IMG/VR virus record: IMGVR_UViG_3300020474_001461
Span: 1-64,000 of that record
DNA: 64,000 nucleotides
Origin: a virus
Strand: one strand, 5' to 3'
The notes under the pieces were generated by a model, which worked only from the letters and a program-made list of their open reading frames with translations, did no database searches and had not been told where the DNA came from. Of the stretch, positions 1 to 64,000 are shown one piece after another; the first letter of the stretch is position 1; the number at the start of each line of letters is the position of its first letter. Both the position numbers and the translations under genes were made by a program.

Positions 1-140
1 GCTGACCCTTTTTGTTGTGGATTCATCTTCCTTCCTGAGCGCCTAATTAAATTTTACAAGGATTTATTAAGGAATTATCGGGTGAGAGTTTACCATAAAG
101 TGGTAAAAAGTGGGATAAAAGGGGGTTTTTGTGGGATTTT

Positions 141-221
141 TTAACGGTCCAAATACTTGAACCAACGATTCATAATGAAAACGAATACGCAGAATATAAG
201 GATTACTTTAATTATGACCAT
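141..221 (-). CDS. Putative 26-aa hydrophobic peptide (MVIIKVILIFCVFVFIMNRWFKYLDR)
   Basis: Translated by hand; ATG..TAA on the coding strand, single TM-like stretch; below the ORF-track cutoff. Confidence 0.35.
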   Translation of the reverse strand: MVIIKVILIFCVFVFIMNRWFKYLDR

Positions 222-310
222 ATAAGGATAAATAGGTCTTGGGGAATCTTGGCTGGTGAATTAAGGTAGATTTATTTTGTCTCACCTATACGGGGTTGTT
301 CAGGGTTGTT

Positions 311-529
311 CTACCCTACGATGACCGTTCTACCCATGTTCCACTCTGTAACAACGTACTTAAAATCGTGTTCGTCTAAGAAGTCGTGTACTAACTGTCT
401 CATAGGTTCAGAGTTTCCTGTAATAATCTCAGTCTTCAGATAGTCTTTCTTTCCGTTCAGGAGTTTCTTTTCCAAGATTTTTTCTACCTGATGGTGTCTT
501 TTACCGTGTAAGTCTACAGTGATTTTCAT
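311..529 (-). CDS. Stand-alone Smr-domain protein
   Basis: VDLHG, EIITGNS and C-terminal N-x-G motifs typical of Smr domains. Confidence 0.75.
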   Translation of the reverse strand: MKITVDLHGKRHHQVEKILEKKLLNGKKDYLKTEIITGNSEPMRQLVHDFLDEHDFKYVVTEWNMGRTVIVG

Positions 530-855
530 ATTGTTTTGCTTTCTTCATTAAATTCTACACCACCTGTATTGGTTGAACGAAACATGGGTTCGTAATAAGA
601 CGAGTAATCCACGTTAGGAAAAGGTATCTTTAACTGTCCCTCTTCTACGTCATATAGTAGTGTTTCTTCGGTGTGTCTTAGTGGACTATATCTTTCTATA
701 TTTTTAGTCCAATTCCATGCGTTAACTCCTAATGAAAGGAATTGTAATTTTAACCCTTCATAGGATGGATTTGTTTTGGTGACCGTAATCGTCCCCTCTT
801 CGGATGTGATGTGAATATCACCACCACTATCCATTGTGATTGATTTTATTTCCAT
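526..855 (-). CDS. Hypothetical protein
   Basis: 109-aa ORF overlapping both neighbours, operon-like. Confidence 0.6.
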   Translation of the reverse strand: MEIKSITMDSGGDIHITSEEGTITVTKTNPSYEGLKLQFLSLGVNAWNWTKNIERYSPLRHTEETLLYDVEEGQLKIPFPNVDYSSYYEPMFRSTNTGGVEFNEESKTI

Positions 856-1049
856 GTTGAATCGATTTTATATTTCTTTATATAAGTGTTAAAGAGATTC
901 TCTCCACCCATTCCCATGTGGAGTATCTCGGTATCTTGAGGTAAATACTTCTTTGAGCGCGTATTGTTTATCTTATCTATGTGGTCCTCGAATACTTCTA
1001 TTCTTGGATTCCTACACCTTTTAGGTTTGTGTACTATAATAGTCTTCAT
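846..1049 (-). CDS. Hypothetical protein (start revised to MKTIIVHK)
   Basis: ATGA overlap with the stop of an upstream small ORF supports the start at 1049. Confidence 0.55.
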   Translation of the reverse strand: MKTIIVHKPKRCRNPRIEVFEDHIDKINNTRSKKYLPQDTEILHMGMGGENLFNTYIKKYKIDSTWK

Positions 1050-1171
1050 AAGTCCCATACCGATGGTCTTCGTTTGGGAAAGCGCGTTGTAATCCATAAC
1101 CATAATTTAATTAATAATATTTTCATTTTTAGAAACAATTTTGGGTTTATCTCAAAATTTTTCTTAGACAC
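1046..1171 (-). CDS. Small hydrophobic/basic ORF (GTG start at 1171, or ATG at 1126)
   Basis: Hand translation MSKKNFEINPKLFLKMKILLIKLWLWITTRFPKRRPSVWDL; stop coupled to the next ATG. Confidence 0.4.
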   Translation of the reverse strand: MSKKNFEINPKLFLKMKILLIKLWLWITTRFPKRRPSVWDL

Positions 1172-1203
1172 ACGAAATCGTCCATTACCGTGGGTGGACG
1201 TAT

Positions 1204-1392
1204 CTATTGGTCTCCTCTTGAGGTTAATTCTTTTATCATCTCTTCTTCATCTTCTTCCGTAAACTGTATATATGGTCTTTCACTGTTGAAAGATAACCAA
1301 TTACCGTCTAACACGGATTCCACGATTGAACTTGTTACTGCTGTTAACTTTGTTTTGTTTCCTACTGTTTTCTTGACGAACTTCTTACTCAC
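1204..1392 (-). CDS. Hypothetical protein
   Basis: 62-aa ORF on the coding strand. Confidence 0.5.
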   Translation of the reverse strand: MSKKFVKKTVGNKTKLTAVTSSIVESVLDGNWLSFNSERPYIQFTEEDEEEMIKELTSRGDQ

Positions 1393-1402
1393 CGTTCCTC
1401 TC

Positions 1403-1798
1403 CTATTCTTTTTTGGTTAAAAATAAATCGTAACTACCCTTTATTATATATAGTGTTTTTTTACTTAATGGAGTGAACTTATATTTGTTTATATCATTCA
1501 TCGTAATCCATTTAACACTCTGATGTGCATTGAGTTTAGGTTTACCACTCTTATATTTGATTATATAAGGATAAAATTCTATTCCGTATTCTTCTCTCTC
1601 GGGTATTGAATAATAAACTTTTATGTCTATATCCAACTCCTCTTTCCATTCACGAATTATCGCGTTATACGGAGTTTCACCTTTCTCAATCTTACCACCT
1701 GGCAGTTCCCACATATCAGGACAAACTGAATCTGTGGATAATCTTTTACCAATTAGGAAAGTATCTTCGTCACATAATACTCCAACTACTATCTTCAT
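1403..1798 (-). CDS. NUDIX hydrolase (MutT-like)
   Basis: Nudix box WELPGGKIEKGETPYNAIIREWKEEL; start revised to MKIVVGVL. Confidence 0.9.
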   Translation of the reverse strand: MKIVVGVLCDEDTFLIGKRLSTDSVCPDMWELPGGKIEKGETPYNAIIREWKEELDIDIKVYYSIPEREEYGIEFYPYIIKYKSGKPKLNAHQSVKWITMNDINKYKFTPLSKKTLYIIKGSYDLFLTKKE

Positions 1799-1949
1799 TA
1801 TTGTTGTCGTCCTCGTATATTCCAAGTTGTTTATAGTTGATAGGGATGTCATATGTTTGTGACATCTTTGCAACCATTTTAGTTGCTTTTATCATCTTAT
1901 TAGTCTGAGTACTCCAAAGATACCTCGTTACAAAACTTTCGTCAAACAT
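1770..1949 (-). CDS. Small hypothetical protein (59 aa, MFDESFVTRYLWST...)
   Basis: Hand-translated; start overlaps the stop of the nuclease gene and the ORF fills the gap. Confidence 0.45.
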   Translation of the reverse strand: MFDESFVTRYLWSTQTNKMIKATKMVAKMSQTYDIPINYKQLGIYEDDNNNEDSSWSIM

Positions 1950-2581
1950 TAGTCGTTTATATTTCTTATATTAGGTATTTGAAAGTCTGACCAATCTCTA
2001 CCTTTTAAATTTACATTATCAAACTTAAATGTCCATTCATGTTGACCTGCCCAAATTACTTTTGTGAATCCACTTGGTATAAGTGCTCCACCTGCTGCAT
2101 ATTCGGGTTCATTGTCAAAATGTATTGTTACATTTACTTTTACTGTTTCAAATACCTTGGATAAGTCTCGTTCAAATCTTTCGAGTTCTTTCCACGGTCC
2201 TCTGTTTAGTGATTCGTGTTGAAGTGCACAATTCAGATAGTTGAACGTTTCTCTCAAAGTTTCTTTATCAAAACAATTAAATGCTGCTGCTGGTGCCATA
2301 TGACCTTTATCATATACATTTGCTTTGTAGTCATCATTGTCTGAAGTTTTCCATCCTTTTGGTTTCCAAAAGTCCATTCCACTTCTACTGATTTCACCTG
2401 TTGGACACATTACTGTATATGTCACTTGAAGAGGTTGTTCATAATCTTCACTATAAACTACGTCATATAACTTACCGTCATAGTTTCTGATTTGTGCATT
2501 CATCGTAGTTGCACTCCACATAAACAGGAAGTACATCAACGCGAACATTAACAGTTTATCTATATTATCAAATTCTCTCAT
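1949..2581 (-). CDS. DNA/RNA non-specific endonuclease (NucA/EndA family) with signal peptide
   Basis: YDKGHMAPAA (DRGH-type) and LNRGPWKELE motifs; hydrophobic N-terminus ending MNA|Q. Confidence 0.88.
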   Translation of the reverse strand: MREFDNIDKLLMFALMYFLFMWSATTMNAQIRNYDGKLYDVVYSEDYEQPLQVTYTVMCPTGEISRSGMDFWKPKGWKTSDNDDYKANVYDKGHMAPAAAFNCFDKETLRETFNYLNCALQHESLNRGPWKELERFERDLSKVFETVKVNVTIHFDNEPEYAAGGALIPSGFTKVIWAGQHEWTFKFDNVNLKGRDWSDFQIPNIRNIND

Positions 2582-3168
2582 AATTTTAAATCTTTCTTGA
2601 TATCGTTTTCTACTACTTTTAAATACTTTTTTCTTTTCTTATCTGATACAAATGGAACTGACCAAAATTGTTTTGTTTTTAACCATCTACTGATTTTCCA
2701 TCCAAATACAAATGTAAATACACCCAACACCAATCTTAACTTGACTGAATTTAAGTATAATGTAATCACGGGTAACATTGGTGCACCGTGAGTGATATAT
2801 GTTCTAACTTTTTTATCTCCTAAGAACGGGACAGGATATGCATACAGTTTCGTAATGTTTTGAAATTTATATGCGAATCCAGGCGTTAAAACCTCATCAA
2901 AAAATGTTTCCATTTTTGGAACTAATCTAAACCACCAAACAGGTGATATAAAATAAATGTGAGTTGACCAAGTAATCATATCTTGGTATTCTTTTATTAA
3001 CTCTGTTCTATCTCTATGTAATTTATCCTCGTATAAATCTATCACCTTGTAGTTCTCACCGTTCTCATCCATTTTGTCAACTATGGTCTTATATATACCG
3101 TTATAACAAAATGAGTTTTTATCGGGGTGTCCTACTACTATTAGGTGTTTGAATCTTTTTTTTCCCAT
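2578..3168 (-). CDS. NAD(P)H-dependent oxidoreductase, flavodoxin-like fold (MdaB/KefF family)
   Basis: LIVVGHPDKNSF, SPVWW, FFDEVLTPGFAY. Confidence 0.85.
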   Translation of the reverse strand: MGKKRFKHLIVVGHPDKNSFCYNGIYKTIVDKMDENGENYKVIDLYEDKLHRDRTELIKEYQDMITWSTHIYFISPVWWFRLVPKMETFFDEVLTPGFAYKFQNITKLYAYPVPFLGDKKVRTYITHGAPMLPVITLYLNSVKLRLVLGVFTFVFGWKISRWLKTKQFWSVPFVSDKKRKKYLKVVENDIKKDLKL

Positions 3169-3327
3169 TTATTGATTTACTATTTTCCAACTGAATGGTT
3201 GTCTGTTTCTTTGATATTGTTCCATACTCCATTCTATATCGTCTGTTTCGATTGTTGTCAAGTATGGTTTTGTTGAACAAAACTTCTCTTCCATTAGTGG
3301 TGTTATTTCTATTATGTATTTAGTCAT
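3169..3327 (-). CDS. Small hypothetical protein (52 aa, MTKYIIEITPLMEEKF...)
   Basis: Hand-translated; exactly fills the gap between two genes. Confidence 0.5.
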   Translation of the reverse strand: MTKYIIEITPLMEEKFCSTKPYLTTIETDDIEWSMEQYQRNRQPFSWKIVNQ

Positions 3328-3802
3328 CCATTTCTAATTTACGTTCAAAGTACTGAGCAGAGTCCTGAATTTCAGGATTCTGTTTGATTGTTTGCATTGC
3401 AATCATATCTTTCATTTTAGTTGTTGACCAACCATGTGCTCTTGTTGTGTACACAATCTTTGGTGGTAAGTCATCACCTGTAAATGATTTTCCGATATAA
3501 TCCTCACCTAAGATTCTTACATCGGGTTTGAAAAACTTAATCAATTCGTAAAGTTCTTCTTCCGTCTGATAAACATAAACCTCATCAATATATTGTATTG
3601 CCATCAATGTACGATATCTTTCGTATAATGGAATCACGGGTTTATATTTTGACTTCCTATGAAGTGACGGGTCTCTTTGTAAAAACACTATGAAATGGTC
3701 ACAATGTCTTTTCGCCTCTTGAAAGGTGTATATATAGCCAGGATGAATCAAATCAAAATTACCTGCTGTACATCCTATTATTTTACTCTTTTTCTTTCCC
3801 AC
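3320..3802 (-). CDS. Cytidylyltransferase (TagD/RfaE-like)
   Basis: AGNFDLIHPGY, YVDEV-like YIDEV, GEDY and HGWSTT motifs. Confidence 0.85.
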   Translation of the reverse strand: MGKKKSKIIGCTAGNFDLIHPGYIYTFQEAKRHCDHFIVFLQRDPSLHRKSKYKPVIPLYERYRTLMAIQYIDEVYVYQTEEELYELIKFFKPDVRILGEDYIGKSFTGDDLPPKIVYTTRAHGWSTTKMKDMIAMQTIKQNPEIQDSAQYFERKLEMDD

Positions 3803-4429
3803 GTTGTCCTAATAACTTCTTTTTCTTTTTTCTTAAGTCTTTGGGTAAGTCTTCTTGATTTGGTGTATGTCCTGTCTCATCAATAACTCTCTGTATACAG
3901 AACAACCTCGCGTCTTTATCACCTGTACCCCATAACCAACCGATACTACCTTTTATACTGTCTATGTCTTGTTTAATCTTACTTAAGTTTTCTTCTAATA
4001 ATTGTTCATCATTTTTATCCAACTTATATGAAACTCCTAACTCACCTGCGAATTCTAACATTTTTACCAAGTTTTGAGTTTCATATGCTTGATTTACTTT
4101 TTGAAAGACTTCACTATTACCACCTACGTCAGGATGTGCTTTAGTCGCGAGTCTCTTATATAGATTCTTGACCTTTCTCGGCGCATTTTTAAGAAGAGTT
4201 CGTTGTTTATCGATTTTCTCTTCCCTTTGTTTTCGTTCACGTTTTGCATTCTCATAATGTATCGTTGGGTCTTCTATTGGTTTTTTTGGTTTTTTTAAAG
4301 GTTTGTCATAAAACTTTTTAAAATATTTGTCAAAATCTTTACAATAGGTCTGAAACTCTTCTTCAACCAATTCCCTCTCAAGTTTTAATACTTCAGATTT
4401 TAGTTTTAATAGTTTCAGTTTTTTGTTCA

Positions 4430-4430
<1 letters not shown>
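3783..4430 (-). CDS. J-domain (DnaJ-like) co-chaperone
   Basis: LYKRLATKAHPDVGG...FQKVNQAY with intact HPD. Confidence 0.8.
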
Positions 4431-6028
<1,598 letters not shown>

Positions 6029-6628
6029 TTATTTACCTTTTTTTCGTTTTAATTTTGCTTGTTTAATTTGTTCCGCTCTCCACTGTGGTTGTTTACCTCT
6101 GATATTACCTCTTTGATTATGAAAACAATTGTAACACAAAAATCTAATGTTTTCTCTTTTGTGATTTGTCCAATCGTCATCCATATGGTCAAGAATCAAA
6201 GGAATAGAACCATCTGTCAATCTTTTTTCTTTGTATCCACAACTATGACATTCATGTGGAAATTCTAACTCAGGTTTATGTGAGTTGTTAATTAATCTTT
6301 TCTTCAATAAAAAAACAGGATAATTAGGATGTTTACCATCTAAGATGTCATTCAACGCGTATTTACCTTGAGTTACATTATATGGTTTCTTAACACCTTT
6401 ACCTCTCTGATTCTTATGTAAGTCCCAAAGAGTTTTCCCTGATTTTTCGTCTATATAAGATTTTGAATATTTTTGATATGTAGTTAGTGATACATTAAGG
6501 AATCTGGCTGCACCTGAGTTTGATTTTGAGTTTTTCATCGCATAACGAATCTGACTCTCAGTCAAGTTCAAGGGAGTTCTTCCTTTCCCTAAAACATATC
6601 CATTCGGTAATTTAAAACCTTTTTTCAT
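6029..6628 (-). CDS. HNH endonuclease-like protein with N-terminal HTH
   Basis: CHSC ... LDHMDDDWTNH..ENIRFLCYNC; AARFLNVSLTTY HTH-like segment. Confidence 0.75.
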   Translation of the reverse strand: MKKGFKLPNGYVLGKGRTPLNLTESQIRYAMKNSKSNSGAARFLNVSLTTYQKYSKSYIDEKSGKTLWDLHKNQRGKGVKKPYNVTQGKYALNDILDGKHPNYPVFLLKKRLINNSHKPELEFPHECHSCGYKEKRLTDGSIPLILDHMDDDWTNHKRENIRFLCYNCFHNQRGNIRGKQPQWRAEQIKQAKLKRKKGK

Positions 6629-6642
6629 ATCCTTTATTTATA

Positions 6643-6650
6643 TATAAATA
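6643..6650 (-). promoter_or_regulatory. TATTTATA motif (candidate late promoter); also at 10535, 16848, 17431, 19233, 22318, 39040, 59858
   Basis: Recurs mostly about 14-30 nt upstream of starts on the coding strand (59858 lies about 110 nt upstream of the SSB start). Confidence 0.5.
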
Positions 6651-6653
6651 TGG

Positions 6654-6878
6654 TTATCCATATTTTTCCACTATACTCTCTAAAAATTGGAAATCTCTAT
6701 GAGATAGTGTTAATCTTTGTTTCTGTACTTTTTGTTCTAAATCATACAGTTTTTTCTTATCTTTATACGACCAAACACCTAATATGTGTTTTGGGTTTGA
6801 ATAAACTATTTCTTTTGCACTTCGTATAAAATGGAAGTGTCTTGTTAATTCATTATCAATTAGTCCTCTAAACCACAT
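6654..6878 (-). CDS. Hypothetical protein
   Basis: 74-aa ORF on the coding strand. Confidence 0.5.
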   Translation of the reverse strand: MWFRGLIDNELTRHFHFIRSAKEIVYSNPKHILGVWSYKDKKKLYDLEQKVQKQRLTLSHRDFQFLESIVEKYG

Positions 6879-6881
6879 TAA

Positions 6882-7229
6882 TTATTTCCAAAGTACTTGG
6901 ATACTTAACAGTGTAAATGCTAATATCAATGATACAACAACTTTTGGTGTAAATCCTTGGTTAAAATAGTAGGACACCCCCCACGCGTAAACCATCATAC
7001 CAATACCAAATCCAAGAAATCTTGCTGGCCATAATAGTCCTTCAAATCCTTGAACTGCGTATTTTGTTCCGTAAATGTAAAAAAATGATATTGGTATACC
7101 TAATAGTGCTAATATATGTGAATTATTTTTAAACCATTCCCACTTAAACTGTCCATTTAATTGATGAAACACACAAAGGTGTCCACATAAAAATAGAAAT
7201 GCACCTAATAATAAAAACTTACTGTTCAT
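6882..7229 (-). CDS. Small multi-pass membrane protein (4 TM, DMT/SMR-like size)
   Basis: Four hydrophobic segments in 115 aa. Confidence 0.6.
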   Translation of the reverse strand: MNSKFLLLGAFLFLCGHLCVFHQLNGQFKWEWFKNNSHILALLGIPISFFYIYGTKYAVQGFEGLLWPARFLGFGIGMMVYAWGVSYYFNQGFTPKVVVSLILAFTLLSIQVLWK

Positions 7230-7392
7230 CTAAATCTTTTTTGGTAACTTTCTGATATGCATAAACATTTGGTAATCCTGAATAGTGACACCACTCATTA
7301 TATTGATACTCATCATCAATATGTGTCTCATGAGACAGTGGGTCTTTTCCCGCCATCTGAAGGTCTTCTATCCATCTTTTTGTTGCACTCAT
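7219..7392 (-). CDS. Small hypothetical protein (57 aa, MSATKRWIEDLQ...EWCHYSGLP...)
   Basis: Hand-translated; ATGA overlap with the groES stop. Confidence 0.5.
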   Translation of the reverse strand: MSATKRWIEDLQMAGKDPLSHETHIDDEYQYNEWCHYSGLPNVYAYQKVTKKDLDEQ

Positions 7393-7670
7393 GATAGTCT
7401 TATTAATATTTCTTGTTCTCTGTACAGATTGTACTTATCACCGTCTAATCTTAGTTGTGTTCCTGTATTAGGAACAATAACGGTATCACCGACTTTTAGT
7501 TTCATCGGAATCTTTTTTCCTGTAGAAGTAAAAATACCTTCACCGACTGCGATAACTTCACCCTTCATCTGTTCTTTATTTGATTCAGGACGATATAATC
7601 CACCTTTGGTCTTTTCTTCTTCTTTGATTACTTTGACTAAAACATAGTCATTTAAAGGTTCGTAATTCAT
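7389..7670 (-). CDS. groES: Co-chaperonin GroES
   Basis: PLNDYVLV, KTKGGLY, GEVIAVGEG, LKVGDTV. Confidence 0.95.
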   Translation of the reverse strand: MNYEPLNDYVLVKVIKEEEKTKGGLYRPESNKEQMKGEVIAVGEGIFTSTGKKIPMKLKVGDTVIVPNTGTQLRLDGDKYNLYREQEILIRLS

Positions 7671-7702
7671 AACTTTTTCCTACTTAATATTTTATTTGTA
7701 CC

Positions 7703-7734
7703 TTAATATACAAAAAATTTAATTAATAAACAAA
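7703..7734 (-). promoter_or_regulatory. Bacteroidota-type promoter upstream of groES
   Basis: TTTGT-N19-TATATTAA on the minus strand. Confidence 0.6.
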
Positions 7735-7736
7735 CT

Positions 7737-7970
7737 TTATAGTTCATTTTTTCTTAAAATGTTGATGACTTCATTCAAGTCCTCAAACTCATTAAATACA
7801 ATCTCAGTATCTGCTATTTCTACTGAAATATCTTCATCAACCCAATCTTCTGAATCATTTGATATGAATTCAAGTCCACCGATTGTTAATGAATAATAAC
7901 AAAACTCATCTACACCCTCAACCTCGTCAAACCTTGCAAATCCAAGGTCGACTAAATCTTGTTCAGTCAT
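7737..7970 (-). CDS. Acidic hypothetical protein
   Basis: 77-aa ORF. Confidence 0.6.
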   Translation of the reverse strand: MTEQDLVDLGFARFDEVEGVDEFCYYSLTIGGLEFISNDSEDWVDEDISVEIADTEIVFNEFEDLNEVINILRKNEL

Positions 7971-7979
7971 TTAGTTCTC

Positions 7980-8180
7980 CTATCTTACGATATCAAAACT
8001 TTTGATACCATCACAGTCCAAACAAACTTCAGTATCTATTCTTCCCCTAACACATGAATCATGTTCCCAAAGAACTACTGTATTCTTAGAACCACACTCA
8101 CATTTAGAGTCTGTACATTTTAGTTTGCTGAACCTTTTGAGTTTTGGATGTTTAATCCACTCCTCTCTTAAATATATCAT
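7980..8180 (-). CDS. Small Zn-ribbon protein
   Basis: CECG ... CLDC. Confidence 0.55.
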   Translation of the reverse strand: MIYLREEWIKHPKLKRFSKLKCTDSKCECGSKNTVVLWEHDSCVRGRIDTEVCLDCDGIKSFDIVR

Positions 8181-8182
8181 AA

Positions 8183-8536
8183 CTATAGATTTACGTTACT
8201 AAAACCACCATTTTTCTGAACAATTATACCTTCTGCTCTTACTTCATTAGGTTTTTTATCACTATTGTTATTTATTAAGATTCTTTCAGCTCTACCGATT
8301 CCCATAACTAATTGGTGGAATGGTATTCCTAAAATATCCATTTCTTGAATAGTGTCGTCTCTCAAAGACTCAGGTCTTGCAGTAGTCAAAACGATGTGGT
8401 ATCCTTTTTTGAACCAATCCACCATTTTATCTACAACCCCTGGCAATGCAACACTGTTAAACGGGTCAAGGTCTTCAAAGTTCACTTGGTGAACCAAAGT
8501 CCCATCGATGTCTGTAAAAATAGTTTTATTTGTCAT
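8183..8536 (-). CDS. HAD-superfamily phosphatase (capless)
   Basis: IFTDIDGTL motif I, LTTAR motif II. Confidence 0.8.
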   Translation of the reverse strand: MTNKTIFTDIDGTLVHQVNFEDLDPFNSVALPGVVDKMVDWFKKGYHIVLTTARPESLRDDTIQEMDILGIPFHQLVMGIGRAERILINNNSDKKPNEVRAEGIIVQKNGGFSNVNL

Positions 8537-8555
8537 ACTTTATCTTATTACAATA

Positions 8556-8611
8556 CTAATATAGGTATTTTTACCTACATTTCCAAATTTTTAATGTTAA
8601 ATTTGTGTTAA
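8556..8611 (-). promoter_or_regulatory. Promoter with two upstream TTAACA boxes
   Basis: TTAACA-N5-TTAACA-N7-TTTGG-N19-TATATTAG. Confidence 0.75.
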
Positions 8612-9181
8612 TTTTTTTCTCAATCTAAACTTAGGATTTAGATATTTATCGTATAATTTATCTAACTGTTGTTCTGATAATCCTAAATCTAATAATCTAA
8701 TTACATCTTTTGAACCAATAGAATCTTCTGTATAAATGTCTTCATACCAAATTAAATGTGTCGTAACTGTCCTTGAGTAAAAGTTTAGTAACCATTTATA
8801 GTTTTCTATAACGTGACTTAAAGATGGTTTTGTGATTTTTTCAGTTGGTTTATATTCATTTATATATCCATATTTAAATGCGTTTTGATGACTAATTACA
8901 GTTTCCCTAAAGTTTCCTCTCATCAATATGATAGTTTTATCAAACTGTCTATAGTTTTCATCAATCCACTCATTTTGAAAGTTTGGACCTGCTAATGTTT
9001 TGAATATAACATTCTCACCAATCTCATCACCTTTTTGAAATGGTGGGTTTGTTTTGTAGTAACTTTTCCATAATGACCGATTAAATGGTTCTATAATCAT
9101 TTTATGATTCATAACATCTGAAAGTCCGTAATGAAGTGATGTACTACCACATCTTCCGTGTCCTAATAATAATATTTTCAT
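8597..9181 (-). CDS. Sulfotransferase-fold protein
   Basis: LLLGHGRCGSTSL PAPS-binding loop, EPFN, IWYED. Confidence 0.7.
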   Translation of the reverse strand: MKILLLGHGRCGSTSLHYGLSDVMNHKMIIEPFNRSLWKSYYKTNPPFQKGDEIGENVIFKTLAGPNFQNEWIDENYRQFDKTIILMRGNFRETVISHQNAFKYGYINEYKPTEKITKPSLSHVIENYKWLLNFYSRTVTTHLIWYEDIYTEDSIGSKDVIRLLDLGLSEQQLDKLYDKYLNPKFRLRKKLTQI

Positions 9182-9870
9182 CCTACTGTATTTCTATCAC
9201 ACCACGGTTCATCTGTAACAAATGGTCCTACTTCTGATGTTGGAATGTATTCCCATGCTAAACTAAATCTTGTTCTATCAGATATATTTGGATAACAACC
9301 GTGAACTAAATTTATATCAAAGAAAGTTGCATATGGTGCAGGTCTTTCTAAATCTATTATGTTGAATGATTCTAAATTAGACTCATTAATCCACCTAATC
9401 CAAGGGTCAACTTCACTGACTACGTCATGTGGTATAATCCCGTATTTATGTGAGTTCTCTACAAGTCTCAAACATCCATTTTCTTTTGATGTATCTTCTA
9501 AGTATATTGCACAACTAACAATCTTACTACTATCACCTTTGAAATAATAATTGTCTTGGTGCATAAATGTTGACATTCCAACTTTTGGTTTCATTGGAAA
9601 GAATTTACTGATATATACGTCAACAGTATCTTCAGTATTTAATATCTCTTTTGCTTTTTTGACTAAGGTTGGGTGTGATGCTATTTCTAAAAACTTTGGT
9701 TGGTAATTACACGCTCCATTTATTTTGTTAAGGTTGTCTTCACCATTCCACGAAAAGTGTGAGTGTTCTTTACCATGAGTACCTTCATATGTTTCTTTAC
9801 ATACGTTTAAATAGTATTCGTGTTCTTCTTTTGTTAGAAAGTTATCAATAAGTTCGTAACCGTTTCTCAT
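9178..9870 (-). CDS. Phytanoyl-CoA dioxygenase (PhyH)-family 2OG-Fe(II) oxygenase
   Basis: HQD...NGCL...SH...VHG..PN.SDRTR. Confidence 0.85.
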   Translation of the reverse strand: MRNGYELIDNFLTKEEHEYYLNVCKETYEGTHGKEHSHFSWNGEDNLNKINGACNYQPKFLEIASHPTLVKKAKEILNTEDTVDVYISKFFPMKPKVGMSTFMHQDNYYFKGDSSKIVSCAIYLEDTSKENGCLRLVENSHKYGIIPHDVVSEVDPWIRWINESNLESFNIIDLERPAPYATFFDINLVHGCYPNISDRTRFSLAWEYIPTSEVGPFVTDEPWCDRNTVG

Positions 9871-10514
9871 TACCAATTTTCAGGTTTTCTTGCTTCAGGA
9901 TTGTCTGTCCAACTTAATAATCTTGTATCTGTAATATCGTGTAGTATAACTGTTTTTGGACCTATTTTAGAATCATAAAAATATTCGTATGAAAGTAATG
10001 CCACATCAGTATCCATTTGTTCTATGATTTTATCATTAAACATTCTACATCCGTTTGCCCAATAAATATCATTGTAAGTTGTTAAACACTCATTCACCAT
10101 TCTTGAGTTTGGTGCTGCTATGTAAACTGTACAATCTATTAGAGTATTATTTTCCTGAGATGGTTTCATTCCTGAAACAAAAGTATGTTGTGGATTCAAT
10201 CTATCTAAAACTGTATTAAAAGACTTAATGGGTTTTGCATCAACATCAACGTAAATTCCACCATGGTCTCTAAGTAGTAAAAGTCTAATCCTATCACAAA
10301 TAAATGCCCATTTATATAATTCAGGTTCTTTTGTGTAGTTCTGAAGAAATTTGTCGTCTTTGTATTTCTCTTCAAATACTTCATTACCCCAAAGATGGTG
10401 TTCATAATCAGGGTGTAATTTTTTCATTTCCTCAACGAACCTTTTACAGTGTTCAGGCATTTCATTATCACCCAACCACAATTGATGGATGATTTTAGGA
10501 ATTTTTATGTCCAT
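9870..10514 (-). CDS. Glycosyltransferase family 32 (OCH1-like, DXD)
   Basis: IPKIIHQLW, DRIRLLLL..HGGIYVDVD. Confidence 0.88.
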   Translation of the reverse strand: MDIKIPKIIHQLWLGDNEMPEHCKRFVEEMKKLHPDYEHHLWGNEVFEEKYKDDKFLQNYTKEPELYKWAFICDRIRLLLLRDHGGIYVDVDAKPIKSFNTVLDRLNPQHTFVSGMKPSQENNTLIDCTVYIAAPNSRMVNECLTTYNDIYWANGCRMFNDKIIEQMDTDVALLSYEYFYDSKIGPKTVILHDITDTRLLSWTDNPEARKPENW

Positions 10515-10557
10515 ATGTAACTTTCTTTATTTTATATAAATATAATTTTAAATTTAA

Positions 10558-10764
10558 TCAAATTGATAAGTGACCCATTTTTTCGTGTAACCTTTTCATA
10601 TGTTTACACGGTGAGTAAGGTCGGAACTGTCGTGCCATACATTCACAATCTGATATGTGATAATCTATAACGGTTACATTGTAATAAGACAACTTACCTG
10701 TCTTCTTATTACGACTTCCCATTTCTCTATATTGCCATTTGTTTAACATGGACAAAATATCCAT
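10558..10764 (-). CDS. SWIM zinc-finger protein
   Basis: CECMARQFRPYSPCKH = CxC...CxH. Confidence 0.7.
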   Translation of the reverse strand: MDILSMLNKWQYREMGSRNKKTGKLSYYNVTVIDYHISDCECMARQFRPYSPCKHMKRLHEKMGHLSI

Positions 10765-10883
10765 AGTGAAACATATAGTAATCCAAAAACCCCACCTATA
10801 AACAAAGTAGACAAAATAGCGTCTATTGGGTTTTCAATTATACTTTTTACTGCGTCTCGATTAAATTCGTACCAATCTTTCAT
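10743..10883 (-). CDS. Small membrane protein (46 aa, MKDWYEFNR...WIFCPC)
   Basis: Hand-translated; one TM segment; fills the gap. Confidence 0.5.
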   Translation of the reverse strand: MKDWYEFNRDAVKSIIENPIDAILSTLFIGGVFGLLYVSLWIFCPC

Positions 10884-10888
10884 AATTT

Positions 10889-11500
10889 TTATTTGTTAGT
10901 TAAATGACCTAATGGATTCAATACGTTACATATATTTTCGTATTCTTTATCGGTCATATAAGTTTTATTTTTAAGTAGGAACTCTGTTTTGGTTTTATAA
11001 TGGTCTTTCATTTCGTTCCACTGATTCATCCAATACTCAACTGTACCCCACTTTGGTTTATTATTTACAAAGACATAAGAAGGGAAATACTTCATTGGAG
11101 TACCATTGTCAGTGGTTGGTGAATCCTCTCTATATTCGTAGATATCTTCCATACCATTGAAACTACCACCTTTGAACAACTGAGAGAAGTTCTCTATTTG
11201 TTCGTAAATATCTTTATCTACTGATGAACCATCTTGGTTAGAAACATAGATATCACAAGAAGAACCACCACTATATACTTGAGAAGTTCCCCATACATTC
11301 AACAGGGGAAAGTTTTTCTTAACATATTGTTTGATTAGTGAAGAACAATGCTTTGCTCTCATTTGGATATAGGTTTCATCTTCCCATTGGGTTGAACCTT
11401 TTAGTACTAATGCTGATTTCGGTAATTCGTAGATATCACCATTAATTGTTAACTTGATTTTTTTACTCATATTTTTTAATTTTAAACTCTTATTACTCAT
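10889..11500 (-). CDS. LPD29-like domain protein
   Basis: YSGGSSCDIYV...FKGGSFNGMEDIYEY resembles large-polyvalent-protein domain 29 (by recollection). Confidence 0.55.
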   Translation of the reverse strand: MSNKSLKLKNMSKKIKLTINGDIYELPKSALVLKGSTQWEDETYIQMRAKHCSSLIKQYVKKNFPLLNVWGTSQVYSGGSSCDIYVSNQDGSSVDKDIYEQIENFSQLFKGGSFNGMEDIYEYREDSPTTDNGTPMKYFPSYVFVNNKPKWGTVEYWMNQWNEMKDHYKTKTEFLLKNKTYMTDKEYENICNVLNPLGHLTNK

Positions 11501-11510
11501 TCTTACACTA

Positions 11511-11576
11511 CTAATATAGTAACTTTTATTGACAATTCCAAATTTTTAATGTTAAATAATTGTTAAATTTTGTTAA
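11511..11576 (-). promoter_or_regulatory. Promoter with three upstream TTAACA boxes
   Basis: TTAACA x3, then N7-TTTGG-N19-TATATTAG. Confidence 0.75.
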
Positions 11577-11943
11577 CATAATAAGTTAGTAATGACTCTT
11601 CTTTAACCTTATTATATTCGTTAGCGTCCACTTTTATTCCAAGTTTATTTGCAATATCCAATCCTTTGTCCCATGCATTGACCTCATTTATGAATTTATA
11701 CATATTAAACTTTTTTGGAGATTTATCCTCATCAACTTGTTTAAAATAGTTTTCATATTTATTTTGATAAGCATGTCCGACTTCGTGTAATAACGTATAA
11801 AGACCGTTCTTTTTCAGATTATGATTATGGTGAATAAAAATAGTTTTGTTCTTATGTCCCATAAAGGCGGTTATCTGACCCATTTTAACATCTATTCCTA
11901 AATCGTCCTTGACGTAGTTAGAAACCTTTTGAAAGTCTGTCAC
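11563..11943 (-). CDS. HExxH zincin-like metallopeptidase
   Basis: TLLHEVGH ... EVNAW. Confidence 0.7.
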   Translation of the reverse strand: MTDFQKVSNYVKDDLGIDVKMGQITAFMGHKNKTIFIHHNHNLKKNGLYTLLHEVGHAYQNKYENYFKQVDEDKSPKKFNMYKFINEVNAWDKGLDIANKLGIKVDANEYNKVKEESLLTYYVNKI

Positions 11944-12329
11944 TATATAAACTTTATGTAATCTTTTTCGTAACTTATTGCTTCTTTTTCATATGGGTGA
12001 GTTACATAATCATGTCCCATATTGTAATATCTTTTGAACCAAATCGGTGATTGTAAGTAGTGAATGTATTCGTGAATCAAAGTCTGAATAACCATCTTCT
12101 TACTTTTCATATTAGGATAGTAGACAGTAATCTCATTCATATCACTACAATACTCAGCGTGACATCCACTTTCCTCACCATCGGAACCCTCTTCACCACT
12201 ATACTTTTCGTAAATGTTTTTGTGTAACTCAACATAAGGAGTACACTCTTGGAACTTTGAGAATCCGTAATGTTTTTCTATCTTCGGAAGAACCTCATTA
12301 ATTATTTTTTCAACATTTTCTTTTATCAT
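11943..12329 (-). CDS. HExxH zincin-like metallopeptidase
   Basis: TLIHEYIHYLQ ... HPYEKEA. Confidence 0.7.
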   Translation of the reverse strand: MIKENVEKIINEVLPKIEKHYGFSKFQECTPYVELHKNIYEKYSGEEGSDGEESGCHAEYCSDMNEITVYYPNMKSKKMVIQTLIHEYIHYLQSPIWFKRYYNMGHDYVTHPYEKEAISYEKDYIKFI

Positions 12330-12348
12330 ATCTCTTAATCTTACACTA

Positions 12349-12404
12349 CTAATATCGTGAATATTTTTAACAATTCCAAATTTCTAATGTTAAATTTATG
12401 TTAA
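12349..12404 (-). promoter_or_regulatory. Promoter with two upstream TTAACA boxes
   Basis: TTAACA-N5-TTAACA-N7-TTTGG-N19-GATATTAG. Confidence 0.75.
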
Positions 12405-12593
12405 ATTTTTACTCATCATAATCTTGTCAGCGGTACTCATATAATCCTCTTTCTTCCAAAAGGGTTCTAACCACACAGGATTTGTAACCATTTCTAAGTT
12501 ACACCATTTTTTTAAGTTATCACTAAGTTCGTGGTAGTGAACATCAAACTCTGAAAGAGCTATTTTATCTATTGTTGTGTTTAAATTATTCAT
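12396..12593 (-). CDS. Hypothetical protein
   Basis: 65-aa ORF with A-rich leader. Confidence 0.55.
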   Translation of the reverse strand: MNNLNTTIDKIALSEFDVHYHELSDNLKKWCNLEMVTNPVWLEPFWKKEDYMSTADKIMMSKNLT

Positions 12594-12609
12594 TTTTTAT
12601 TTATTTTTT

Positions 12610-12735
12610 TGTTACCCAATCGTATCCGTTAAGAAATTATCTATATTCCGTCATTGGGTTTGGATATCCTTTTTCGTTTCTTAGGGGAATTAGCCCTCAC
12701 TACTTCGGACCTTCGTCCATCTCTCAAAGAACTAC
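12610..12735 (-). ncRNA. Putative structured leader/ncRNA (boxA-like site, hairpins, possible pseudoknot)
   Basis: AGTTCTTTGA right after the promoter; GGAC-GAAG-GTCC hairpin; interleaved 7-bp pairings TAAGAAA/TTTCTTA and ACCCAAT/ATTGGGT; no coding-strand ORF. Confidence 0.45.
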
Positions 12736-12739
12736 AGTA

Positions 12740-12804
12740 CTAATGTACGGATAATAAATGAGAAATCCAAATAAAATATGTTAAAATATGTTAAAATATG
12801 TTAA
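12740..12804 (-). promoter_or_regulatory. Promoter with three TTAACA boxes (10-bp tandem repeat)
   Basis: (TTAACATATT)x3 leading into TTTGG-N19-TACATTAG. Confidence 0.75.
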
Positions 12805-13445
12805 ATTTTTCTTTGTTTAAATAGTGGATTTTCCATATCACGTTGCTCCCATCGTCTGTGAGTATCGTCTTTTCCATATCCAAATTTTATGTAATCATTA
12901 AAGAATCTATCATAACATATTTGTCGAAGATGTTCTTCACTAAATGATATAGGTGGAAGGTCTGTTTTTCCTATACAAGGTACTTCTATATTGTCGGGTA
13001 TAAATGATAAATGTTTTAAAGACGCTTCTATATTTTCTGCTCTGATAACGAAGTCTATCTGTTTTGATGTATTATTTACTAAATCCCAAAGATTCCAACC
13101 ATTAATCCAATCTTCTGTCATAGATTGTAGACATTCTATTGGTCCATTTGATGGGTCAATCATTTCGTGTTGTTCACCACTATATCCATATTTCCAATAA
13201 CTCAACCATCTATAATATGGGTGTCTAATACTTGCTATATGAATGTAATCATCACCCGCTTCTTCAGGCCAATTGTTTACATGGGTAAAATCAGATGGAT
13301 GTTCTTTACTTGGCCAATCAGGATTCAAATCACAATATTTTATAAAAATATCTCTAACAGACCGTGATGCGACTTTTGCAGGTGCTGTCCAAACGAACTT
13401 GTGTTTGTGACTTATATTTGCACCTCTTTTAAGTTCATTTATCAT
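12801..13445 (-). CDS. Sulfotransferase family 2-like protein
   Basis: HKFVWTAPAKVASRSV (5'-PSB loop) and IRHPYYRWLSYW (3'-PB). Confidence 0.75.
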   Translation of the reverse strand: MINELKRGANISHKHKFVWTAPAKVASRSVRDIFIKYCDLNPDWPSKEHPSDFTHVNNWPEEAGDDYIHIASIRHPYYRWLSYWKYGYSGEQHEMIDPSNGPIECLQSMTEDWINGWNLWDLVNNTSKQIDFVIRAENIEASLKHLSFIPDNIEVPCIGKTDLPPISFSEEHLRQICYDRFFNDYIKFGYGKDDTHRRWEQRDMENPLFKQRKI

Positions 13446-13963
13446 AAACTAATATGTTCACCTGTTAACCATGATACAAAAGAATATCTTGTACCTGATG
13501 TAACATCTTGTATCTCGTGTTTTAACTCTGAATCAAATATAACAACGTTTCCTCTTGTTTCATCAACAGTTGTTACTTCTGTACCACTGTAAATCTTAAA
13601 TGCACCACCTTCGTAGTCACTTGGGTTTGAAAGTTGTATAGTTAATGTTTTAAGTCTTTCTGTAAATAATCTTTTATTTTTGTCAGTATGTTTTCTAAAA
13701 TACTCACCTGTTTGATATCTTTGAACTCTACCCATAGTTATTAGGTCTGATATATTCCATTTACCAATTTTGTTAATTAACATAGTTTTTACTGAATCAG
13801 AAAGTGTATATATTCCCTCGTAACTATTTCTAAAATCATAATTTTGTTCAGAATACTTGTCTTTTGAATATGCAGTTAGACTTCTTGTCCATTCAGAAAC
13901 TTCATTTATTAAAGTATCACATTCACTATCGGTAAATAAAACTTCTTGAACTATTTTTTCCAT
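13442..13963 (-). CDS. 2OG-Fe(II) oxygenase (prolyl-4-hydroxylase/PKHD-like)
   Basis: HTD ... DYEGG ... HEIQDVTSGTRYSFVSW. Confidence 0.88.
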   Translation of the reverse strand: MEKIVQEVLFTDSECDTLINEVSEWTRSLTAYSKDKYSEQNYDFRNSYEGIYTLSDSVKTMLINKIGKWNISDLITMGRVQRYQTGEYFRKHTDKNKRLFTERLKTLTIQLSNPSDYEGGAFKIYSGTEVTTVDETRGNVVIFDSELKHEIQDVTSGTRYSFVSWLTGEHISL

Positions 13964-14547
13964 TATTTCTCCGTGTTAAAAAAGAATGTTTGAAACAATC
14001 TACCATTATATTTGTCTTGACCAAAGTAATCTAATGATTGATGGAAAAAATCACCTCTATAGATTATCAGTCTATTATATATATTTGCAAATCTATCTAC
14101 TAACTCCCATTTGGTATAATCTTGTGCGTCTTTATATATTTCACCGAGTAATTCTTTATCTGTTTCACCATTTTCTAACTTGGGACATTCTATCAATCCT
14201 GTAGATTTATGTTTAAAAATACCTGTTCCTGAACTGAGTGGTGCGTTTGGTGTTAAAAAACAAACACCTGCCCATCTTGTTGTTTGGTCACAATGAATCC
14301 AACTTCTATCTCTTGATGTTGTAAACTGATATGCTCCTGTATACTCTTCACTACCCCAATATACGATATCACCCCAATGTGGTGATATTACACCATTGAT
14401 TACTTCTTTTATGGAATCGTTTAGGAATGATTTAGTTCGGGGGCCTGGATAATTACCTGTAACATTGAAATCTTGTTCTAATGCAAACTGTCTTACTTCA
14501 TCGACATTACTATAGAACTCATCTATGATAAATGCGTTTAGTCTCAT
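13963..14547 (-). CDS. 2OG-Fe(II) oxygenase-like protein (DUF6445-like)
   Basis: IIDEFY, NYPGPRT, WIHCD, YNRLIIY..FHQS, RLFQTFFF. Confidence 0.7.
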   Translation of the reverse strand: MRLNAFIIDEFYSNVDEVRQFALEQDFNVTGNYPGPRTKSFLNDSIKEVINGVISPHWGDIVYWGSEEYTGAYQFTTSRDRSWIHCDQTTRWAGVCFLTPNAPLSSGTGIFKHKSTGLIECPKLENGETDKELLGEIYKDAQDYTKWELVDRFANIYNRLIIYRGDFFHQSLDYFGQDKYNGRLFQTFFFNTEK

Positions 14548-14563
14548 AACTTCTTTCTTAATA

Positions 14564-14707
14564 TTAAATCGTTCTAAATCTTCTCGATGAATTCCAATAA
14601 ATTCTTGGAGTTGCTCCTAAGAACTTTTTTCTACTAACTCTGTCATTGAATTCGTTACGGGTTTGATTTAGTTGTGTATTTCCGTTTTGTTGTTCTTGAT
14701 TAATCAT
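14564..14707 (-). CDS. Small basic protein (47 aa, MINQEQQNGNTQLN...)
   Basis: Hand-translated; fills the gap. Confidence 0.5.
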   Translation of the reverse strand: MINQEQQNGNTQLNQTRNEFNDRVSRKKFLGATPRIYWNSSRRFRTI

Positions 14708-14714
14708 TACTTTT

Positions 14715-15629
14715 TTACATATATTGTGTTATAGCATCAGGAGCGTTATTCTTTATCCAATTATAAAGTTTATTTTTCCAAATCTTTTCAGGTAATATAC
14801 TACCACCTTCTTTCTTTACAGGTAAAGATAAAAATCCTTTTGCGATTCCATCAACTTCATTTCCATCTGCGTCTTTATATTTTATTGTATGTTCAGGGTT
14901 GTTAAGAATCACATCTACTCTACCATTTAAACCTTTTGGCATCGCCTTTGTTACAAGACCCCAAACAGTATTTGATGCACCTTCGTGAGTTTTTAGTAAA
15001 GTATCTTCAGGTACCATTCTCTCTCTTGTCTTGTTGTTTTCCATTGCAGTTACAAAGTTAGTAAGAACCCATGTTAAATGGATATTTTCAGATTTGTATC
15101 CTGCTTTTTCTAACTTAGGAATTACACCTGAAATATCCGTAACTTTTTTCGCTGTAATATCAAACATAATGTTAGGAAGTGTCTCAGGGTTATTTTTACC
15201 TACCAATAGTGTTTCTAATGAACTATCTTTAATACCCATTGCTTTTACTAACATATGTAATGCTGTAACGTGATTAGGTTGTTTTAGGTTTAAATTTCTT
15301 AGTTGGAATCCCTGTGCTTGTATACTTCTAATGTTTTCTATTTCACTTGCTGGTATATTTTTACTATACTTTTTTAAGATTCCGTCTATATCAAGTTTAC
15401 CTAATCTATTTAGAATCTGTAATTGTTTTTTCATTTTATCGACATCACGAACCTTGAACATTTCTCTGTCTAAAAAGTGTTTTGATGCGAATCCTTTACC
15501 TGAACCTGCTCCACCTGCTAAAAAAACTACCTGACCGTATGGTTTTCTGTTATTGTAAACCATTAACTTTTCGTCAAGTTGTTCTTCGTTAATTACTTCT
15601 AATATGAAATCTTTTATATTCCAACTCAT
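14715..15629 (-). CDS. P-loop kinase-like protein (zeta-toxin/AAA_33-like)
   Basis: VVFLAGGAGSGKGF Walker A, IMFDIT Walker B, N..RER.VP lid. Confidence 0.7.
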   Translation of the reverse strand: MSWNIKDFILEVINEEQLDEKLMVYNNRKPYGQVVFLAGGAGSGKGFASKHFLDREMFKVRDVDKMKKQLQILNRLGKLDIDGILKKYSKNIPASEIENIRSIQAQGFQLRNLNLKQPNHVTALHMLVKAMGIKDSSLETLLVGKNNPETLPNIMFDITAKKVTDISGVIPKLEKAGYKSENIHLTWVLTNFVTAMENNKTRERMVPEDTLLKTHEGASNTVWGLVTKAMPKGLNGRVDVILNNPEHTIKYKDADGNEVDGIAKGFLSLPVKKEGGSILPEKIWKNKLYNWIKNNAPDAITQYM

Positions 15630-15808
15630 TTCTTAACTCCGTTGTACGGAAACATCCTATTTAACTTTTCACGTCTCTTGTCACACCCGCAATCATCTGC
15701 TCCTGCGACCTCTGCGATTTTCTCAGCCAACTTATCTAATTTTGTTGCTGATGTGATTTTTGCTATGGTATCACCTAAACCTTTTGATGGTATGTTAGTT
15801 TTCTTCAT
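15626..15808 (-). CDS. Small conserved-type phage protein with CGC motif
   Basis: SKGLGDTIAKIT ... DCGCDKRREKLN. Confidence 0.65.
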   Translation of the reverse strand: MKKTNIPSKGLGDTIAKITSATKLDKLAEKIAEVAGADDCGCDKRREKLNRMFPYNGVKK

Positions 15809-16040
15809 AGTAGTTCACTTCCACATTAAATCCATTTTCAATAAATAGTTCAAAATAATGTTCAACGATAATTTCATCACCTGTAAATATATCACAACCA
15901 CCTGTTCTATGAACTATATCTGCTATTGACTGACCTTGGGTGGTCGGATATGACAGATATTTTTTTAGTATATTTATCACGTCAATAAAACTATTCTTAT
16001 TATCATTCAATAATCTTAAAGTTTTTTTGTTTGTTGTCAT
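15795..16040 (-). CDS. clpS: ClpS-like N-end-rule adaptor
   Basis: LLNDNKNSFIDVINIL ... IADIVHRTGGC matches the ClpS ND..n.f..V...L / vH..G pattern. Confidence 0.7.
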   Translation of the reverse strand: MTTNKKTLRLLNDNKNSFIDVINILKKYLSYPTTQGQSIADIVHRTGGCDIFTGDEIIVEHYFELFIENGFNVEVNYYEEN

Positions 16041-16237
16041 AAATCGTAATAAACTACTTTTTCTATATCGTACTTGTTTTTAAACTTTGTGATGTAAATT
16101 GGAACCTCGACTTCGTGACAAATCTCTGCTTCTACTTTGGTTCCACCTGGCTCATCTGTTACTACATATAAAATTTTGTTACCTAATTCTTTAGTACTCG
16201 ATAAGAAATCATCAAGACTTTTTACTACTATTTTCAT
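16037..16237 (-). CDS. Hypothetical protein (start revised to MKIVVKS)
   Basis: ATG at 16237 gives a short overlap with the upstream gene. Confidence 0.5.
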   Translation of the reverse strand: MKIVVKSLDDFLSSTKELGNKILYVVTDEPGGTKVEAEICHEVEVPIYITKFKNKYDIEKVVYYDL

Positions 16238-16421
16238 TTGTTCTCTCCAACATATCCATGAGTTGTTGAACGTGTTTACACTTTTCGTAATCCTCAACGG
16301 ATTCATAGTGTTTTAACATTTTCGTTAATACTCTTTTTTTAGTAGACTTGTCAATATAAGTTGGGTTGTACAACAATATGTCGTAAACCTCATCAATCGC
16401 TTTGTCTACATAGTTATCCAT
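16212..16421 (-). CDS. UVR (UvrB/UvrC-type) coiled-coil motif protein
   Basis: MLKHYESVEDYEKCKHVQQL. Confidence 0.55.
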   Translation of the reverse strand: MDNYVDKAIDEVYDILLYNPTYIDKSTKKRVLTKMLKHYESVEDYEKCKHVQQLMDMLERTNENSSKKS

Positions 16422-16447
16422 AAATATATTTTGGAAAGTTAATAAAA

Positions 16448-16831
16448 CTATAATTTACCCACTGCTTCAGAAAAAATCCACCCTAAAAGACCAATTAGAC
16501 CACTAAATAGTACCCAAAGTGCTCTTGATACTGTAGATTTCCACTCTTGAAGTTTTTCTAATTCATTTTCTAATTCTAAAATTCTTTCAGGAACTTGTTC
16601 CATGTCTTCTCTGACTTCAGTGTTTTTGTTCACTCTGACTATGACTCCGTTATCAGGATTTAGTAGTGTATACTTGATGTCGGATAAGTCCTCTTTAATA
16701 TCTGTATAATTTTCTTTCATCTCGGTAATTGTTGTCTCCATTCGTTTTAACTCACCATTTGGGAGTTTATTTTTCATAGACGACAATTCCTCAAGAATAT
16801 TTTCTAAAATGTCTTTATTCGTAGTTGCCAT
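16448..16831 (-). CDS. Coiled-coil protein with C-terminal TM helix
   Basis: Heptad-rich body, then ALWVLFSGLIGLLGWIF. Confidence 0.6.
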   Translation of the reverse strand: MATTNKDILENILEELSSMKNKLPNGELKRMETTITEMKENYTDIKEDLSDIKYTLLNPDNGVIVRVNKNTEVREDMEQVPERILELENELEKLQEWKSTVSRALWVLFSGLIGLLGWIFSEAVGKL

Positions 16832-16846
16832 TGTGTACCCTATTTG

Positions 16847-17416
16847 TTATAAATATGTCTTCGACAACTCTTCTATATGATTTTCTATTAATTTCTTTTT
16901 TTGACTTGATGTCAGGTGTTCAACTGCGAGTACAGATTTGATTCTTACATCAGGATATTTTCTTTGTAACTGTTGTACTGCTCTTACATTTTTAAGTGAA
17001 TCATCCATAAATGCAATATCAGTATAACCTTTTGATATATGTTTTTCAATCCAATCTGCTTTATCTTTAGGATTGTTACTTGCTAATGTGACAGGATATA
17101 CGTCCAATCCGTATTCATCTTTAAAAAACTTTCTGATTGGGAATCCTAATGCTCTTGCTGTAAGTATCGTAACCTTTTTATTTGGGTTTTTTAACATTTG
17201 TTGGAGTAACTTGAAGTTTTTCTTAATTACTTGGGGGTTGTTCAACATACTGTTAAAATCTCTGAAGTCGAACTCATCACCTCTTTTTGGTTTATATTTT
17301 GCATATTGAGAAGGTGATAAAGTTGTTTCTTTTCCATCTTTATGTTTTACATAGATGTATGCTACACTTTTTGCAAGTGTATCATCAAAATCAAAAACTC
17401 TTAATATTCTACCCAT
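16847..17416 (-). CDS. HAD-superfamily phosphatase (PNKP/RNA-repair-type)
   Basis: LRVFDFDDTL, ILTAR, K, FMDDS. Confidence 0.75.
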   Translation of the reverse strand: MGRILRVFDFDDTLAKSVAYIYVKHKDGKETTLSPSQYAKYKPKRGDEFDFRDFNSMLNNPQVIKKNFKLLQQMLKNPNKKVTILTARALGFPIRKFFKDEYGLDVYPVTLASNNPKDKADWIEKHISKGYTDIAFMDDSLKNVRAVQQLQRKYPDVRIKSVLAVEHLTSSQKKKLIENHIEELSKTYL

Positions 17417-17430
17417 AATTTATCCTTTAG

Positions 17431-17484
17431 TATAAATATACGAAATTTTTGGTAATTTTCCAAATATTTTAACACTTTTTAACA
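17431..17484 (-). promoter_or_regulatory. Composite promoter (TTTGG-N19-TATATTTA overlapping TATTTATA) with inverted TTAACA boxes
   Basis: Motif spacing counted; TTAACA reads on the + strand at 17469 and 17479. Confidence 0.6.
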
Positions 17485-17487
17485 GTA

Positions 17488-18291
17488 CTATTTTAATCTG
17501 GCTCTAAATGGGATGTCGTTTTCTCTCCAAAACGCATTTAACATACTATGGAAGTTCTTGATAAGTTCTACTGCTTCTTTTTTCTTTTGAGGTGTGTTGG
17601 TATCTAATCTTCCTTGTGGAATGATTCCTTTTGTAAATTGACTGATTTTAAAAATACCGACCTCATTTAGGTCTTCACCTTCTTTTTGGTAAGTATTTCT
17701 ACCATGTAAACATCTACCATCTAATGTTACAGGGCCTGGACATTTATCTCCTTTATTATCATAATAAATTTCTTTGATTTGATTAATTCTGTTTGTTTTC
17801 TTGAAAGTTTCTTTATCAAATATCAAATCATCATCTACCATTAGAATCATTAACTGTCTACCAAATTTTTTGTCATCTTTCATAAAAGTAAACATTGGTG
17901 CGTTCTTTCTTGCCCATTTATACCACAACGCTGATAATATTAAAAACATTTTAGTAGAATCACCTTTTTGTTTTAACATCATCTTTTTAACCATTTTTCT
18001 ATTCTTGTACACCCACTTTTTGAAATCCATATATACAAACTCATTTGGAGTGTCCATAGGTATTGGTCTTTGTTCATTTATTGATTCATCTTGTGGCATA
18101 TCTTCAGGGAATTCTACTTCTATAGATTCTTTTACGATTCTAAAGTTGACTACTTTCCTACCATTGATTGTTGGCATACCATAATCGTCCTTACCGATTG
18201 ATTTAACGGTAGTTCTTTTGTTTTTGAACCTACCTGTTAAAATCGTATCCCCAACCTTTATAGGTAATACTATGTTTTCGTTTAGTTTCAT
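17488..18291 (-). CDS. Modular hypothetical protein, probable head-internal protein
   Basis: Repeated L/I-x-E sites (MKLNE, SINE, DLNE) separate distinct segments. Confidence 0.55.
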   Translation of the reverse strand: MKLNENIVLPIKVGDTILTGRFKNKRTTVKSIGKDDYGMPTINGRKVVNFRIVKESIEVEFPEDMPQDESINEQRPIPMDTPNEFVYMDFKKWVYKNRKMVKKMMLKQKGDSTKMFLILSALWYKWARKNAPMFTFMKDDKKFGRQLMILMVDDDLIFDKETFKKTNRINQIKEIYYDNKGDKCPGPVTLDGRCLHGRNTYQKEGEDLNEVGIFKISQFTKGIIPQGRLDTNTPQKKKEAVELIKNFHSMLNAFWRENDIPFRARLK

Positions 18292-18669
18292 TTATTTGAT
18301 TTTCTTTAAAATAGGTTCAATATCTAATGCTATCGTATATTGTTCTTTATGTCTGTATTCGATAGGAACAAATCTTTGTTTTGTTTTCTTTGATGCGAAC
18401 TCTGCTAATTGTTTAGTGATATCATCTTTTGATATACTACCCAAAGTATCAATCTTATCCAAGTCTTTTGAACTCTTTGGAATACAAATTAAAGTTGGAC
18501 CTTTACCTAAGTAATCAGCATTAACATAATTAAAATTAAACTCAACATATTGAGATGGTAGTTGTGAGTCTTTTGCGTTTGATGTTAATACAACCTTTGC
18601 TTTTCCATAAAACATCACTTCGTTTAATGGTTGTTTTCCTTCGTTCAATATGTCTTTTAATTTTATCAT
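18292..18669 (-). CDS. Hypothetical protein, probable head-internal protein
   Basis: MIKLKDILNE...PLNE leader. Confidence 0.55.
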   Translation of the reverse strand: MIKLKDILNEGKQPLNEVMFYGKAKVVLTSNAKDSQLPSQYVEFNFNYVNADYLGKGPTLICIPKSSKDLDKIDTLGSISKDDITKQLAEFASKKTKQRFVPIEYRHKEQYTIALDIEPILKKIK

Positions 18670-18675
18670 AATTTT

Positions 18676-19215
18676 CTAATTTAATAAATACCCGTAAGGT
18701 GTTGCGTCTATATCCAATCCTATTGGATAGTTTTCTAATCTTAAATCAACACTCATATTTCTTTGAATGTATGGATTGTAAAACTGACCTACGGCAGTTA
18801 AACAAATTAATCCATTGTGTACATCCATTACTTGAACATCATTCCAAATAATATATTCTTGGTCGCCTGGTATTTCAACACCTGCATATTTGTTATCAGG
18901 ATTTTCCCAAGTGTATTGTCCGATATCTAATAACGCTCCATTATCATCTGCGTCTGAATCTAAACAATACAATGCGAAATGTTGTCTGTCCAATCTTGGT
19001 TCTCCATCATCTACTTGTAGATAAAGGATAAATATTTTCTTGATAGTATCACCGTATTTTATACCACCAAATGTTTTGATTTGTGCGTATCTATCATTTG
19101 GGTCAAAAGACTCACCATCAAGTGAAATCTCTAATACAGGTTCTAATATCTCTTCCTTTTCACAGGAAATAAATAAAAATGACAAAACACTTAAAAATAC
19201 TAATAATTTTTTCAT
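18676..19215 (-). CDS. Lipoprotein (Bacteroidota-type)
   Basis: MKKLLVFLSVLSFLFIS-C-EKEE: lipobox plus K-(D/E)2 signal. Confidence 0.75.
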   Translation of the reverse strand: MKKLLVFLSVLSFLFISCEKEEILEPVLEISLDGESFDPNDRYAQIKTFGGIKYGDTIKKIFILYLQVDDGEPRLDRQHFALYCLDSDADDNGALLDIGQYTWENPDNKYAGVEIPGDQEYIIWNDVQVMDVHNGLICLTAVGQFYNPYIQRNMSVDLRLENYPIGLDIDATPYGYLLN

Positions 19216-19240
19216 ACTAATTTCTCCTACGATATAAATA

Positions 19241-19888
19241 TCATAACCTTTTCATTTTATTTAGATAATCATACATTGAATATCCTAACTTCATACCGAA
19301 CTTTGAATCGGTCTCGTAATGTGCTCTTCCAATATTTCTACTTCTTGAAATATCTCTACCCAAATTCATGAAATTATACTCATGGTCAGGGTACATATCT
19401 GACATTACTTTCGCTATAAGTATTCCTTGACAGGAATGACCACTTGGATATGATGGGGTGTTCATTGACTCCATATATGCTTCTTTTCCAATATCAATCT
19501 TTACCAACGGGTGGTCAGCAATTTGATATGGTCTTGGTCTATTATAGTGAATCTTTAGTGTTCTTGTGAATATTCTACTGTCATCTAATAGTTGGTCTAC
19601 CAAGGATTGGGGAAAATCTAATCCTTGTATATCGCAGTAGTTTTTAAATACTTTGTCAATAGCATCCATTTCTCTGACAAAATCTATATCGTGAGGAAGG
19701 TCACTTAACTTCCTTAATTCTATTTTTACTTTTGATGAATCATTCTGAGGTGGTGGGTTACCTTTGAAATACTCAATAGGGAATCCTTGAAGAAGGTTTG
19801 GTTTTTGATTTATTACCTTTATATCCTTCTTTCTTGGTTCATCCATGAACCTCATGGATTTTAAACTGAGTATATCACCTAATTTCAT
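19241..19888 (-). CDS. PAP2/haloperoxidase-superfamily acid phosphatase
   Basis: K..YNRPRP, PSYPSGH, SR..GRAHY.TD. Confidence 0.88.
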   Translation of the reverse strand: MKLGDILSLKSMRFMDEPRKKDIKVINQKPNLLQGFPIEYFKGNPPPQNDSSKVKIELRKLSDLPHDIDFVREMDAIDKVFKNYCDIQGLDFPQSLVDQLLDDSRIFTRTLKIHYNRPRPYQIADHPLVKIDIGKEAYMESMNTPSYPSGHSCQGILIAKVMSDMYPDHEYNFMNLGRDISRSRNIGRAHYETDSKFGMKLGYSMYDYLNKMKRL

Positions 19889-20028
19889 CTCCCTTGGCCT
19901 CTGTATGGTTTTTTATAGTGTTTACTGTTTTTACCCTTTGACGTTTTTGTCTTAGAGTGAATACCTGGCCTCTTCTTCTTAGGTTTATCGTAATAAGTAG
20001 AGGTACCAAATCCTTTCGCTTTTGCCAT
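19885..20028 (-). CDS. Small highly basic protein (47 aa, ...KKKRPGIHSKTKTSK...YRGQGR)
   Basis: Hand-translated; ATGA overlap with the PAP2 gene. Confidence 0.65.
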   Translation of the reverse strand: MAKAKGFGTSTYYDKPKKKRPGIHSKTKTSKGKNSKHYKKPYRGQGR

Positions 20029-20042
20029 TTAATGCAACCTTT

Positions 20043-20450
20043 CTAAAACTGTGAAGCGGACTTGAGTTCATCGATGTGTTCTTGTAACTCTTGTAAGTCA
20101 ACAGGACACTCTAAATCTAATCCCGCTTTATACATTTCTTCTTTTATACCATCTTTGAATACTATAATGGTCGGTGCCATTCGTATTCTATATTCTTTTT
20201 TAGCGTTTGGTGCTTTTGATATATCAATTCTGTAATAGTGAGTTATTCCTTCAACTTTATCCCAATCTTGGAATGCGTTTGCGTCATTAAACTTTGCCCA
20301 AAACTCAACTATAACAATTGACATTTCATCGTCACCAAATGCGGACTTTTCATGGATTTTATCATCAAAATTACTATCTGTTATCCAATCTTGTCCAAAT
20401 ACGTTACTAAAACTCATTAATAACGATATTAAAAAAACTATCTTTTTCAT
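20043..20450 (-). CDS. Secreted thioredoxin-fold protein lacking CxxC
   Basis: Signal peptide VFG|Q; VEFWAKFN in place of VDFWAxWCxxC; YRIRMAPTIIVFKDG cis-Pro loop. Confidence 0.75.
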   Translation of the reverse strand: MKKIVFLISLLMSFSNVFGQDWITDSNFDDKIHEKSAFGDDEMSIVIVEFWAKFNDANAFQDWDKVEGITHYYRIDISKAPNAKKEYRIRMAPTIIVFKDGIKEEMYKAGLDLECPVDLQELQEHIDELKSASQF

Positions 20451-20461
20451 GCTAACCTATT

Positions 20462-20746
20462 TTAGTTATTCTTTTGTATCTCGTACAATCTCTCATCTAT
20501 CTTATCGAGTTTGTCTTTGATTTCATCTACATCATCTTGAGTATCTAAAATTGTCTGGCGAATTAATTCGTCCTTTAAATCATACTCAGTTCTGTCTATA
20601 ACAGGCTCAGGTAATTCCTTTGCCTCTTGAATGTCACCCTGTAAGGTGAACCACATTCCAATAACTGTTGCTAAAGTAAATAAGATTACCCCGATTGTTT
20701 TTAAATCGAGGGTTATTTTTGTTTCTTCTGATACTTGCTTTGCCAT
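20462..20746 (-). CDS. Single-pass membrane protein with C-terminal coiled coil
   Basis: TIGVILFTLATVIGMWF, then heptads (DVDEIKDKLDKIDERL). Confidence 0.7.
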   Translation of the reverse strand: MAKQVSEETKITLDLKTIGVILFTLATVIGMWFTLQGDIQEAKELPEPVIDRTEYDLKDELIRQTILDTQDDVDEIKDKLDKIDERLYEIQKNN

Positions 20747-20763
20747 AACAAATCCTCTTAATC

Positions 20764-22017
20764 CTATCTAAATGTATAATTTATACCAAATGTTGTAATG
20801 AAAAATTTAGAATCCCACATTTGAGTATATTCACCTTCTGCAAATAACCCGATTGATTTTCCGATTTTCCATCCAAAGTTTGCACCTGCTTGGTAATCCC
20901 ACCACTGTTCACCTTTTGCTGCGTCTGCTAACCCATATTGGTCCCAATCGTTTCTGTATAAGTAAGATAGAGGAACTCTTCCTTGTTCATCTGTATCACC
21001 CATTACATACTTGTGATATGGTAAAAATGCTGAACCGTATAGGTGTAACCAAAAGTTTGACTTGTAGTGATAGAAATCAAAACCTACAACTGGCGATATC
21101 AATCCAAATTCTGAGGTGTTACCTAATATTTCTTGGTTATATCTTGAAATCAGTCTTTTGTAAGGACCATCTCTAAATTGCAAATCCGAAGATGCGACTC
21201 TTCTTCCTTCAGGGTCCCACCAAAAATAACCACCTATGTTTTCTTCTTCACCTGAAATTGGATTGAAGATTGTTGTGGTATAAAATGCGTCTTGGAATCC
21301 ATACTCATATGCCAACTCATACCAATAGTTTTCTTGGTTTCCGTCTCCGTCCAATGCACTTACCCAAATCTCATATGGATTAACTCCATAAACTCTTTCG
21401 TGAGTTCTAAATGCTGCACCTGCTGATATAGAGAACTTTTTACCGATTGGTAATCTTCCTCTTACTTCTGCTGCACTATAGTTAAAGTCAAATGCACCTT
21501 GATATCTTTGTTCAAGTTTTACGATATGGTATTTACCTGTATGTCTAAGGAAGTATCTTAGGTTTTCCCACTCTTCACCTCTTCTTCGTTCCTTCTCAAA
21601 GTGGAATAAGTATTCCCAACCTTGAACTGCTGAAGTTGGTGCGATTAATGCGTTTTGTCTTTCTAAGTTTTGGTCACCTGTCCAAAAGTTACCTGGCTTT
21701 CTTTCATATCCAAAACGACCTAATTTACGAATACCGAAGCCGATTCTGTAATCCGATGGAAAGTATTCAGTAACATCTACTACTTCAGGTACATCGTAGA
21801 TACCTTGTCCATCAGGAGTTCTGATTAGATATTTCTTATCTGAACTTTCATAAGGTGCTCTATAATCACCAGCTCCATATACTGTTGCGTATTTGAAGAA
21901 GTTATCATAGAAAGTTTTGAATATTGGTTTTTTGTCTTTCTTTTTTTCATCTTGTGCATTTACACCTGCTGGTATAATCATCAAGATAATCATCAAAATT
22001 GATAATAAATTTTTCAT
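20764..22017 (-). CDS. Putative outer-membrane beta-barrel protein
   Basis: Signal peptide VNA|Q; many alternating amphipathic strands; aromatic-rich; ends FGINYTFR (beta-signal-like). Confidence 0.7.
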   Translation of the reverse strand: MKNLLSILMIILMIIPAGVNAQDEKKKDKKPIFKTFYDNFFKYATVYGAGDYRAPYESSDKKYLIRTPDGQGIYDVPEVVDVTEYFPSDYRIGFGIRKLGRFGYERKPGNFWTGDQNLERQNALIAPTSAVQGWEYLFHFEKERRRGEEWENLRYFLRHTGKYHIVKLEQRYQGAFDFNYSAAEVRGRLPIGKKFSISAGAAFRTHERVYGVNPYEIWVSALDGDGNQENYWYELAYEYGFQDAFYTTTIFNPISGEEENIGGYFWWDPEGRRVASSDLQFRDGPYKRLISRYNQEILGNTSEFGLISPVVGFDFYHYKSNFWLHLYGSAFLPYHKYVMGDTDEQGRVPLSYLYRNDWDQYGLADAAKGEQWWDYQAGANFGWKIGKSIGLFAEGEYTQMWDSKFFITTFGINYTFR

Positions 22018-22039
22018 CGTGGTTCTTTACCCTTCTCTT

Positions 22040-22288
22040 CTACTTTTTAGCGAACTTTTCTAACCCTGCAATCCCAAAACAACCTAACGTTACAAATACA
22101 AAAGAATTGTATATAAACTCGTTGATTACTAAGTCTTTTCCAAAGTAACCTGTAGCAAGGTCAAAGAATGCGAATAACGTCATTACTGCAAATGACATGA
22201 ATCCAATCACGTTTTTTTCATTGATATCGTTGTCATCTTTAAAAATGTCTTTAAATGCCATCCATTTTCTCCTAATATATTTTATCAT
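22040..22288 (-). CDS. Holin-like 2-TM protein
   Basis: Two TM helices, basic C-terminus, next to the endolysin; two possible Met starts (M1, M10). Confidence 0.55.
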   Translation of the reverse strand: MIKYIRRKWMAFKDIFKDDNDINEKNVIGFMSFAVMTLFAFFDLATGYFGKDLVINEFIYNSFVFVTLGCFGIAGLEKFAKK

Positions 22289-22335
22289 AATATAACCTTT
22301 TTATAACTTGTTACTAATATAAATAGTCTGTTTTT

Positions 22336-23217
22336 CTACAAACTTACTAACATATCCAATAATTCCTCTTGTGGGAACATATCGAATTTATCTTTACGAG
22401 TATTGGTGTGTGTCCACATACCTTTTACTCTTCCATAATATGCGTCTTCATTGAATTCAAATCCATCTGCACCTTTTTGTTTTACTTCTTCTACAAGACC
22501 TTTTCTTACATCGATATTATCTCGTTCTGCAATCCATAAAATCCATAGTCTTAATGCTTCAATTTGTTTATCTGAATATCTATGCCAATGTTTAAATCCT
22601 CTAAATGGTTTGTCCAAAGACACCATTTGTGATTCATGTGCAGTTGTTCCTGCATATGTTTTTCCATCTTTCAGATATCCAAAGTTATTTACCTCAATAC
22701 CAACAGAATGTGTATGCATATGTTGTGAACCATTTTTACCTAAGTGCCATCCGTAGTGTCCTTCAGGAAATGCCTGAACCATTACTCCGTCATATGTTTC
22801 GTCATTACCTTTTATTGATTGTCCACCTAATACGAATTCAGTTGCTACTGCACCTCTACTATCTCGACCCCAATGGTCAATAGTTCTATATGGATTCTGC
22901 CATCCCGCTGTATGATGTAAGAATACATACTCTTTGTTAGTTATTCCACTTTTGTATTCACCTACAGGTAAATAATGTCTATTAACTACTAATCCGTTTT
23001 CTGTTGTGAATGTTTTCTCAGAATCATCAGTAGTAGCAAGACCCATAGAATCCCAAGTGGAAGGACCAACAATACCATCAGGAACCAAACCATTGGCTTT
23101 TTGAAACTCCTGAACTGCTTTTTTAGTTCCTTCACCGAATATACCATCTGCTCCTATTTCTAAAAATTCTTGTAAATCTTTTACTTCTTGTCCTCTCGAA
23201 CCTACTCTAAGTATCAT
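22336..23217 (-). CDS. Endolysin: peptidoglycan-binding domain plus N-acetylmuramoyl-L-alanine amidase
   Basis: DGIFGEGTKKAVQEFQ..NGL..DGIVGP; LHHTAG, SVGIEV, TH...RKDK.D. Confidence 0.9.
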   Translation of the reverse strand: MILRVGSRGQEVKDLQEFLEIGADGIFGEGTKKAVQEFQKANGLVPDGIVGPSTWDSMGLATTDDSEKTFTTENGLVVNRHYLPVGEYKSGITNKEYVFLHHTAGWQNPYRTIDHWGRDSRGAVATEFVLGGQSIKGNDETYDGVMVQAFPEGHYGWHLGKNGSQHMHTHSVGIEVNNFGYLKDGKTYAGTTAHESQMVSLDKPFRGFKHWHRYSDKQIEALRLWILWIAERDNIDVRKGLVEEVKQKGADGFEFNEDAYYGRVKGMWTHTNTRKDKFDMFPQEELLDMLVSL

Positions 23218-23538
23218 TTATTTCCTCTTTTTACGACCTGCACAATGAGCTTTTTGAGAAAAACCTTTTGGATTGTTACAGTCTATTGATTTTTTATATT
23301 TGTCTGACCATTTCTCATCAATCTTTTTGATGAGTTCTTCTAACTGTTTGTATAAGGATTCCTTTTTACTTGGAAGTCCTTTATGTTTAGTTGAAGCATA
23401 TTTTTTAATATCTGACTTGGACATTCTCTTAGCCGTATCTCTAACATCTTTAGAAACATCAGATGGTTTTACATCACCTTTTTTCAAAGCATATACAAGA
23501 CCCATATATTTCTGTTGTTGTTTACTTGTTGACGGCAT
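23218..23538 (-). CDS. Basic phage protein (DUF3008-like N-terminus)
   Basis: MPSTSKQQQKYMG...; KWSDKYKKSIDCNNPKGFSQKAHC. Confidence 0.6.
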   Translation of the reverse strand: MPSTSKQQQKYMGLVYALKKGDVKPSDVSKDVRDTAKRMSKSDIKKYASTKHKGLPSKKESLYKQLEELIKKIDEKWSDKYKKSIDCNNPKGFSQKAHCAGRKKRK

Positions 23539-23550
23539 AAAATCTCCTTA

Positions 23551-23772
23551 CTAATAAATATGGACAAATTCTAATGGAATGGTCCATTTCATATCAAAAG
23601 GGTCGTTAACGTCTACTTCGCCCTTTTGTTCGTTGAGTGATAAAAGAGTCACTTTCTCTCCCTCTACGAGACTCCCCCTGAAATTCGAGAAAGTTTTGGT
23701 CATTATTATTTTTTTTCCTACGTTTTCTTTTAATTTGTTCATAGTGTTCGTTCTCATAATATTCATCATCAT
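23551..23772 (-). CDS. Small SH3-like hypothetical protein (start uncertain)
   Basis: Beta-rich GSLVEGEKVTLL..GEVDVNDPF..WTIP. Confidence 0.5.
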   Translation of the reverse strand: MMMNIMRTNTMNKLKENVGKKIIMTKTFSNFRGSLVEGEKVTLLSLNEQKGEVDVNDPFDMKWTIPLEFVHIY

Positions 23773-23806
23773 CGAAGTCTATACTCCGAATATCAATCTT
23801 ACCCAT
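23606..23806 (-). CDS. Acidic/basic low-complexity protein overlapping the previous ORF
   Basis: ATG coupled to the upstream stop; biased charge blocks. Confidence 0.45.
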   Translation of the reverse strand: MGKIDIRSIDFDDDEYYENEHYEQIKRKRRKKNNNDQNFLEFQGESRRGRESDSFITQRTKGRSRR

Positions 23807-24044
23807 TTTTAATTACCTTTAAGTTTTTGATTTTATCTAAGAATTCTTCTACAGAATAGTTTTTGTTTTGTTCATCTTTAATTTTGACTTCTGTAAGTGT
23901 ATCAGGATACTTTTCTACCAATCTTTCAAGAATTCCAAACCCTTCTTCAGTCCAAAAATTCTTGAACGAAACTTCACCTAAGATGTTTGTTGAATAGTCA
24001 ACATCTTCTTCTGTATCTTCTGGCAGTAGTATAAAGTATCTCAT
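23799..24044 (-). CDS. Hypothetical protein
   Basis: 81-aa ORF coupled to its neighbours. Confidence 0.65.
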   Translation of the reverse strand: MRYFILLPEDTEEDVDYSTNILGEVSFKNFWTEEGFGILERLVEKYPDTLTEVKIKDEQNKNYSVEEFLDKIKNLKVIKNG

Positions 24045-25219
24045 AGTTTTATCAACTCATTTTCATAGTATTTTATTTTATTAACCTTTATATTAAATAT
24101 GTCCAATTCAAACTCTCCGATTTCAATTTCGTTAGAATCAAAGATTTCTGCCCACTTTTGGATGTATGTAAACGATTGATTTGAAAGTCTATTTGCGTCA
24201 AAACTTATCTCAATATCTGAATCAATATCTACATTTATTCTTTTAGTTAAATCAAACTGAGTATTTGGTTGTTCCAATTTTATATAACTCTCAATGATAT
24301 CTTTTGGTAAATCTGTAACAATTCTATCACACCAAGGTTCTAAAATATTTAACATTTGTGAATTACAGTTCTCTACATTAAACTGAATATCGTATTTATG
24401 TGGAACCTCAGGTAACATAAATTCATCATGTTTTACAAAATGACCCCATTTTCTAATAAAATTCCTTGTTGACCTCTGATTTTGTTTTAACCATTCATCT
24501 GATTCTTTACCTACTTCAGTTAATGTTGGATTGAATCTTGACCCTCTACAAGTCATGTGATATACAAACCCGTCCCAAACTTGAATCAAATCATATCCAT
24601 TTAGTAAAAATCTATTAAATATATCAGAATCCTCTTTTGATTGTGGTGCATACAAAGGGTCGTGTCCACCGATTGATGTAAAGTCTTCTTTATATAAAAA
24701 CCAAGGTGCAAATATACCTTTTGTAATTTTAGTTTTACTTGTAAACTTAGGAATCTCTATAAGAAGTTCTTCTTCCAAGAAATCTTCTGGCTCAGTTTTA
24801 CCGTCCCAAAGAATTTTTTCAGGACCATCAGGATGTAGTGGTGGTTCAATACGAGTCCAAGAAACTACTGTTTTTGGTTTTAGATTCTTTATCAATGATT
24901 CTAATGCGCCTGGACAAAGGTACATATCTGCGTGATAGATTCCAACAACTTTTGTAGTTGCTACTTCATTAATCAATCTATCATATAAGATTGTATGTCC
25001 TAATCTTGTAGGTCCATCATTTCTAATAGCTTTGAAGTTTGGGTCTTTCTTCATCATCTCTTGACACCATTCCCAAGTTCCATCTGAACTAAAGTCGTCC
25101 GCTACACAAATGTGTGGTTCAGGACCACCATTTTTTCTAATTGATTCGTATGACCACTTTAGATACTTTAAATTATCTCTTGATGGTTGAATAAAACTAA
25201 TATCACTTTTAGTTAACAT
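24041..25219 (-). CDS. Glycosyltransferase family 2
   Basis: ISFIQPSR, ADDFSSDGT, HADM, EDSD. Confidence 0.88.
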   Translation of the reverse strand: MLTKSDISFIQPSRDNLKYLKWSYESIRKNGGPEPHICVADDFSSDGTWEWCQEMMKKDPNFKAIRNDGPTRLGHTILYDRLINEVATTKVVGIYHADMYLCPGALESLIKNLKPKTVVSWTRIEPPLHPDGPEKILWDGKTEPEDFLEEELLIEIPKFTSKTKITKGIFAPWFLYKEDFTSIGGHDPLYAPQSKEDSDIFNRFLLNGYDLIQVWDGFVYHMTCRGSRFNPTLTEVGKESDEWLKQNQRSTRNFIRKWGHFVKHDEFMLPEVPHKYDIQFNVENCNSQMLNILEPWCDRIVTDLPKDIIESYIKLEQPNTQFDLTKRINVDIDSDIEISFDANRLSNQSFTYIQKWAEIFDSNEIEIGEFELDIFNIKVNKIKYYENELIKL

Positions 25220-26030
25220 AATCTTTTACCTTTTTAATTAAATCATCATATGTTTTCACATGATTTATTTTTTGACCTGAAAGTTTAGGAAAGAAGGTTT
25301 CATACGCTTTATGTTTCACTTCATAACCCTCGACACCATAAATGATACCTTGTCCACCAAAATACGCACTCAAGGCAGAGTTACCACCTTGAGTTGATAT
25401 AAAATGATTACAATTTGACATTACTGCCATTTGTGTGGTGTTGTAATCTAAGTTATATTCTTCTGCGTAATTTTGCATGGTCGGAATACTCATCTCTCTT
25501 ACCAATTCTCTATCTCCGAATTCTTCTTGTGGTGTATCATCATTTACTATATTATTTGTATATGGTCTATTGTAAATAATATTAAATTTATCTTTACATA
25601 ATTCAAATATCCATCTTAGTACATCGACACTAAGATAGTTTACAGGACCTCGTCCCCATTCATTTTGAATTTTATTTGAAACCACTAAAAATGGTTTATC
25701 TTTTTTTATTTGGAATCGTTCTAAATAATATGATTTCAAATCAGGTGGTGACCATTTGTCTTCCCACATCAGTTTATCACCAACAACAGGTCTTGAAAAA
25801 ACACCTGCTACATGATTATGTGGTCTGTAATAAGATTTACCATCGATTACTAATTCAAAAAAAGTATGTCTACTCTTATACTTTTCAGTTACTTTTATGT
25901 TTGGATACAATAAAGACGAACCCTTCGCTGATATAACTTCAACATCATGTCCTTGTTCTTTATACCAATTTACTAAAGGTAATCCTGCGAACAACTCGTA
26001 ACCAAATTCACCACTAATCTCAAACTTCAT
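25209..26030 (-). CDS. Putative glycosyltransferase-like protein
   Basis: GEFGYEL N-terminus, FISTQGG (GT-B-like); located in the sugar cluster. Confidence 0.45.
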   Translation of the reverse strand: MKFEISGEFGYELFAGLPLVNWYKEQGHDVEVISAKGSSLLYPNIKVTEKYKSRHTFFELVIDGKSYYRPHNHVAGVFSRPVVGDKLMWEDKWSPPDLKSYYLERFQIKKDKPFLVVSNKIQNEWGRGPVNYLSVDVLRWIFELCKDKFNIIYNRPYTNNIVNDDTPQEEFGDRELVREMSIPTMQNYAEEYNLDYNTTQMAVMSNCNHFISTQGGNSALSAYFGGQGIIYGVEGYEVKHKAYETFFPKLSGQKINHVKTYDDLIKKVKDYVN

Positions 26031-26886
26031 ATAATTCTTTTATATATTGTTCTAATCTATCTTCAGGTTTCCAACTGAGTCTTGATATTGCTTCATCATT
26101 CTCTCTAAGTGTTTCTCTGTAGTTACCATATTGGTCTTCTACATATTCTTTAGAACCACCACCGTATTTAATAAACCAATCAGATACTTCGTTTATACTG
26201 TAATTCTTTCCACATCCTAATTCCCATGCGTCTTCGTGTTTATGAGCAAAGAATCCTACTTTTATTAGTCCATCTACAATATCAACTACATGAGTAAAAT
26301 CTCTTCTTTGTTCACCATCACCAACGATTGTTAATGGTTGGTCGTCTTCTATTTGTCGTCTCCAAATACCAATAACTGCTGCCCAATCACCTTCAATAAC
26401 TTCATATGGTCCATACACATTGTAAAATCTACAAATCTCTATATCCATATTATATGTTTTTTTATACATCTTACAAACCTCTTCACCAAGATACTTACAC
26501 GCGGCGTATGGTGATTGATATGGGTCATGATGTTTTGATGATGAACCTGCATAAACTACTTTTGTGTTTGTCTTTCTTGCAAACTCTAAAATCTTTTGAG
26601 TCCCACCTGTATTTACATTAAATGTATATGATGGATTTTTAAATGATGGTTGTATTCTTGATAACCCTGCTAAGTGATAAATCAAATCAAACTCTGAAAA
26701 TTCAAGGTCGTGGTATCTATCAAAGTCTACAACAGACATTTCGATGTATTTACAACCCTGTATGTGATTTTCTTTATGTCCTGTAGAGTAATCATCAACT
26801 GATGTTACACTATGTCCTTCTTCAATCAATCTTTCAATCAAGTTTGTTCCTACAAAACCTGCTCCACCTGTTACTAATATATTCAT
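26020..26886 (-). CDS. NAD-dependent epimerase/dehydratase
   Basis: LVTGGAGFVG, YAACK, RFYNVYG, GDGEQRRDF. Confidence 0.92.
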   Translation of the reverse strand: MNILVTGGAGFVGTNLIERLIEEGHSVTSVDDYSTGHKENHIQGCKYIEMSVVDFDRYHDLEFSEFDLIYHLAGLSRIQPSFKNPSYTFNVNTGGTQKILEFARKTNTKVVYAGSSSKHHDPYQSPYAACKYLGEEVCKMYKKTYNMDIEICRFYNVYGPYEVIEGDWAAVIGIWRRQIEDDQPLTIVGDGEQRRDFTHVVDIVDGLIKVGFFAHKHEDAWELGCGKNYSINEVSDWFIKYGGGSKEYVEDQYGNYRETLRENDEAISRLSWKPEDRLEQYIKELYEV

Positions 26887-27782
26887 AATAATGGTATCCT
26901 ATTAGGGTTATTTGTTCCTTCTATTGGTTTTACAAAAGTTTGGTCGTCACTATCAGGTAACCTACCCCACTTGTTAATAAACTTTCTTGCGTTTTTTGAT
27001 TCTGATTCCTGTTGTCTTTTAGATTTAGAATTCAGTTTATCTTTTGCTTCATCTCTAAAATGAGAACCTCTTGCTGAAAAATGATATACAATTGACTTGG
27101 ATGACATAATAAACTTATATCCTTCTAATTGCATTCTAATAAACAAATCCATATCATCATATGACGCAGGTGCGAATAGTGGGTCGTTACCACCAATCCA
27201 AACATAGTCTTCTTTTTTACAGAAGAATCCTGCTCCACCACCTTTTCTTACACGAGTCTCATCCATTGATGAAAGTTTCTGAGACCAATCATCAAACCAC
27301 TCCTTGTCAAAGTTATGATGGAATTCACCAAACTCATCTGTTGATACAAATACAGTTCCTGGCCTATAATCAGGGTCATTTGGAAATATCTTAGGTTGGA
27401 TTCTAAATGATGATGCGATTATTCTATCAACTCCATCACCTTCTTCTACAATCTTTTGTAACTCTAAATCTTGATTTGGTGATATCCACATATCAGAGTG
27501 GATTATATTTACATACTCGGTTTCTGATTTGTCAACACAAAAGTCCATACCACCACCAATTCCTCTTGGTACATCATTGTGTTCTATAAAACCTTTTAGA
27601 TTCTTATCCTCTTGCATTAGATTAAGTAACCATTCATCTGTACCATCAGTACAATTCTCTGCGTGAATCACAATCGGTTGGTCTTTGTAATATGCATTCT
27701 TTCTTACCGATTCGTAAGCAAGTTTTACATAATCAAGATTATTATTTGTTGATATACAAGTTGTTATTGGACTTTTTCCCAT
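26883..27782 (-). CDS. Glycosyltransferase family 2
   Basis: ENCTDGT, HSDM, YDDMD; paralogous to 24041-25219. Confidence 0.85.
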   Translation of the reverse strand: MGKSPITTCISTNNNLDYVKLAYESVRKNAYYKDQPIVIHAENCTDGTDEWLLNLMQEDKNLKGFIEHNDVPRGIGGGMDFCVDKSETEYVNIIHSDMWISPNQDLELQKIVEEGDGVDRIIASSFRIQPKIFPNDPDYRPGTVFVSTDEFGEFHHNFDKEWFDDWSQKLSSMDETRVRKGGGAGFFCKKEDYVWIGGNDPLFAPASYDDMDLFIRMQLEGYKFIMSSKSIVYHFSARGSHFRDEAKDKLNSKSKRQQESESKNARKFINKWGRLPDSDDQTFVKPIEGTNNPNRIPLL

Positions 27783-28747
27783 ACGTCTTTCCAATTAAAG
27801 TTTCTTCCCTGTTTCATAAAGTTATACGCGTTCAACTTTGACATTTCACTCGCTACTTTATACCAATTATTTGATTTTCGTTGTTCATTAATATCATCCC
27901 CAACCTCATCCTGTACATATAATCTTTTCTTTGGATGTTCTCTATTATGAACTAACAATATATTCTTTACAATATACAAAGGAATTTGATTATTTCCAAA
28001 TAATGTTAACATTTTATTCATTAATGCTGTATCTTCGTGAGTAAAGAATACACATTTAGGTATATTTACCCCACTTCTTACAAGTTCAGATGACATTACT
28101 AATCCACATCCATTAAATTTATAATCATATGTTGATTCTATATGTGGTGATTCAGTTTCAGAGTTTATCTCTTCCATTTTATCATAACCCATATAACATC
28201 TTGTTCCATACCACGCATGTGCGTCTCTTGGTAAATCAGTTAATTTTGGGTGTTCCAATGGTTTCCACGAATCATCCCACATTTTACAAGTAGAAAAGAA
28301 TCCTAAATACTTTGGAGTTTGTTCTTTTACTGCTTCATGTAATGATAACATAGTTTCAATCGCCTGTGATGGTACTAACATATCAGACTCACCCCAAAAT
28401 AGTATATCTACTTTTTCACAATAATGTTCATTAAAATCTCTTCTGTAATCTGCGATGGTATATAAGTTTTGTTCGGCTCTCATATCTAACTGATAACCCT
28501 TATTTAGAATCTTAGTACAAATTTTTGAAAACTTTTCTCTAATGTAGTACATAGGTGTTACATCATTTGTTAAGAATTTTTCTCGTAAAAAATTTCTTGA
28601 CATTTTTTCTAAATCTTGATTTGTAACCAAACATAAATCAATTAAGACCTTATCTTTTTGGTTACCTATTGATTTGACTAAGGAATCTAAATATTCCTCG
28701 ACCATATCAATCTCATACCACTGTACTAAACAACCTACTGCTATCAT
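27764..28747 (-). CDS. Putative GT-A glycosyltransferase
   Basis: WGESDM and HEDT motifs resembling the GT2 DxD and ED motifs. Confidence 0.55.
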   Translation of the reverse strand: MIAVGCLVQWYEIDMVEEYLDSLVKSIGNQKDKVLIDLCLVTNQDLEKMSRNFLREKFLTNDVTPMYYIREKFSKICTKILNKGYQLDMRAEQNLYTIADYRRDFNEHYCEKVDILFWGESDMLVPSQAIETMLSLHEAVKEQTPKYLGFFSTCKMWDDSWKPLEHPKLTDLPRDAHAWYGTRCYMGYDKMEEINSETESPHIESTYDYKFNGCGLVMSSELVRSGVNIPKCVFFTHEDTALMNKMLTLFGNNQIPLYIVKNILLVHNREHPKKRLYVQDEVGDDINEQRKSNNWYKVASEMSKLNAYNFMKQGRNFNWKDVWEKVQ

Positions 28748-29565
28748 ATCTCTACTCTTGGAATTCCTTCATAGCCAGGATTTCTATCAGAATTAATTTC
28801 CCATTGAATACCTTGTTCTTTCAACCAATAGTAAATACCTTTTGATGCTTTTGCTACTGATTGTATTTCTCTTGGACCCATTGATGTTTTTGCATACACA
28901 ATCTTTTCGTGTTCATCACCATAAAAGTGTTCTTGAAATACTCTTTGTGTATCATCTTCAGTTCCTTTTTCAAAAGTTGATAAATCACCAATATCCCAAC
29001 CAATAGTTACTATCTTTTTACAACCTAAATACATTGCTAATGGAAGTGCCATTTCATACATAATACCGGGCCCCCAAGGTTGGTTGAATCCATATTCAGG
29101 GTGGTCTAACTTCATAGTATCCCAATCTTCTCTTTCTGATAATGAATGAATCATTTTGTTAGGACCAACCCCACCACCCGTATTTGGATTGTTTCTAAAT
29201 ATTGGTATAAAAATATCTGATTCTAAATTATTATCAAAAATCATTTGAGGATGGAATTGTTCAAATATTGCCCATGTTATGATTGATTTATTATTTGTCC
29301 AATCATATGGTGCAAAGTTACACCAATTTAGTAAATGAAAGTCGGCGACCTCTTTTAAGAAGTCGTAAGACTGTTTGATAGGTAAACATAGTTTATCTCT
29401 TAAGAAGTCTCTAAGTTCTTCTTTTGTGTATCTATTTAGTGATGGACCACCTGCTATTATATATGCAGTTTCACCTTCATACTGATTCTTTAATACTTTT
29501 AATCTGTCTTCGGGTTCTTCTAATTTTAGAAGTTCTTCTCGTAACTTACTTGTTTGTGATTTCAT
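28744..29565 (-). CDS. DUF115/Maf-like (MptE-like) transferase
   Basis: AYIIAGGPSL ... LAMYLGCKKIVTIGWD. Confidence 0.75.
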   Translation of the reverse strand: MKSQTSKLREELLKLEEPEDRLKVLKNQYEGETAYIIAGGPSLNRYTKEELRDFLRDKLCLPIKQSYDFLKEVADFHLLNWCNFAPYDWTNNKSIITWAIFEQFHPQMIFDNNLESDIFIPIFRNNPNTGGGVGPNKMIHSLSEREDWDTMKLDHPEYGFNQPWGPGIMYEMALPLAMYLGCKKIVTIGWDIGDLSTFEKGTEDDTQRVFQEHFYGDEHEKIVYAKTSMGPREIQSVAKASKGIYYWLKEQGIQWEINSDRNPGYEGIPRVEI

Positions 29566-29947
29566 TAAATTGTTTTAATGTCTGTTCCCATGATTCAAAC
29601 CTAATTCCTCTGTCATCTATATAACAGACTGCTCTTGGTTTTTCACAAGTTATTTCTTTTATATAATTATCAATTTCATATTTAGTTAACCACTCCCATA
29701 TTAGTTCTTCACCTGTTTTACCATTTACAAGTGGTCTATCGGGTTTTACTTTTGCAGTAAATAAAACTATATCGTACCCTTGAGACTTAAACCACTTGAT
29801 TGCGTCTAATGAACCCTCAATAGGTGGGTCGTATACAGTTCCATCGTGAAACCCTTTTGAATTACCGTGAACTACACCATCAAAGTCTATTGCGACTTGA
29901 TAGTTGTTTTCGTGGTGTTGCATTTTATCATACTCATCTATATTCAT
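29546..29947 (-). CDS. HAD-superfamily phosphatase
   Basis: VAIDFDGVV, FTA, EKP, YIDDR. Confidence 0.82.
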   Translation of the reverse strand: MNIDEYDKMQHHENNYQVAIDFDGVVHGNSKGFHDGTVYDPPIEGSLDAIKWFKSQGYDIVLFTAKVKPDRPLVNGKTGEELIWEWLTKYEIDNYIKEITCEKPRAVCYIDDRGIRFESWEQTLKQFNEITNK

Positions 29948-30630
29948 TTTGTCCTTTTATTGAAAACATCACCCTTTCTATATGAGTAAGAACCATATAT
30001 AAACTTTCTTGGTGAGTTTGTATTAAACTGTTTAGAGACTGAATGATATGAATCAGGAGTAGATAAGAAAAATACTCCTTTGTTTTTCTTTGCTTCTATT
30101 GTTTTATGTACAGGTAATGCTTTTAAATCCCATATTTGTTGGTCTAATTTACTTAGACTGTCAGACGAGTGGATTAAAAAATCACCACCTTCCCAATCCT
30201 TATCATTAAAGAATATTAAGAAGTTCCAAATTCTTTTATCTGTGTCTCTGTGAATCTCCCTCACATATCCGTCTGTTGCAGAAGACCAATCGATATGTAA
30301 AAAACTATCGGTCTTCAATGAACTATCACCTGTGATAACACTTCCCCAATCTTTCAACTCATCATCATAATAGTTGACAAAACTATGGAATACATTATCA
30401 TCATTTAGATATTCATAAAACTTTTTCCAAGTAGGCGCAGTTTCTATCCAAGACGGAAACTTTGAACTATTTGAATTCATCTTTTTTCTACCACCCATCA
30501 CTGTTCCTTCTGAAGATACATCAGGGAACTCTTGTATAAGATTCTCAAGTGTTTCTTCGTCAAAACAATTTTCTACCTCTATAATAGGGTATGGATAGTC
30601 AGTAGAATTTCCTTCGTTAAAATTAATCAT
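29944..30630 (-). CDS. 2OG-Fe(II) oxygenase
   Basis: HRD ... WEGG ... SYHSV ... R. Confidence 0.78.
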   Translation of the reverse strand: MINFNEGNSTDYPYPIIEVENCFDEETLENLIQEFPDVSSEGTVMGGRKKMNSNSSKFPSWIETAPTWKKFYEYLNDDNVFHSFVNYYDDELKDWGSVITGDSSLKTDSFLHIDWSSATDGYVREIHRDTDKRIWNFLIFFNDKDWEGGDFLIHSSDSLSKLDQQIWDLKALPVHKTIEAKKNKGVFFLSTPDSYHSVSKQFNTNSPRKFIYGSYSYRKGDVFNKRTK

Positions 30631-31015
30631 ATTTTTGATATATTTTTTCTTCAAAGAATTCTGAATTTAGTAAATGGTTTATTTCTTTCTTCTCTGCTGC
30701 TCTTCTGTCATTTGTGTAATAAACCGCTCTTGCGTATTCAATGAATTCTTCATTAAACAATTTCTCTTTTTCTAATAATCTAACTGAATCTTCTATAACC
30801 CACATTTGACCATTTGTCTTTTTGAGTCTACTATAGATTTCTTTCAGTTCATCTCCACCATTATCCCAAAATGGTTTCAATTTATCTTGTAAATAATTAA
30901 GTTCATTTTGAATGTTCTCTCTCTGAACTTCATCTTTTACATTTTCAAGTTTTATTTCAAGGATTGATAACTTATCGAATGCGTCACCAATCGGTGTTTT
31001 AATTTCTATCGCCAT
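30623..31015 (-). CDS. DUF6165-like protein
   Basis: IGDAFDKLSILEIK, W.IED, ARAVY.TNDRR, S.F.EEK.Y. Confidence 0.75.
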   Translation of the reverse strand: MAIEIKTPIGDAFDKLSILEIKLENVKDEVQRENIQNELNYLQDKLKPFWDNGGDELKEIYSRLKKTNGQMWVIEDSVRLLEKEKLFNEEFIEYARAVYYTNDRRAAEKKEINHLLNSEFFEEKIYQKYD

Positions 31016-31934
31016 ATTTTAACATTTTATTTATTCCGTCTTCTAAACATACAAAATTTTCATAACCTATACAACTTTTTAACTTAAAAAGTGATGGTTT
31101 TCTCCATTTTGTATCGTTAGACCACGCAGGTTTGTACTCTACTTTAAATTCTTTATCCATTATTTGATGTATAACCATCGCCAAATCATGAATAGTAATC
31201 TCTTCATCAAATCCAACATTTACTATTTCGTTAGATGTTTTCAAAATTAAATCAGAAACAATATTAGCATGGTCTGTCACATAACAAAAAGACCTTGTTT
31301 GATTTCCATCACCATATAAGTAAAAATCTTCATCTGATTTGATTCTTTCAATAAACTCAGGAATCACTTGACCATAACCACCTGTTGCCATTCTTGGACC
31401 ATAAGTGTTAAAAGGTCTAACTATCAAATACTCTTTTCTTTTTTCATCTGCCCATAATCTTACTAAGAACTCACCCATACCTTTTGAAGACGCGTAAGAG
31501 TCTCTATTTGCAGATGGATGTAAAATCATAGGTTCTGTTTCTTCAGTTGGAACAATTGGTGATGGTCCATAAATTTCAGATGATGACGCATATACTACTT
31601 TTGTTACTGAAGGTGTACATGCGTTCAATACATTCTGAGTCATTAAGATATTATGATTACAGACTTTAAATGGAATATCATAAAAATATCGTGTTCCATT
31701 TATTGCTGCGTAGTGAACAACTACATCGAACTGATGTTCTAACATAAATTCTTTTATTGGTTCACTATAAACTAAGTCTAACTCTTTGAATGTAAAGTTT
31801 TCATGAGTTGGTAAGTTACTTACCTTTCCTCTGAAAAAGTTATCTACTCCAACGACTTCGTGACCACCATCTAATAATGAATCACAAAGATGTGAACCTA
31901 AGAATCCTGCTGCTCCTGTTACTAATATTTTCAT
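30999..31934 (-). CDS. NAD-dependent epimerase/decarboxylase (UDP-glucuronate decarboxylase-like)
   Basis: LVTGAAGFLG, SSSEIYG, YASSK, FNTYGPRM, GDGNQTRSFCYV. Confidence 0.88.
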   Translation of the reverse strand: MKILVTGAAGFLGSHLCDSLLDGGHEVVGVDNFFRGKVSNLPTHENFTFKELDLVYSEPIKEFMLEHQFDVVVHYAAINGTRYFYDIPFKVCNHNILMTQNVLNACTPSVTKVVYASSSEIYGPSPIVPTEETEPMILHPSANRDSYASSKGMGEFLVRLWADEKRKEYLIVRPFNTYGPRMATGGYGQVIPEFIERIKSDEDFYLYGDGNQTRSFCYVTDHANIVSDLILKTSNEIVNVGFDEEITIHDLAMVIHQIMDKEFKVEYKPAWSNDTKWRKPSLFKLKSCIGYENFVCLEDGINKMLKYGDRN

Positions 31935-32734
31935 ATTTCGTATCTCATTCCTTTTGGTACTGTTTTTATAAACTTATCATTTTCTTCATCGATAAATCTA
32001 AAAATGTCTACATCAATATTATATTTCTTACAGAGCACTTTCATTGCTTTTGTATCTTTAGGAAGACACATTCCACCATAACCACCAAACTCTTTATTTA
32101 CATTTAAGTAATGACCTTCACCAACACCATGAAATAAAAATGCGTCTTTGATTGAATCATAGTTTGCACCAAAATGTTCTGCTACTTTATGGAATGAGTT
32201 TGCAAATGTGATTCTCATCGCTTTGTATGTATTTGAAAAATACTTCATAAGTTCTGATTCTATGATTGACATCTTAACTTTGTGGAATGGTAATGAACCG
32301 TGTGATTTTACAATCAAATCATAGTTTTCATCACTATCAGTACCAACAACTAAAATATTGTTATTGTATACGAAGTCTTGATATGCACATCTTTCTCTCA
32401 GGAACTCAGGTACAAAACACATATTAAGATTTGGATATTCACTCATCAATCTTTGTGTAGTGCCAGGTTCTATTGTACTCTTAAGTGCAACAAGACCTTT
32501 ATATTCTAAATCACTAAGTTGACTTATTACAGAATTTACTGCTGTTAAATCACATTCTTGATTCGGACCTGTAGGAGTTCCAACTGTGATAAAGTTAATT
32601 TCTGTATCTAACGTATCTTCTATTGAAGTCTCAGGTATTTTTATATCATACCCAACCACCTCGTGTCCGATGTATTCAAATCCTTTTGATATTGCAGAAC
32701 CTACTGCTCCGATTCCTATAACTCCTAATTTCAT
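31931..32734 (-). CDS. ugd: UDP-glucose/GDP-mannose dehydrogenase family (short form)
   Basis: GIGAVG, KST..PGTT, PEFLRE, KYFSN, GYGGMCLPKD. Confidence 0.85.
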   Translation of the reverse strand: MKLGVIGIGAVGSAISKGFEYIGHEVVGYDIKIPETSIEDTLDTEINFITVGTPTGPNQECDLTAVNSVISQLSDLEYKGLVALKSTIEPGTTQRLMSEYPNLNMCFVPEFLRERCAYQDFVYNNNILVVGTDSDENYDLIVKSHGSLPFHKVKMSIIESELMKYFSNTYKAMRITFANSFHKVAEHFGANYDSIKDAFLFHGVGEGHYLNVNKEFGGYGGMCLPKDTKAMKVLCKKYNIDVDIFRFIDEENDKFIKTVPKGMRYEI

Positions 32735-33414
32735 ATTAGTGTTTCCGATATTTCCCATAAATAATTCCATTTGTTTTTATGCCATTTTCCGGCTTTTATA
32801 TATTCTATGATTTGGTGATGTATCATCATAGGGTCAAAGTAATGTTGTTTACAATACAAATGACCGTATAATGGTACTTGTGACCCATCTACCACTGAAT
32901 CTACAAGGTTCATAAAACTTCCCTCATAAACATGAATCTCTTTTGCTTTTTGTAATACTTTAGTGTAATCTAATATATGTCCCCATCTACCATCAAGATT
33001 TATTACAGGTAAATCAGGATTCTCAAAATAGTTCTGATTGATAGGACTCATTTTTCTAAATACATTATCGTGTGCTCTTTCGTGTATTATAATATAATCC
33101 TCACCGTGTTCTTCAACTAATTTTTCATACAACTTATCTTCTTCTTCAGGTCTTCTGTTCCAAGTTAACTCTCTCCAATTAGGACCCTCTACTCCATCTA
33201 TAAAATTTAGTTTAATAGTATTGTCTTTTGCTCCTGTTCCAAACTGAATGTTTTCTGTATCATTATACAATACCTTAAATAATGGAAGGAGTCTACCTTG
33301 TTGAACATCTAAGTAAACCATATCGTATTCTTTACAATACTTTTCTTTAATTACTGATGACAACATAAGTCCGTCACCAACACCACCTGCGTGTACTATC
33401 CTAATTGCGTTCAT
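32731..33414 (-). CDS. Putative glycosyltransferase (GT9/GT11-like N-terminus)
   Basis: GGVGDGLM, YIIIHER. Confidence 0.5.
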   Translation of the reverse strand: MNAIRIVHAGGVGDGLMLSSVIKEKYCKEYDMVYLDVQQGRLLPLFKVLYNDTENIQFGTGAKDNTIKLNFIDGVEGPNWRELTWNRRPEEEDKLYEKLVEEHGEDYIIIHERAHDNVFRKMSPINQNYFENPDLPVINLDGRWGHILDYTKVLQKAKEIHVYEGSFMNLVDSVVDGSQVPLYGHLYCKQHYFDPMMIHHQIIEYIKAGKWHKNKWNYLWEISETLI

Positions 33415-35108
33415 GCTAATAATTTCTCTACTAATTCTATATCTTCGGGGTAGTCAACTGCGACTGTACTCCCGTCCAATCTAACCATTTTAATCTTATA
33501 TCCCATTTCAATGAATCTATCAATTTCAATATCTTCTTGAAATTCAAGTGGGGTTTTCTTTCCGTAACTCCAAAATGCTTTTAAGTGGTCTCTGTTGAAT
33601 CCGTAGATACAAACTTGTTTCATTGGATTGGTTGGAAGACCTTCCTTTAAGCCAGGAAGTGGATTTCTTGAACACCAAATCAACTCATCATTTAGATTTG
33701 TTATTACTTTTGGTATTTTTTTATCTTCTACATTTTCATGTTTGTTCAAAGGTGCCATACAGTTTATGATATGATTTGGATTCTCTATCATTTTGTCTAT
33801 CACCTTTTGTATATCATTAGAATTTAACATTGGTTCATCACCTTGAATATTGATGATAAAATCTGCGTCAATCTCTAATGCTGCTTCTGCTACTCTGTCT
33901 GTTCCTGTTGGACAAGAGTCTGATGTTAATACTACTTTGTATCCGTGACTTTTTACTAAGTCTACAATTTCTTCATTTTCTGTTGCGATATAAACATTAT
34001 CTTTACCAACAGCATTTTCTGCAATCCCGGCGACCCAAATAATCATTTCGGTCCCAAGAATCTTGGCGAGTGGTTTGCCAGGAAATCTACTTGATTTGTA
34101 TCTCGCAGGTATAACCACCGCAACCTTTGGTTCAATCACCTTTTCAATCTTTTCAGAATCAAACCTAAGGGAATCAGGTATTTCCAATAAAATATCTTCG
34201 ATTCTATTAGGGTTCAGATGTGACTGTTGTAGATTCTGAGGATACAGTGGGTGGATGTGTTTTAATCCACTAACCATATAATTGTGTGTGAATCCCCACT
34301 TGTGTGTTTCCATCAACGGGGTCATCCACTTTCTAATCACGTCTTGAAGAGGTTTACAGTTATACGTTTTGTTTCCCTCACCGTACTGATAATATGTGAC
34401 GAGTTGTTCTGTTTTGACATTACCGACACCTCTACCCATTCCAAGAAGAGTTCCATCAATCCAAGTTGCTCCTTCTTTTTCTGCCGATAAACAGTTTGCA
34501 AAAGCAAGACCAAGATTGTCGTGTGTGTGAACTCCAACCTCACAACCGAACTCATTAAACAACTTCACTAATTCAGTTGTTCTATCAGGTGTAAGATTTC
34601 CGTAGGAATCCGCAAAATATAATGCGTCAAGTTTTAATTCGTTTAGTGTTCCAAATTCTTTTATTTCAGAATCACTCAGTAACGAGATACCCATAAGATT
34701 AATTACTAATCGATATCCTTTTTTGTTTATGTATTCACCGATTTGTTTTGATAATTCAATCTCGGAATGTTTGATTGCAAGTCTACAAATCTCAAATGGT
34801 GAATCACCAAATGGATTTATACAATCATCAATCAACGAAAAATCTACTCCACCATCTTTGATGAAATCTTTGGCGTCAATCATAAATGCAAGTTTTACGT
34901 TTACGGGAAGTCTATAATCTAATACGTCCCAAATAAACCTATCGTTACATTTACGATACTTACCACCTTTTACTGGCGACTTGTAACCTAACTCGATTAC
35001 GTCAACCCCCGATAAATCACATGCGCTAATAAGGTCTTTGACCATTTTGGTATCAAAGTCCCAATTAGTATAGTAACCACCGTCTCTTAATGTACAATCT
35101 AATAACAT
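33411..35108 (-). CDS. Fusion: HMGL-like (DRE-TIM) aldolase plus CMP-Kdo synthetase (KdsB-like)
   Basis: N-half LDCTLRDGGY, ADSYG, HTHDNLGLA, GMGRGVGN; C-half IPARYKSSRFPGKPLA, GTDR, QGDEP, VDYPED. Confidence 0.9.
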   Translation of the reverse strand: MLLDCTLRDGGYYTNWDFDTKMVKDLISACDLSGVDVIELGYKSPVKGGKYRKCNDRFIWDVLDYRLPVNVKLAFMIDAKDFIKDGGVDFSLIDDCINPFGDSPFEICRLAIKHSEIELSKQIGEYINKKGYRLVINLMGISLLSDSEIKEFGTLNELKLDALYFADSYGNLTPDRTTELVKLFNEFGCEVGVHTHDNLGLAFANCLSAEKEGATWIDGTLLGMGRGVGNVKTEQLVTYYQYGEGNKTYNCKPLQDVIRKWMTPLMETHKWGFTHNYMVSGLKHIHPLYPQNLQQSHLNPNRIEDILLEIPDSLRFDSEKIEKVIEPKVAVVIPARYKSSRFPGKPLAKILGTEMIIWVAGIAENAVGKDNVYIATENEEIVDLVKSHGYKVVLTSDSCPTGTDRVAEAALEIDADFIINIQGDEPMLNSNDIQKVIDKMIENPNHIINCMAPLNKHENVEDKKIPKVITNLNDELIWCSRNPLPGLKEGLPTNPMKQVCIYGFNRDHLKAFWSYGKKTPLEFQEDIEIDRFIEMGYKIKMVRLDGSTVAVDYPEDIELVEKLLA

Positions 35109-35159
35109 AGGAAATTGTTAAATTTTCTTTTGACACACATATCGTTTCCAAAAACGCGA

Positions 35160-35783
35160 TTACACAAGGGTATCGTAATACTCATTTTGTTTTTCTTGTT
35201 TTTTGATATCTTTTGGGTGTAACAATGCGAACTCTTCTAAAGAAGGTAAGTTAGAAATAGTATCATATCCTTCGATTTTCTCGTGTACCTTGTTTACCCA
35301 ACGAATGGTATCTGATTTTTTATATATTCTCCACTGAGGGTCTGGCCAATTAATCCAACCTTTTTCATCAACTCTCCATCCCCACTTTTGGATATGTTCT
35401 TGGGTCAAACCTTCTACCGTGTTTATTCTTGGAACAAGAACTACATCAACCTCATTCATTTTTAAAATGTCAGGTAAGTTCTGTATCAATACTTTACTTG
35501 GTATTTCATCTGCGTCAATCTGAAAAATGTAATCACCGTTACATAAATCAGTCAACTTGTTTTTCCAATCACCGAAGTGACCATCAAATTTATCTTTATA
35601 CCATACGAATGCGTTGTTGACAGATTTAGCTCTTAAGAACTCCTCTATCCCCTCATCACCTTTTGATTCGTCAAATAATATTATAACCTCGTCTTCTCTT
35701 CTTTTATATTTTAAGATGTGAGGTAAAAGTGATTGTATTTCTACAAACTCATTACATACGGTTATTGCGTAACTTATTTTCAT
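35160..35783 (-). CDS. Glycosyltransferase family 2
   Basis: ISYAITVCNE, QIDADE, VHE. Confidence 0.88.
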   Translation of the reverse strand: MKISYAITVCNEFVEIQSLLPHILKYKRREDEVIILFDESKGDEGIEEFLRAKSVNNAFVWYKDKFDGHFGDWKNKLTDLCNGDYIFQIDADEIPSKVLIQNLPDILKMNEVDVVLVPRINTVEGLTQEHIQKWGWRVDEKGWINWPDPQWRIYKKSDTIRWVNKVHEKIEGYDTISNLPSLEEFALLHPKDIKKQEKQNEYYDTLV

Positions 35784-35792
35784 AATTTAATT

Positions 35793-36311
35793 TTATAGTC
35801 CTACGGGTGGTACATCTTGTCTCGTGTCCAAATCCGTATCATCTTTTCTAATTTGTTCTTGTTGTCTTCTTTTCGCTGCAGGTTCAATTAAATCGAAGTT
35901 ACCATAATCATAGTTGTAAACTATAACCGAAGTAACATTTTTTTCAACCAAAGTTCTATAACCAACTTGAAGTTTTTTATTCTTGATAACTCCTGAATAA
36001 AATGCTTTAGACGCTTCTTCTATTCTTAGTTTAGTTAAATCTAACTTTCTGATTCCTTTAGTGGTACTAAATACCTCGTCTAAATCCTCTGCTAATTCTT
36101 TAAAATCTTGTGGTTTACAATGTTTCAAGTCTAAACAATGAAATCTCATTTTAAAGTCGGGTTGTAAAACAAATACAAAATAGTCTCGTTGAACTCCATC
36201 TTTTTTTCTGTATCTGATTTTTGCAACCATTCCCCTTTCCAACTTTGACTTATTAAGTTTGGTTGGGTCTTTCATATTACTTCTATGTCTACTTGTGTAA
36301 TCCGACGCCAT
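35793..36311 (-). CDS. Hypothetical protein
   Basis: 172-aa basic ORF coupled to the upstream gene. Confidence 0.6.
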   Translation of the reverse strand: MASDYTSRHRSNMKDPTKLNKSKLERGMVAKIRYRKKDGVQRDYFVFVLQPDFKMRFHCLDLKHCKPQDFKELAEDLDEVFSTTKGIRKLDLTKLRIEEASKAFYSGVIKNKKLQVGYRTLVEKNVTSVIVYNYDYGNFDLIEPAAKRRQQEQIRKDDTDLDTRQDVPPVGL

Positions 36312-37603
36312 TATTTTTTCTTCAATTTAGGTAATTTTAAAGTGACCTGTTGTGGTCCCTGACCTGCTTTATACTCATCAAGTATTTGTGACAACTTTGT
36401 TGCCATATGTTCTTTGGTAAAGTTGGTCTTTACATAATGTCTATTCTTTCTTGACATTTCCAATGCTTTTTTATACTTATCGTATATTGTTTTCATCGTA
36501 CCTGTTGCCTGACCATAATTCACTTTGAACCACTTACTACCTTCTTGGAACCATTTATTTCTTGCTGATGGATGTACTTCTTTTAATTCACCACCAAGTA
36601 AAAAGTTATACTCAGGATGTAAAAAGTCTAAGTGACCACTCCACCCTGATGCGATAATAGGTTTACCACTAACACATGCTTCAAGTAGTGGTCTACCAAA
36701 TCCCTCACCATGAGTAAATGATACATGAGATTTTACCTTTGGATGGTTGTATAACGAGTTCATTTCTTCATCTGTCATATCCCCATCAAGAATGTATATG
36801 TTTGGAAGTTTACCACTCATACCATCCATTTCTTTTATTTTTTCAATTCTTTTTTTGATTTCAAGTACACTTGTTATACAAGGTTTTCCAAGAGAGGTTT
36901 TTAGTATTAACGCAGGTTGTGATTTTTTATTAAAACTACTTGTCTTAAATGTATTCAAAAATGCGTGTATTAATGTTGAGATACCTTTTCTATCTTCACC
37001 CAACTCACCCTGTAACCAATGTCCTACAAATAAGAAACAAAACTGTTCAGGTATTTCTGATAATGTTTTTTCTACGGTTTTTGATATTGGTTTTTTATTA
37101 TCATATATGTCTGTATCATAACCTTCAAATAAAACTTCGACAGGTTTTTCTATTTTTAGTTCACCTAATTTTTGTTTTGTTTGGTCATTGAGTTTATCAT
37201 ACACTGCTTTTAAAGTTGTTTTTGAGTGTTCTGATGATACTATATTCAAGTCCATTCTATTACAACCCTCAATAAAATCTGCGGTTGCGTCTGATGATTC
37301 AATCACTGCGGATACACCAACATTAAAATGACCAACAGGTTGAAACTCATTTGGAATTGTTATTTGAAACCAAACATCAGGTTTTTGTTCTAATTTAGGT
37401 ATAATCCTTGAAGATAAATCTTTATCATCGGGTGTTAATGCATTCATACTTAAATCACCCCACCTTTGAGATAGAATCTTTATATCCCACTCATCACCTT
37501 TTTCTTTTAGTAAAGCTCTTACAAAGTCTCTACTTCTTGAACCATAACCACTTCTTGTAGCAATGGGACAACTAACTACACATAACTTTTTTATACTTTC
37601 CAT
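36311..37603 (-). CDS. Glycosyltransferase family 4 (GT-B)
   Basis: SGYG, RKG, GEGFGRPLLEA. Confidence 0.9.
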   Translation of the reverse strand: MESIKKLCVVSCPIATRSGYGSRSRDFVRALLKEKGDEWDIKILSQRWGDLSMNALTPDDKDLSSRIIPKLEQKPDVWFQITIPNEFQPVGHFNVGVSAVIESSDATADFIEGCNRMDLNIVSSEHSKTTLKAVYDKLNDQTKQKLGELKIEKPVEVLFEGYDTDIYDNKKPISKTVEKTLSEIPEQFCFLFVGHWLQGELGEDRKGISTLIHAFLNTFKTSSFNKKSQPALILKTSLGKPCITSVLEIKKRIEKIKEMDGMSGKLPNIYILDGDMTDEEMNSLYNHPKVKSHVSFTHGEGFGRPLLEACVSGKPIIASGWSGHLDFLHPEYNFLLGGELKEVHPSARNKWFQEGSKWFKVNYGQATGTMKTIYDKYKKALEMSRKNRHYVKTNFTKEHMATKLSQILDEYKAGQGPQQVTLKLPKLKKK

Positions 37604-39015
37604 AAGTCAAATCTTTTTCGTGGTTTCCAATTTTCAAAACAACCATCTATTGCTTCAATAAACTTTTCACCCATTTTTTCTGATGCCATATCACCCTCAC
37701 CTACTACAAACTCGTGACCTAACATACCAACTCTTGATACTTCGTCTCTACCCATTTGGAAAAAACTATCGAGTTGTTCTGTTATATCATATGAGTCACA
37801 TCTATCATCGTATATATAAGGAGTAACAGGTGAACCCTGTAATGATAAATTTGTTGGCCATACAGGTTTTACCCATTCACCGTGTTCTAATTTATCTTTC
37901 CATTTTCTCCAATCATGAAGTGACCCAATTTCAACATAGTCTTCTTCTGTAAGTAATTTACCATCTTTTCTAAAACCACATTGGTCTTGTAGACCACCTG
38001 TAACATTTACGATTATAGGAGTACCCGCTCTTAATGCTTCACAAGAACCTAATCCAAACCCTTCGTTAGATGCGACATTTAAAACCACATCACACGCATT
38101 ATAATATAAATTCAGTACATCGGTTGGCCACGCGTCTTGAACAGTTGGAAGTTTTGTAAACTTATAATGACCATATTTACCACAGTGTTTGATAACTTCT
38201 GTTAAATCTGTACCATTATCATCAACCTGTTGAGTATGTAAAAGTAACATCATTTTTTTATCAGGATTCTTTTCTGCGAATCTACTAAATGCTTCAACTA
38301 CATCACCTGGCACTTTTCTACGAATATTTCTATTATTCCAACCAACAACAAAATCATATTGTTCTAATTTAAACTGTTGTTTGAAATCAAGTAATTTCGG
38401 GTCCATATCTGATAATGGTTTAAATAATGGTGAAACACCATGAGGAATATACTTATGGTTCCAATCTTCTTTTGCTAATCCTGTTTTTTGAAGTGTTCTT
38501 TTATTAATACCATAAGTTTGTTTTGATATACCTAATAACAAGTCACAACTTGCGTAGAATGGTGCGTTCCATAGTGGGTCAGGAAGTGAGTCCCAAATGT
38601 TATAATACATAATTGGACAAATTTGTCTAATTTCGTTTTCCATTTCATATAACCATCGCCAGAATCTTGGGTCTGTAAAGTGTAAGATTGCGTCAGGTTT
38701 TTCTATGTTGATTAATTCTCTTAATATGTCGGGATTACCATAACCCGTATTACAATATATCTTTACACTTGCGTCTTTGATTCCTGTAGTCTTTCTAACA
38801 TCATCGTCTAATATGAGTTGTTTACCTGATTCAGGATGTTTTAACGCTGCTCCTAATTGTACCCAATCATATTTGTGTACGGTTGACAATACAATCTCTT
38901 TTGATTGTGTTGCGATTCCACTATGTAATCGTAAATCGTCTGAAAGTAAAAGTATCTTAGGTTTCTTAACTTTGTCCTTAGATACCTTTTTTAGTTTTGG
39001 TAGTTCTATACTCAT
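37591..39015 (-). CDS. Glycosyltransferase family 4 (GT-B)
   Basis: NRNIRRK, NEGFGLGSCEA, TGGLQDQ. Confidence 0.9.
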   Translation of the reverse strand: MSIELPKLKKVSKDKVKKPKILLLSDDLRLHSGIATQSKEIVLSTVHKYDWVQLGAALKHPESGKQLILDDDVRKTTGIKDASVKIYCNTGYGNPDILRELINIEKPDAILHFTDPRFWRWLYEMENEIRQICPIMYYNIWDSLPDPLWNAPFYASCDLLLGISKQTYGINKRTLQKTGLAKEDWNHKYIPHGVSPLFKPLSDMDPKLLDFKQQFKLEQYDFVVGWNNRNIRRKVPGDVVEAFSRFAEKNPDKKMMLLLHTQQVDDNGTDLTEVIKHCGKYGHYKFTKLPTVQDAWPTDVLNLYYNACDVVLNVASNEGFGLGSCEALRAGTPIIVNVTGGLQDQCGFRKDGKLLTEEDYVEIGSLHDWRKWKDKLEHGEWVKPVWPTNLSLQGSPVTPYIYDDRCDSYDITEQLDSFFQMGRDEVSRVGMLGHEFVVGEGDMASEKMGEKFIEAIDGCFENWKPRKRFDLWKV

Positions 39016-39039
39016 CTGTAACTTCTTCTTTTATTTAAC

Positions 39040-39073
39040 TATAAATATACAAAAAAAATTAATTAAATCCTAT
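39040..39073 (-). promoter_or_regulatory. Promoter of the glycan island
   Basis: ATAGG-N19-TATATTTA overlapping TATTTATA. Confidence 0.5.
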
Positions 39074-39407
39074 TATATTCATCAGAAATTCTAACAATAT
39101 CATCTTCACCGAAATATGTACCTGTTTGAACTTCTATAAATTCAACGGGTTCATCTGTTTCGTTCCATGCTCTGTGTCTTGCTCCTAATGGTATTTTAAT
39201 TGTCTCACCATATTTTCTGAATACCTTTTCGTCATCTAAAACGATTGTTAACTCACCTTTTATCACGGTCCAACATTCCTGTCTTTTGTGATGATATTGA
39301 TAGGACAACTTTCTGTGAGGTTCTACGGTAATTCTTTTTACTTTTGTAGTGGGGTCATCTAATAATACCTCGTATCTACCCCAAGGTCTATATTCTATTT
39401 CATTCAT
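39063..39407 (-). CDS. Mannose-6-phosphate isomerase type II C-terminal cupin
   Basis: RPWG.Y, LSYQYHHKRQECW, IEVQTGTYFGEDDIVR. Confidence 0.9.
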   Translation of the reverse strand: MNEIEYRPWGRYEVLLDDPTTKVKRITVEPHRKLSYQYHHKRQECWTVIKGELTIVLDDEKVFRKYGETIKIPLGARHRAWNETDEPVEFIEVQTGTYFGEDDIVRISDEYNRI

Positions 39408-40396
39408 AATCTTAAAGTATTTTTAAAATTTTCAGTCCAAGTATCTACTTGGTATTTTTTAACTTTTTCTTGTTGTTTCTTTACCAACTCAATTCTTAAA
39501 TCAGGATTATTACATAAGTTTTCGTATTTTTCTAAAAACTCTTCAGTTGTTTTAAATCTAAGTTCATCAATTACAAATTCTCTATATGTTGTTGTGTCGT
39601 TATCGTGAACTAAATATGTAAGTCCTGAAAAGATACCTTCCATTAGTGAATATCCAAAGGTATCAACTTTTGCGAATGATAATCCAAAACCTGATTCACT
39701 TAATAACTTTAAATAAACCTCTTTAGAATGGTTAAAATAAAAGTTCTTAAAATCTTTTTGAACTTTACCTATATATGTGGTTGAACCTTGTGGACATGCT
39801 ATTGTTATTTTATCTTTCAGTTCATTTGGTAACTCAAGTAACATATCAACATTTTTATCTTTCATCAATCTATGAGAAAATAAAATCTTATCATTAATAA
39901 TTGGTTCTTGAATATTCATATGAACAGGTAAACCTAATACGTCTACATCATATGGAACTCTATTTTTCATTAATTGTGAACCAACTATGGTTTGTTTAGA
40001 CATTGACATGATAGCATCTTCATAATCAATGAACTGTTTCTGTTGACCTATTGCTCCATCTTGATGATTAGTAGCATGTACAATACCACCAAAAATGTTT
40101 GCGAATCCTGCATTTTGAATATCAAGTGAAAAGTCATCTAATAGATTACAATAAAATACTTTTTTAATTTCGTTTTTTCTTAACTCGGGTAATAAGTCTG
40201 AAATATATTTGTGTAGTTGTGATTTTCCTGGCAGATAACTATCTTCACCAAATTCATATTCTCCTGTAAAAAAGTTATAGTATTTATCAGGTACAAAAAA
40301 TATCTTTGATAGTAACTGATTCAGTTCTACTGCCCACTTATGATTAAAGAAGTGAGGTATAAATGCTATTGTACTAAACTCACTTTCTACTTTCAT
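39404..40396 (-). CDS. GT-B glycosyltransferase, candidate DNA-modifying enzyme
   Basis: GIVHA, ILFSHRL..DK, DTFGYSLMEG. Confidence 0.65.
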   Translation of the reverse strand: MKVESEFSTIAFIPHFFNHKWAVELNQLLSKIFFVPDKYYNFFTGEYEFGEDSYLPGKSQLHKYISDLLPELRKNEIKKVFYCNLLDDFSLDIQNAGFANIFGGIVHATNHQDGAIGQQKQFIDYEDAIMSMSKQTIVGSQLMKNRVPYDVDVLGLPVHMNIQEPIINDKILFSHRLMKDKNVDMLLELPNELKDKITIACPQGSTTYIGKVQKDFKNFYFNHSKEVYLKLLSESGFGLSFAKVDTFGYSLMEGIFSGLTYLVHDNDTTTYREFVIDELRFKTTEEFLEKYENLCNNPDLRIELVKKQQEKVKKYQVDTWTENFKNTLRL

Positions 40397-40665
40397 AACT
40401 CTTGTTGCATTTTAAGAAACGCCTTTACTTTATACAATAATGAACAAAATATTGCCAACCCCATTCCACCGATAAATAATCTTACATTTTCAGCAAATGG
40501 TTTGAATGCAAATCCATAAACCAACATGGCTACCATATCAAACCCAACCATTCCACCTGCGATACCTAAAATCATATCTTGAAACCTTTTACAAAGTATT
40601 ACTATTAAATTAGTAATTTGATATAATAGTATAAATGAACCTAAACCTAATAAAAAATCTTCCAT
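40393..40665 (-). CDS. Small 3-TM membrane protein
   Basis: Three hydrophobic segments. Confidence 0.6.
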   Translation of the reverse strand: MEDFLLGLGSFILLYQITNLIVILCKRFQDMILGIAGGMVGFDMVAMLVYGFAFKPFAENVRLFIGGMGLAIFCSLLYKVKAFLKMQQEL

Positions 40666-40668
40666 ATC

Positions 40669-41064
40669 TTATTGAACAAAACTTGCTTTTTTCTTCCACC
40701 TATTTAACAATCTGTTAAAGTGATTAAATTCTTTTCTTGTTATTTCACCAAAGTAAACTATCTTATCTGAATTGTGAACAATACAGTCATATTGGTGAAG
40801 TGGTTGTGTTGGATGATATGGTTTGTCATAATACTCATCTTCCATTCCGCTATATAAAGTTCTTGATGTATTTGCAGGATTATACTCTATATATTTCATA
40901 TTCATTTCTAAAGAATATTTTCTAACCCATTTTTCAATACCATCTTTTTTACCCCTTGTAACTATGATTAGGTCATTTCCAAACTTTTTATTTAACTTGA
41001 AAATTATATCTTTTATCTCTACTCTATTTTCATACGTCTCGTGACCTATCAACGCTACTCTCAT
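40669..41064 (-). CDS. SLOG/YspA-like (DUF2493-type) protein
   Basis: VALIGH..Y.N, IVTRG...G.E; start revised to MRVALIG. Confidence 0.55.
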   Translation of the reverse strand: MRVALIGHETYENRVEIKDIIFKLNKKFGNDLIIVTRGKKDGIEKWVRKYSLEMNMKYIEYNPANTSRTLYSGMEDEYYDKPYHPTQPLHQYDCIVHNSDKIVYFGEITRKEFNHFNRLLNRWKKKASFVQ

Positions 41065-41560
41065 ACTTGACCAATTCTTTTTGTACTTTCTTCCAATACC
41101 TTTTAGTTTGCTTTTTCTGTAATCCCTTCGGACCACCGTTCCAACACCTTGCGATTTCTTCATATGAACTATTTTTGTGATAATAATTGTAAATTACATA
41201 AAACATTTCTATTGACTTTGTTTCACTCCATCGGTCTTCTAACGTATAGAATTTATCAGAGTCAAATTTGTGAAGTAATCTATTTACTTCATTGACCATT
41301 ATAGGTCTTATTTGTAAAACACCAACCGCTTCTTCTCTTTTGGCGTATGCGTTTGGATTACCTTCTGATTCCACCTGTATCATAGAATGAATCAAATCTG
41401 AAATATCTCTCTCAGGTACTTTGAGAATCATGGGTACTGTTTCCACCTTTAGTTCTTTAATCGGTTTAGGGTCAAGACTTATTACAGGACTTACCCTTGG
41501 ATTTAATTCTTTACTTGAACTAACAAGAAGTAAAGAAACCCAAAACATTAATATTCTCAT
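41030..41560 (-). CDS. Lysozyme-like/lytic transglycosylase with N-terminal hydrophobic anchor
   Basis: IQVES.GNPNA, AVGVLQI, WNGGP. Confidence 0.8.
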   Translation of the reverse strand: MRILMFWVSLLLVSSSKELNPRVSPVISLDPKPIKELKVETVPMILKVPERDISDLIHSMIQVESEGNPNAYAKREEAVGVLQIRPIMVNEVNRLLHKFDSDKFYTLEDRWSETKSIEMFYVIYNYYHKNSSYEEIARCWNGGPKGLQKKQTKRYWKKVQKELVKYESSVDRSRDV

Positions 41561-41561
41561 A

Positions 41562-42503
41562 TTATATTCTTATACGTTCTTTTTTGTTACACAATTCACT
41601 ATCTTTGAAAGGACACCATTTACAGTTTTTACTGTTTTTACCTGCTAATGCAGGAAACTCACCAACTGTATTGTATGTCCCATCATCGTTAAAACTACTT
41701 TCAATAAATTTGTTAAAATTATTTACTATCTTATTTAACGTAGGTTTACCGTGAGGTGGTACAAATTCTTGTACCCTTTTTTGTGCAAACATTGCCTCTT
41801 CCCATAACTTTCTTTTTACGATAAAATACCTTACTTGTATTCTATCTAATGGATAACCATACTGTTCTGAGAAAAACTTTTTGTATAAAACTAATTGTGC
41901 GGTTTTTGTTTTGTCCGCTTTCTGCCACTTGTTCCAACCTCTTGTTGATGTTTTGATATCCCATATTTCAATGTTTCCATCACTATCTTCAAATACCAAG
42001 TCAAGGAAACCTTTCATCATGATTTCACTATCATCTGATACGGGATAATAAATAGGTAATTCTACACCAACAAGTTTCATATTACGAGTTGAAAAGTATG
42101 CAGACCGATTCTTTTTTAAGAAATCGAGTATTTGTATACCATCATCATAGAACTCATTCATTTCACTACGAGTGGTAAACTTAATTCCGTATATTGCCAT
42201 GGTCTTTTTGTACTCTTTAGTCATTTCTTCTAACAAGAGTCCATTAAGGTCCATTTCATTTGCTTTTGTTGCAGAGTCATTATACATAACCTGTAACCAA
42301 GATTGTATAGTCTCATGCATTGCTGTACCAAATAATAAATGTATAGATGGGTCAAAGTCTTTATGACCATCCATATAAGTTAGTTTCCACTGTTTAGGAC
42401 AGTTTGCCCACATTGTATATTGTGAGTAAGAAACCTTCTTATCATCTTTTCCCTCTTTGTGTACGGGAAAATTAAATATATTGGATACCATTGATTTTTT
42501 CAT
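41562..42503 (-). CDS. PD-(D/E)xK RecB/Cas4-like exonuclease
   Basis: SYSQ...CP, FGTAMHE, GFLD, DIKT, QLVLY, CKWCPF....C. Confidence 0.85.
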   Translation of the reverse strand: MKKSMVSNIFNFPVHKEGKDDKKVSYSQYTMWANCPKQWKLTYMDGHKDFDPSIHLLFGTAMHETIQSWLQVMYNDSATKANEMDLNGLLLEEMTKEYKKTMAIYGIKFTTRSEMNEFYDDGIQILDFLKKNRSAYFSTRNMKLVGVELPIYYPVSDDSEIMMKGFLDLVFEDSDGNIEIWDIKTSTRGWNKWQKADKTKTAQLVLYKKFFSEQYGYPLDRIQVRYFIVKRKLWEEAMFAQKRVQEFVPPHGKPTLNKIVNNFNKFIESSFNDDGTYNTVGEFPALAGKNSKNCKWCPFKDSELCNKKERIRI

Positions 42504-42508
42504 CTACC

Positions 42509-42564
42509 TAAAGATAATAAAAAGACTTGGAATTACCAAATCTTTTATGTTAATAAATTGTTAA
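42509..42564 (-). promoter_or_regulatory. Promoter with two TTAACA boxes
   Basis: TTAACA-N5-TTAACA-N7-TTTGG-N19-TATCTTTA. Confidence 0.7.
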
Positions 42565-42567
42565 ATT

Positions 42568-42978
42568 TTACTTAGCCCACTTCTTTCTTTGGACTATCTG
42601 TGCTATAACCCCATAAACACTCATATCTTCGTATGTATCTTGAATATTCTCACCAACTTCATCAGGTTGACCTAAAACTACTAATTGTTTTAGTCTTTGG
42701 ATTTTATCGTTCATTCTAAACCATAAACCTGTTAGTGATATTTTTATTTCATCATCAGTATCTAATTGAGAACCAACTGAAATGTTATCAGGTCCGTAAT
42801 TTCTTTGTTTTTTACAGAATGTCTCATACATTTCTTCTTGAATCTTTTTAAATTCAGCTGTAGTGTTTGGGTATAATCTTTCACAATATTCTATTGCAGA
42901 TTCTTCTACATTCCTTTTTTCCTCTCTTTCACCTGTCCACTCAACTTTATTTTTTCTTTCTTTTATTACTTCAGCCAT
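42568..42978 (-). CDS. DUF1599 / nucleotide-modification-associated domain (Nmad1-like)
   Basis: KKQRNYG, RMNDKIQRL, E...DT..D...Y. Confidence 0.7.
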   Translation of the reverse strand: MAEVIKERKNKVEWTGEREEKRNVEESAIEYCERLYPNTTAEFKKIQEEMYETFCKKQRNYGPDNISVGSQLDTDDEIKISLTGLWFRMNDKIQRLKQLVVLGQPDEVGENIQDTYEDMSVYGVIAQIVQRKKWAK

Positions 42979-43403
42979 TTCTTTATTTCTTTATCTTCTA
43001 TACCGTATTTTTTTATGATTTCGGTAATCTCATCTTTTGTTAGTATGTCAAGATATCCTATGATTTCTCTTTGAGATACTTCATAGTATTTTGACAAGTA
43101 GTTTAAGACATTTTCATTGTACTTACCTTCTTTTTTACCTTTTATGTACTTATCCCATGTCTTTTTCTGTGGAAGAACGTCAAAATATAATTTGTACACA
43201 TCTCGGGGTTTGAGTTGACCAATAGTATGTTTTTGTAACTCGTTTACCAACTCAATAAGATTAAGATTCATTGACAACCATCTATTTACAATAAATGGTG
43301 AGAATGTTTTCTTATCCATATCAGATAGAGTATTCCATGGAACCTTTTTTTCTTTGATTCCCGAAATATGTTCAAATATTGTTTTAGTCTTCTTTGTCAC
43401 CAT
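42966..43403 (-). CDS. Clamp loader small subunit (T4 gp62-like)
   Basis: FSPFIVNRWLSM; YYEVS.RE; clustered with the clamp and RFC genes. Confidence 0.75.
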   Translation of the reverse strand: MVTKKTKTIFEHISGIKEKKVPWNTLSDMDKKTFSPFIVNRWLSMNLNLIELVNELQKHTIGQLKPRDVYKLYFDVLPQKKTWDKYIKGKKEGKYNENVLNYLSKYYEVSQREIIGYLDILTKDEITEIIKKYGIEDKEIKKWLK

Positions 43404-43668
43404 TAATCAGTTCTTTTGGTGTAAATTTTGGATGAACTGTACCACAATTGTTACACAATACAACGGGTATCGGTAACATTGATGCTACACCATTTGGTGA
43501 TTGTACTGCTGGTACTTCTTTATACATTGTTACTTCGTCAAAGAAGATACCACCACATTCGGGACAATCTACAGTAGGTAACTTTCTTGGGTCTAATTTT
43601 AGACCTACCTGTTGTTGATTTGGTTGCCCACCTAAGTTTACAACTTTTCCTTTTCCTTTTTTTGCCAT
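43384..43668 (-). CDS. Zn-ribbon protein
   Basis: CPECG ... CNNCG. Confidence 0.65.
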   Translation of the reverse strand: MAKKGKGKVVNLGGQPNQQQVGLKLDPRKLPTVDCPECGGIFFDEVTMYKEVPAVQSPNGVASMLPIPVVLCNNCGTVHPKFTPKELINGDKED

Positions 43669-43670
43669 AA

Positions 43671-44591
43671 CTACTTTCCTATTGTTACTAAAATATTTAA
43701 TATCATCGCCATAATGTTGATTTCTTTATCAACAACCATTGAATCCTTGTACTGACCATCTGCGATGTTTAAAATAGTCTGTCCAACCTTACCTGATGCG
43801 TATTCATCTACCTCATCATATAACGCTCTATACAGTGGTTGAAAATCTTTAACTTTTGAATCAGCAATAATCTTTCTGATTTCATTAAATTGTTTTTTCA
43901 TTTCACCACCTGATTTCATCACATCAATCACATTGTCAACATAGTTTGCTTGAACTGTAGATGTTGTATCTATTTTCAACTCACCTTTGACAACCTGTCT
44001 TTGTGCTGCATTTAGAACTCTACGGATGTCAGGATACCCACCATTTACTAATACTGCAAGGTCTTCTTTATCAAACTTGACCTCTTCCTCGTTTAATATA
44101 TCAAACAATCTTTTTGCCACTTCCTTCTTTGAAGGTGGTGTTATTGCAAATGTCTGACAACGAGATTGAATCGGGTCGATAACTTTTTCTACATAGTTAC
44201 AAGTTAAAATAAATCTTGTAGACTTTGAAAAAGTTTCCATCAAGTTTCTAAGTGCTGCTTGTGCATTTGGTGTTAAATAATCTGCTTCATCTAATATGAT
44301 AACCTTCCACTTTCTGAAACCCATTGATGATGCGAATCCACGAATCTTATCACGAACTGCGTCAACAGAGTTTTCATCTGAGGCGTTTATATACATAACA
44401 TCACAATCAATCTGATTAGTGATTATCTTTGCGAGGGTAGTCTTACCTGTACCTGCTACTCCGTAAAGTAACAAGTGTGGTACATCCTCATTCTCAATGT
44501 ATATTTTTACCTTTTCTAAGATATGTTCATTTCCAACATATCCATCTAATGTATCGGGTCTATATTTTTCAACCCATAATGAATTACTCAT
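43671..44591 (-). CDS. Clamp loader large subunit (RFC/gp44-like AAA+)
   Basis: LWVEKYRP, GTGKTT, NASD, LDEAD, SRC. Confidence 0.95.
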   Translation of the reverse strand: MSNSLWVEKYRPDTLDGYVGNEHILEKVKIYIENEDVPHLLLYGVAGTGKTTLAKIITNQIDCDVMYINASDENSVDAVRDKIRGFASSMGFRKWKVIILDEADYLTPNAQAALRNLMETFSKSTRFILTCNYVEKVIDPIQSRCQTFAITPPSKKEVAKRLFDILNEEEVKFDKEDLAVLVNGGYPDIRRVLNAAQRQVVKGELKIDTTSTVQANYVDNVIDVMKSGGEMKKQFNEIRKIIADSKVKDFQPLYRALYDEVDEYASGKVGQTILNIADGQYKDSMVVDKEINIMAMILNILVTIGK

Positions 44592-44592
44592 A

Positions 44593-46083
44593 TTAAAAGA
44601 ATTTATTTGATGTAAAGTTTTGTGACCATTTAGGGTCTCTCTTAGACTCATCTAACGGGTCACCTTTGTAATCTATGTTTCCTGCTTCATCAATAATTTT
44701 CTTAACATCATCAATGTTTTCTTCAGGAATCCAAAGTTTAGTATAAATTTCATTTGGTGAATCTTTCACACCTCTTTCTAAACACCACTGTCTAATACCT
44801 TCCCATGCGTTACTTTTATGTAATGATGGGTGACTATTATACAAGATGTTCTTTTTATACCCATTACCCTGTAAGATATGATACAACCACTCTACTCCAT
44901 ATTTGGTTTTAGAAGTGTGTTTCTTCTTACTGTTTTCTAAACAATGAGTTAAATCACCGACAAGATTATTTTTAAAGTCTTCATCATGTGGTGGTAATTC
45001 CCAATCAAATTTCTTACCTTCAGGAATTTTATTTATTACGTCTACGAACTCATCTTTATTTGAGAAGTATAATGGATAATCTTCACCCAAAACATATTCA
45101 TAGGTTGGGTGTTTGAATGCCAAACTTGGTTTATTTAATCTAATTGCGTCTTGTACGGATAAGTTCCAAGTCATGTAATTATCAACAAAACACAAAGTAG
45201 CGTGAGACTGTTCAATCAAATTACGATATGCTCCACCACTTGGTAAATTCTTGACATACATCCATTTTGGTGCAGGTTTACCTGCCATAGGTTTCTTAGC
45301 GTTTTCATCAGTAACCCAAACTAACCACTCATCTCTATCAAGGTCTTCTGTATATTCAATAAGTTTATTGATACCTGTTGAATTATTCCATCTATGATTG
45401 AATAACAATATCTTTTTACCTTGTGCAGGATTAGGGAATGGTTCCGAATCAGGGAACTGTCCCACTCCTAATGGAAAATAGTTAATCTTATCATCCATGA
45501 CTTCGTCATTGATACCTTGAACTATGTAGTCTCTTTTGTCCCAATTAGATTTCATATAATCTTTTGATACAGGACAGTGGAAATATGATTTGTAAGACCA
45601 ATTGATTGCTTCAAGTTGTCTATAGAATCCTTCGGGATATCCATCTGTAACTCTACTCTTTGTACAGTCGACCCAATGGAAAAAGTTGAAACATTCTACT
45701 GTAAGACCATATCTTGAAGACATGATTGAATTTACAACATTATATAAAAGTTCAGGTTGGTGATTAAATATAAAGTCAAAATCTTGACCTCTCCAATCTG
45801 TAAGTTTGTTCAAGAGTTTACCGTTAAAGTATGCTCTATTCGATAAAACAGATTGAGTATAATCAAATGGCACTAATGTTACGTTTGGACCTAAATCAGG
45901 AATCGTGTTATTGGTAGGAACCAATATCGTATGGTGACACATTGGTAAAAACTTAATAGTCTTAACCATAACTTTATAGTTAGAATCACCATGATGTTGA
46001 AATTTAGGACCACTCCACCTAACAGGTGACATGATGTGTAGAACTCGTCTACCGTACAGTGGATGGTTGTAATCTTTAGTCAT
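44593..46083 (-). CDS. GT-B-like glycosyltransferase inside the replisome operon
   Basis: FIFNHQPE, FHW, LLFNHR, TWNLSVQDA; lies between clamp and clamp loader. Confidence 0.55.
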   Translation of the reverse strand: MTKDYNHPLYGRRVLHIMSPVRWSGPKFQHHGDSNYKVMVKTIKFLPMCHHTILVPTNNTIPDLGPNVTLVPFDYTQSVLSNRAYFNGKLLNKLTDWRGQDFDFIFNHQPELLYNVVNSIMSSRYGLTVECFNFFHWVDCTKSRVTDGYPEGFYRQLEAINWSYKSYFHCPVSKDYMKSNWDKRDYIVQGINDEVMDDKINYFPLGVGQFPDSEPFPNPAQGKKILLFNHRWNNSTGINKLIEYTEDLDRDEWLVWVTDENAKKPMAGKPAPKWMYVKNLPSGGAYRNLIEQSHATLCFVDNYMTWNLSVQDAIRLNKPSLAFKHPTYEYVLGEDYPLYFSNKDEFVDVINKIPEGKKFDWELPPHDEDFKNNLVGDLTHCLENSKKKHTSKTKYGVEWLYHILQGNGYKKNILYNSHPSLHKSNAWEGIRQWCLERGVKDSPNEIYTKLWIPEENIDDVKKIIDEAGNIDYKGDPLDESKRDPKWSQNFTSNKFF

Positions 46084-46092
46084 ATTTACTCC

Positions 46093-46788
46093 TTACTTTA
46101 TTTCTACTAAGTAGTAGTTAGAAGTGAAACCATCTTTTTCAAATGTTGCGAATGCAAGTCCTTGACTTGAAACTTTTAGAGAAGATGATTTTGCACCTTT
46201 GTTTGCGTTAAGAATTTCTTTTAGATATTTTGCTGAGAATGAGATTGGTTCGATATCACCATCACATTTACAGTTTACGTTAATAGAAATTCTGTTAGAA
46301 TTAATTTTTTGATACCCCAATACAACAGAACCTTTGTTGTTCTTACAAGAGAAAGTAAATGTATCTGATTCACTTAGTGCTCCCTTTGACTTTACGAATG
46401 TTGAAATAAATTCATTATCTAATGTAATTTCACCATTAAAGTCAGGTAGTTGTTTTAAATCAGGAACTACAGGAATAACAGATAAATCTGCTAACATATA
46501 ATTAACTGATGTCTTCTTATCTGAGAATACTAAAGATGCTTCACCTTTAGAAATCTCAATAGAAGAATCTAAAACACCTAACAACCCTTTAAGTTGTGAT
46601 GTTGTATAAATACCGAACTCCCCATTTGGAAATTCTTTATTTTCACTTTGGACACTTCCTAAAAGTGTCTTGTCGTCTGAAATAAAACTTACAGACATAC
46701 CTTCATCGGTTGAATTAATTTTAACCGATTCGACTTCACCACCGAGATTATATCGGGAAATGAAACCTTCAAACGAGTTTTTCTTCAT
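46093..46788 (-). CDS. DNA sliding clamp (gp45/PCNA-like)
   Basis: FGIYTTSQL..LL, ISFSAKYL, YYLV C-terminus; follows the polymerase gene. Confidence 0.8.
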   Translation of the reverse strand: MKKNSFEGFISRYNLGGEVESVKINSTDEGMSVSFISDDKTLLGSVQSENKEFPNGEFGIYTTSQLKGLLGVLDSSIEISKGEASLVFSDKKTSVNYMLADLSVIPVVPDLKQLPDFNGEITLDNEFISTFVKSKGALSESDTFTFSCKNNKGSVVLGYQKINSNRISINVNCKCDGDIEPISFSAKYLKEILNANKGAKSSSLKVSSQGLAFATFEKDGFTSNYYLVEIK

Positions 46789-46808
46789 GTTACTATTGTT
46801 TATTTTAA

Positions 46809-46840
46809 TTAATATACGAAATTTATTTTTAAAATCCAAA
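46809..46840 (-). promoter_or_regulatory. Bacteroidota-type promoter
   Basis: TTTGG-N19-TATATTAA. Confidence 0.65.
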
Positions 46841-49345
46841 AAATTGTGAAGCTTTTTGTAAATTAGAATTAGGTTTTTCCCAATTCATTGCTTCATAAAA
46901 ATCACCAAGTTTGTTTTCCAACTCTTTTTCCCATATTTTATCATAGTTAATATATTGTTCAACAAACTTTAGAATCTGTGGTGGGTCATTGTGACCTTTT
47001 AACGCGGTTGAGTCTAATCCAAGTGGATTATTTTTTAAGTAGACCCACTTAACTTTGTCACCATCTCTCATTGGTTCATATTTGTAAGGTACTTTATAGA
47101 ATGCAAGTAATTGATTATATGTCAATGCAGATTTAACGTGAGCAGGAGTTCCTTTTTTGAACTCACCCAACACCTGACTTTTTGTCATATACTTTGACAG
47201 TTGTTTTACTGATGTATTTTTTGCTATGTCTATAAAGTTCCTATCAACCATACCATCTTTGTAATCTAATATTTTTTGGTCAATTTCTGTTTTATCAGTT
47301 GATTTTAGAATATCTAAAAGAACTGTTTTCATTACTTCTTTAAAGTAGGTTGGGAAAGAACTTCTTTTTACATCCAACCCTTTTACATCCAATTTATCAC
47401 AATCAACAGTATTGTCGTTGATAATCCATTGAGCGTATCGTTTCTTTGATACCCAAAAACCACCCTTAGCGATTGTTTCTTGTTTGATATCAAATCTATG
47501 TGTATCGATATTAAATAACTTTTTTGACATAATATCGTACATTCCGTTAATATGTTGTTCTACCTCTTTTGCTGCAGATAGAATCGCAGGAATCATCTCT
47601 TCATCTGAATCTTCATTAAGTTCAGGATTACGTGCTTTTACTAATGGTGCTGCTTGATAGAATACAGAATCAGTATCAGTATATACGTTATAGTCTGCCT
47701 CTTGTCCTATCACCTTTGAGTAGTATTGATTTGCAATTAACTCAGTTGTTTTAATTACAGTTTGACCTGTAATCGTAGTTGCTTCTGCGTTATCAATATC
47801 ATAGAATCTAAATGAAGGTAATCCTAAAACTCCATATAACGAGTTTAACATAATCTTTTGTACCAACTGTCTTTTACCATAAAACTTATATTTGTCGTCA
47901 TTACCTTCCTTACCATACTTTTTCATTAAGTCTTTATATTCAACTCTTTTGTTAAACCAAACATTTAATACTTCAGGAATAATACCAATCTTATCTGTTC
48001 TATAAAGTACTCCATTAGCTGCGACTGAGTATTTGTTCTTCTCTATAAATGCGTTGAACTTATCTTTTGATAAAGTAGGGAACTCATTTCCACCCGCGTC
48101 CATAATAGTATAAGTTTCCAATCTACCCTTCATATGGTCCTCAGCAGAATAATCTTTGAGTTTACCGATTTTTGTTTCAGGTGAGATATTGATACTCATA
48201 ATAATTGATGGGTATAGTGAAGTTAAATCCAAATCATAAACCCATTTATATAATCCTGGCTTTGGTTCTTTTACATATGCTCCTGTAAATTTACCCTCAC
48301 CATCTGAACCATCTTCGTTCCTTGGAACCCTTCTTGCTTTATTTGGTGCGACTCTACCACTTCTTCTAAGGAATGTCAACATTGCACCTTCTAACCATTT
48401 TGATGAAAATAAGTAATCTTCATAAAATACATGACCTGTATGACATATTGCTCTTGCCAAATCAATAAACTGAAGTTTCTTATCCATATCAACAACTAAC
48501 TCGACATCAACTAAGTTGTACTCAATAAACTTTTCTATATCGTCTCTGAATAATTGGTCAAGGTTTCCTTCATACTCAATCTTTCCTCTACCCAACTCAG
48601 TTGTTGCAACAGTGTCTAATCTGTAGTTTGGAAGTTCAGTGTATGTATAACATTTATATAATGCAAGATAATCTAATGCTGATACACCTGCGATAATGTA
48701 TCTTTTTCTATATTTGTTGTAGTGTACTTTACCAATCGGTGATAATTTATTTGCTAATCTTTCACCAAATTTGTTTTTCAATCTATTGTACAAATAGGTT
48801 ACATCAAAATAGTCAATATTCCATCCTGTAACAATTGTTGGATTTATTTCTTGCCATTTGTTTAAAAATGCCATAAGTAGTTCATCTTCTGAATCAAATG
48901 ACTGTACCTCTGCACCTTTGATTGTTTTATTTATTTTTTCACCCTTGTTGACAACATAAACAAAATAATCATTTGTAACACTATCATGTCCTGCAATTGC
49001 AGTAACTTCATTACTTGCTTTATCAATATCAGGAAGACCACTAATCATTTCTACCTCTATATCAAATGTAAGAACTGTATGTCCAACTGATGATTCATCT
49101 GAGTCACCATAGTTGTCAATTAAGAATCTTGTAACTTCGTTTACATCTGATTCATATAATTGTAAATCATCTTCTGCTTTCCACCAATTAAGTTTCTTCA
49201 AACGTTCACCGTGAATTGATTGATGTGCTCCGTTACCATCTCTTACATATGCGTATCTACGATACTTTGATGTATAGTAACCTTTTTCATCATCCCAACA
49301 ATGAATAATATTTTTTTCTTTTTCGTAGTATACGTTTTGATACAT
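46829..49345 (-). CDS. Family B DNA polymerase
   Basis: FDIE, GWNIDYFD, YNLVD, DLTSLYPS, KIMLNSLYG, YTDTDS. Confidence 0.97.
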   Translation of the reverse strand: MYQNVYYEKEKNIIHCWDDEKGYYTSKYRRYAYVRDGNGAHQSIHGERLKKLNWWKAEDDLQLYESDVNEVTRFLIDNYGDSDESSVGHTVLTFDIEVEMISGLPDIDKASNEVTAIAGHDSVTNDYFVYVVNKGEKINKTIKGAEVQSFDSEDELLMAFLNKWQEINPTIVTGWNIDYFDVTYLYNRLKNKFGERLANKLSPIGKVHYNKYRKRYIIAGVSALDYLALYKCYTYTELPNYRLDTVATTELGRGKIEYEGNLDQLFRDDIEKFIEYNLVDVELVVDMDKKLQFIDLARAICHTGHVFYEDYLFSSKWLEGAMLTFLRRSGRVAPNKARRVPRNEDGSDGEGKFTGAYVKEPKPGLYKWVYDLDLTSLYPSIIMSINISPETKIGKLKDYSAEDHMKGRLETYTIMDAGGNEFPTLSKDKFNAFIEKNKYSVAANGVLYRTDKIGIIPEVLNVWFNKRVEYKDLMKKYGKEGNDDKYKFYGKRQLVQKIMLNSLYGVLGLPSFRFYDIDNAEATTITGQTVIKTTELIANQYYSKVIGQEADYNVYTDTDSVFYQAAPLVKARNPELNEDSDEEMIPAILSAAKEVEQHINGMYDIMSKKLFNIDTHRFDIKQETIAKGGFWVSKKRYAQWIINDNTVDCDKLDVKGLDVKRSSFPTYFKEVMKTVLLDILKSTDKTEIDQKILDYKDGMVDRNFIDIAKNTSVKQLSKYMTKSQVLGEFKKGTPAHVKSALTYNQLLAFYKVPYKYEPMRDGDKVKWVYLKNNPLGLDSTALKGHNDPPQILKFVEQYINYDKIWEKELENKLGDFYEAMNWEKPNSNLQKASQFFGF

Positions 49346-49348
49346 ATA

Positions 49349-49552
49349 TTATTGATAATCGTTAAATTCACCAAAAAGTAGGTGAGTCCAAGTTTCCCCT
49401 TTTACTATTTTTCTTATATTGGCAGGGGATACACCATTATTTCTTGCTAATACTCTTATATTACGATGACCTACAGACCATAGTTTTCTAATAGACTTAA
49501 CTTGAGTCTCTGTTAATTTATGTTGTGGGTGTGATTCTCCTCGTAATCTCAT
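49349..49552 (-). CDS. Small HTH protein of the kind found at HNH C-termini
   Basis: RGESHPQHKLTETQV..IR ... LAR..GVS...I..IV.GETW. Confidence 0.65.
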   Translation of the reverse strand: MRLRGESHPQHKLTETQVKSIRKLWSVGHRNIRVLARNNGVSPANIRKIVKGETWTHLLFGEFNDYQ

Positions 49553-49566
49553 TCTAAATCTTCTCA

Positions 49567-49598
49567 CTAATATACAAAATTTTTATTAATTTTCCAAA
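49567..49598 (-). promoter_or_regulatory. Bacteroidota-type promoter (HTH-polB)
   Basis: TTTGG-N19-TATATTAG. Confidence 0.7.
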
Positions 49599-50143
49599 TA
49601 CATTTCACCATTTTTTACACCTGATGGTATCGTATCCCACAGATTTATTGCTATGGCCCTTCTTGTTCCACGAGTAACTTTGGTAACTCTATGTTGGTGA
49701 TGACCCGCAGGAAAGATAACTAATCTATTGTATTTGGGTTCTAATCTTTCAGGTTCACCATCTTGTCCATGTGAATATATTTCAAGATAACCACCATCTA
49801 TATCATTTTCCCATGGATAAAAAACTGTTCCTATTACGGGACTAACTATTCTTTTTTCAGTATCCCAAATATATTCATCTTTATCAAAATGAAACGGTAA
49901 TTCATCTCTATCTTCATCTTGAGAATAAACACCTGTCCAATATTCAAACCCTGAAACACTTACAGGTGGATATGGAGAGTTTTTACCCCAAATATACTCT
50001 ATCAATTCTTTTTTAAGTGTGTTTGATGGTGTATTCCACCACCCATTCCACCAATAGTAACCTTTATCGTCCCAAAAAGTATTGTCCTCTTTGAGTCTAT
50101 TTAAAAGGTCTTGGTCTTTGATAAAATCATCAATTACTATCAT
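49586..50143 (-). CDS. 2OG-Fe(II) oxygenase (prolyl-4-hydroxylase-like)
   Basis: HFDKDE, GGYL, PKYNRLVIF, HRV..VT.GTR. Confidence 0.85.
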   Translation of the reverse strand: MIVIDDFIKDQDLLNRLKEDNTFWDDKGYYWWNGWWNTPSNTLKKELIEYIWGKNSPYPPVSVSGFEYWTGVYSQDEDRDELPFHFDKDEYIWDTEKRIVSPVIGTVFYPWENDIDGGYLEIYSHGQDGEPERLEPKYNRLVIFPAGHHQHRVTKVTRGTRRAIAINLWDTIPSGVKNGEMYLEN

Positions 50144-51234
50144 AATAATATTTCTACTTTCTTTAATGCTGCTGCAATTACTTGGTGCATATCATAATAC
50201 TTATATTCTGCTAATCTACCACCAAATATTACTTTGTCTTGTTGTTGTGACAGTTTTTTATACTTGTTATACTTTTCGTTGTTTACTTTATCATTCACAG
50301 GATAAAAAGGTTCTACACCTCTTTCATATGGTTGTGGATACTCCCAACTAACGTAAGTTCCCTCTTGATTTTGATTATCAAAATACTTATGTTCTATGAT
50401 TCTTGTATATGGTGTTTCTGAGTCCGTATAGTTCATAACTGCACATCCTTGATAGTTGTCCTTTGATTTGTACATCTTATTCATCCAACTTACTGACTTA
50501 TATTCTAAATCACCATATTTGTAATCATAGTATTTATCAATTGGTCCTGTATATATTACTTTTTCACCTAAACCTTCCCAAAAGTCTTTTTTATCAAAAT
50601 AATCTGTTTCTGTAAATACTTCAATGTCTTCTAATAATCTTTCAAATATCTGAGTGTATCCACCGATTGGTATTCCTTGATATTTGTCATTAAAATAGTT
50701 GTTATTGTAACTAAACCTAACAGGTAATCTTTTGATAATTGATTTTGGTAACAACATACAAGGTTTCATCCACTGTTTTTCAGTATAACCTTTTATTAAC
50801 TTTTCGTAAATATCTTTTCCAACAAGAGCCTGTGCTTGCTCTTCTAAATTAGTAGGATTACCTTCAAATTTTTGTGATTCAATCTTTTCTTTTGCGTCTT
50901 CAGGAGTTCTAACACCCCACATTTTATTGAATGTGTACATATTAAAAGGTAGTGGATATATTTCACCTTTATAGTTTGCTATTGGATTTAATTGAAACTG
51001 ATTAAAGTCTACAAACTGATTTATCCAATGCCACACTTTTTCACTATTTGTATGAAATATATGTGGTCCATATTTGTGTACATGAATTTTATCCACCTCT
51101 TCTGTATAACAGTTACCACCAATGTGGTCTCTTTTTTCAATAACACAAACTTTTTTACCTGCCTCTTTCAGTTCATATGCACAAACTGCTCCATAAAATC
51201 CTGAACCGACAATTAGATAATCGTATTTATACAT
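50140..51234 (-). CDS. glf: UDP-galactopyranose mutase
   Basis: VGSGFYGA, HIGGNCY, YGPHIFHT, GRLAEYKYYDMHQ. Confidence 0.96.
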   Translation of the reverse strand: MYKYDYLIVGSGFYGAVCAYELKEAGKKVCVIEKRDHIGGNCYTEEVDKIHVHKYGPHIFHTNSEKVWHWINQFVDFNQFQLNPIANYKGEIYPLPFNMYTFNKMWGVRTPEDAKEKIESQKFEGNPTNLEEQAQALVGKDIYEKLIKGYTEKQWMKPCMLLPKSIIKRLPVRFSYNNNYFNDKYQGIPIGGYTQIFERLLEDIEVFTETDYFDKKDFWEGLGEKVIYTGPIDKYYDYKYGDLEYKSVSWMNKMYKSKDNYQGCAVMNYTDSETPYTRIIEHKYFDNQNQEGTYVSWEYPQPYERGVEPFYPVNDKVNNEKYNKYKKLSQQQDKVIFGGRLAEYKYYDMHQVIAAALKKVEILL

Positions 51235-52315
51235 TTCTTTTTGCAACTTCAAATAATTCTTTACATTTTGTTCCTGTATCAGGATATGATTGGTTATCTA
51301 TAAAAAATGTACAATTAGGAAAAGGATTTTTATTTTTCATAATTTTAGTACAAACTTCCAACATTTGTTCCCAAAACCCATTGTCTCTATAATAGTTTGC
51401 CAAATCAATTAAGTGTTCGTTTCTTCCTTGACAGTATTTTTCCGCCTCTTCCCACTTTTGTAATCCATCATATGGTTCACCTAAAAATGTATACAATCTA
51501 CCTAATAATAGACACCCATAATATGCCATTTCATCCCAACGAGGATTTTTACCGTGAACTTTTTTTAGATACATTTCAAAATAAAATACTGCTCTTCTTG
51601 CATATTCATATGAATGTAGTTCACCAAATGGTAGTTCTTCTGTTTTCCAATAACCATCGTAATATGATTTTCCAATATACCATAGATGATAGTCATCTTC
51701 TAATACTTTTTTAGTTGGTACATTTTCTAACTCAAGTGTCAGTGCGTCTGTAATAAACTTATTGTCTACAGTCCAAGTTTGTCCATCATTTGTTACGATA
51801 TGTCTAAATGATTTCGGTAAAGGTACTCTAACAAAGTCTTCATCCACATCGGGTAGATGTATTGTTTCGTGTCTTTTAGAATGTTTGAAATACCACGGTC
51901 TGTTTGCGTTCCATAACCAAGTTCTGTAGTAGTAACTATCACCTGAGTCTACAGGGATGTTAAAAGAGTCGATAGAAGTATCGTTGAATATCGACCAATC
52001 AAAATCTTCATCTACTCTTAATTGTTCATCTGCGTCCATTCTAATAATCCAATCACATCCATGATTAGAACTTAGACACTTTTGTAAAGTATGGTCTCTA
52101 TTATAGCCAGGAAACTTCCATTCTGTTTCATAAAGAAATCCGTCAATACCCTTTTCTTCAAAAAAATCACGAATTATTTGTTGAGTTCCATCAGTTGACC
52201 CATTATCTTGAATCACCCAATAGTCAATGTACTGATAACACGACTCTAACATTCTAAGAATAGTGTTAGATTCGTTTGCTACCATAGCATTCAAACAAAT
52301 CTTTGTTTGTTTCAT
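51227..52315 (-). CDS. Glycosyltransferase family 2 with C-terminal TPR-like helices
   Basis: ICLNAMVANE, DNGSTDGT, MDADE, HE. Confidence 0.85.
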   Translation of the reverse strand: MKQTKICLNAMVANESNTILRMLESCYQYIDYWVIQDNGSTDGTQQIIRDFFEEKGIDGFLYETEWKFPGYNRDHTLQKCLSSNHGCDWIIRMDADEQLRVDEDFDWSIFNDTSIDSFNIPVDSGDSYYYRTWLWNANRPWYFKHSKRHETIHLPDVDEDFVRVPLPKSFRHIVTNDGQTWTVDNKFITDALTLELENVPTKKVLEDDYHLWYIGKSYYDGYWKTEELPFGELHSYEYARRAVFYFEMYLKKVHGKNPRWDEMAYYGCLLLGRLYTFLGEPYDGLQKWEEAEKYCQGRNEHLIDLANYYRDNGFWEQMLEVCTKIMKNKNPFPNCTFFIDNQSYPDTGTKCKELFEVAKRNV

Positions 52316-52328
52316 AACCTTTTACTTT

Positions 52329-52565
52329 TTATACAGATAAGTACTCGTTCATTGGTTTTACACCAATAATTCTTTTTACCTCAATTTGATTTTCTAACAA
52401 AACTACAGTTGGAACACTCCTTATACCATATCTTTGTGCTAAATCGGACTGTTCATCCACATTTATTTTATTTACAGGAATTGTATTACCGACTTGTTCC
52501 ATAACAGGACTCAACATCTTACATGGACCACACCATGGTGCTGAAAAATATAAATATTCTTTCAT
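52329..52565 (-). CDS. trxA: Thioredoxin
   Basis: WCGPC, SVPT. Confidence 0.93.
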   Translation of the reverse strand: MKEYLYFSAPWCGPCKMLSPVMEQVGNTIPVNKINVDEQSDLAQRYGIRSVPTVVLLENQIEVKRIIGVKPMNEYLSV

Positions 52566-52579
52566 TTTCTTACTTTCAT

Positions 52580-54364
52580 TTAACCATCACAGGATACACA
52601 ATCAGGGTCCAATGCTCGTGCTGCGATATCACCACGAAGGACGGACTCTGTTCTCATATAGTATAAAGTTTTAATCCCTTGTTTCCATGATTCCATAGTG
52701 ACTTGATTAATCCACTTTGGACTTGCTTCAGATGGAAACGCCAGATTCAACGAAACTGATTGGTCAATATATTGCTGTCTAACACCTGCCTGTCTAATTA
52801 ATTCTAACTGATTAATTTCTTTAAAAGTCTTAAATACATCTTTAACCCAAAAAACTTGTTCTTTATCAAATGATTCTTGTGGGATATCTTCTCTTTTTAG
52901 TAGTTTTCCATCTACATATCCCCAATCATCTAATTGTTTAATATCTTGAACTGAACCACCATCTTCTAAGATTTTATCCCAAGTTGGTTTTTTATTTATA
53001 CCAACTTTTCTAAGAACTTTTTCTAATTCAAGATTCTTACGGATAAATGTACCTTTTGCTGTTTGTTCAGTAAATACATTTGATGGCCATGGTTCAATAC
53101 CTGCTGAAACATTACCACTTAGTTTAGAGTTGGATACAGTTGGTGCGATTGCTCTTAAGTGAGTGTTTCTAAATCCACTATCTTTACACCATAATGGTTC
53201 ACCCATTTCTGTTGCCATATCTCTACTTGCTCTTTCTGATTCAATTTTTATTTGTGAAAAAATCTTACGAGTTTCAAATTGAGAAGGTAATCCTTCAAAT
53301 GAAATACCTTTTCTTTGTAAGTAAGTATGCCATCCAAGAACACCTAATCCTAATGCTCTACCTTTTTCTGCAGAACGAACTGAATTTTCAAATCCTCTCA
53401 TGTTTTTTGCTTTTTGGATAAACTCTGAAAGAACTCCATCCAAGAACCAAGTTGCTGTATAAATTAAATCAGTATCTTTCCACTCATCGTACTTTGCTAA
53501 GTTAAGTGAAGACAAACAACAAACAAATGAGTGATTTTCATCTGTATGTAATACGATTTCAGAACAGATATTAGTCATGAAAACTTTCAATCCATTATCT
53601 TTATACATTGGTGGATTTGCGTTGTTTACGTTACCTTTAAACATGATATACGGTTCACCTGTTGCTTTTCTCTTCTGAAGTAATTTACCCCATCTTCTTC
53701 TTGCTTCAGATTCACCATCTTCTAATTTTCTCATAAACTTGTTACCAACAACAACACACTGATGTAAGTTCATACATTGTCTATTTACATCACCTTTTGG
53801 TTCTCTTATTTCAATCCATTCATCAAAATCATCGTGTTCGATATTCAAGTTTACAGATGCTGCTCCTCTTCTAACTGCACCTTGATTTGTTGCAAGGATT
53901 GTAGAATCATAAATCTTACAAAATGGTACGACACCATCAGATGTTCCGTTTTGTGTAATGTTAGAACCTGCGGGTCTAATCATATTTACTCCAATACCTA
54001 CTCCACCACCGTGTTTTGCAAGTAACATCATTTCTAAGTTTTTGTGACCAATTTCTTGAATTGAATCTCCTACATCAATACCAAAACAACTAATTGGTAA
54101 ACCTCTGTCTGTTCCCGTATTGGATAATACAGGTGACGCCAGATTTAACCACCCTTTCCATATGTAATCAAAAAACTTTGACGCAAGTTGTGGTTTATTC
54201 AGTCTTCTTGCAACTGCTGTTGATACTCTCCAATATGCGTCTTTGGGTTTTTCGTCAGGAAGTAAATAACCTTTTGATATTGTTTTTACATAGATTTCCG
54301 TGTTTGCCCAAACAGGAAAATCTACACCAACTTCCCAACCTAAATTTTCTGCGTAATTCTTCAT
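52580..54364 (-). CDS. nrdA: Ribonucleotide reductase class Ia alpha subunit (no ATP cone evident)
   Basis: PISCF, TNICSEI, VCCLSS, IAPT, KTLYY, C-terminal CVSC. Confidence 0.95.
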   Translation of the reverse strand: MKNYAENLGWEVGVDFPVWANTEIYVKTISKGYLLPDEKPKDAYWRVSTAVARRLNKPQLASKFFDYIWKGWLNLASPVLSNTGTDRGLPISCFGIDVGDSIQEIGHKNLEMMLLAKHGGGVGIGVNMIRPAGSNITQNGTSDGVVPFCKIYDSTILATNQGAVRRGAASVNLNIEHDDFDEWIEIREPKGDVNRQCMNLHQCVVVGNKFMRKLEDGESEARRRWGKLLQKRKATGEPYIMFKGNVNNANPPMYKDNGLKVFMTNICSEIVLHTDENHSFVCCLSSLNLAKYDEWKDTDLIYTATWFLDGVLSEFIQKAKNMRGFENSVRSAEKGRALGLGVLGWHTYLQRKGISFEGLPSQFETRKIFSQIKIESERASRDMATEMGEPLWCKDSGFRNTHLRAIAPTVSNSKLSGNVSAGIEPWPSNVFTEQTAKGTFIRKNLELEKVLRKVGINKKPTWDKILEDGGSVQDIKQLDDWGYVDGKLLKREDIPQESFDKEQVFWVKDVFKTFKEINQLELIRQAGVRQQYIDQSVSLNLAFPSEASPKWINQVTMESWKQGIKTLYYMRTESVLRGDIAARALDPDCVSCDG

Positions 54365-54376
54365 AACTAATTTTTC

Positions 54377-55372
54377 TTAAAATATGTCGTCCCAATCTTC
54401 ACCTTCATTTGCCTTGCTATAATCAGTAGGTCTGATAGCGAAGAAATCCGTATGTGTTTGTCCACCTGTTAAATGGTAGAACCAATCTAATTCTGATGCT
54501 GACTCGTCATCATAGTCTGTAATGACCTCATCATATCCTAATTCTTTGTATTTTTCGTTTATTCTTCTTTTGATAAAGTTTTTAAGGTCTTCTTTTTTGA
54601 GATTTTCTAAATCACCTTTTTCAAACATTTTATCAATAAATTTTAGTTCCAAATCTAACATAGTTTCTGCTGCCTCTCTAATTACAGGTTTTGCGTCTTC
54701 TATTAGTTCGGGATACTCATTACACATATGTCTAAATAATTGAATACCCATTTTAGAGTGTAATGATTCGTCTCTTACACTCCATTTCATTTGTTGACCA
54801 ATACCTTTTAGTCTGTTTCTCATTTGGAATGAGTAAAGTACTGCGAATGAAGAATAAAGTGCTACTCCTTCTGCAAATGCACTAAATATAGCAAGAGACC
54901 TTGCTACTTCAGTTCTTGCCTTTGGATTTGTTTTTAAATCCTCAAAAGTATAATCTGATGATACTTCTGCTAATGTCTCAAATCTTTCTGCTGTTGCAGG
55001 TTCGTGTAAAAATGCTTCAAAGTCTTCTAAACCTAATGATTCGTTTAGATATGAATATGCTGTTGCGTGAATGGTTTCTTGTGAACCAAACATCATTGCC
55101 ATCTGTTTTATTTCATGTTTTGGAAACCAATGTGTTACCATAGTTGTCCAATAATCCGATACTGCACATTCAGTTTGAGCAAACCCAAGTAATATATTAC
55201 CAACTAAGTGTTTTTCCTCAACTGACAAATTTTCATTCCAATCTTTGATGTCACCCTGCATAGGGATTTCTGTATGTAACCAAAATGCTTGTGCTTGTTT
55301 TAACCAACCTTCTGTATAGTATTGTGGATATTCAAATGGTTTAAAGGGTATACGATTGTCAAATAATCCCAT
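54377..55372 (-). CDS. nrdB: Ribonucleotide reductase beta subunit
   Basis: QETIHATAY, EGVALYSSF, RDESLH, DFF. Confidence 0.95.
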   Translation of the reverse strand: MGLFDNRIPFKPFEYPQYYTEGWLKQAQAFWLHTEIPMQGDIKDWNENLSVEEKHLVGNILLGFAQTECAVSDYWTTMVTHWFPKHEIKQMAMMFGSQETIHATAYSYLNESLGLEDFEAFLHEPATAERFETLAEVSSDYTFEDLKTNPKARTEVARSLAIFSAFAEGVALYSSFAVLYSFQMRNRLKGIGQQMKWSVRDESLHSKMGIQLFRHMCNEYPELIEDAKPVIREAAETMLDLELKFIDKMFEKGDLENLKKEDLKNFIKRRINEKYKELGYDEVITDYDDESASELDWFYHLTGGQTHTDFFAIRPTDYSKANEGEDWDDIF

Positions 55373-55433
55373 AATTTCTTAAATTAATTTTTAGAGTTAT
55401 ACTTTTGTTTTAGTCGGTGATAATATATATGAT

Positions 55434-56792
55434 TTAAAAATCAATATCACCCGACATTTCCTTATATTTTTGCGCTAATTCTTTTCTTACTAAACTCTCC
55501 CCCTGTTTCATTTGACTTGTAGTCTTTCTACCATCAATGGAATCATCATTATAAATGTGAATTTGCCCTGTCGAAAAGTTTGCTTTAGATGGGAATGTCA
55601 TTCCATCAGGTCCAAACCTATTTTTTATTACATGCCACCTACCTGTACCTGCGAGTTTGTCTTCTATTTTACGAGATAATGATACAACAAAATCTGCTGT
55701 CATCATCTTTGAAAACGAACCTGCTATCTTAGTACCTGTAATTATGTCATCTTCTGCACCACTTCTATTAATTTGTGATGCTGTATAAACAGGTACTTCA
55801 TATTCACCTGCCATACCACGAAGGTCTTCAATAATTTCTTCTAACTCTTCGTGTCTTTTTTCTTTTGTAGGACCTCTCAATAAATCTGCATAATCAACTA
55901 TTACTACATCAGGTCTTTTACCTTGTAGTATCATCTTGTCCATATGTGCTTTTAGTGATGTTACACTGGCGGTTTTGGTTGGATAGTGTTTTACGACTAA
56001 ATCACCTGACACAGACCCAACTGCTTTGGTCACATCTTCCATGTTGTATTTCAGATTTGCAACTGCAACTCCACTCAATACCGCATCATACCTCTGACCA
56101 ACATAACCTTCATTTAATTCAAGGGTATAGTGTGCGACCACTTTACCCTTCTTCATCGCGTTTACTCCAATGTTTATTAACGACCATGACTTACCAATAC
56201 CTGGCGGTGCTGCGAATAAAATTAATTCACCCTTCCCGAAACCACCTTGTGTAATCTCATCAATAACTTGCCACCCTGTTGAAACAACGTTTCTAACAGT
56301 GTCTTCATACCTTTCTACTATCATAGATTTATATTCATGACCGATATCAGAATCTTGACCAGCTTTCATTGCTGTATCAATGTTCTTTTTAATCATATCA
56401 TATTTACCACTTTCTAATAAAGGTACTGAATCTAATATTGCGTTCTTGATAGATTGATTTTTACAAAAGTCAAGAACTTCTTGTTTTACGAATTCTAAGT
56501 CATCACTTTCTAAATGATTCCACGCAAACTTTAGTGTATCAATAACAGAAGTTTTTAATACCTCTCGTTCTATTGAATTAATTTTAACTTTAAGAACATC
56601 TAAAGTTGGCATTTTCTCAAACTCGTTCATATATTTTAGAATGGTTCTAACTAACCACTCTGCTGCTTCAGAGTCAAAATATTCAGGTTTAATAATATCA
56701 TATATTTGTCTCGTAAAAGACCTATCTGATAATATAGATGATATTACCTTATTCTGAAATGTTGTACTAAACCTTGACCCTAACTTTTCCAT
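55434..56792 (-). CDS. Replicative helicase (DnaB/gp41-like)
   Basis: APPGIGKS, YTLEL, VDYAD, TASQINR, KNRFG. Confidence 0.93.
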   Translation of the reverse strand: MEKLGSRFSTTFQNKVISSILSDRSFTRQIYDIIKPEYFDSEAAEWLVRTILKYMNEFEKMPTLDVLKVKINSIEREVLKTSVIDTLKFAWNHLESDDLEFVKQEVLDFCKNQSIKNAILDSVPLLESGKYDMIKKNIDTAMKAGQDSDIGHEYKSMIVERYEDTVRNVVSTGWQVIDEITQGGFGKGELILFAAPPGIGKSWSLINIGVNAMKKGKVVAHYTLELNEGYVGQRYDAVLSGVAVANLKYNMEDVTKAVGSVSGDLVVKHYPTKTASVTSLKAHMDKMILQGKRPDVVIVDYADLLRGPTKEKRHEELEEIIEDLRGMAGEYEVPVYTASQINRSGAEDDIITGTKIAGSFSKMMTADFVVSLSRKIEDKLAGTGRWHVIKNRFGPDGMTFPSKANFSTGQIHIYNDDSIDGRKTTSQMKQGESLVRKELAQKYKEMSGDIDF

Positions 56793-56797
56793 AAACT

Positions 56798-56828
56798 ATA
56801 ATATACAAAATTATTTCTTAATATCAAA
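56798..56828 (-). promoter_or_regulatory. Bacteroidota-type promoter
   Basis: TTTGA-N18-TATATTAT. Confidence 0.5.
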
Positions 56829-57866
56829 ATGATTTCTTAGATTATTTTCCAAAATGTTAAAAGAATTTCTTAACCAAGAATCTACATTTGCAAATGCTGT
56901 ATATAATTTATCATACATAAACATTTTTTTAAATTCTATCATATTCAACCTATTACCTTCAGAATCCATAATTTCTCTAACATTTGATTTTATAGAAGAT
57001 GATATTTCAGGGTCGTGTAATTGCATTAACTTATGATTTAACTCTATAATATCAGTATTTTCACTTAGTTTTTTTGACAACTTATCATCACACTCTGTAG
57101 AACATTTCTCAATGAATGTGTCTAAAGAAAGTTCATTTTCACCTAAAAAGGTCATTTTTTTCTCTATTGTCTTTATACCAATACCGTTTACACCTTTTAT
57201 ATTATCCGATTTATCACCCATCAAACATCTGTAAAATATTAGATTTTGAGGAGTAACACCATACTCTTCTTTTACCATTTCAGGAGTATAAAGTTTTTTC
57301 TTAGTTAATGCGTAAACAGAAACTCTGTCATCTACTAATTGTAAGAAATCTTTGTCTGATGAACAGATTGTAACTTCATTCTCAAAATAATGATTAGCAA
57401 GATATGCGATTATATCATCTGCTTCAACATAATCTATATATGTTAGTGATAAAGGTAGGATTTGTAAATATTCAATCAGTCTACTGAATTGTTTTCTCAT
57501 CGACACTTCTTGGTCTTCTAAGTCTTCGTATCCTGCTAATCTATTTAGTTTGGTTAAACCCTTTCTACCTTCTTTATATCCCTTGTGTATTTGTTTTCTT
57601 CTATTAGAACCACCCTTACCATCAAATACTATAACAACACGAGTGGGTTTTAATGTACGGATTATTGAGGCGGTGGACAAGAGAAACCCCGTCACACCAC
57701 CACAATGTTCACCGTCATCATTGAGTGCAGGAACTGCTCCAAAACATCTAATGAACTGATTAAGTCCATCGAGTATTAAAACTCTGTCGTTTAAAGATTC
57801 ATCTTTTACTTCGTTATGTTCTATACTTACTTGTTTAAGGAGTTCCTTATATCTGTTATTCATCAA
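56811..57866 (-). CDS. 5'-3' exonuclease / flap endonuclease (T4 RNase H-like)
   Basis: LDGLN, VFDG, YKEGR, EADD, SSDKDFLQL, GDKSDNIKGV.GIG.KT. Confidence 0.93.
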   Translation of the reverse strand: MMNNRYKELLKQVSIEHNEVKDESLNDRVLILDGLNQFIRCFGAVPALNDDGEHCGGVTGFLLSTASIIRTLKPTRVVIVFDGKGGSNRRKQIHKGYKEGRKGLTKLNRLAGYEDLEDQEVSMRKQFSRLIEYLQILPLSLTYIDYVEADDIIAYLANHYFENEVTICSSDKDFLQLVDDRVSVYALTKKKLYTPEMVKEEYGVTPQNLIFYRCLMGDKSDNIKGVNGIGIKTIEKKMTFLGENELSLDTFIEKCSTECDDKLSKKLSENTDIIELNHKLMQLHDPEISSSIKSNVREIMDSEGNRLNMIEFKKMFMYDKLYTAFANVDSWLRNSFNILENNLRNHFDIKK

Positions 57867-58983
57867 AACTTGCTACTTCAACGTTATCAATATTTGCTTC
57901 TGCACTCGATTCTTTGTAAGACATAATATATGAATTACAAATTTCATTGTAGATACTATCTTTCAACTCAGGTCTACTATCTAATAAGTCATCCCAAGTT
58001 TTTGCTTGGAACTTTAGTTCCTCACCTGTTTCTTTATCTACATAGGTATACCAAGCTCCACTCTGAGATACTAACTTATATGTTTTCATCATATTTAACC
58101 ATGAACCATAATTGTCAATACCTCTATCAAAGTAGATATCAAAATCAACTGAACGTAATGGTGGACCCATTCTGTTCTTTATCACTTGTGCTCTTGTTTT
58201 GATACCAACTACTTGGTCTACTCCACCTATTTTAGATTTAAGTTGTCCCATTGATTTTAACCTAATTCTACAAGAAGAGTGGAATGCGATTGCTTTACCA
58301 CCACTTGTAGTCCAAGGGTCACCAAAAGAAACACCTAATCTTGTTCTTAGTTGGTTTGTAAAAATTAAAGAAATTCTCTCTCTACCAATCAAGTTGGTTA
58401 CTTTTCTCATTGCTTTCGATATAATGATTGCTTTTTGAGTTGCGTAACCTGCTTGGTCGTAATCTGCTGAGATTTCTACTTTAGTCGATGCCCCTGCGAC
58501 TGAATCTACAACTATCGTAACTAATTTCTTTTTATCTGACGACCTTACTGACTCTATAATAGAATCAATGGCTTCAAAAATATCTTCAACTGTTTCAAGA
58601 GGGACGTATAACATCGTTTTAATATCAACACCAATCGCTTCTAAAAACTCCATATTACATGCGTTCTCAGTGTCTATATAAACACCAAGACCACCTTGTT
58701 TTTGAGTATCTGCTATTGCATGTGCTGCTAATAAAGATTTACCACTTCCTTCTAATCCTGTAATTTCAGTAATTCTACCAACAGGTAATCCACCATTTGG
58801 TCTGTTTGAAATTGCAAGGTCTAACATTGGTGAACCTGAGGACACCCACCCGTCAAGGTCGGTGGGTGTTTGTTCACCCCCATCTAAAAAGTATGCAACT
58901 TTGTGGTTGGATTTAAACTTTTTGTTCAGGTTGTCAGCCAAGATTGAAGATAGTTCGTCACGAACATTCTTTTTCTTTGCCAT
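57856..58983 (-). CDS. recA: RecA/UvsX recombinase
   Basis: GLPVGRITEITGLEGSGKS, IDTE, VVDSV, FTNQLR, SGGKA, KNR. Confidence 0.95.
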   Translation of the reverse strand: MAKKKNVRDELSSILADNLNKKFKSNHKVAYFLDGGEQTPTDLDGWVSSGSPMLDLAISNRPNGGLPVGRITEITGLEGSGKSLLAAHAIADTQKQGGLGVYIDTENACNMEFLEAIGVDIKTMLYVPLETVEDIFEAIDSIIESVRSSDKKKLVTIVVDSVAGASTKVEISADYDQAGYATQKAIIISKAMRKVTNLIGRERISLIFTNQLRTRLGVSFGDPWTTSGGKAIAFHSSCRIRLKSMGQLKSKIGGVDQVVGIKTRAQVIKNRMGPPLRSVDFDIYFDRGIDNYGSWLNMMKTYKLVSQSGAWYTYVDKETGEELKFQAKTWDDLLDSRPELKDSIYNEICNSYIMSYKESSAEANIDNVEVASFDE

Positions 58984-58985
58984 AT

Positions 58986-59747
58986 TTAGTCGTTAAATAA
59001 GTCGTCAAATGCCTCTTTCACATTACTCGCAGGAGAGGTAGCTTCAGTTTTCTCAGTAACTTCTACTTTAGGTTCTTGTTTCTTATCAGTAACTTCACCT
59101 GTATCTAACCATTCTTTTAACATTCCTTCCATTTCTTCATAAGAAACTTTTTTAAATAATGAAGGAAGTTCAATTTGGTCTTTAGAAGTATCTAATACAT
59201 TCTTATCTTCTGATATAGGAGTTGTATTAGGTTTTACTCTGATGTAAGTTTCAGGATAAGTTTTTCCTAACTCTGCTGCTGTTTTAAATTCAACAGTGAT
59301 ATCTCTACCATTTACAGGGTCAGTTAAATCACCATAATCAGGGTCAGCGAAGAATCCAAGAAGTTCTTGGTATACATTCTTACCGAATCCCCAAAACTTA
59401 ACACCTTCTGATTCCTCACCTCTTACTAAGACAGGAACATAAGTTCTCATCTTTGGAGTAAGTTTTCGTGAAAGTTGATAGTCGTCTCTATTCCCTGTTG
59501 ACCTTAGTTTTTCTGCAAACTCTAATAAAGGGTCTGCCTCACCATGAGAACTTGGACTGATAATGTTCTTACCACCAAATCCAAAATGGAAATAAAGTTC
59601 AATGAACGGGTTAGAGGGATTGTGAACGTAAGGAAGAATCCTTACTTGTTGTTTACCTGGCTGTGGTTTCCACAGATTATCGGTTTTTGTAACTTTTGTT
59701 TGAAGCGAGTTCAAACGGTTTCTAATTGCATCTAAATCAATTGCCAT
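58986..59747 (-). CDS. Single-stranded DNA-binding protein (gp32-like)
   Basis: WKP...VRILP, KFWGFGK, D.TDP..GRD; acidic tail AFDDLFND. Confidence 0.85.
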   Translation of the reverse strand: MAIDLDAIRNRLNSLQTKVTKTDNLWKPQPGKQQVRILPYVHNPSNPFIELYFHFGFGGKNIISPSSHGEADPLLEFAEKLRSTGNRDDYQLSRKLTPKMRTYVPVLVRGEESEGVKFWGFGKNVYQELLGFFADPDYGDLTDPVNGRDITVEFKTAAELGKTYPETYIRVKPNTTPISEDKNVLDTSKDQIELPSLFKKVSYEEMEGMLKEWLDTGEVTDKKQEPKVEVTEKTEATSPASNVKEAFDDLFND

Positions 59748-59787
59748 AATTTTACCTTTTTTAATTATTATTTATTTATGTTAGTCA

Positions 59788-59819
59788 CTAATATACAACA
59801 TTTAGTTGACAAATCCAAA
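59788..59819 (-). promoter_or_regulatory. Bacteroidota-type promoter (SSB-recA operon)
   Basis: TTTGG-N19-TATATTAG. Confidence 0.7.
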
Positions 59820-59893
59820 TGTTTTTTCATTTTTTTTTAATCTTTCAATTCTACTTATATAAATATCAAAATATAATTAGAAAACGTAGATTT

Positions 59894-60763
59894 TTAGAGG
59901 TATTTTAGTCTTGGTTTTACGGTCCACCAACTACTGTCTATAAACCTATGAATACTTTCTTTACCATAGAATTCATCCACTGCTTTTTTGACCCCTGTAT
60001 GACCACCCATATTAACATCGTAGTCATTTCCTGCCATAATTCCACCGTGTTTTAGTTTACGATTGTAAAGTTCTATGTCAGTTCTTACATCTTGATATTC
60101 ATGAGACGCGTCAATGTATATAAAATCAAAATCGTTATCCATAAATTGTTGATATACTTCTTGACTATATCCTCTGACTACATTAACCCGATTCATACCA
60201 TGATTATTTTTATGGTCTCTCCACTCAATCAGATTTTGACCACATCTGTAAAGTACATTGTCCCAAGTTTCTGAAAATTTTTCATTTGCTTCTTCAGGAC
60301 CTTCCCACGGGTCAATAATGTATAATTCATCAAAAATACCTGAAGACATCATCATCCTCGCTGCTTCACCCATATAGGAACCTATTTCTAATGCTTTTCT
60401 ATATCTTGGTCTTTCTTTTTGTTGAGGATGATTTAGAGGTCCACTTCCTGCTTGAAAAAAGTCTTGTGTATTAAAGTGATAATGAGTTTTTTCTAATAAA
60501 TGAACCATACCAAACCAATGGTTGTTATATTTAATACCTCTCCACTCTTCAGGTGGATTAAATCTTAAACTCCATCTATTTGGATTTATTTTTCTTGGGT
60601 CTACGAAGTCTTTACCTCTACCACCAACAGGACGGTGATTGAATCCGATAGGTTTGGTCGTTTTAATATTAGGAATATCGTTTCCTTCTTCGTAAGGTGT
60701 CATTTCTTTGACTGTATAGACGTGTTTCCACTCTATATCATCAAGACTTTCCTGATTTATCAT
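59894..60763 (-). CDS. Class I SAM-dependent methyltransferase (Methyltransf_24-like)
   Basis: LEIGSYMG, IDPW, FDFIYIDASH.Y, LK.GG...GNDY. Confidence 0.85.
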   Translation of the reverse strand: MINQESLDDIEWKHVYTVKEMTPYEEGNDIPNIKTTKPIGFNHRPVGGRGKDFVDPRKINPNRWSLRFNPPEEWRGIKYNNHWFGMVHLLEKTHYHFNTQDFFQAGSGPLNHPQQKERPRYRKALEIGSYMGEAARMMMSSGIFDELYIIDPWEGPEEANEKFSETWDNVLYRCGQNLIEWRDHKNNHGMNRVNVVRGYSQEVYQQFMDNDFDFIYIDASHEYQDVRTDIELYNRKLKHGGIMAGNDYDVNMGGHTGVKKAVDEFYGKESIHRFIDSSWWTVKPRLKYL

Positions 60764-60770
60764 AACTTTT

Positions 60771-61160
60771 TTAATTTACGTTTACTATCCTGAATAAACT
60801 TGTCTTTAATACTTTAAATCCATCACCATCTGTTAGAATCATTGAGTTTCTATAATCTTCCCAATTTACCATATAACTTTTATCAACGATACCACCATTT
60901 AAGTGTGCAATCAAACTATTTAATGCATTTATCGTGTATAATGTGTTTGATTCCTTTTTACGATGTGTTAATATCGTATTAGGTAAAAACTTATTGTTTG
61001 GACTTGGTATAATATTGTAACTCACAACTAATTCTTTTGATGGACTTAATTTCAATATAAATATTTTTCTACTATATAGTTCAAATGAACCATTAACGGA
61101 TTCAAGAATGTTCTCAAACTCAGATTCATTGGTAAATGTACATAACAATTGTGTTCTCAC
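60771..61160 (-). CDS. Hypothetical phage protein
   Basis: QLLCTF, HRKKESNTLYTINALN. Confidence 0.65.
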   Translation of the reverse strand: MRTQLLCTFTNESEFENILESVNGSFELYSRKIFILKLSPSKELVVSYNIIPSPNNKFLPNTILTHRKKESNTLYTINALNSLIAHLNGGIVDKSYMVNWEDYRNSMILTDGDGFKVLKTSLFRIVNVN

Positions 61161-61175
61161 TCATTCTCTCCGATT

Positions 61176-63092
61176 TTACTCTTCACCATAAACATCACTT
61201 TGTGCTTTTTCAAGTCTTTTTGCAAATGATTTTTGATTTAATATCATTTCAAACTTAAATTGACCACCATATCCTCTACCATCTTCTCTAACTTTGATAT
61301 CTGCTACAGGAAATATTTCACCCGATGCTTCAATTTTATATCCAACATATGGTAATGACATTTTAGGTTCACCATTTTTATCAAATGCAGGTTCACCATT
61401 TTTATCTGTTAATTGTTTTGGTGGTTCTGCAACTAAGTTTTCTTTTAACTTTTCATAATCACTCGTTCCAAATATTTTTTCCATTGTTTTCTTATCCAAT
61501 GAATTTGGTCCGATAGCCATTGTTTCTTCACCATCTGATACTGCTTTTAGTGGAAACTCTTTTCTAATATCATTCAACATCCCTTCTTTCATTTTTGGGT
61601 TGTCTACAATTGCTTTTACTGATTTTTTACAGAATTCGACATGATTCTTATCATCGTTATCTTTTATTTCTTGAGCACTACTATTACCATTCTTTGCCAT
61701 CTCTTTAATAGATGTGAATAATACATTTTGTTTATCTCTTGAATTACCTTCTAACGCCTGGTCTAAATTAATACCCTTAGATTCCATTAAATTTCTGATT
61801 GGTTGACCTTTATCTGATTTTATGAAATCTTCTACTTCTTTTCTATTGTTTTTAACAAAGTCAATATTTCTTTGTCTGGCTTTACTTCTATAAACCTTTT
61901 GATTAATTTCATCAGGTAAATCTTTATCCCATTCTTCAAAAGAACCTGCACCTGAATTTAAAAAGTTTACTTTAGTAGATTTCTTCAATGAAATTTCATC
62001 CATTACCTCAGTACCATCTGACTTTCTAACTTTCATGTACATATCGGTTGAAAATCCTTTGTTTTTCTCGTAATCTGATAGTCCCATTGCCTCAACATCT
62101 TTTTTAGTATCCCACGCAGTAGCCACTATTTCGGCACCTTCACCATATTGGTCAGTAATTCTATCTCTAATTGCTTTTCTACTTTGTTTAGTAGCCTCAA
62201 TCCAACTTTTGGTAACAATTCTACTACCTTCTTTTTCCATAGAAGGATTGTTTTCAATTAATTTTTGTTCATGGTCTAATAAACTATTAGAGAACGATTC
62301 AAATTCTTCATCACTCATTGATGTACCCATCATTGTCATAAGTTCACCTGCTTGAGCACTAATTTGTCCCGCACCGCCTGGAATATCACTAAAATGTTTC
62401 CACTTGGTTGCTTTACCTTTTGGTTGTGAGTTCATCATTCTTTCCAAAGCAGTAAAATATTTTTTTGGAAACTTAGCATTTTTAATCAAATCTTTAGGTA
62501 ATTCATATGGTGGTGGTGGAATTGGATTTGCCAACTGTTTGTTTCTTTCACTAAATTCCTCATCACTTGGTGGTAAATCTCTCTGATATTCTTCGGTTTT
62601 TGAAGGGTCACCTTGTTTTAAACTTTTATTCTTATCACCTACATACCCATTTTCTTGTGGTTTTGATTTTTTCGTTTCACCATCTTTAGATTTTGCCTTT
62701 TCTACTTCACCTTTTGATGGAGTTGTATGTTTAGCTGGATTTGGGTTTTTTACCTTATATACATTACCTGTCTTTATGTTTTTGACATAAGTTTTTTCTT
62801 CAATATCTTGTTTTTTATTTTTGAGGTGTCGTTCTCTTTCAGCTGCGGTCATCATATCAAGTTTTTCACTATCAAAGTCTTTTTCCTCACCTGTTTCTTT
62901 TTCTTTCCCTGATGTTTTTTCTATTTCTTGTAAAAATTCGTATGCAAAGTCTTCGTCAACATATTCTGACAAAGTTTCGTATAGAGATTTTAAGAAGTCT
63001 TCAGTATAGATACCTTCGACTAATTTAATATCTATTTTAGACCAAACCTCTTTTAATATTTTATCTATGAATTTAGAATGGGTGTTTCTCAT
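61176..63092 (-). CDS. Large protein with acidic L/I-x-E-rich leader and possible PD-(D/E)xK nuclease core
   Basis: QAGE ... FSTDMY ... DEISLK; leader with ILKE, KLVE, TLSE, FLQE, DIEE. Confidence 0.5.
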   Translation of the reverse strand: MRNTHSKFIDKILKEVWSKIDIKLVEGIYTEDFLKSLYETLSEYVDEDFAYEFLQEIEKTSGKEKETGEEKDFDSEKLDMMTAAERERHLKNKKQDIEEKTYVKNIKTGNVYKVKNPNPAKHTTPSKGEVEKAKSKDGETKKSKPQENGYVGDKNKSLKQGDPSKTEEYQRDLPPSDEEFSERNKQLANPIPPPPYELPKDLIKNAKFPKKYFTALERMMNSQPKGKATKWKHFSDIPGGAGQISAQAGELMTMMGTSMSDEEFESFSNSLLDHEQKLIENNPSMEKEGSRIVTKSWIEATKQSRKAIRDRITDQYGEGAEIVATAWDTKKDVEAMGLSDYEKNKGFSTDMYMKVRKSDGTEVMDEISLKKSTKVNFLNSGAGSFEEWDKDLPDEINQKVYRSKARQRNIDFVKNNRKEVEDFIKSDKGQPIRNLMESKGINLDQALEGNSRDKQNVLFTSIKEMAKNGNSSAQEIKDNDDKNHVEFCKKSVKAIVDNPKMKEGMLNDIRKEFPLKAVSDGEETMAIGPNSLDKKTMEKIFGTSDYEKLKENLVAEPPKQLTDKNGEPAFDKNGEPKMSLPYVGYKIEASGEIFPVADIKVREDGRGYGGQFKFEMILNQKSFAKRLEKAQSDVYGEE

Positions 63093-63104
63093 AACAATAA
63101 ATAT

Positions 63105-64000
63105 CTAAATAATTGTATTAACCATGTTTCCGTAATTATTACCTGATTCGAGTTCAGTAGGAAACCCGTCTTTTTCCATTATTCGTTTAACTTCTTTTAT
63201 ATATTCAATGTCACTTTCGTGTCCATCAAATAGAATAGAATCGTATGTATATAACACGGGTAGTGTTTTTTGACCCATATTCGTTCTACTCAATTTATCT
63301 AATATAAGTATGTTTCTTTCTGTCTCAACCGATTGTAATATATAATTAAACAACTTATTTTTATTAAGTTTTTCATCAAATTTTATTTTTCTTTGTAAAA
63401 TCGGTGTAACAACTTCACGATTTCTTAAAAAATCCATCCATAGTGAATTTATATAATCAGATGTTTTCTTAAAGAATGGAATATCGTAGTATTCATCTTC
63501 CACTCCACCATATAGTTGTCTAAATGTGATTGCTTTTGCGTCTTTGATATCTGCACCATATTGGTCTGCTAACCATTTGTGTGCTTTCACATCTAATGGT
63601 ATGTCGACTCCAATCAATTTTCCAATTAGTCTAATATGATATCCATCAAAATCAAGTTGATACAATTTACCCCCATCAAATCGTGATACAAATCGGTCCC
63701 TAATACCACCTTCTTTTTTTAATGCTGCGTAATTAGTCCCACCAAAAGTGTTTGATGGTCTTGATGTTGTTGTAAGTGAATTATATTGAGTGTATTCTAA
63801 ACCTGATTCAGTTGACAATCCATTCTGTTCTATCCATTGTAATCCTTTTGAATAAAGTTGTGAGAATTTAGAAATTTTTACATCACCGTAAAATTTCTTC
63901 CAATCTTTAAATTGTTCATAATGTTTCCATATAGGTATCAAGTCATTTGCTCTTGGTGCGTTTCTTCGTCTGAATACAGTGTAAATACGTTTCTCTTCTA
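63105..64000 (-). CDS. Family A DNA polymerase-like protein, 5'-truncated by the window edge
   Basis: T.T.RPS, DFDGYHIRL (motif A), KAITFRQLYG (motif B), YILQS.E, YTYDS (motif C); frame stays open to 64000. Confidence 0.8.
   Translation of the reverse strand, partial: EEKRIYTVFRRRNAPRANDLIPIWKHYEQFKDWKKFYGDVKISKFSQLYSKGLQWIEQNGLSTESGLEYTQYNSLTTTSRPSNTFGGTNYAALKKEGGIRDRFVSRFDGGKLYQLDFDGYHIRLIGKLIGVDIPLDVKAHKWLADQYGADIKDAKAITFRQLYGGVEDEYYDIPFFKKTSDYINSLWMDFLRNREVVTPILQRKIKFDEKLNKNKLFNYILQSVETERNILILDKLSRTNMGQKTLPVLYTYDSILFDGHESDIEYIKEVKRIMEKDGFPTELESGNNYGNMVNTII

What the first reader, a model, noticed from the sequence alone, without database searches (positions are those of the whole stretch)
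20043..22288. Candidate undescribed trans-envelope system: OM beta-barrel, single-pass coiled-coil protein and secreted CxxC-less thioredoxin fold beside holin/endolysin
Seen: directly downstream of the amidase and holin-like genes, three co-oriented genes spaced 11-22 nt apart encode (1) a 417-aa signal-peptide protein with amphipathic strands, a large acidic/aromatic insertion and a terminal beta-signal-like FGINYTFR; (2) a 94-aa protein with one TM helix and a coiled coil; (3) an exported Trx fold whose WCxxC is replaced by WAKFN, so it is probably non-redox. Together they could occupy OM, IM and periplasm. No canonical Rz/Rz1 pair is evident. Known: Gram-negative lysis needs OM disruption; phage porins (Lom, Lc, NmpC) are single genes. 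Inference: a three-component machine acting as a non-canonical spanin, a nutrient or DNA channel, or a superinfection-exclusion device. I recall similar triads in marine phage contigs but cannot verify that here.
Basis: partly seen in the sequence, partly recalled or inferred. Interest (0 to 1): 0.78.

Follow-up and report, generated by a model that had tools for sequence, protein, structure and literature searches.

The report
Phage envelope triad beside lysis genes
An uncultured marine T4-like phage carries a conserved, phage-only gene trio (an outer-membrane barrel, an inner-membrane coiled-coil protein and a redox-dead exported thioredoxin fold) that usually sits beside the genes that burst the cell. 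It may be an undescribed way of handling the outer membrane at lysis, but its function is still unproven.

Summary
On the minus strand, an amidase endolysin and a 2-TM holin-like gene are followed at 22, 17 and 11 nt spacing by three genes:
- a 417-aa signal-peptide protein, modelled as a ~14-strand outer-membrane barrel (pLDDT 81);
- a 94-aa N-in single-TM coiled-coil protein;
- an exported thioredoxin fold without CxxC.

All three co-occur in 62 of 69 related viral loci, across 12 barrel lineages down to ~30% identity. The genomes range from 69 kb (terminal repeats) and 117 kb to ~180 kb. I found none in 50,697 GenBank phage records.

In 42 of 69 loci the trio lies within 2.2 kb of a cell-wall enzyme, and these enzymes belong to four unrelated families. 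In one complete genome the endolysin is more than 40 kb away, so the link is strong but not obligatory.

No interaction could be shown: the complex prediction gave no verdict. Distant homologues of the coiled-coil protein carry a cytoplasmic PilB/MshE-N domain next to an H-NOX gene, which hints at regulation.

Best reading (about 0.4): a lysis-linked envelope module acting at, or controlling, the outer-membrane step. First readers of this scan noted the same module on other DNA; those notes are unverified.

The parts
22336..23217 (-). Endolysin: peptidoglycan-binding domain plus N-acetylmuramoyl-L-alanine amidase. It has no signal or SAR segment.
   Evidence: PF01471 2.8e-15, PF01510 2.9e-8, PHROG endolysin families. 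No hydrophobic 19-mer.
22318..22325 (-). Promoter-like octamer TATTTATA (read on the coding strand), 29 nt upstream of the holin-like start codon.
   Evidence: Seven of the 11 sense-strand copies in the window lie 14-29 nt upstream of a start codon. Promoter function is inferred, not shown.
22040..22288 (-). Holin-like 82-aa protein with two TM helices and basic termini.
   Evidence: TM segments. 51% identity (4e-26) to immuto26A_79, which lies beside a GH19 'chitinase' and an annotated holin in Flavobacterium phage immuto. Present in 22 related loci.
20764..22017 (-). 417-aa exported protein predicted to form a ~14-strand outer-membrane beta-barrel. It has a long conserved turn at residues 99-132 and variable external loops. 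It is a phage-specific family with no Pfam or PHROG match.
20462..20746 (-). 94-aa bitopic protein: 16 cytoplasmic residues, a TM at 17-35, and an acidic periplasmic coiled coil of ~59 residues.
   Evidence: N-in topology is supported by distant homologues that carry an N-terminal PilB/MshE-type cytoplasmic domain.
20043..20450 (-). 135-aa exported thioredoxin fold. It lacks CxxC in every lineage, keeps the cis-Pro loop, ends in a conserved Phe or Tyr, and is acidic (mature pI 4.6).
19885..20028 (-). 47-aa very basic ORF (pI 10.6) that overlaps the PAP2 start by 4 nt. Similar small basic ORFs recur inside the module in the distant lineage.
   Evidence: Cluster c32.
19241..19888 (-). PAP2-superfamily phosphatase with no signal peptide or TM. 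It is a recurrent neighbour of the trio in close and distant lineages.
   Evidence: PF01569 7.4e-8..
18676..19215 (-). 179-aa lipoprotein (lipobox FISC followed by acidic EKEE), modelled as a small soluble 8-strand barrel. It is a frequent but dispensable fourth member of the module and is preceded by the same TATTTATA motif at 19233-19240.

Best explanation
The three genes form a phage-specific envelope module.

Shown from sequence and models:
- A ~14-strand barrel that should be inserted into the host outer membrane.
- A small protein anchored N-in in the inner membrane, with an acidic coiled coil in the periplasm.
- A periplasmic thioredoxin-fold protein that has lost its redox site.

Inferred from conserved gene context: the module belongs to the phage's late lysis/envelope gene set. 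It is transcribed together with the 2-TM holin-like gene.

Inferred, and the weakest step: it serves the last step of lysis. In this model the coiled-coil protein plays the inner-membrane subunit of a spanin. It is tied to the outer membrane through the barrel, and in some phages through the lipoprotein. The dead thioredoxin acts as a periplasmic adaptor or chaperone that holds or assembles the complex. Once the endolysin removes the wall, the outer membrane is disrupted.
For: - The trio is complete in 62 of 69 related viral loci and in 12 barrel lineages (70% identity groups). This holds through changes of gene order and in genomes of 69, 117 and ~180 kb.
- The coiled-coil gene always sits directly upstream of the Trx gene.
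- 42 of 69 loci have a cell-wall enzyme within 0-2.2 kb of the trio. The enzymes come from four unrelated families: Amidase_2, M15_3 peptidase, a PHROG endolysin-like family, and DUF5675. All four occur within the largest single barrel lineage, so the enzyme was swapped while the trio stayed.
- The adjacent holin-like gene has a 51% identical homologue inside the lysis cluster of a cultured Flavobacterium phage.
- The coiled-coil protein has the topology that defines i-spanins.
- No lipoprotein ORF is embedded in or adjacent to it. No PHROG spanin family matches the seven proteins of this cluster that were scanned.
- In the complete 69-kb genome, the only membrane proteins beside the M15 endolysin are this family and its paralogue.
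- The barrel's long turn at residues 99-132, periplasmic by the usual strand topology, is as conserved as the strands. The external loops are more variable.
- Metatranscriptome contigs from three studies cover all the genes and bridge their boundaries. This is weak, because DNA can be present in such libraries.
Against: - No homology to any known lysis protein.
- The periplasmic part of the coiled-coil protein is only ~59 residues (about 9 nm if fully helical), short for a spanin.
- Known o-spanins are lipoproteins, not barrels. A barrel needs BAM-dependent assembly.
- The Trx fold has no role in any known spanin.
- In a complete 117-kb genome the trio lies more than 40 kb from the amidase endolysin.
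- Five of the 12 lineages have no recognised wall enzyme in the fetched flanks.
- Related loci also contain other spanin-like candidates.
- Distant homologues carry a cytoplasmic PilB/MshE-N domain (4e-8), and one lineage has an H-NOX gene (2e-45) directly upstream. This fits a regulator better than a passive connector.
- The host is unknown.
Confidence: 0.4

Rival explanations
1. Lysis-timing or signal-sensing device, working like the T4 holin T / antiholin RI pair. The bitopic coiled-coil protein is a single-TM holin or holin regulator. The exported Trx fold is its periplasmic binding partner. The barrel supplies an outer-membrane input, for example sensing superinfection or envelope state.
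For: - The coiled-coil and Trx genes are always adjacent.
- Paralogue pairs of the coiled-coil protein occur, as is common for holin/antiholin pairs.
- In the complete 69-kb genome these are the only TM proteins beside the endolysin.
- Distant homologues carry a cytoplasmic PilB/MshE-N-type domain, and one lineage has an H-NOX sensor gene directly upstream.
- Small single-TM proteins with new lysis roles are documented: Mu releasin (PMC9239132) and LambdaSo Lcc6 (bioRxiv 10.1101/2024.01.23.576932).
Against: - No homology to T, RI or any holin family.
- The window already has a 2-TM holin-like gene.
- Nothing explains why an outer-membrane barrel would be needed.
- The sensor domains occur only in a distant lineage.
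Confidence: 0.2
2. Surface remodelling or superinfection exclusion. The phage installs its own barrel, and in many phages a surface lipoprotein, in the host outer membrane. This masks receptors or stops progeny from binding debris. The coiled-coil and Trx proteins help with assembly.
For: - The external loops of the barrel vary in length and sequence.
- A lipoprotein with an acidic stretch right after the lipid-modified Cys is often encoded next to the barrel. From my own knowledge, this stretch resembles the Bacteroidota surface-export signal.
- The lipoprotein's 8-strand barrel fold weakly resembles surface lipoproteins such as TbpB, fHbp and PmSLP (Z 4-5) and LpqH (Z 7.4).
- From my own knowledge, phage-encoded outer-membrane proteins and lipoproteins with exclusion roles are known (lambda Lom/Bor, T5 Llp).
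- The trio is not always beside the endolysin.
Against: - The lipoprotein is absent from two complete genomes that have the trio.
- Repeated adjacency to four different wall-enzyme families is not expected for an exclusion gene.
- The fold matches are at background level.
Confidence: 0.2
3. Auxiliary solute or nutrient channel: a phage porin with two accessory proteins that raises uptake during infection.
For: Barrel fold with neighbours such as OmpG, CymA, NanC and Omp33. Marine phages carry many auxiliary metabolic genes. The trio is often next to ribonucleotide reductase genes.
Against: No porin family match. The ESM Atlas search found only virus clusters nearest the barrel, so no cellular source is evident. 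Known phage porins are single genes. The model does not explain the obligatory coiled-coil and Trx partners or the lysis-gene context.
Confidence: 0.08
4. No system at all: three unrelated small genes that happen to be neighbours in one phage lineage.
For: None beyond the lack of any shown interaction.
Against: The genes co-occur through rearrangements, down to ~30% barrel identity, and in phages of very different genome size.
Confidence: 0.02

Closest known systems
Two-component spanins (lambda Rz/Rz1, T4 PseT.3/PseT.2)
   Same: Encoded in or beside lysis cassettes. One subunit is a type II inner-membrane protein with a periplasmic coiled coil, and a second subunit is anchored in the outer membrane. 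Both are needed only in diderm hosts.
   Different: The outer-membrane candidate here is an integral 14-strand barrel, not a small lipoprotein. There is no sequence relation. The periplasmic coil is much shorter. A third, periplasmic Trx-fold subunit has no counterpart. No embedded or overlapping gene architecture.
T4 holin T with antiholin RI (lysis inhibition)
   Same: T4-like phage. A bitopic N-in protein with a periplasmic domain is paired with a small exported periplasmic protein, and cytoplasmic regulatory input is possible.
   Different: No homology. T is 218 aa with a globular periplasmic domain. RI is helical, not a Trx fold. T4 lysis inhibition involves no outer-membrane protein.
Phage-encoded outer-membrane proteins (lambda Lom, cyanophage OMP-like barrels, phage porins in BFVD)
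   Same: Signal peptide, beta-signal, and a barrel inserted in the host outer membrane.
   Different: Those are single genes with 8 or 16 strands and have cellular homologues. This family is phage-only, has ~14 strands, and always travels with two partner genes. Its best BFVD match is one unnamed viral protein (1.6e-28).
Slam / type XI secretion with surface lipoproteins
   Same: A 14-strand outer-membrane barrel encoded next to a lipoprotein whose domain is an 8-strand soluble barrel.
   Different: No DUF560 match at E<=1 and no TPR domain. The lipoprotein is optional. The fold similarity is at background level.
Thioredoxin-fold proteins without CxxC, such as redox-inactive PDI b domains (named from my own knowledge)
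   Same: Trx fold with the cis-Pro loop kept and the catalytic cysteines lost. Such domains act as binding modules or chaperones.
   Different: Here the fold is a stand-alone, signal-peptide-bearing 115-aa mature protein with a conserved C-terminal Phe, encoded only in phages.

Membership tests
Two-component spanin | i-spanin: N-terminal TM, N-in/C-out, periplasmic coiled coil | tested here: met
   TM at 17-35, acidic C-terminal heptad repeat, and a cytoplasmic domain on the N-terminus of distant homologues. The periplasmic part is only ~59 aa.
Two-component spanin | o-spanin: small outer-membrane lipoprotein gene embedded in, overlapping or adjacent to the i-spanin gene | tested here: not met
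   The only lipobox ORF in 18600-23300 on the coding strand is the 179-aa gene four genes downstream. That family is absent from two complete genomes with the trio.
Two-component spanin | Sequence membership in a known spanin family | tested here: not met
   No PHROG spanin family at E<=0.1 for any of the seven proteins.
Two-component spanin | Complex between the two subunits, and requirement for outer-membrane disruption | not testable with these tools
   Needs genetics and biochemistry.
Thioredoxin (PF00085) | Thioredoxin fold | tested here: met
   26.6 bits against a cut-off of 23.5. Family profile against solved thioredoxins: 3e-12.
Thioredoxin (PF00085) | CxxC redox site | tested here: not met
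   FNDAN replaces CGPC. No lineage in 53 sequences has the motif.
Outer-membrane beta-barrel proteins | Signal peptide, C-terminal beta-signal, closed antiparallel barrel | tested here: met
   The model has 14 long strands at pLDDT 81. Distant members end in an aromatic residue. All top neighbours are outer-membrane barrels, with Z up to 11. This is a prediction only.
Described porin or OMP families (Pfam) | Profile match | tested here: not met
   No Pfam-A match better than E=0.17.
Slam / DUF560 translocon | DUF560 barrel with an N-terminal TPR domain | tested here: inconclusive
   No Pfam hit. I saw no Slam entry among the structural hits, so the fold was not compared with one.
Holin (for the 82-aa neighbour) | Small protein with 2 TM helices and charged termini, encoded beside the endolysin | tested here: met
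   Hole formation is not testable here.

The most novel reading that the evidence does not exclude
A new class of phage outer-membrane lysis device. A phage-built beta-barrel in the outer membrane is coupled to an inner-membrane coiled-coil protein through a redox-dead thioredoxin adaptor. It replaces lipoprotein spanins in abundant uncultured marine phages, and in some lineages it is gated by cytoplasmic signals (c-di-GMP-type and H-NOX inputs).
Probability: 0.25. Interest if true: 0.9.

Novelty: new variant of a known kind. Interest (0 to 1): 0.68.

Why it matters
How phages of many marine bacteria breach the outer membrane is unknown. Recognisable spanins are missing or doubtful in many of them; for example, few are listed for the flavobacterial phages in PMC8776804.

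This trio is abundant:
- The barrel search found over 2,100 sequence clusters at 90% identity and the Trx search about 1,500.
- Near-identical copies of this stretch occur in marine or seawater metagenomes from at least five studies, 2014-2025.

It is phage-specific and repeatedly sits in lysis clusters. If it acts at lysis, it would add a barrel-based mechanism to spanins and disruptins. It would also give the first function for a phage-only outer-membrane protein family and for an exported pseudo-thioredoxin. If it is instead an exclusion or sensing device, it is still a new three-part envelope system that can be tested directly.

Tried and rejected
- **Complex prediction:** the four-chain job (barrel, coiled-coil periplasmic part, lipoprotein, Trx as partner) gave no verdict, score 0.00. 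It counts neither for nor against binding.
- **Cellular genomes:** the scan found only one close copy, on a 12-kb contig binned as a Woesearchaeota MAG. Its gene order is that of the phage loci, so it is probably a mis-binned phage contig. Relatives cannot be drawn for a virus record, so absence from cellular genomes rests on the ESM Atlas result only.
- **GenBank phages:** tblastn of the barrel, coiled-coil, Trx and lipoprotein proteins against 50,697 phage records found nothing.
- **Host inference failed:**
  - GroEL hits are spread over many hosts.
  - The nearest polymerase is only 48% identical, to a Microcystis phage.
  - The Bacteroidota -7 motif TAnnTTTG is not enriched.
  - Shine-Dalgarno-like sequences precede the genes. 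From my own knowledge, that is unusual for Bacteroidota.
- **Lipoprotein fold:** Foldseek found no match at E<=0.001.
- **ESM Atlas leads for the coiled-coil protein:** DUF7365 and DUF2730/releasin scored 0.83-0.91, and neither family appeared in the Pfam scan at E<=1. Releasin also has the opposite topology (PMC9239132).
- **Fusion proteins:** singleton fusions were found (coiled-coil-Trx, paralogue-coiled-coil, coiled-coil-lipoprotein). Each has one member on a short contig, so they may be assembly artefacts and are not used as evidence.
- **Pelagimyophage curli cluster (PMC7029224):** considered and rejected. It is a different gene set (CsgF/CsgG).
- **Metatranscriptome gaps:** gaps in contig cover carry no information.
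Full report
**What the window is**

The window is part of a 78-kb IMG/VR virus record estimated at 41% complete. All genes lie on the minus strand and GC is about 32%. It encodes a T4-type replication set: family B polymerase, UvsX-like recombinase, DnaB-like helicase and ribonucleotide reductase, plus GroEL. The polymerase is at most 48% identical to any GenBank phage. This is therefore a deep, uncultured T4-like marine lineage.

**The observation**

In transcription order the cluster reads as follows.
- **Endolysin, 22336-23217:** PG_binding_1 plus Amidase_2, with no export signal.
- **Holin-like gene, 22040-22288:** 82 aa, two TM segments.
- **Barrel, 20764-22017:** 417 aa, signal peptide, terminal FGINYTFR.
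- **Coiled-coil protein, 20462-20746:** 94 aa, one TM at 17-35, then an acidic segment ending in a clean 3-4-3-4-3 heptad pattern.
- **Thioredoxin fold, 20043-20450:** 135 aa, signal peptide. It scores above the Pfam cut-off for thioredoxin, and the family profile matches solved thioredoxins at 3e-12. FNDAN stands where CGPC should be.

The gaps between the last four genes are 22, 17 and 11 nt. The cluster then continues:
- a 47-aa very basic ORF at 19885-20028;
- a PAP2 phosphatase without export signals at 19241-19888;
- a 179-aa lipoprotein at 18676-19215.

The lipoprotein was not linked to the cluster.

**Is the large protein a barrel?**

An AlphaFold2 model built on 32 family members has mean pLDDT 81.3 and 14 long strands. 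Foldseek and VIA-align return only outer-membrane barrels at the top:
- NanC at 7e-5;
- BamA barrel at Z 11.0;
- Omp33 at Z 10.6, CymA at Z 10.3 and OmpG at Z 9.7.

No single family stands out. No Pfam or PHROG family matches. Distant family members end in an aromatic residue, the usual assembly signal.

By the usual strand topology, residues 99-132 form a long periplasmic turn. It is as conserved as the strands (0.60 top-residue frequency). The loops at 54-88 and 332-373 are the most variable (0.45 and 0.42, with gaps).

**Is the trio a unit?**

- The barrel family has about 2,100 clusters at 90% identity. It collapses to 196 representatives at 50%.
- The 30 nearest ESM Atlas clusters carry no common Pfam family, and the three shown are 97-100% viral.
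- I fetched 54 IMG/VR loci with the window's barrel and 17 more with two distant family members.
- Profile searches of their ORFs show all three genes in 62 of 69 loci. The remaining seven are cut by contig ends or keep only a fragment of the barrel.
- The loci fall into 12 barrel lineages at 70% identity.
- Gene order changes between lineages: barrel-coil-Trx, coil-Trx-barrel, or barrel-lipoprotein-x-coil-Trx. The coiled-coil gene always directly precedes the Trx gene.
- The trio occurs in a complete 69-kb genome with terminal repeats, a complete 117-kb genome and ~180-kb genomes.
- None of the three proteins has a relative among 50,697 GenBank phage records.
- BFVD holds one unnamed viral homologue of the barrel (1.6e-28).

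The Trx family lacks CxxC in every lineage. It keeps the cis-Pro loop and ends in a conserved Phe or Tyr.

**Link to lysis**

In 42 of 69 loci a cell-wall enzyme gene lies 0-2.2 kb from the trio, with a median near 320 bp. The enzymes belong to four unrelated families:
- Amidase_2;
- M15_3 peptidase (PHROG endolysin);
- a family that matches a PHROG endolysin family at 4e-15;
- DUF5675, whose His/Cys motif resembles an L,D-peptidase by my own reading.

All four types occur within the largest barrel lineage. So the enzyme was exchanged while the trio stayed.

The 82-aa neighbour is 51% identical to a gene that lies beside the GH19 enzyme and the annotated holin of the cultured Flavobacterium phage immuto. 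In the complete 69-kb genome, the M15 endolysin's only membrane-protein neighbours are the coiled-coil protein and its paralogue.

Against an obligatory link:
- The complete 117-kb genome has its amidase endolysin more than 40 kb from the trio.
- Five lineages show no recognised wall enzyme in the fetched flanks.

T4 itself scatters its lysis genes (my own knowledge), so distance alone does not exclude a lysis role.

**Regulation and expression**

The octamer TATTTATA, read on the coding strand, occurs 11 times in the window. Seven copies lie 14-29 nt upstream of start codons. These include the holin-like gene (29 nt) and the lipoprotein gene (17 nt). That is far above what the small fraction of sequence in such positions would give. 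I read it as a candidate phage promoter that would drive holin-barrel-coil-Trx-basic ORF-PAP2 as one transcript and the lipoprotein as another. This is inference.

Near-identical DNA occurs in marine or seawater metagenomes from at least five studies. Contigs from four metatranscriptome runs of three studies cover all genes and bridge the Trx/coil, coil/barrel, barrel/holin and holin/endolysin junctions. DNA carry-over cannot be excluded.

**Further members and hints**

- **The lipoprotein family** is present in 26 of 69 loci, often directly after the barrel, in both close and distant lineages. It is absent from two complete genomes with the trio, and a positive control confirmed the search works. 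It is therefore accessory.
  - Its model (pLDDT 84) is a small 8-strand soluble barrel with only background-level neighbours: LpqH at Z 7.4, YceI-like proteins, and TbpB-type surface lipoproteins at Z 4-5.
  - The lipid-modified Cys is followed by an acidic run in all lineages. From my own knowledge this resembles the Bacteroidota surface-export signal.
- **A paralogue of the coiled-coil protein** (PHROG 20984, 9e-13) occurs in many loci. It is sometimes followed by a 56-63-aa lipoprotein that also has a C-terminal TM.
- **The distant lineage:** the coiled-coil protein there is 139-222 aa. In most members the extra N-terminal part matches the N-terminal domain of PilF/PilB/MshE (4e-8 to 2e-4). 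That domain is cytoplasmic and is known in MshE as a c-di-GMP receptor (my own knowledge). One such locus has an H-NOX gene (PF07700, 2.3e-45) directly upstream.

These facts fix the N-in topology and suggest that in some phages the protein receives cytoplasmic signals.

**Reading**

Three things are well supported:
- the three proteins are targeted to three envelope compartments;
- they are inherited together;
- they are tied to lysis genes.

Their mechanism is not shown. I rank the readings as follows.
1. Outer-membrane-step role with spanin-like logic (0.4).
2. Lysis-timing or sensing role like T4 T/RI (0.2).
3. Surface remodelling or exclusion (0.2).
4. Solute channel (0.08).

The spanin membership test fails on the lipoprotein subunit and on homology. 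So this is not a spanin, even if it works like one.

First-stage notes of this scan describe the same module on other DNA. They are unverified. I reached the same gene list independently from the loci.

Noticed in passing
window 6643-6650, 10535-10542, 16848-16855, 17431-17438, 19233-19240, 22318-22325, 39040-39047: The octamer TATTTATA (read on the coding strand) sits 14-29 nt upstream of seven start codons. It is a candidate promoter class. It is close to, but not the same as, the T4 late motif TATAAATA.
   Followed up: partly
L057:8413-8964 and L057:8964-9629 (also L061, L063, L071): In a distant lineage the coiled-coil protein has an N-terminal PilB/MshE-N-type domain. In L057 it is preceded by an H-NOX (haem-NO-binding) gene. 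This points to a possible gas or second-messenger input into the module.
   Followed up: partly
window 19885-20028; L057:10075-10227; L061:7880-8026: Very basic ORFs of 47-50 aa recur inside the module in both close and distant lineages, although their sequences differ. Function unknown.
   Followed up: no
L001:9357-9689 and L001:9686-9856; L009:8577-8906 and 8947-9132: A paralogue of the coiled-coil protein is followed by a 56-63-aa lipoprotein that also has a C-terminal hydrophobic helix. This is a spanin-like pair. It is absent from the window's record.
   Followed up: partly
L021:10868-11254 and L021:11136-11546 (also L028, L035, L052): An overlapping gene pair lies next to an endolysin-like gene. 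One gene is a TM-coiled-coil protein with weak Rz-like and DivIC-like hits. The other is a secreted protein with a C-terminal TM and no lipobox.
   Followed up: partly
window 19241-19888: A PAP2 phosphatase with no signal peptide or TM recurs next to the trio in several lineages. A first-stage note suggests capsid-targeting-like leaders on this and neighbouring enzymes. Not tested.
   Followed up: no
L005:23-6001, L029:143-5827: ORFs of 1,900-2,000 aa with no family match lie directly upstream of the barrel in many loci.
   Followed up: no
L056 (PBPJ01000057.1): A 12-kb contig binned as a Woesearchaeota MAG carries ribonucleotide reductase, the trio and the holin-like gene in phage order. It is probably a mis-binned phage contig.
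   Followed up: partly
G002:C1:9454-9885 (L079): In the 117-kb genome a 143-aa signal-peptide protein that looks like a small barrel lies one gene upstream of the amidase endolysin.
   Followed up: no
window 52580-55372 and many loci: Ribonucleotide reductase genes lie within 6 kb of the trio in about 25 of the related loci, but 30 kb away in the window.
   Followed up: no
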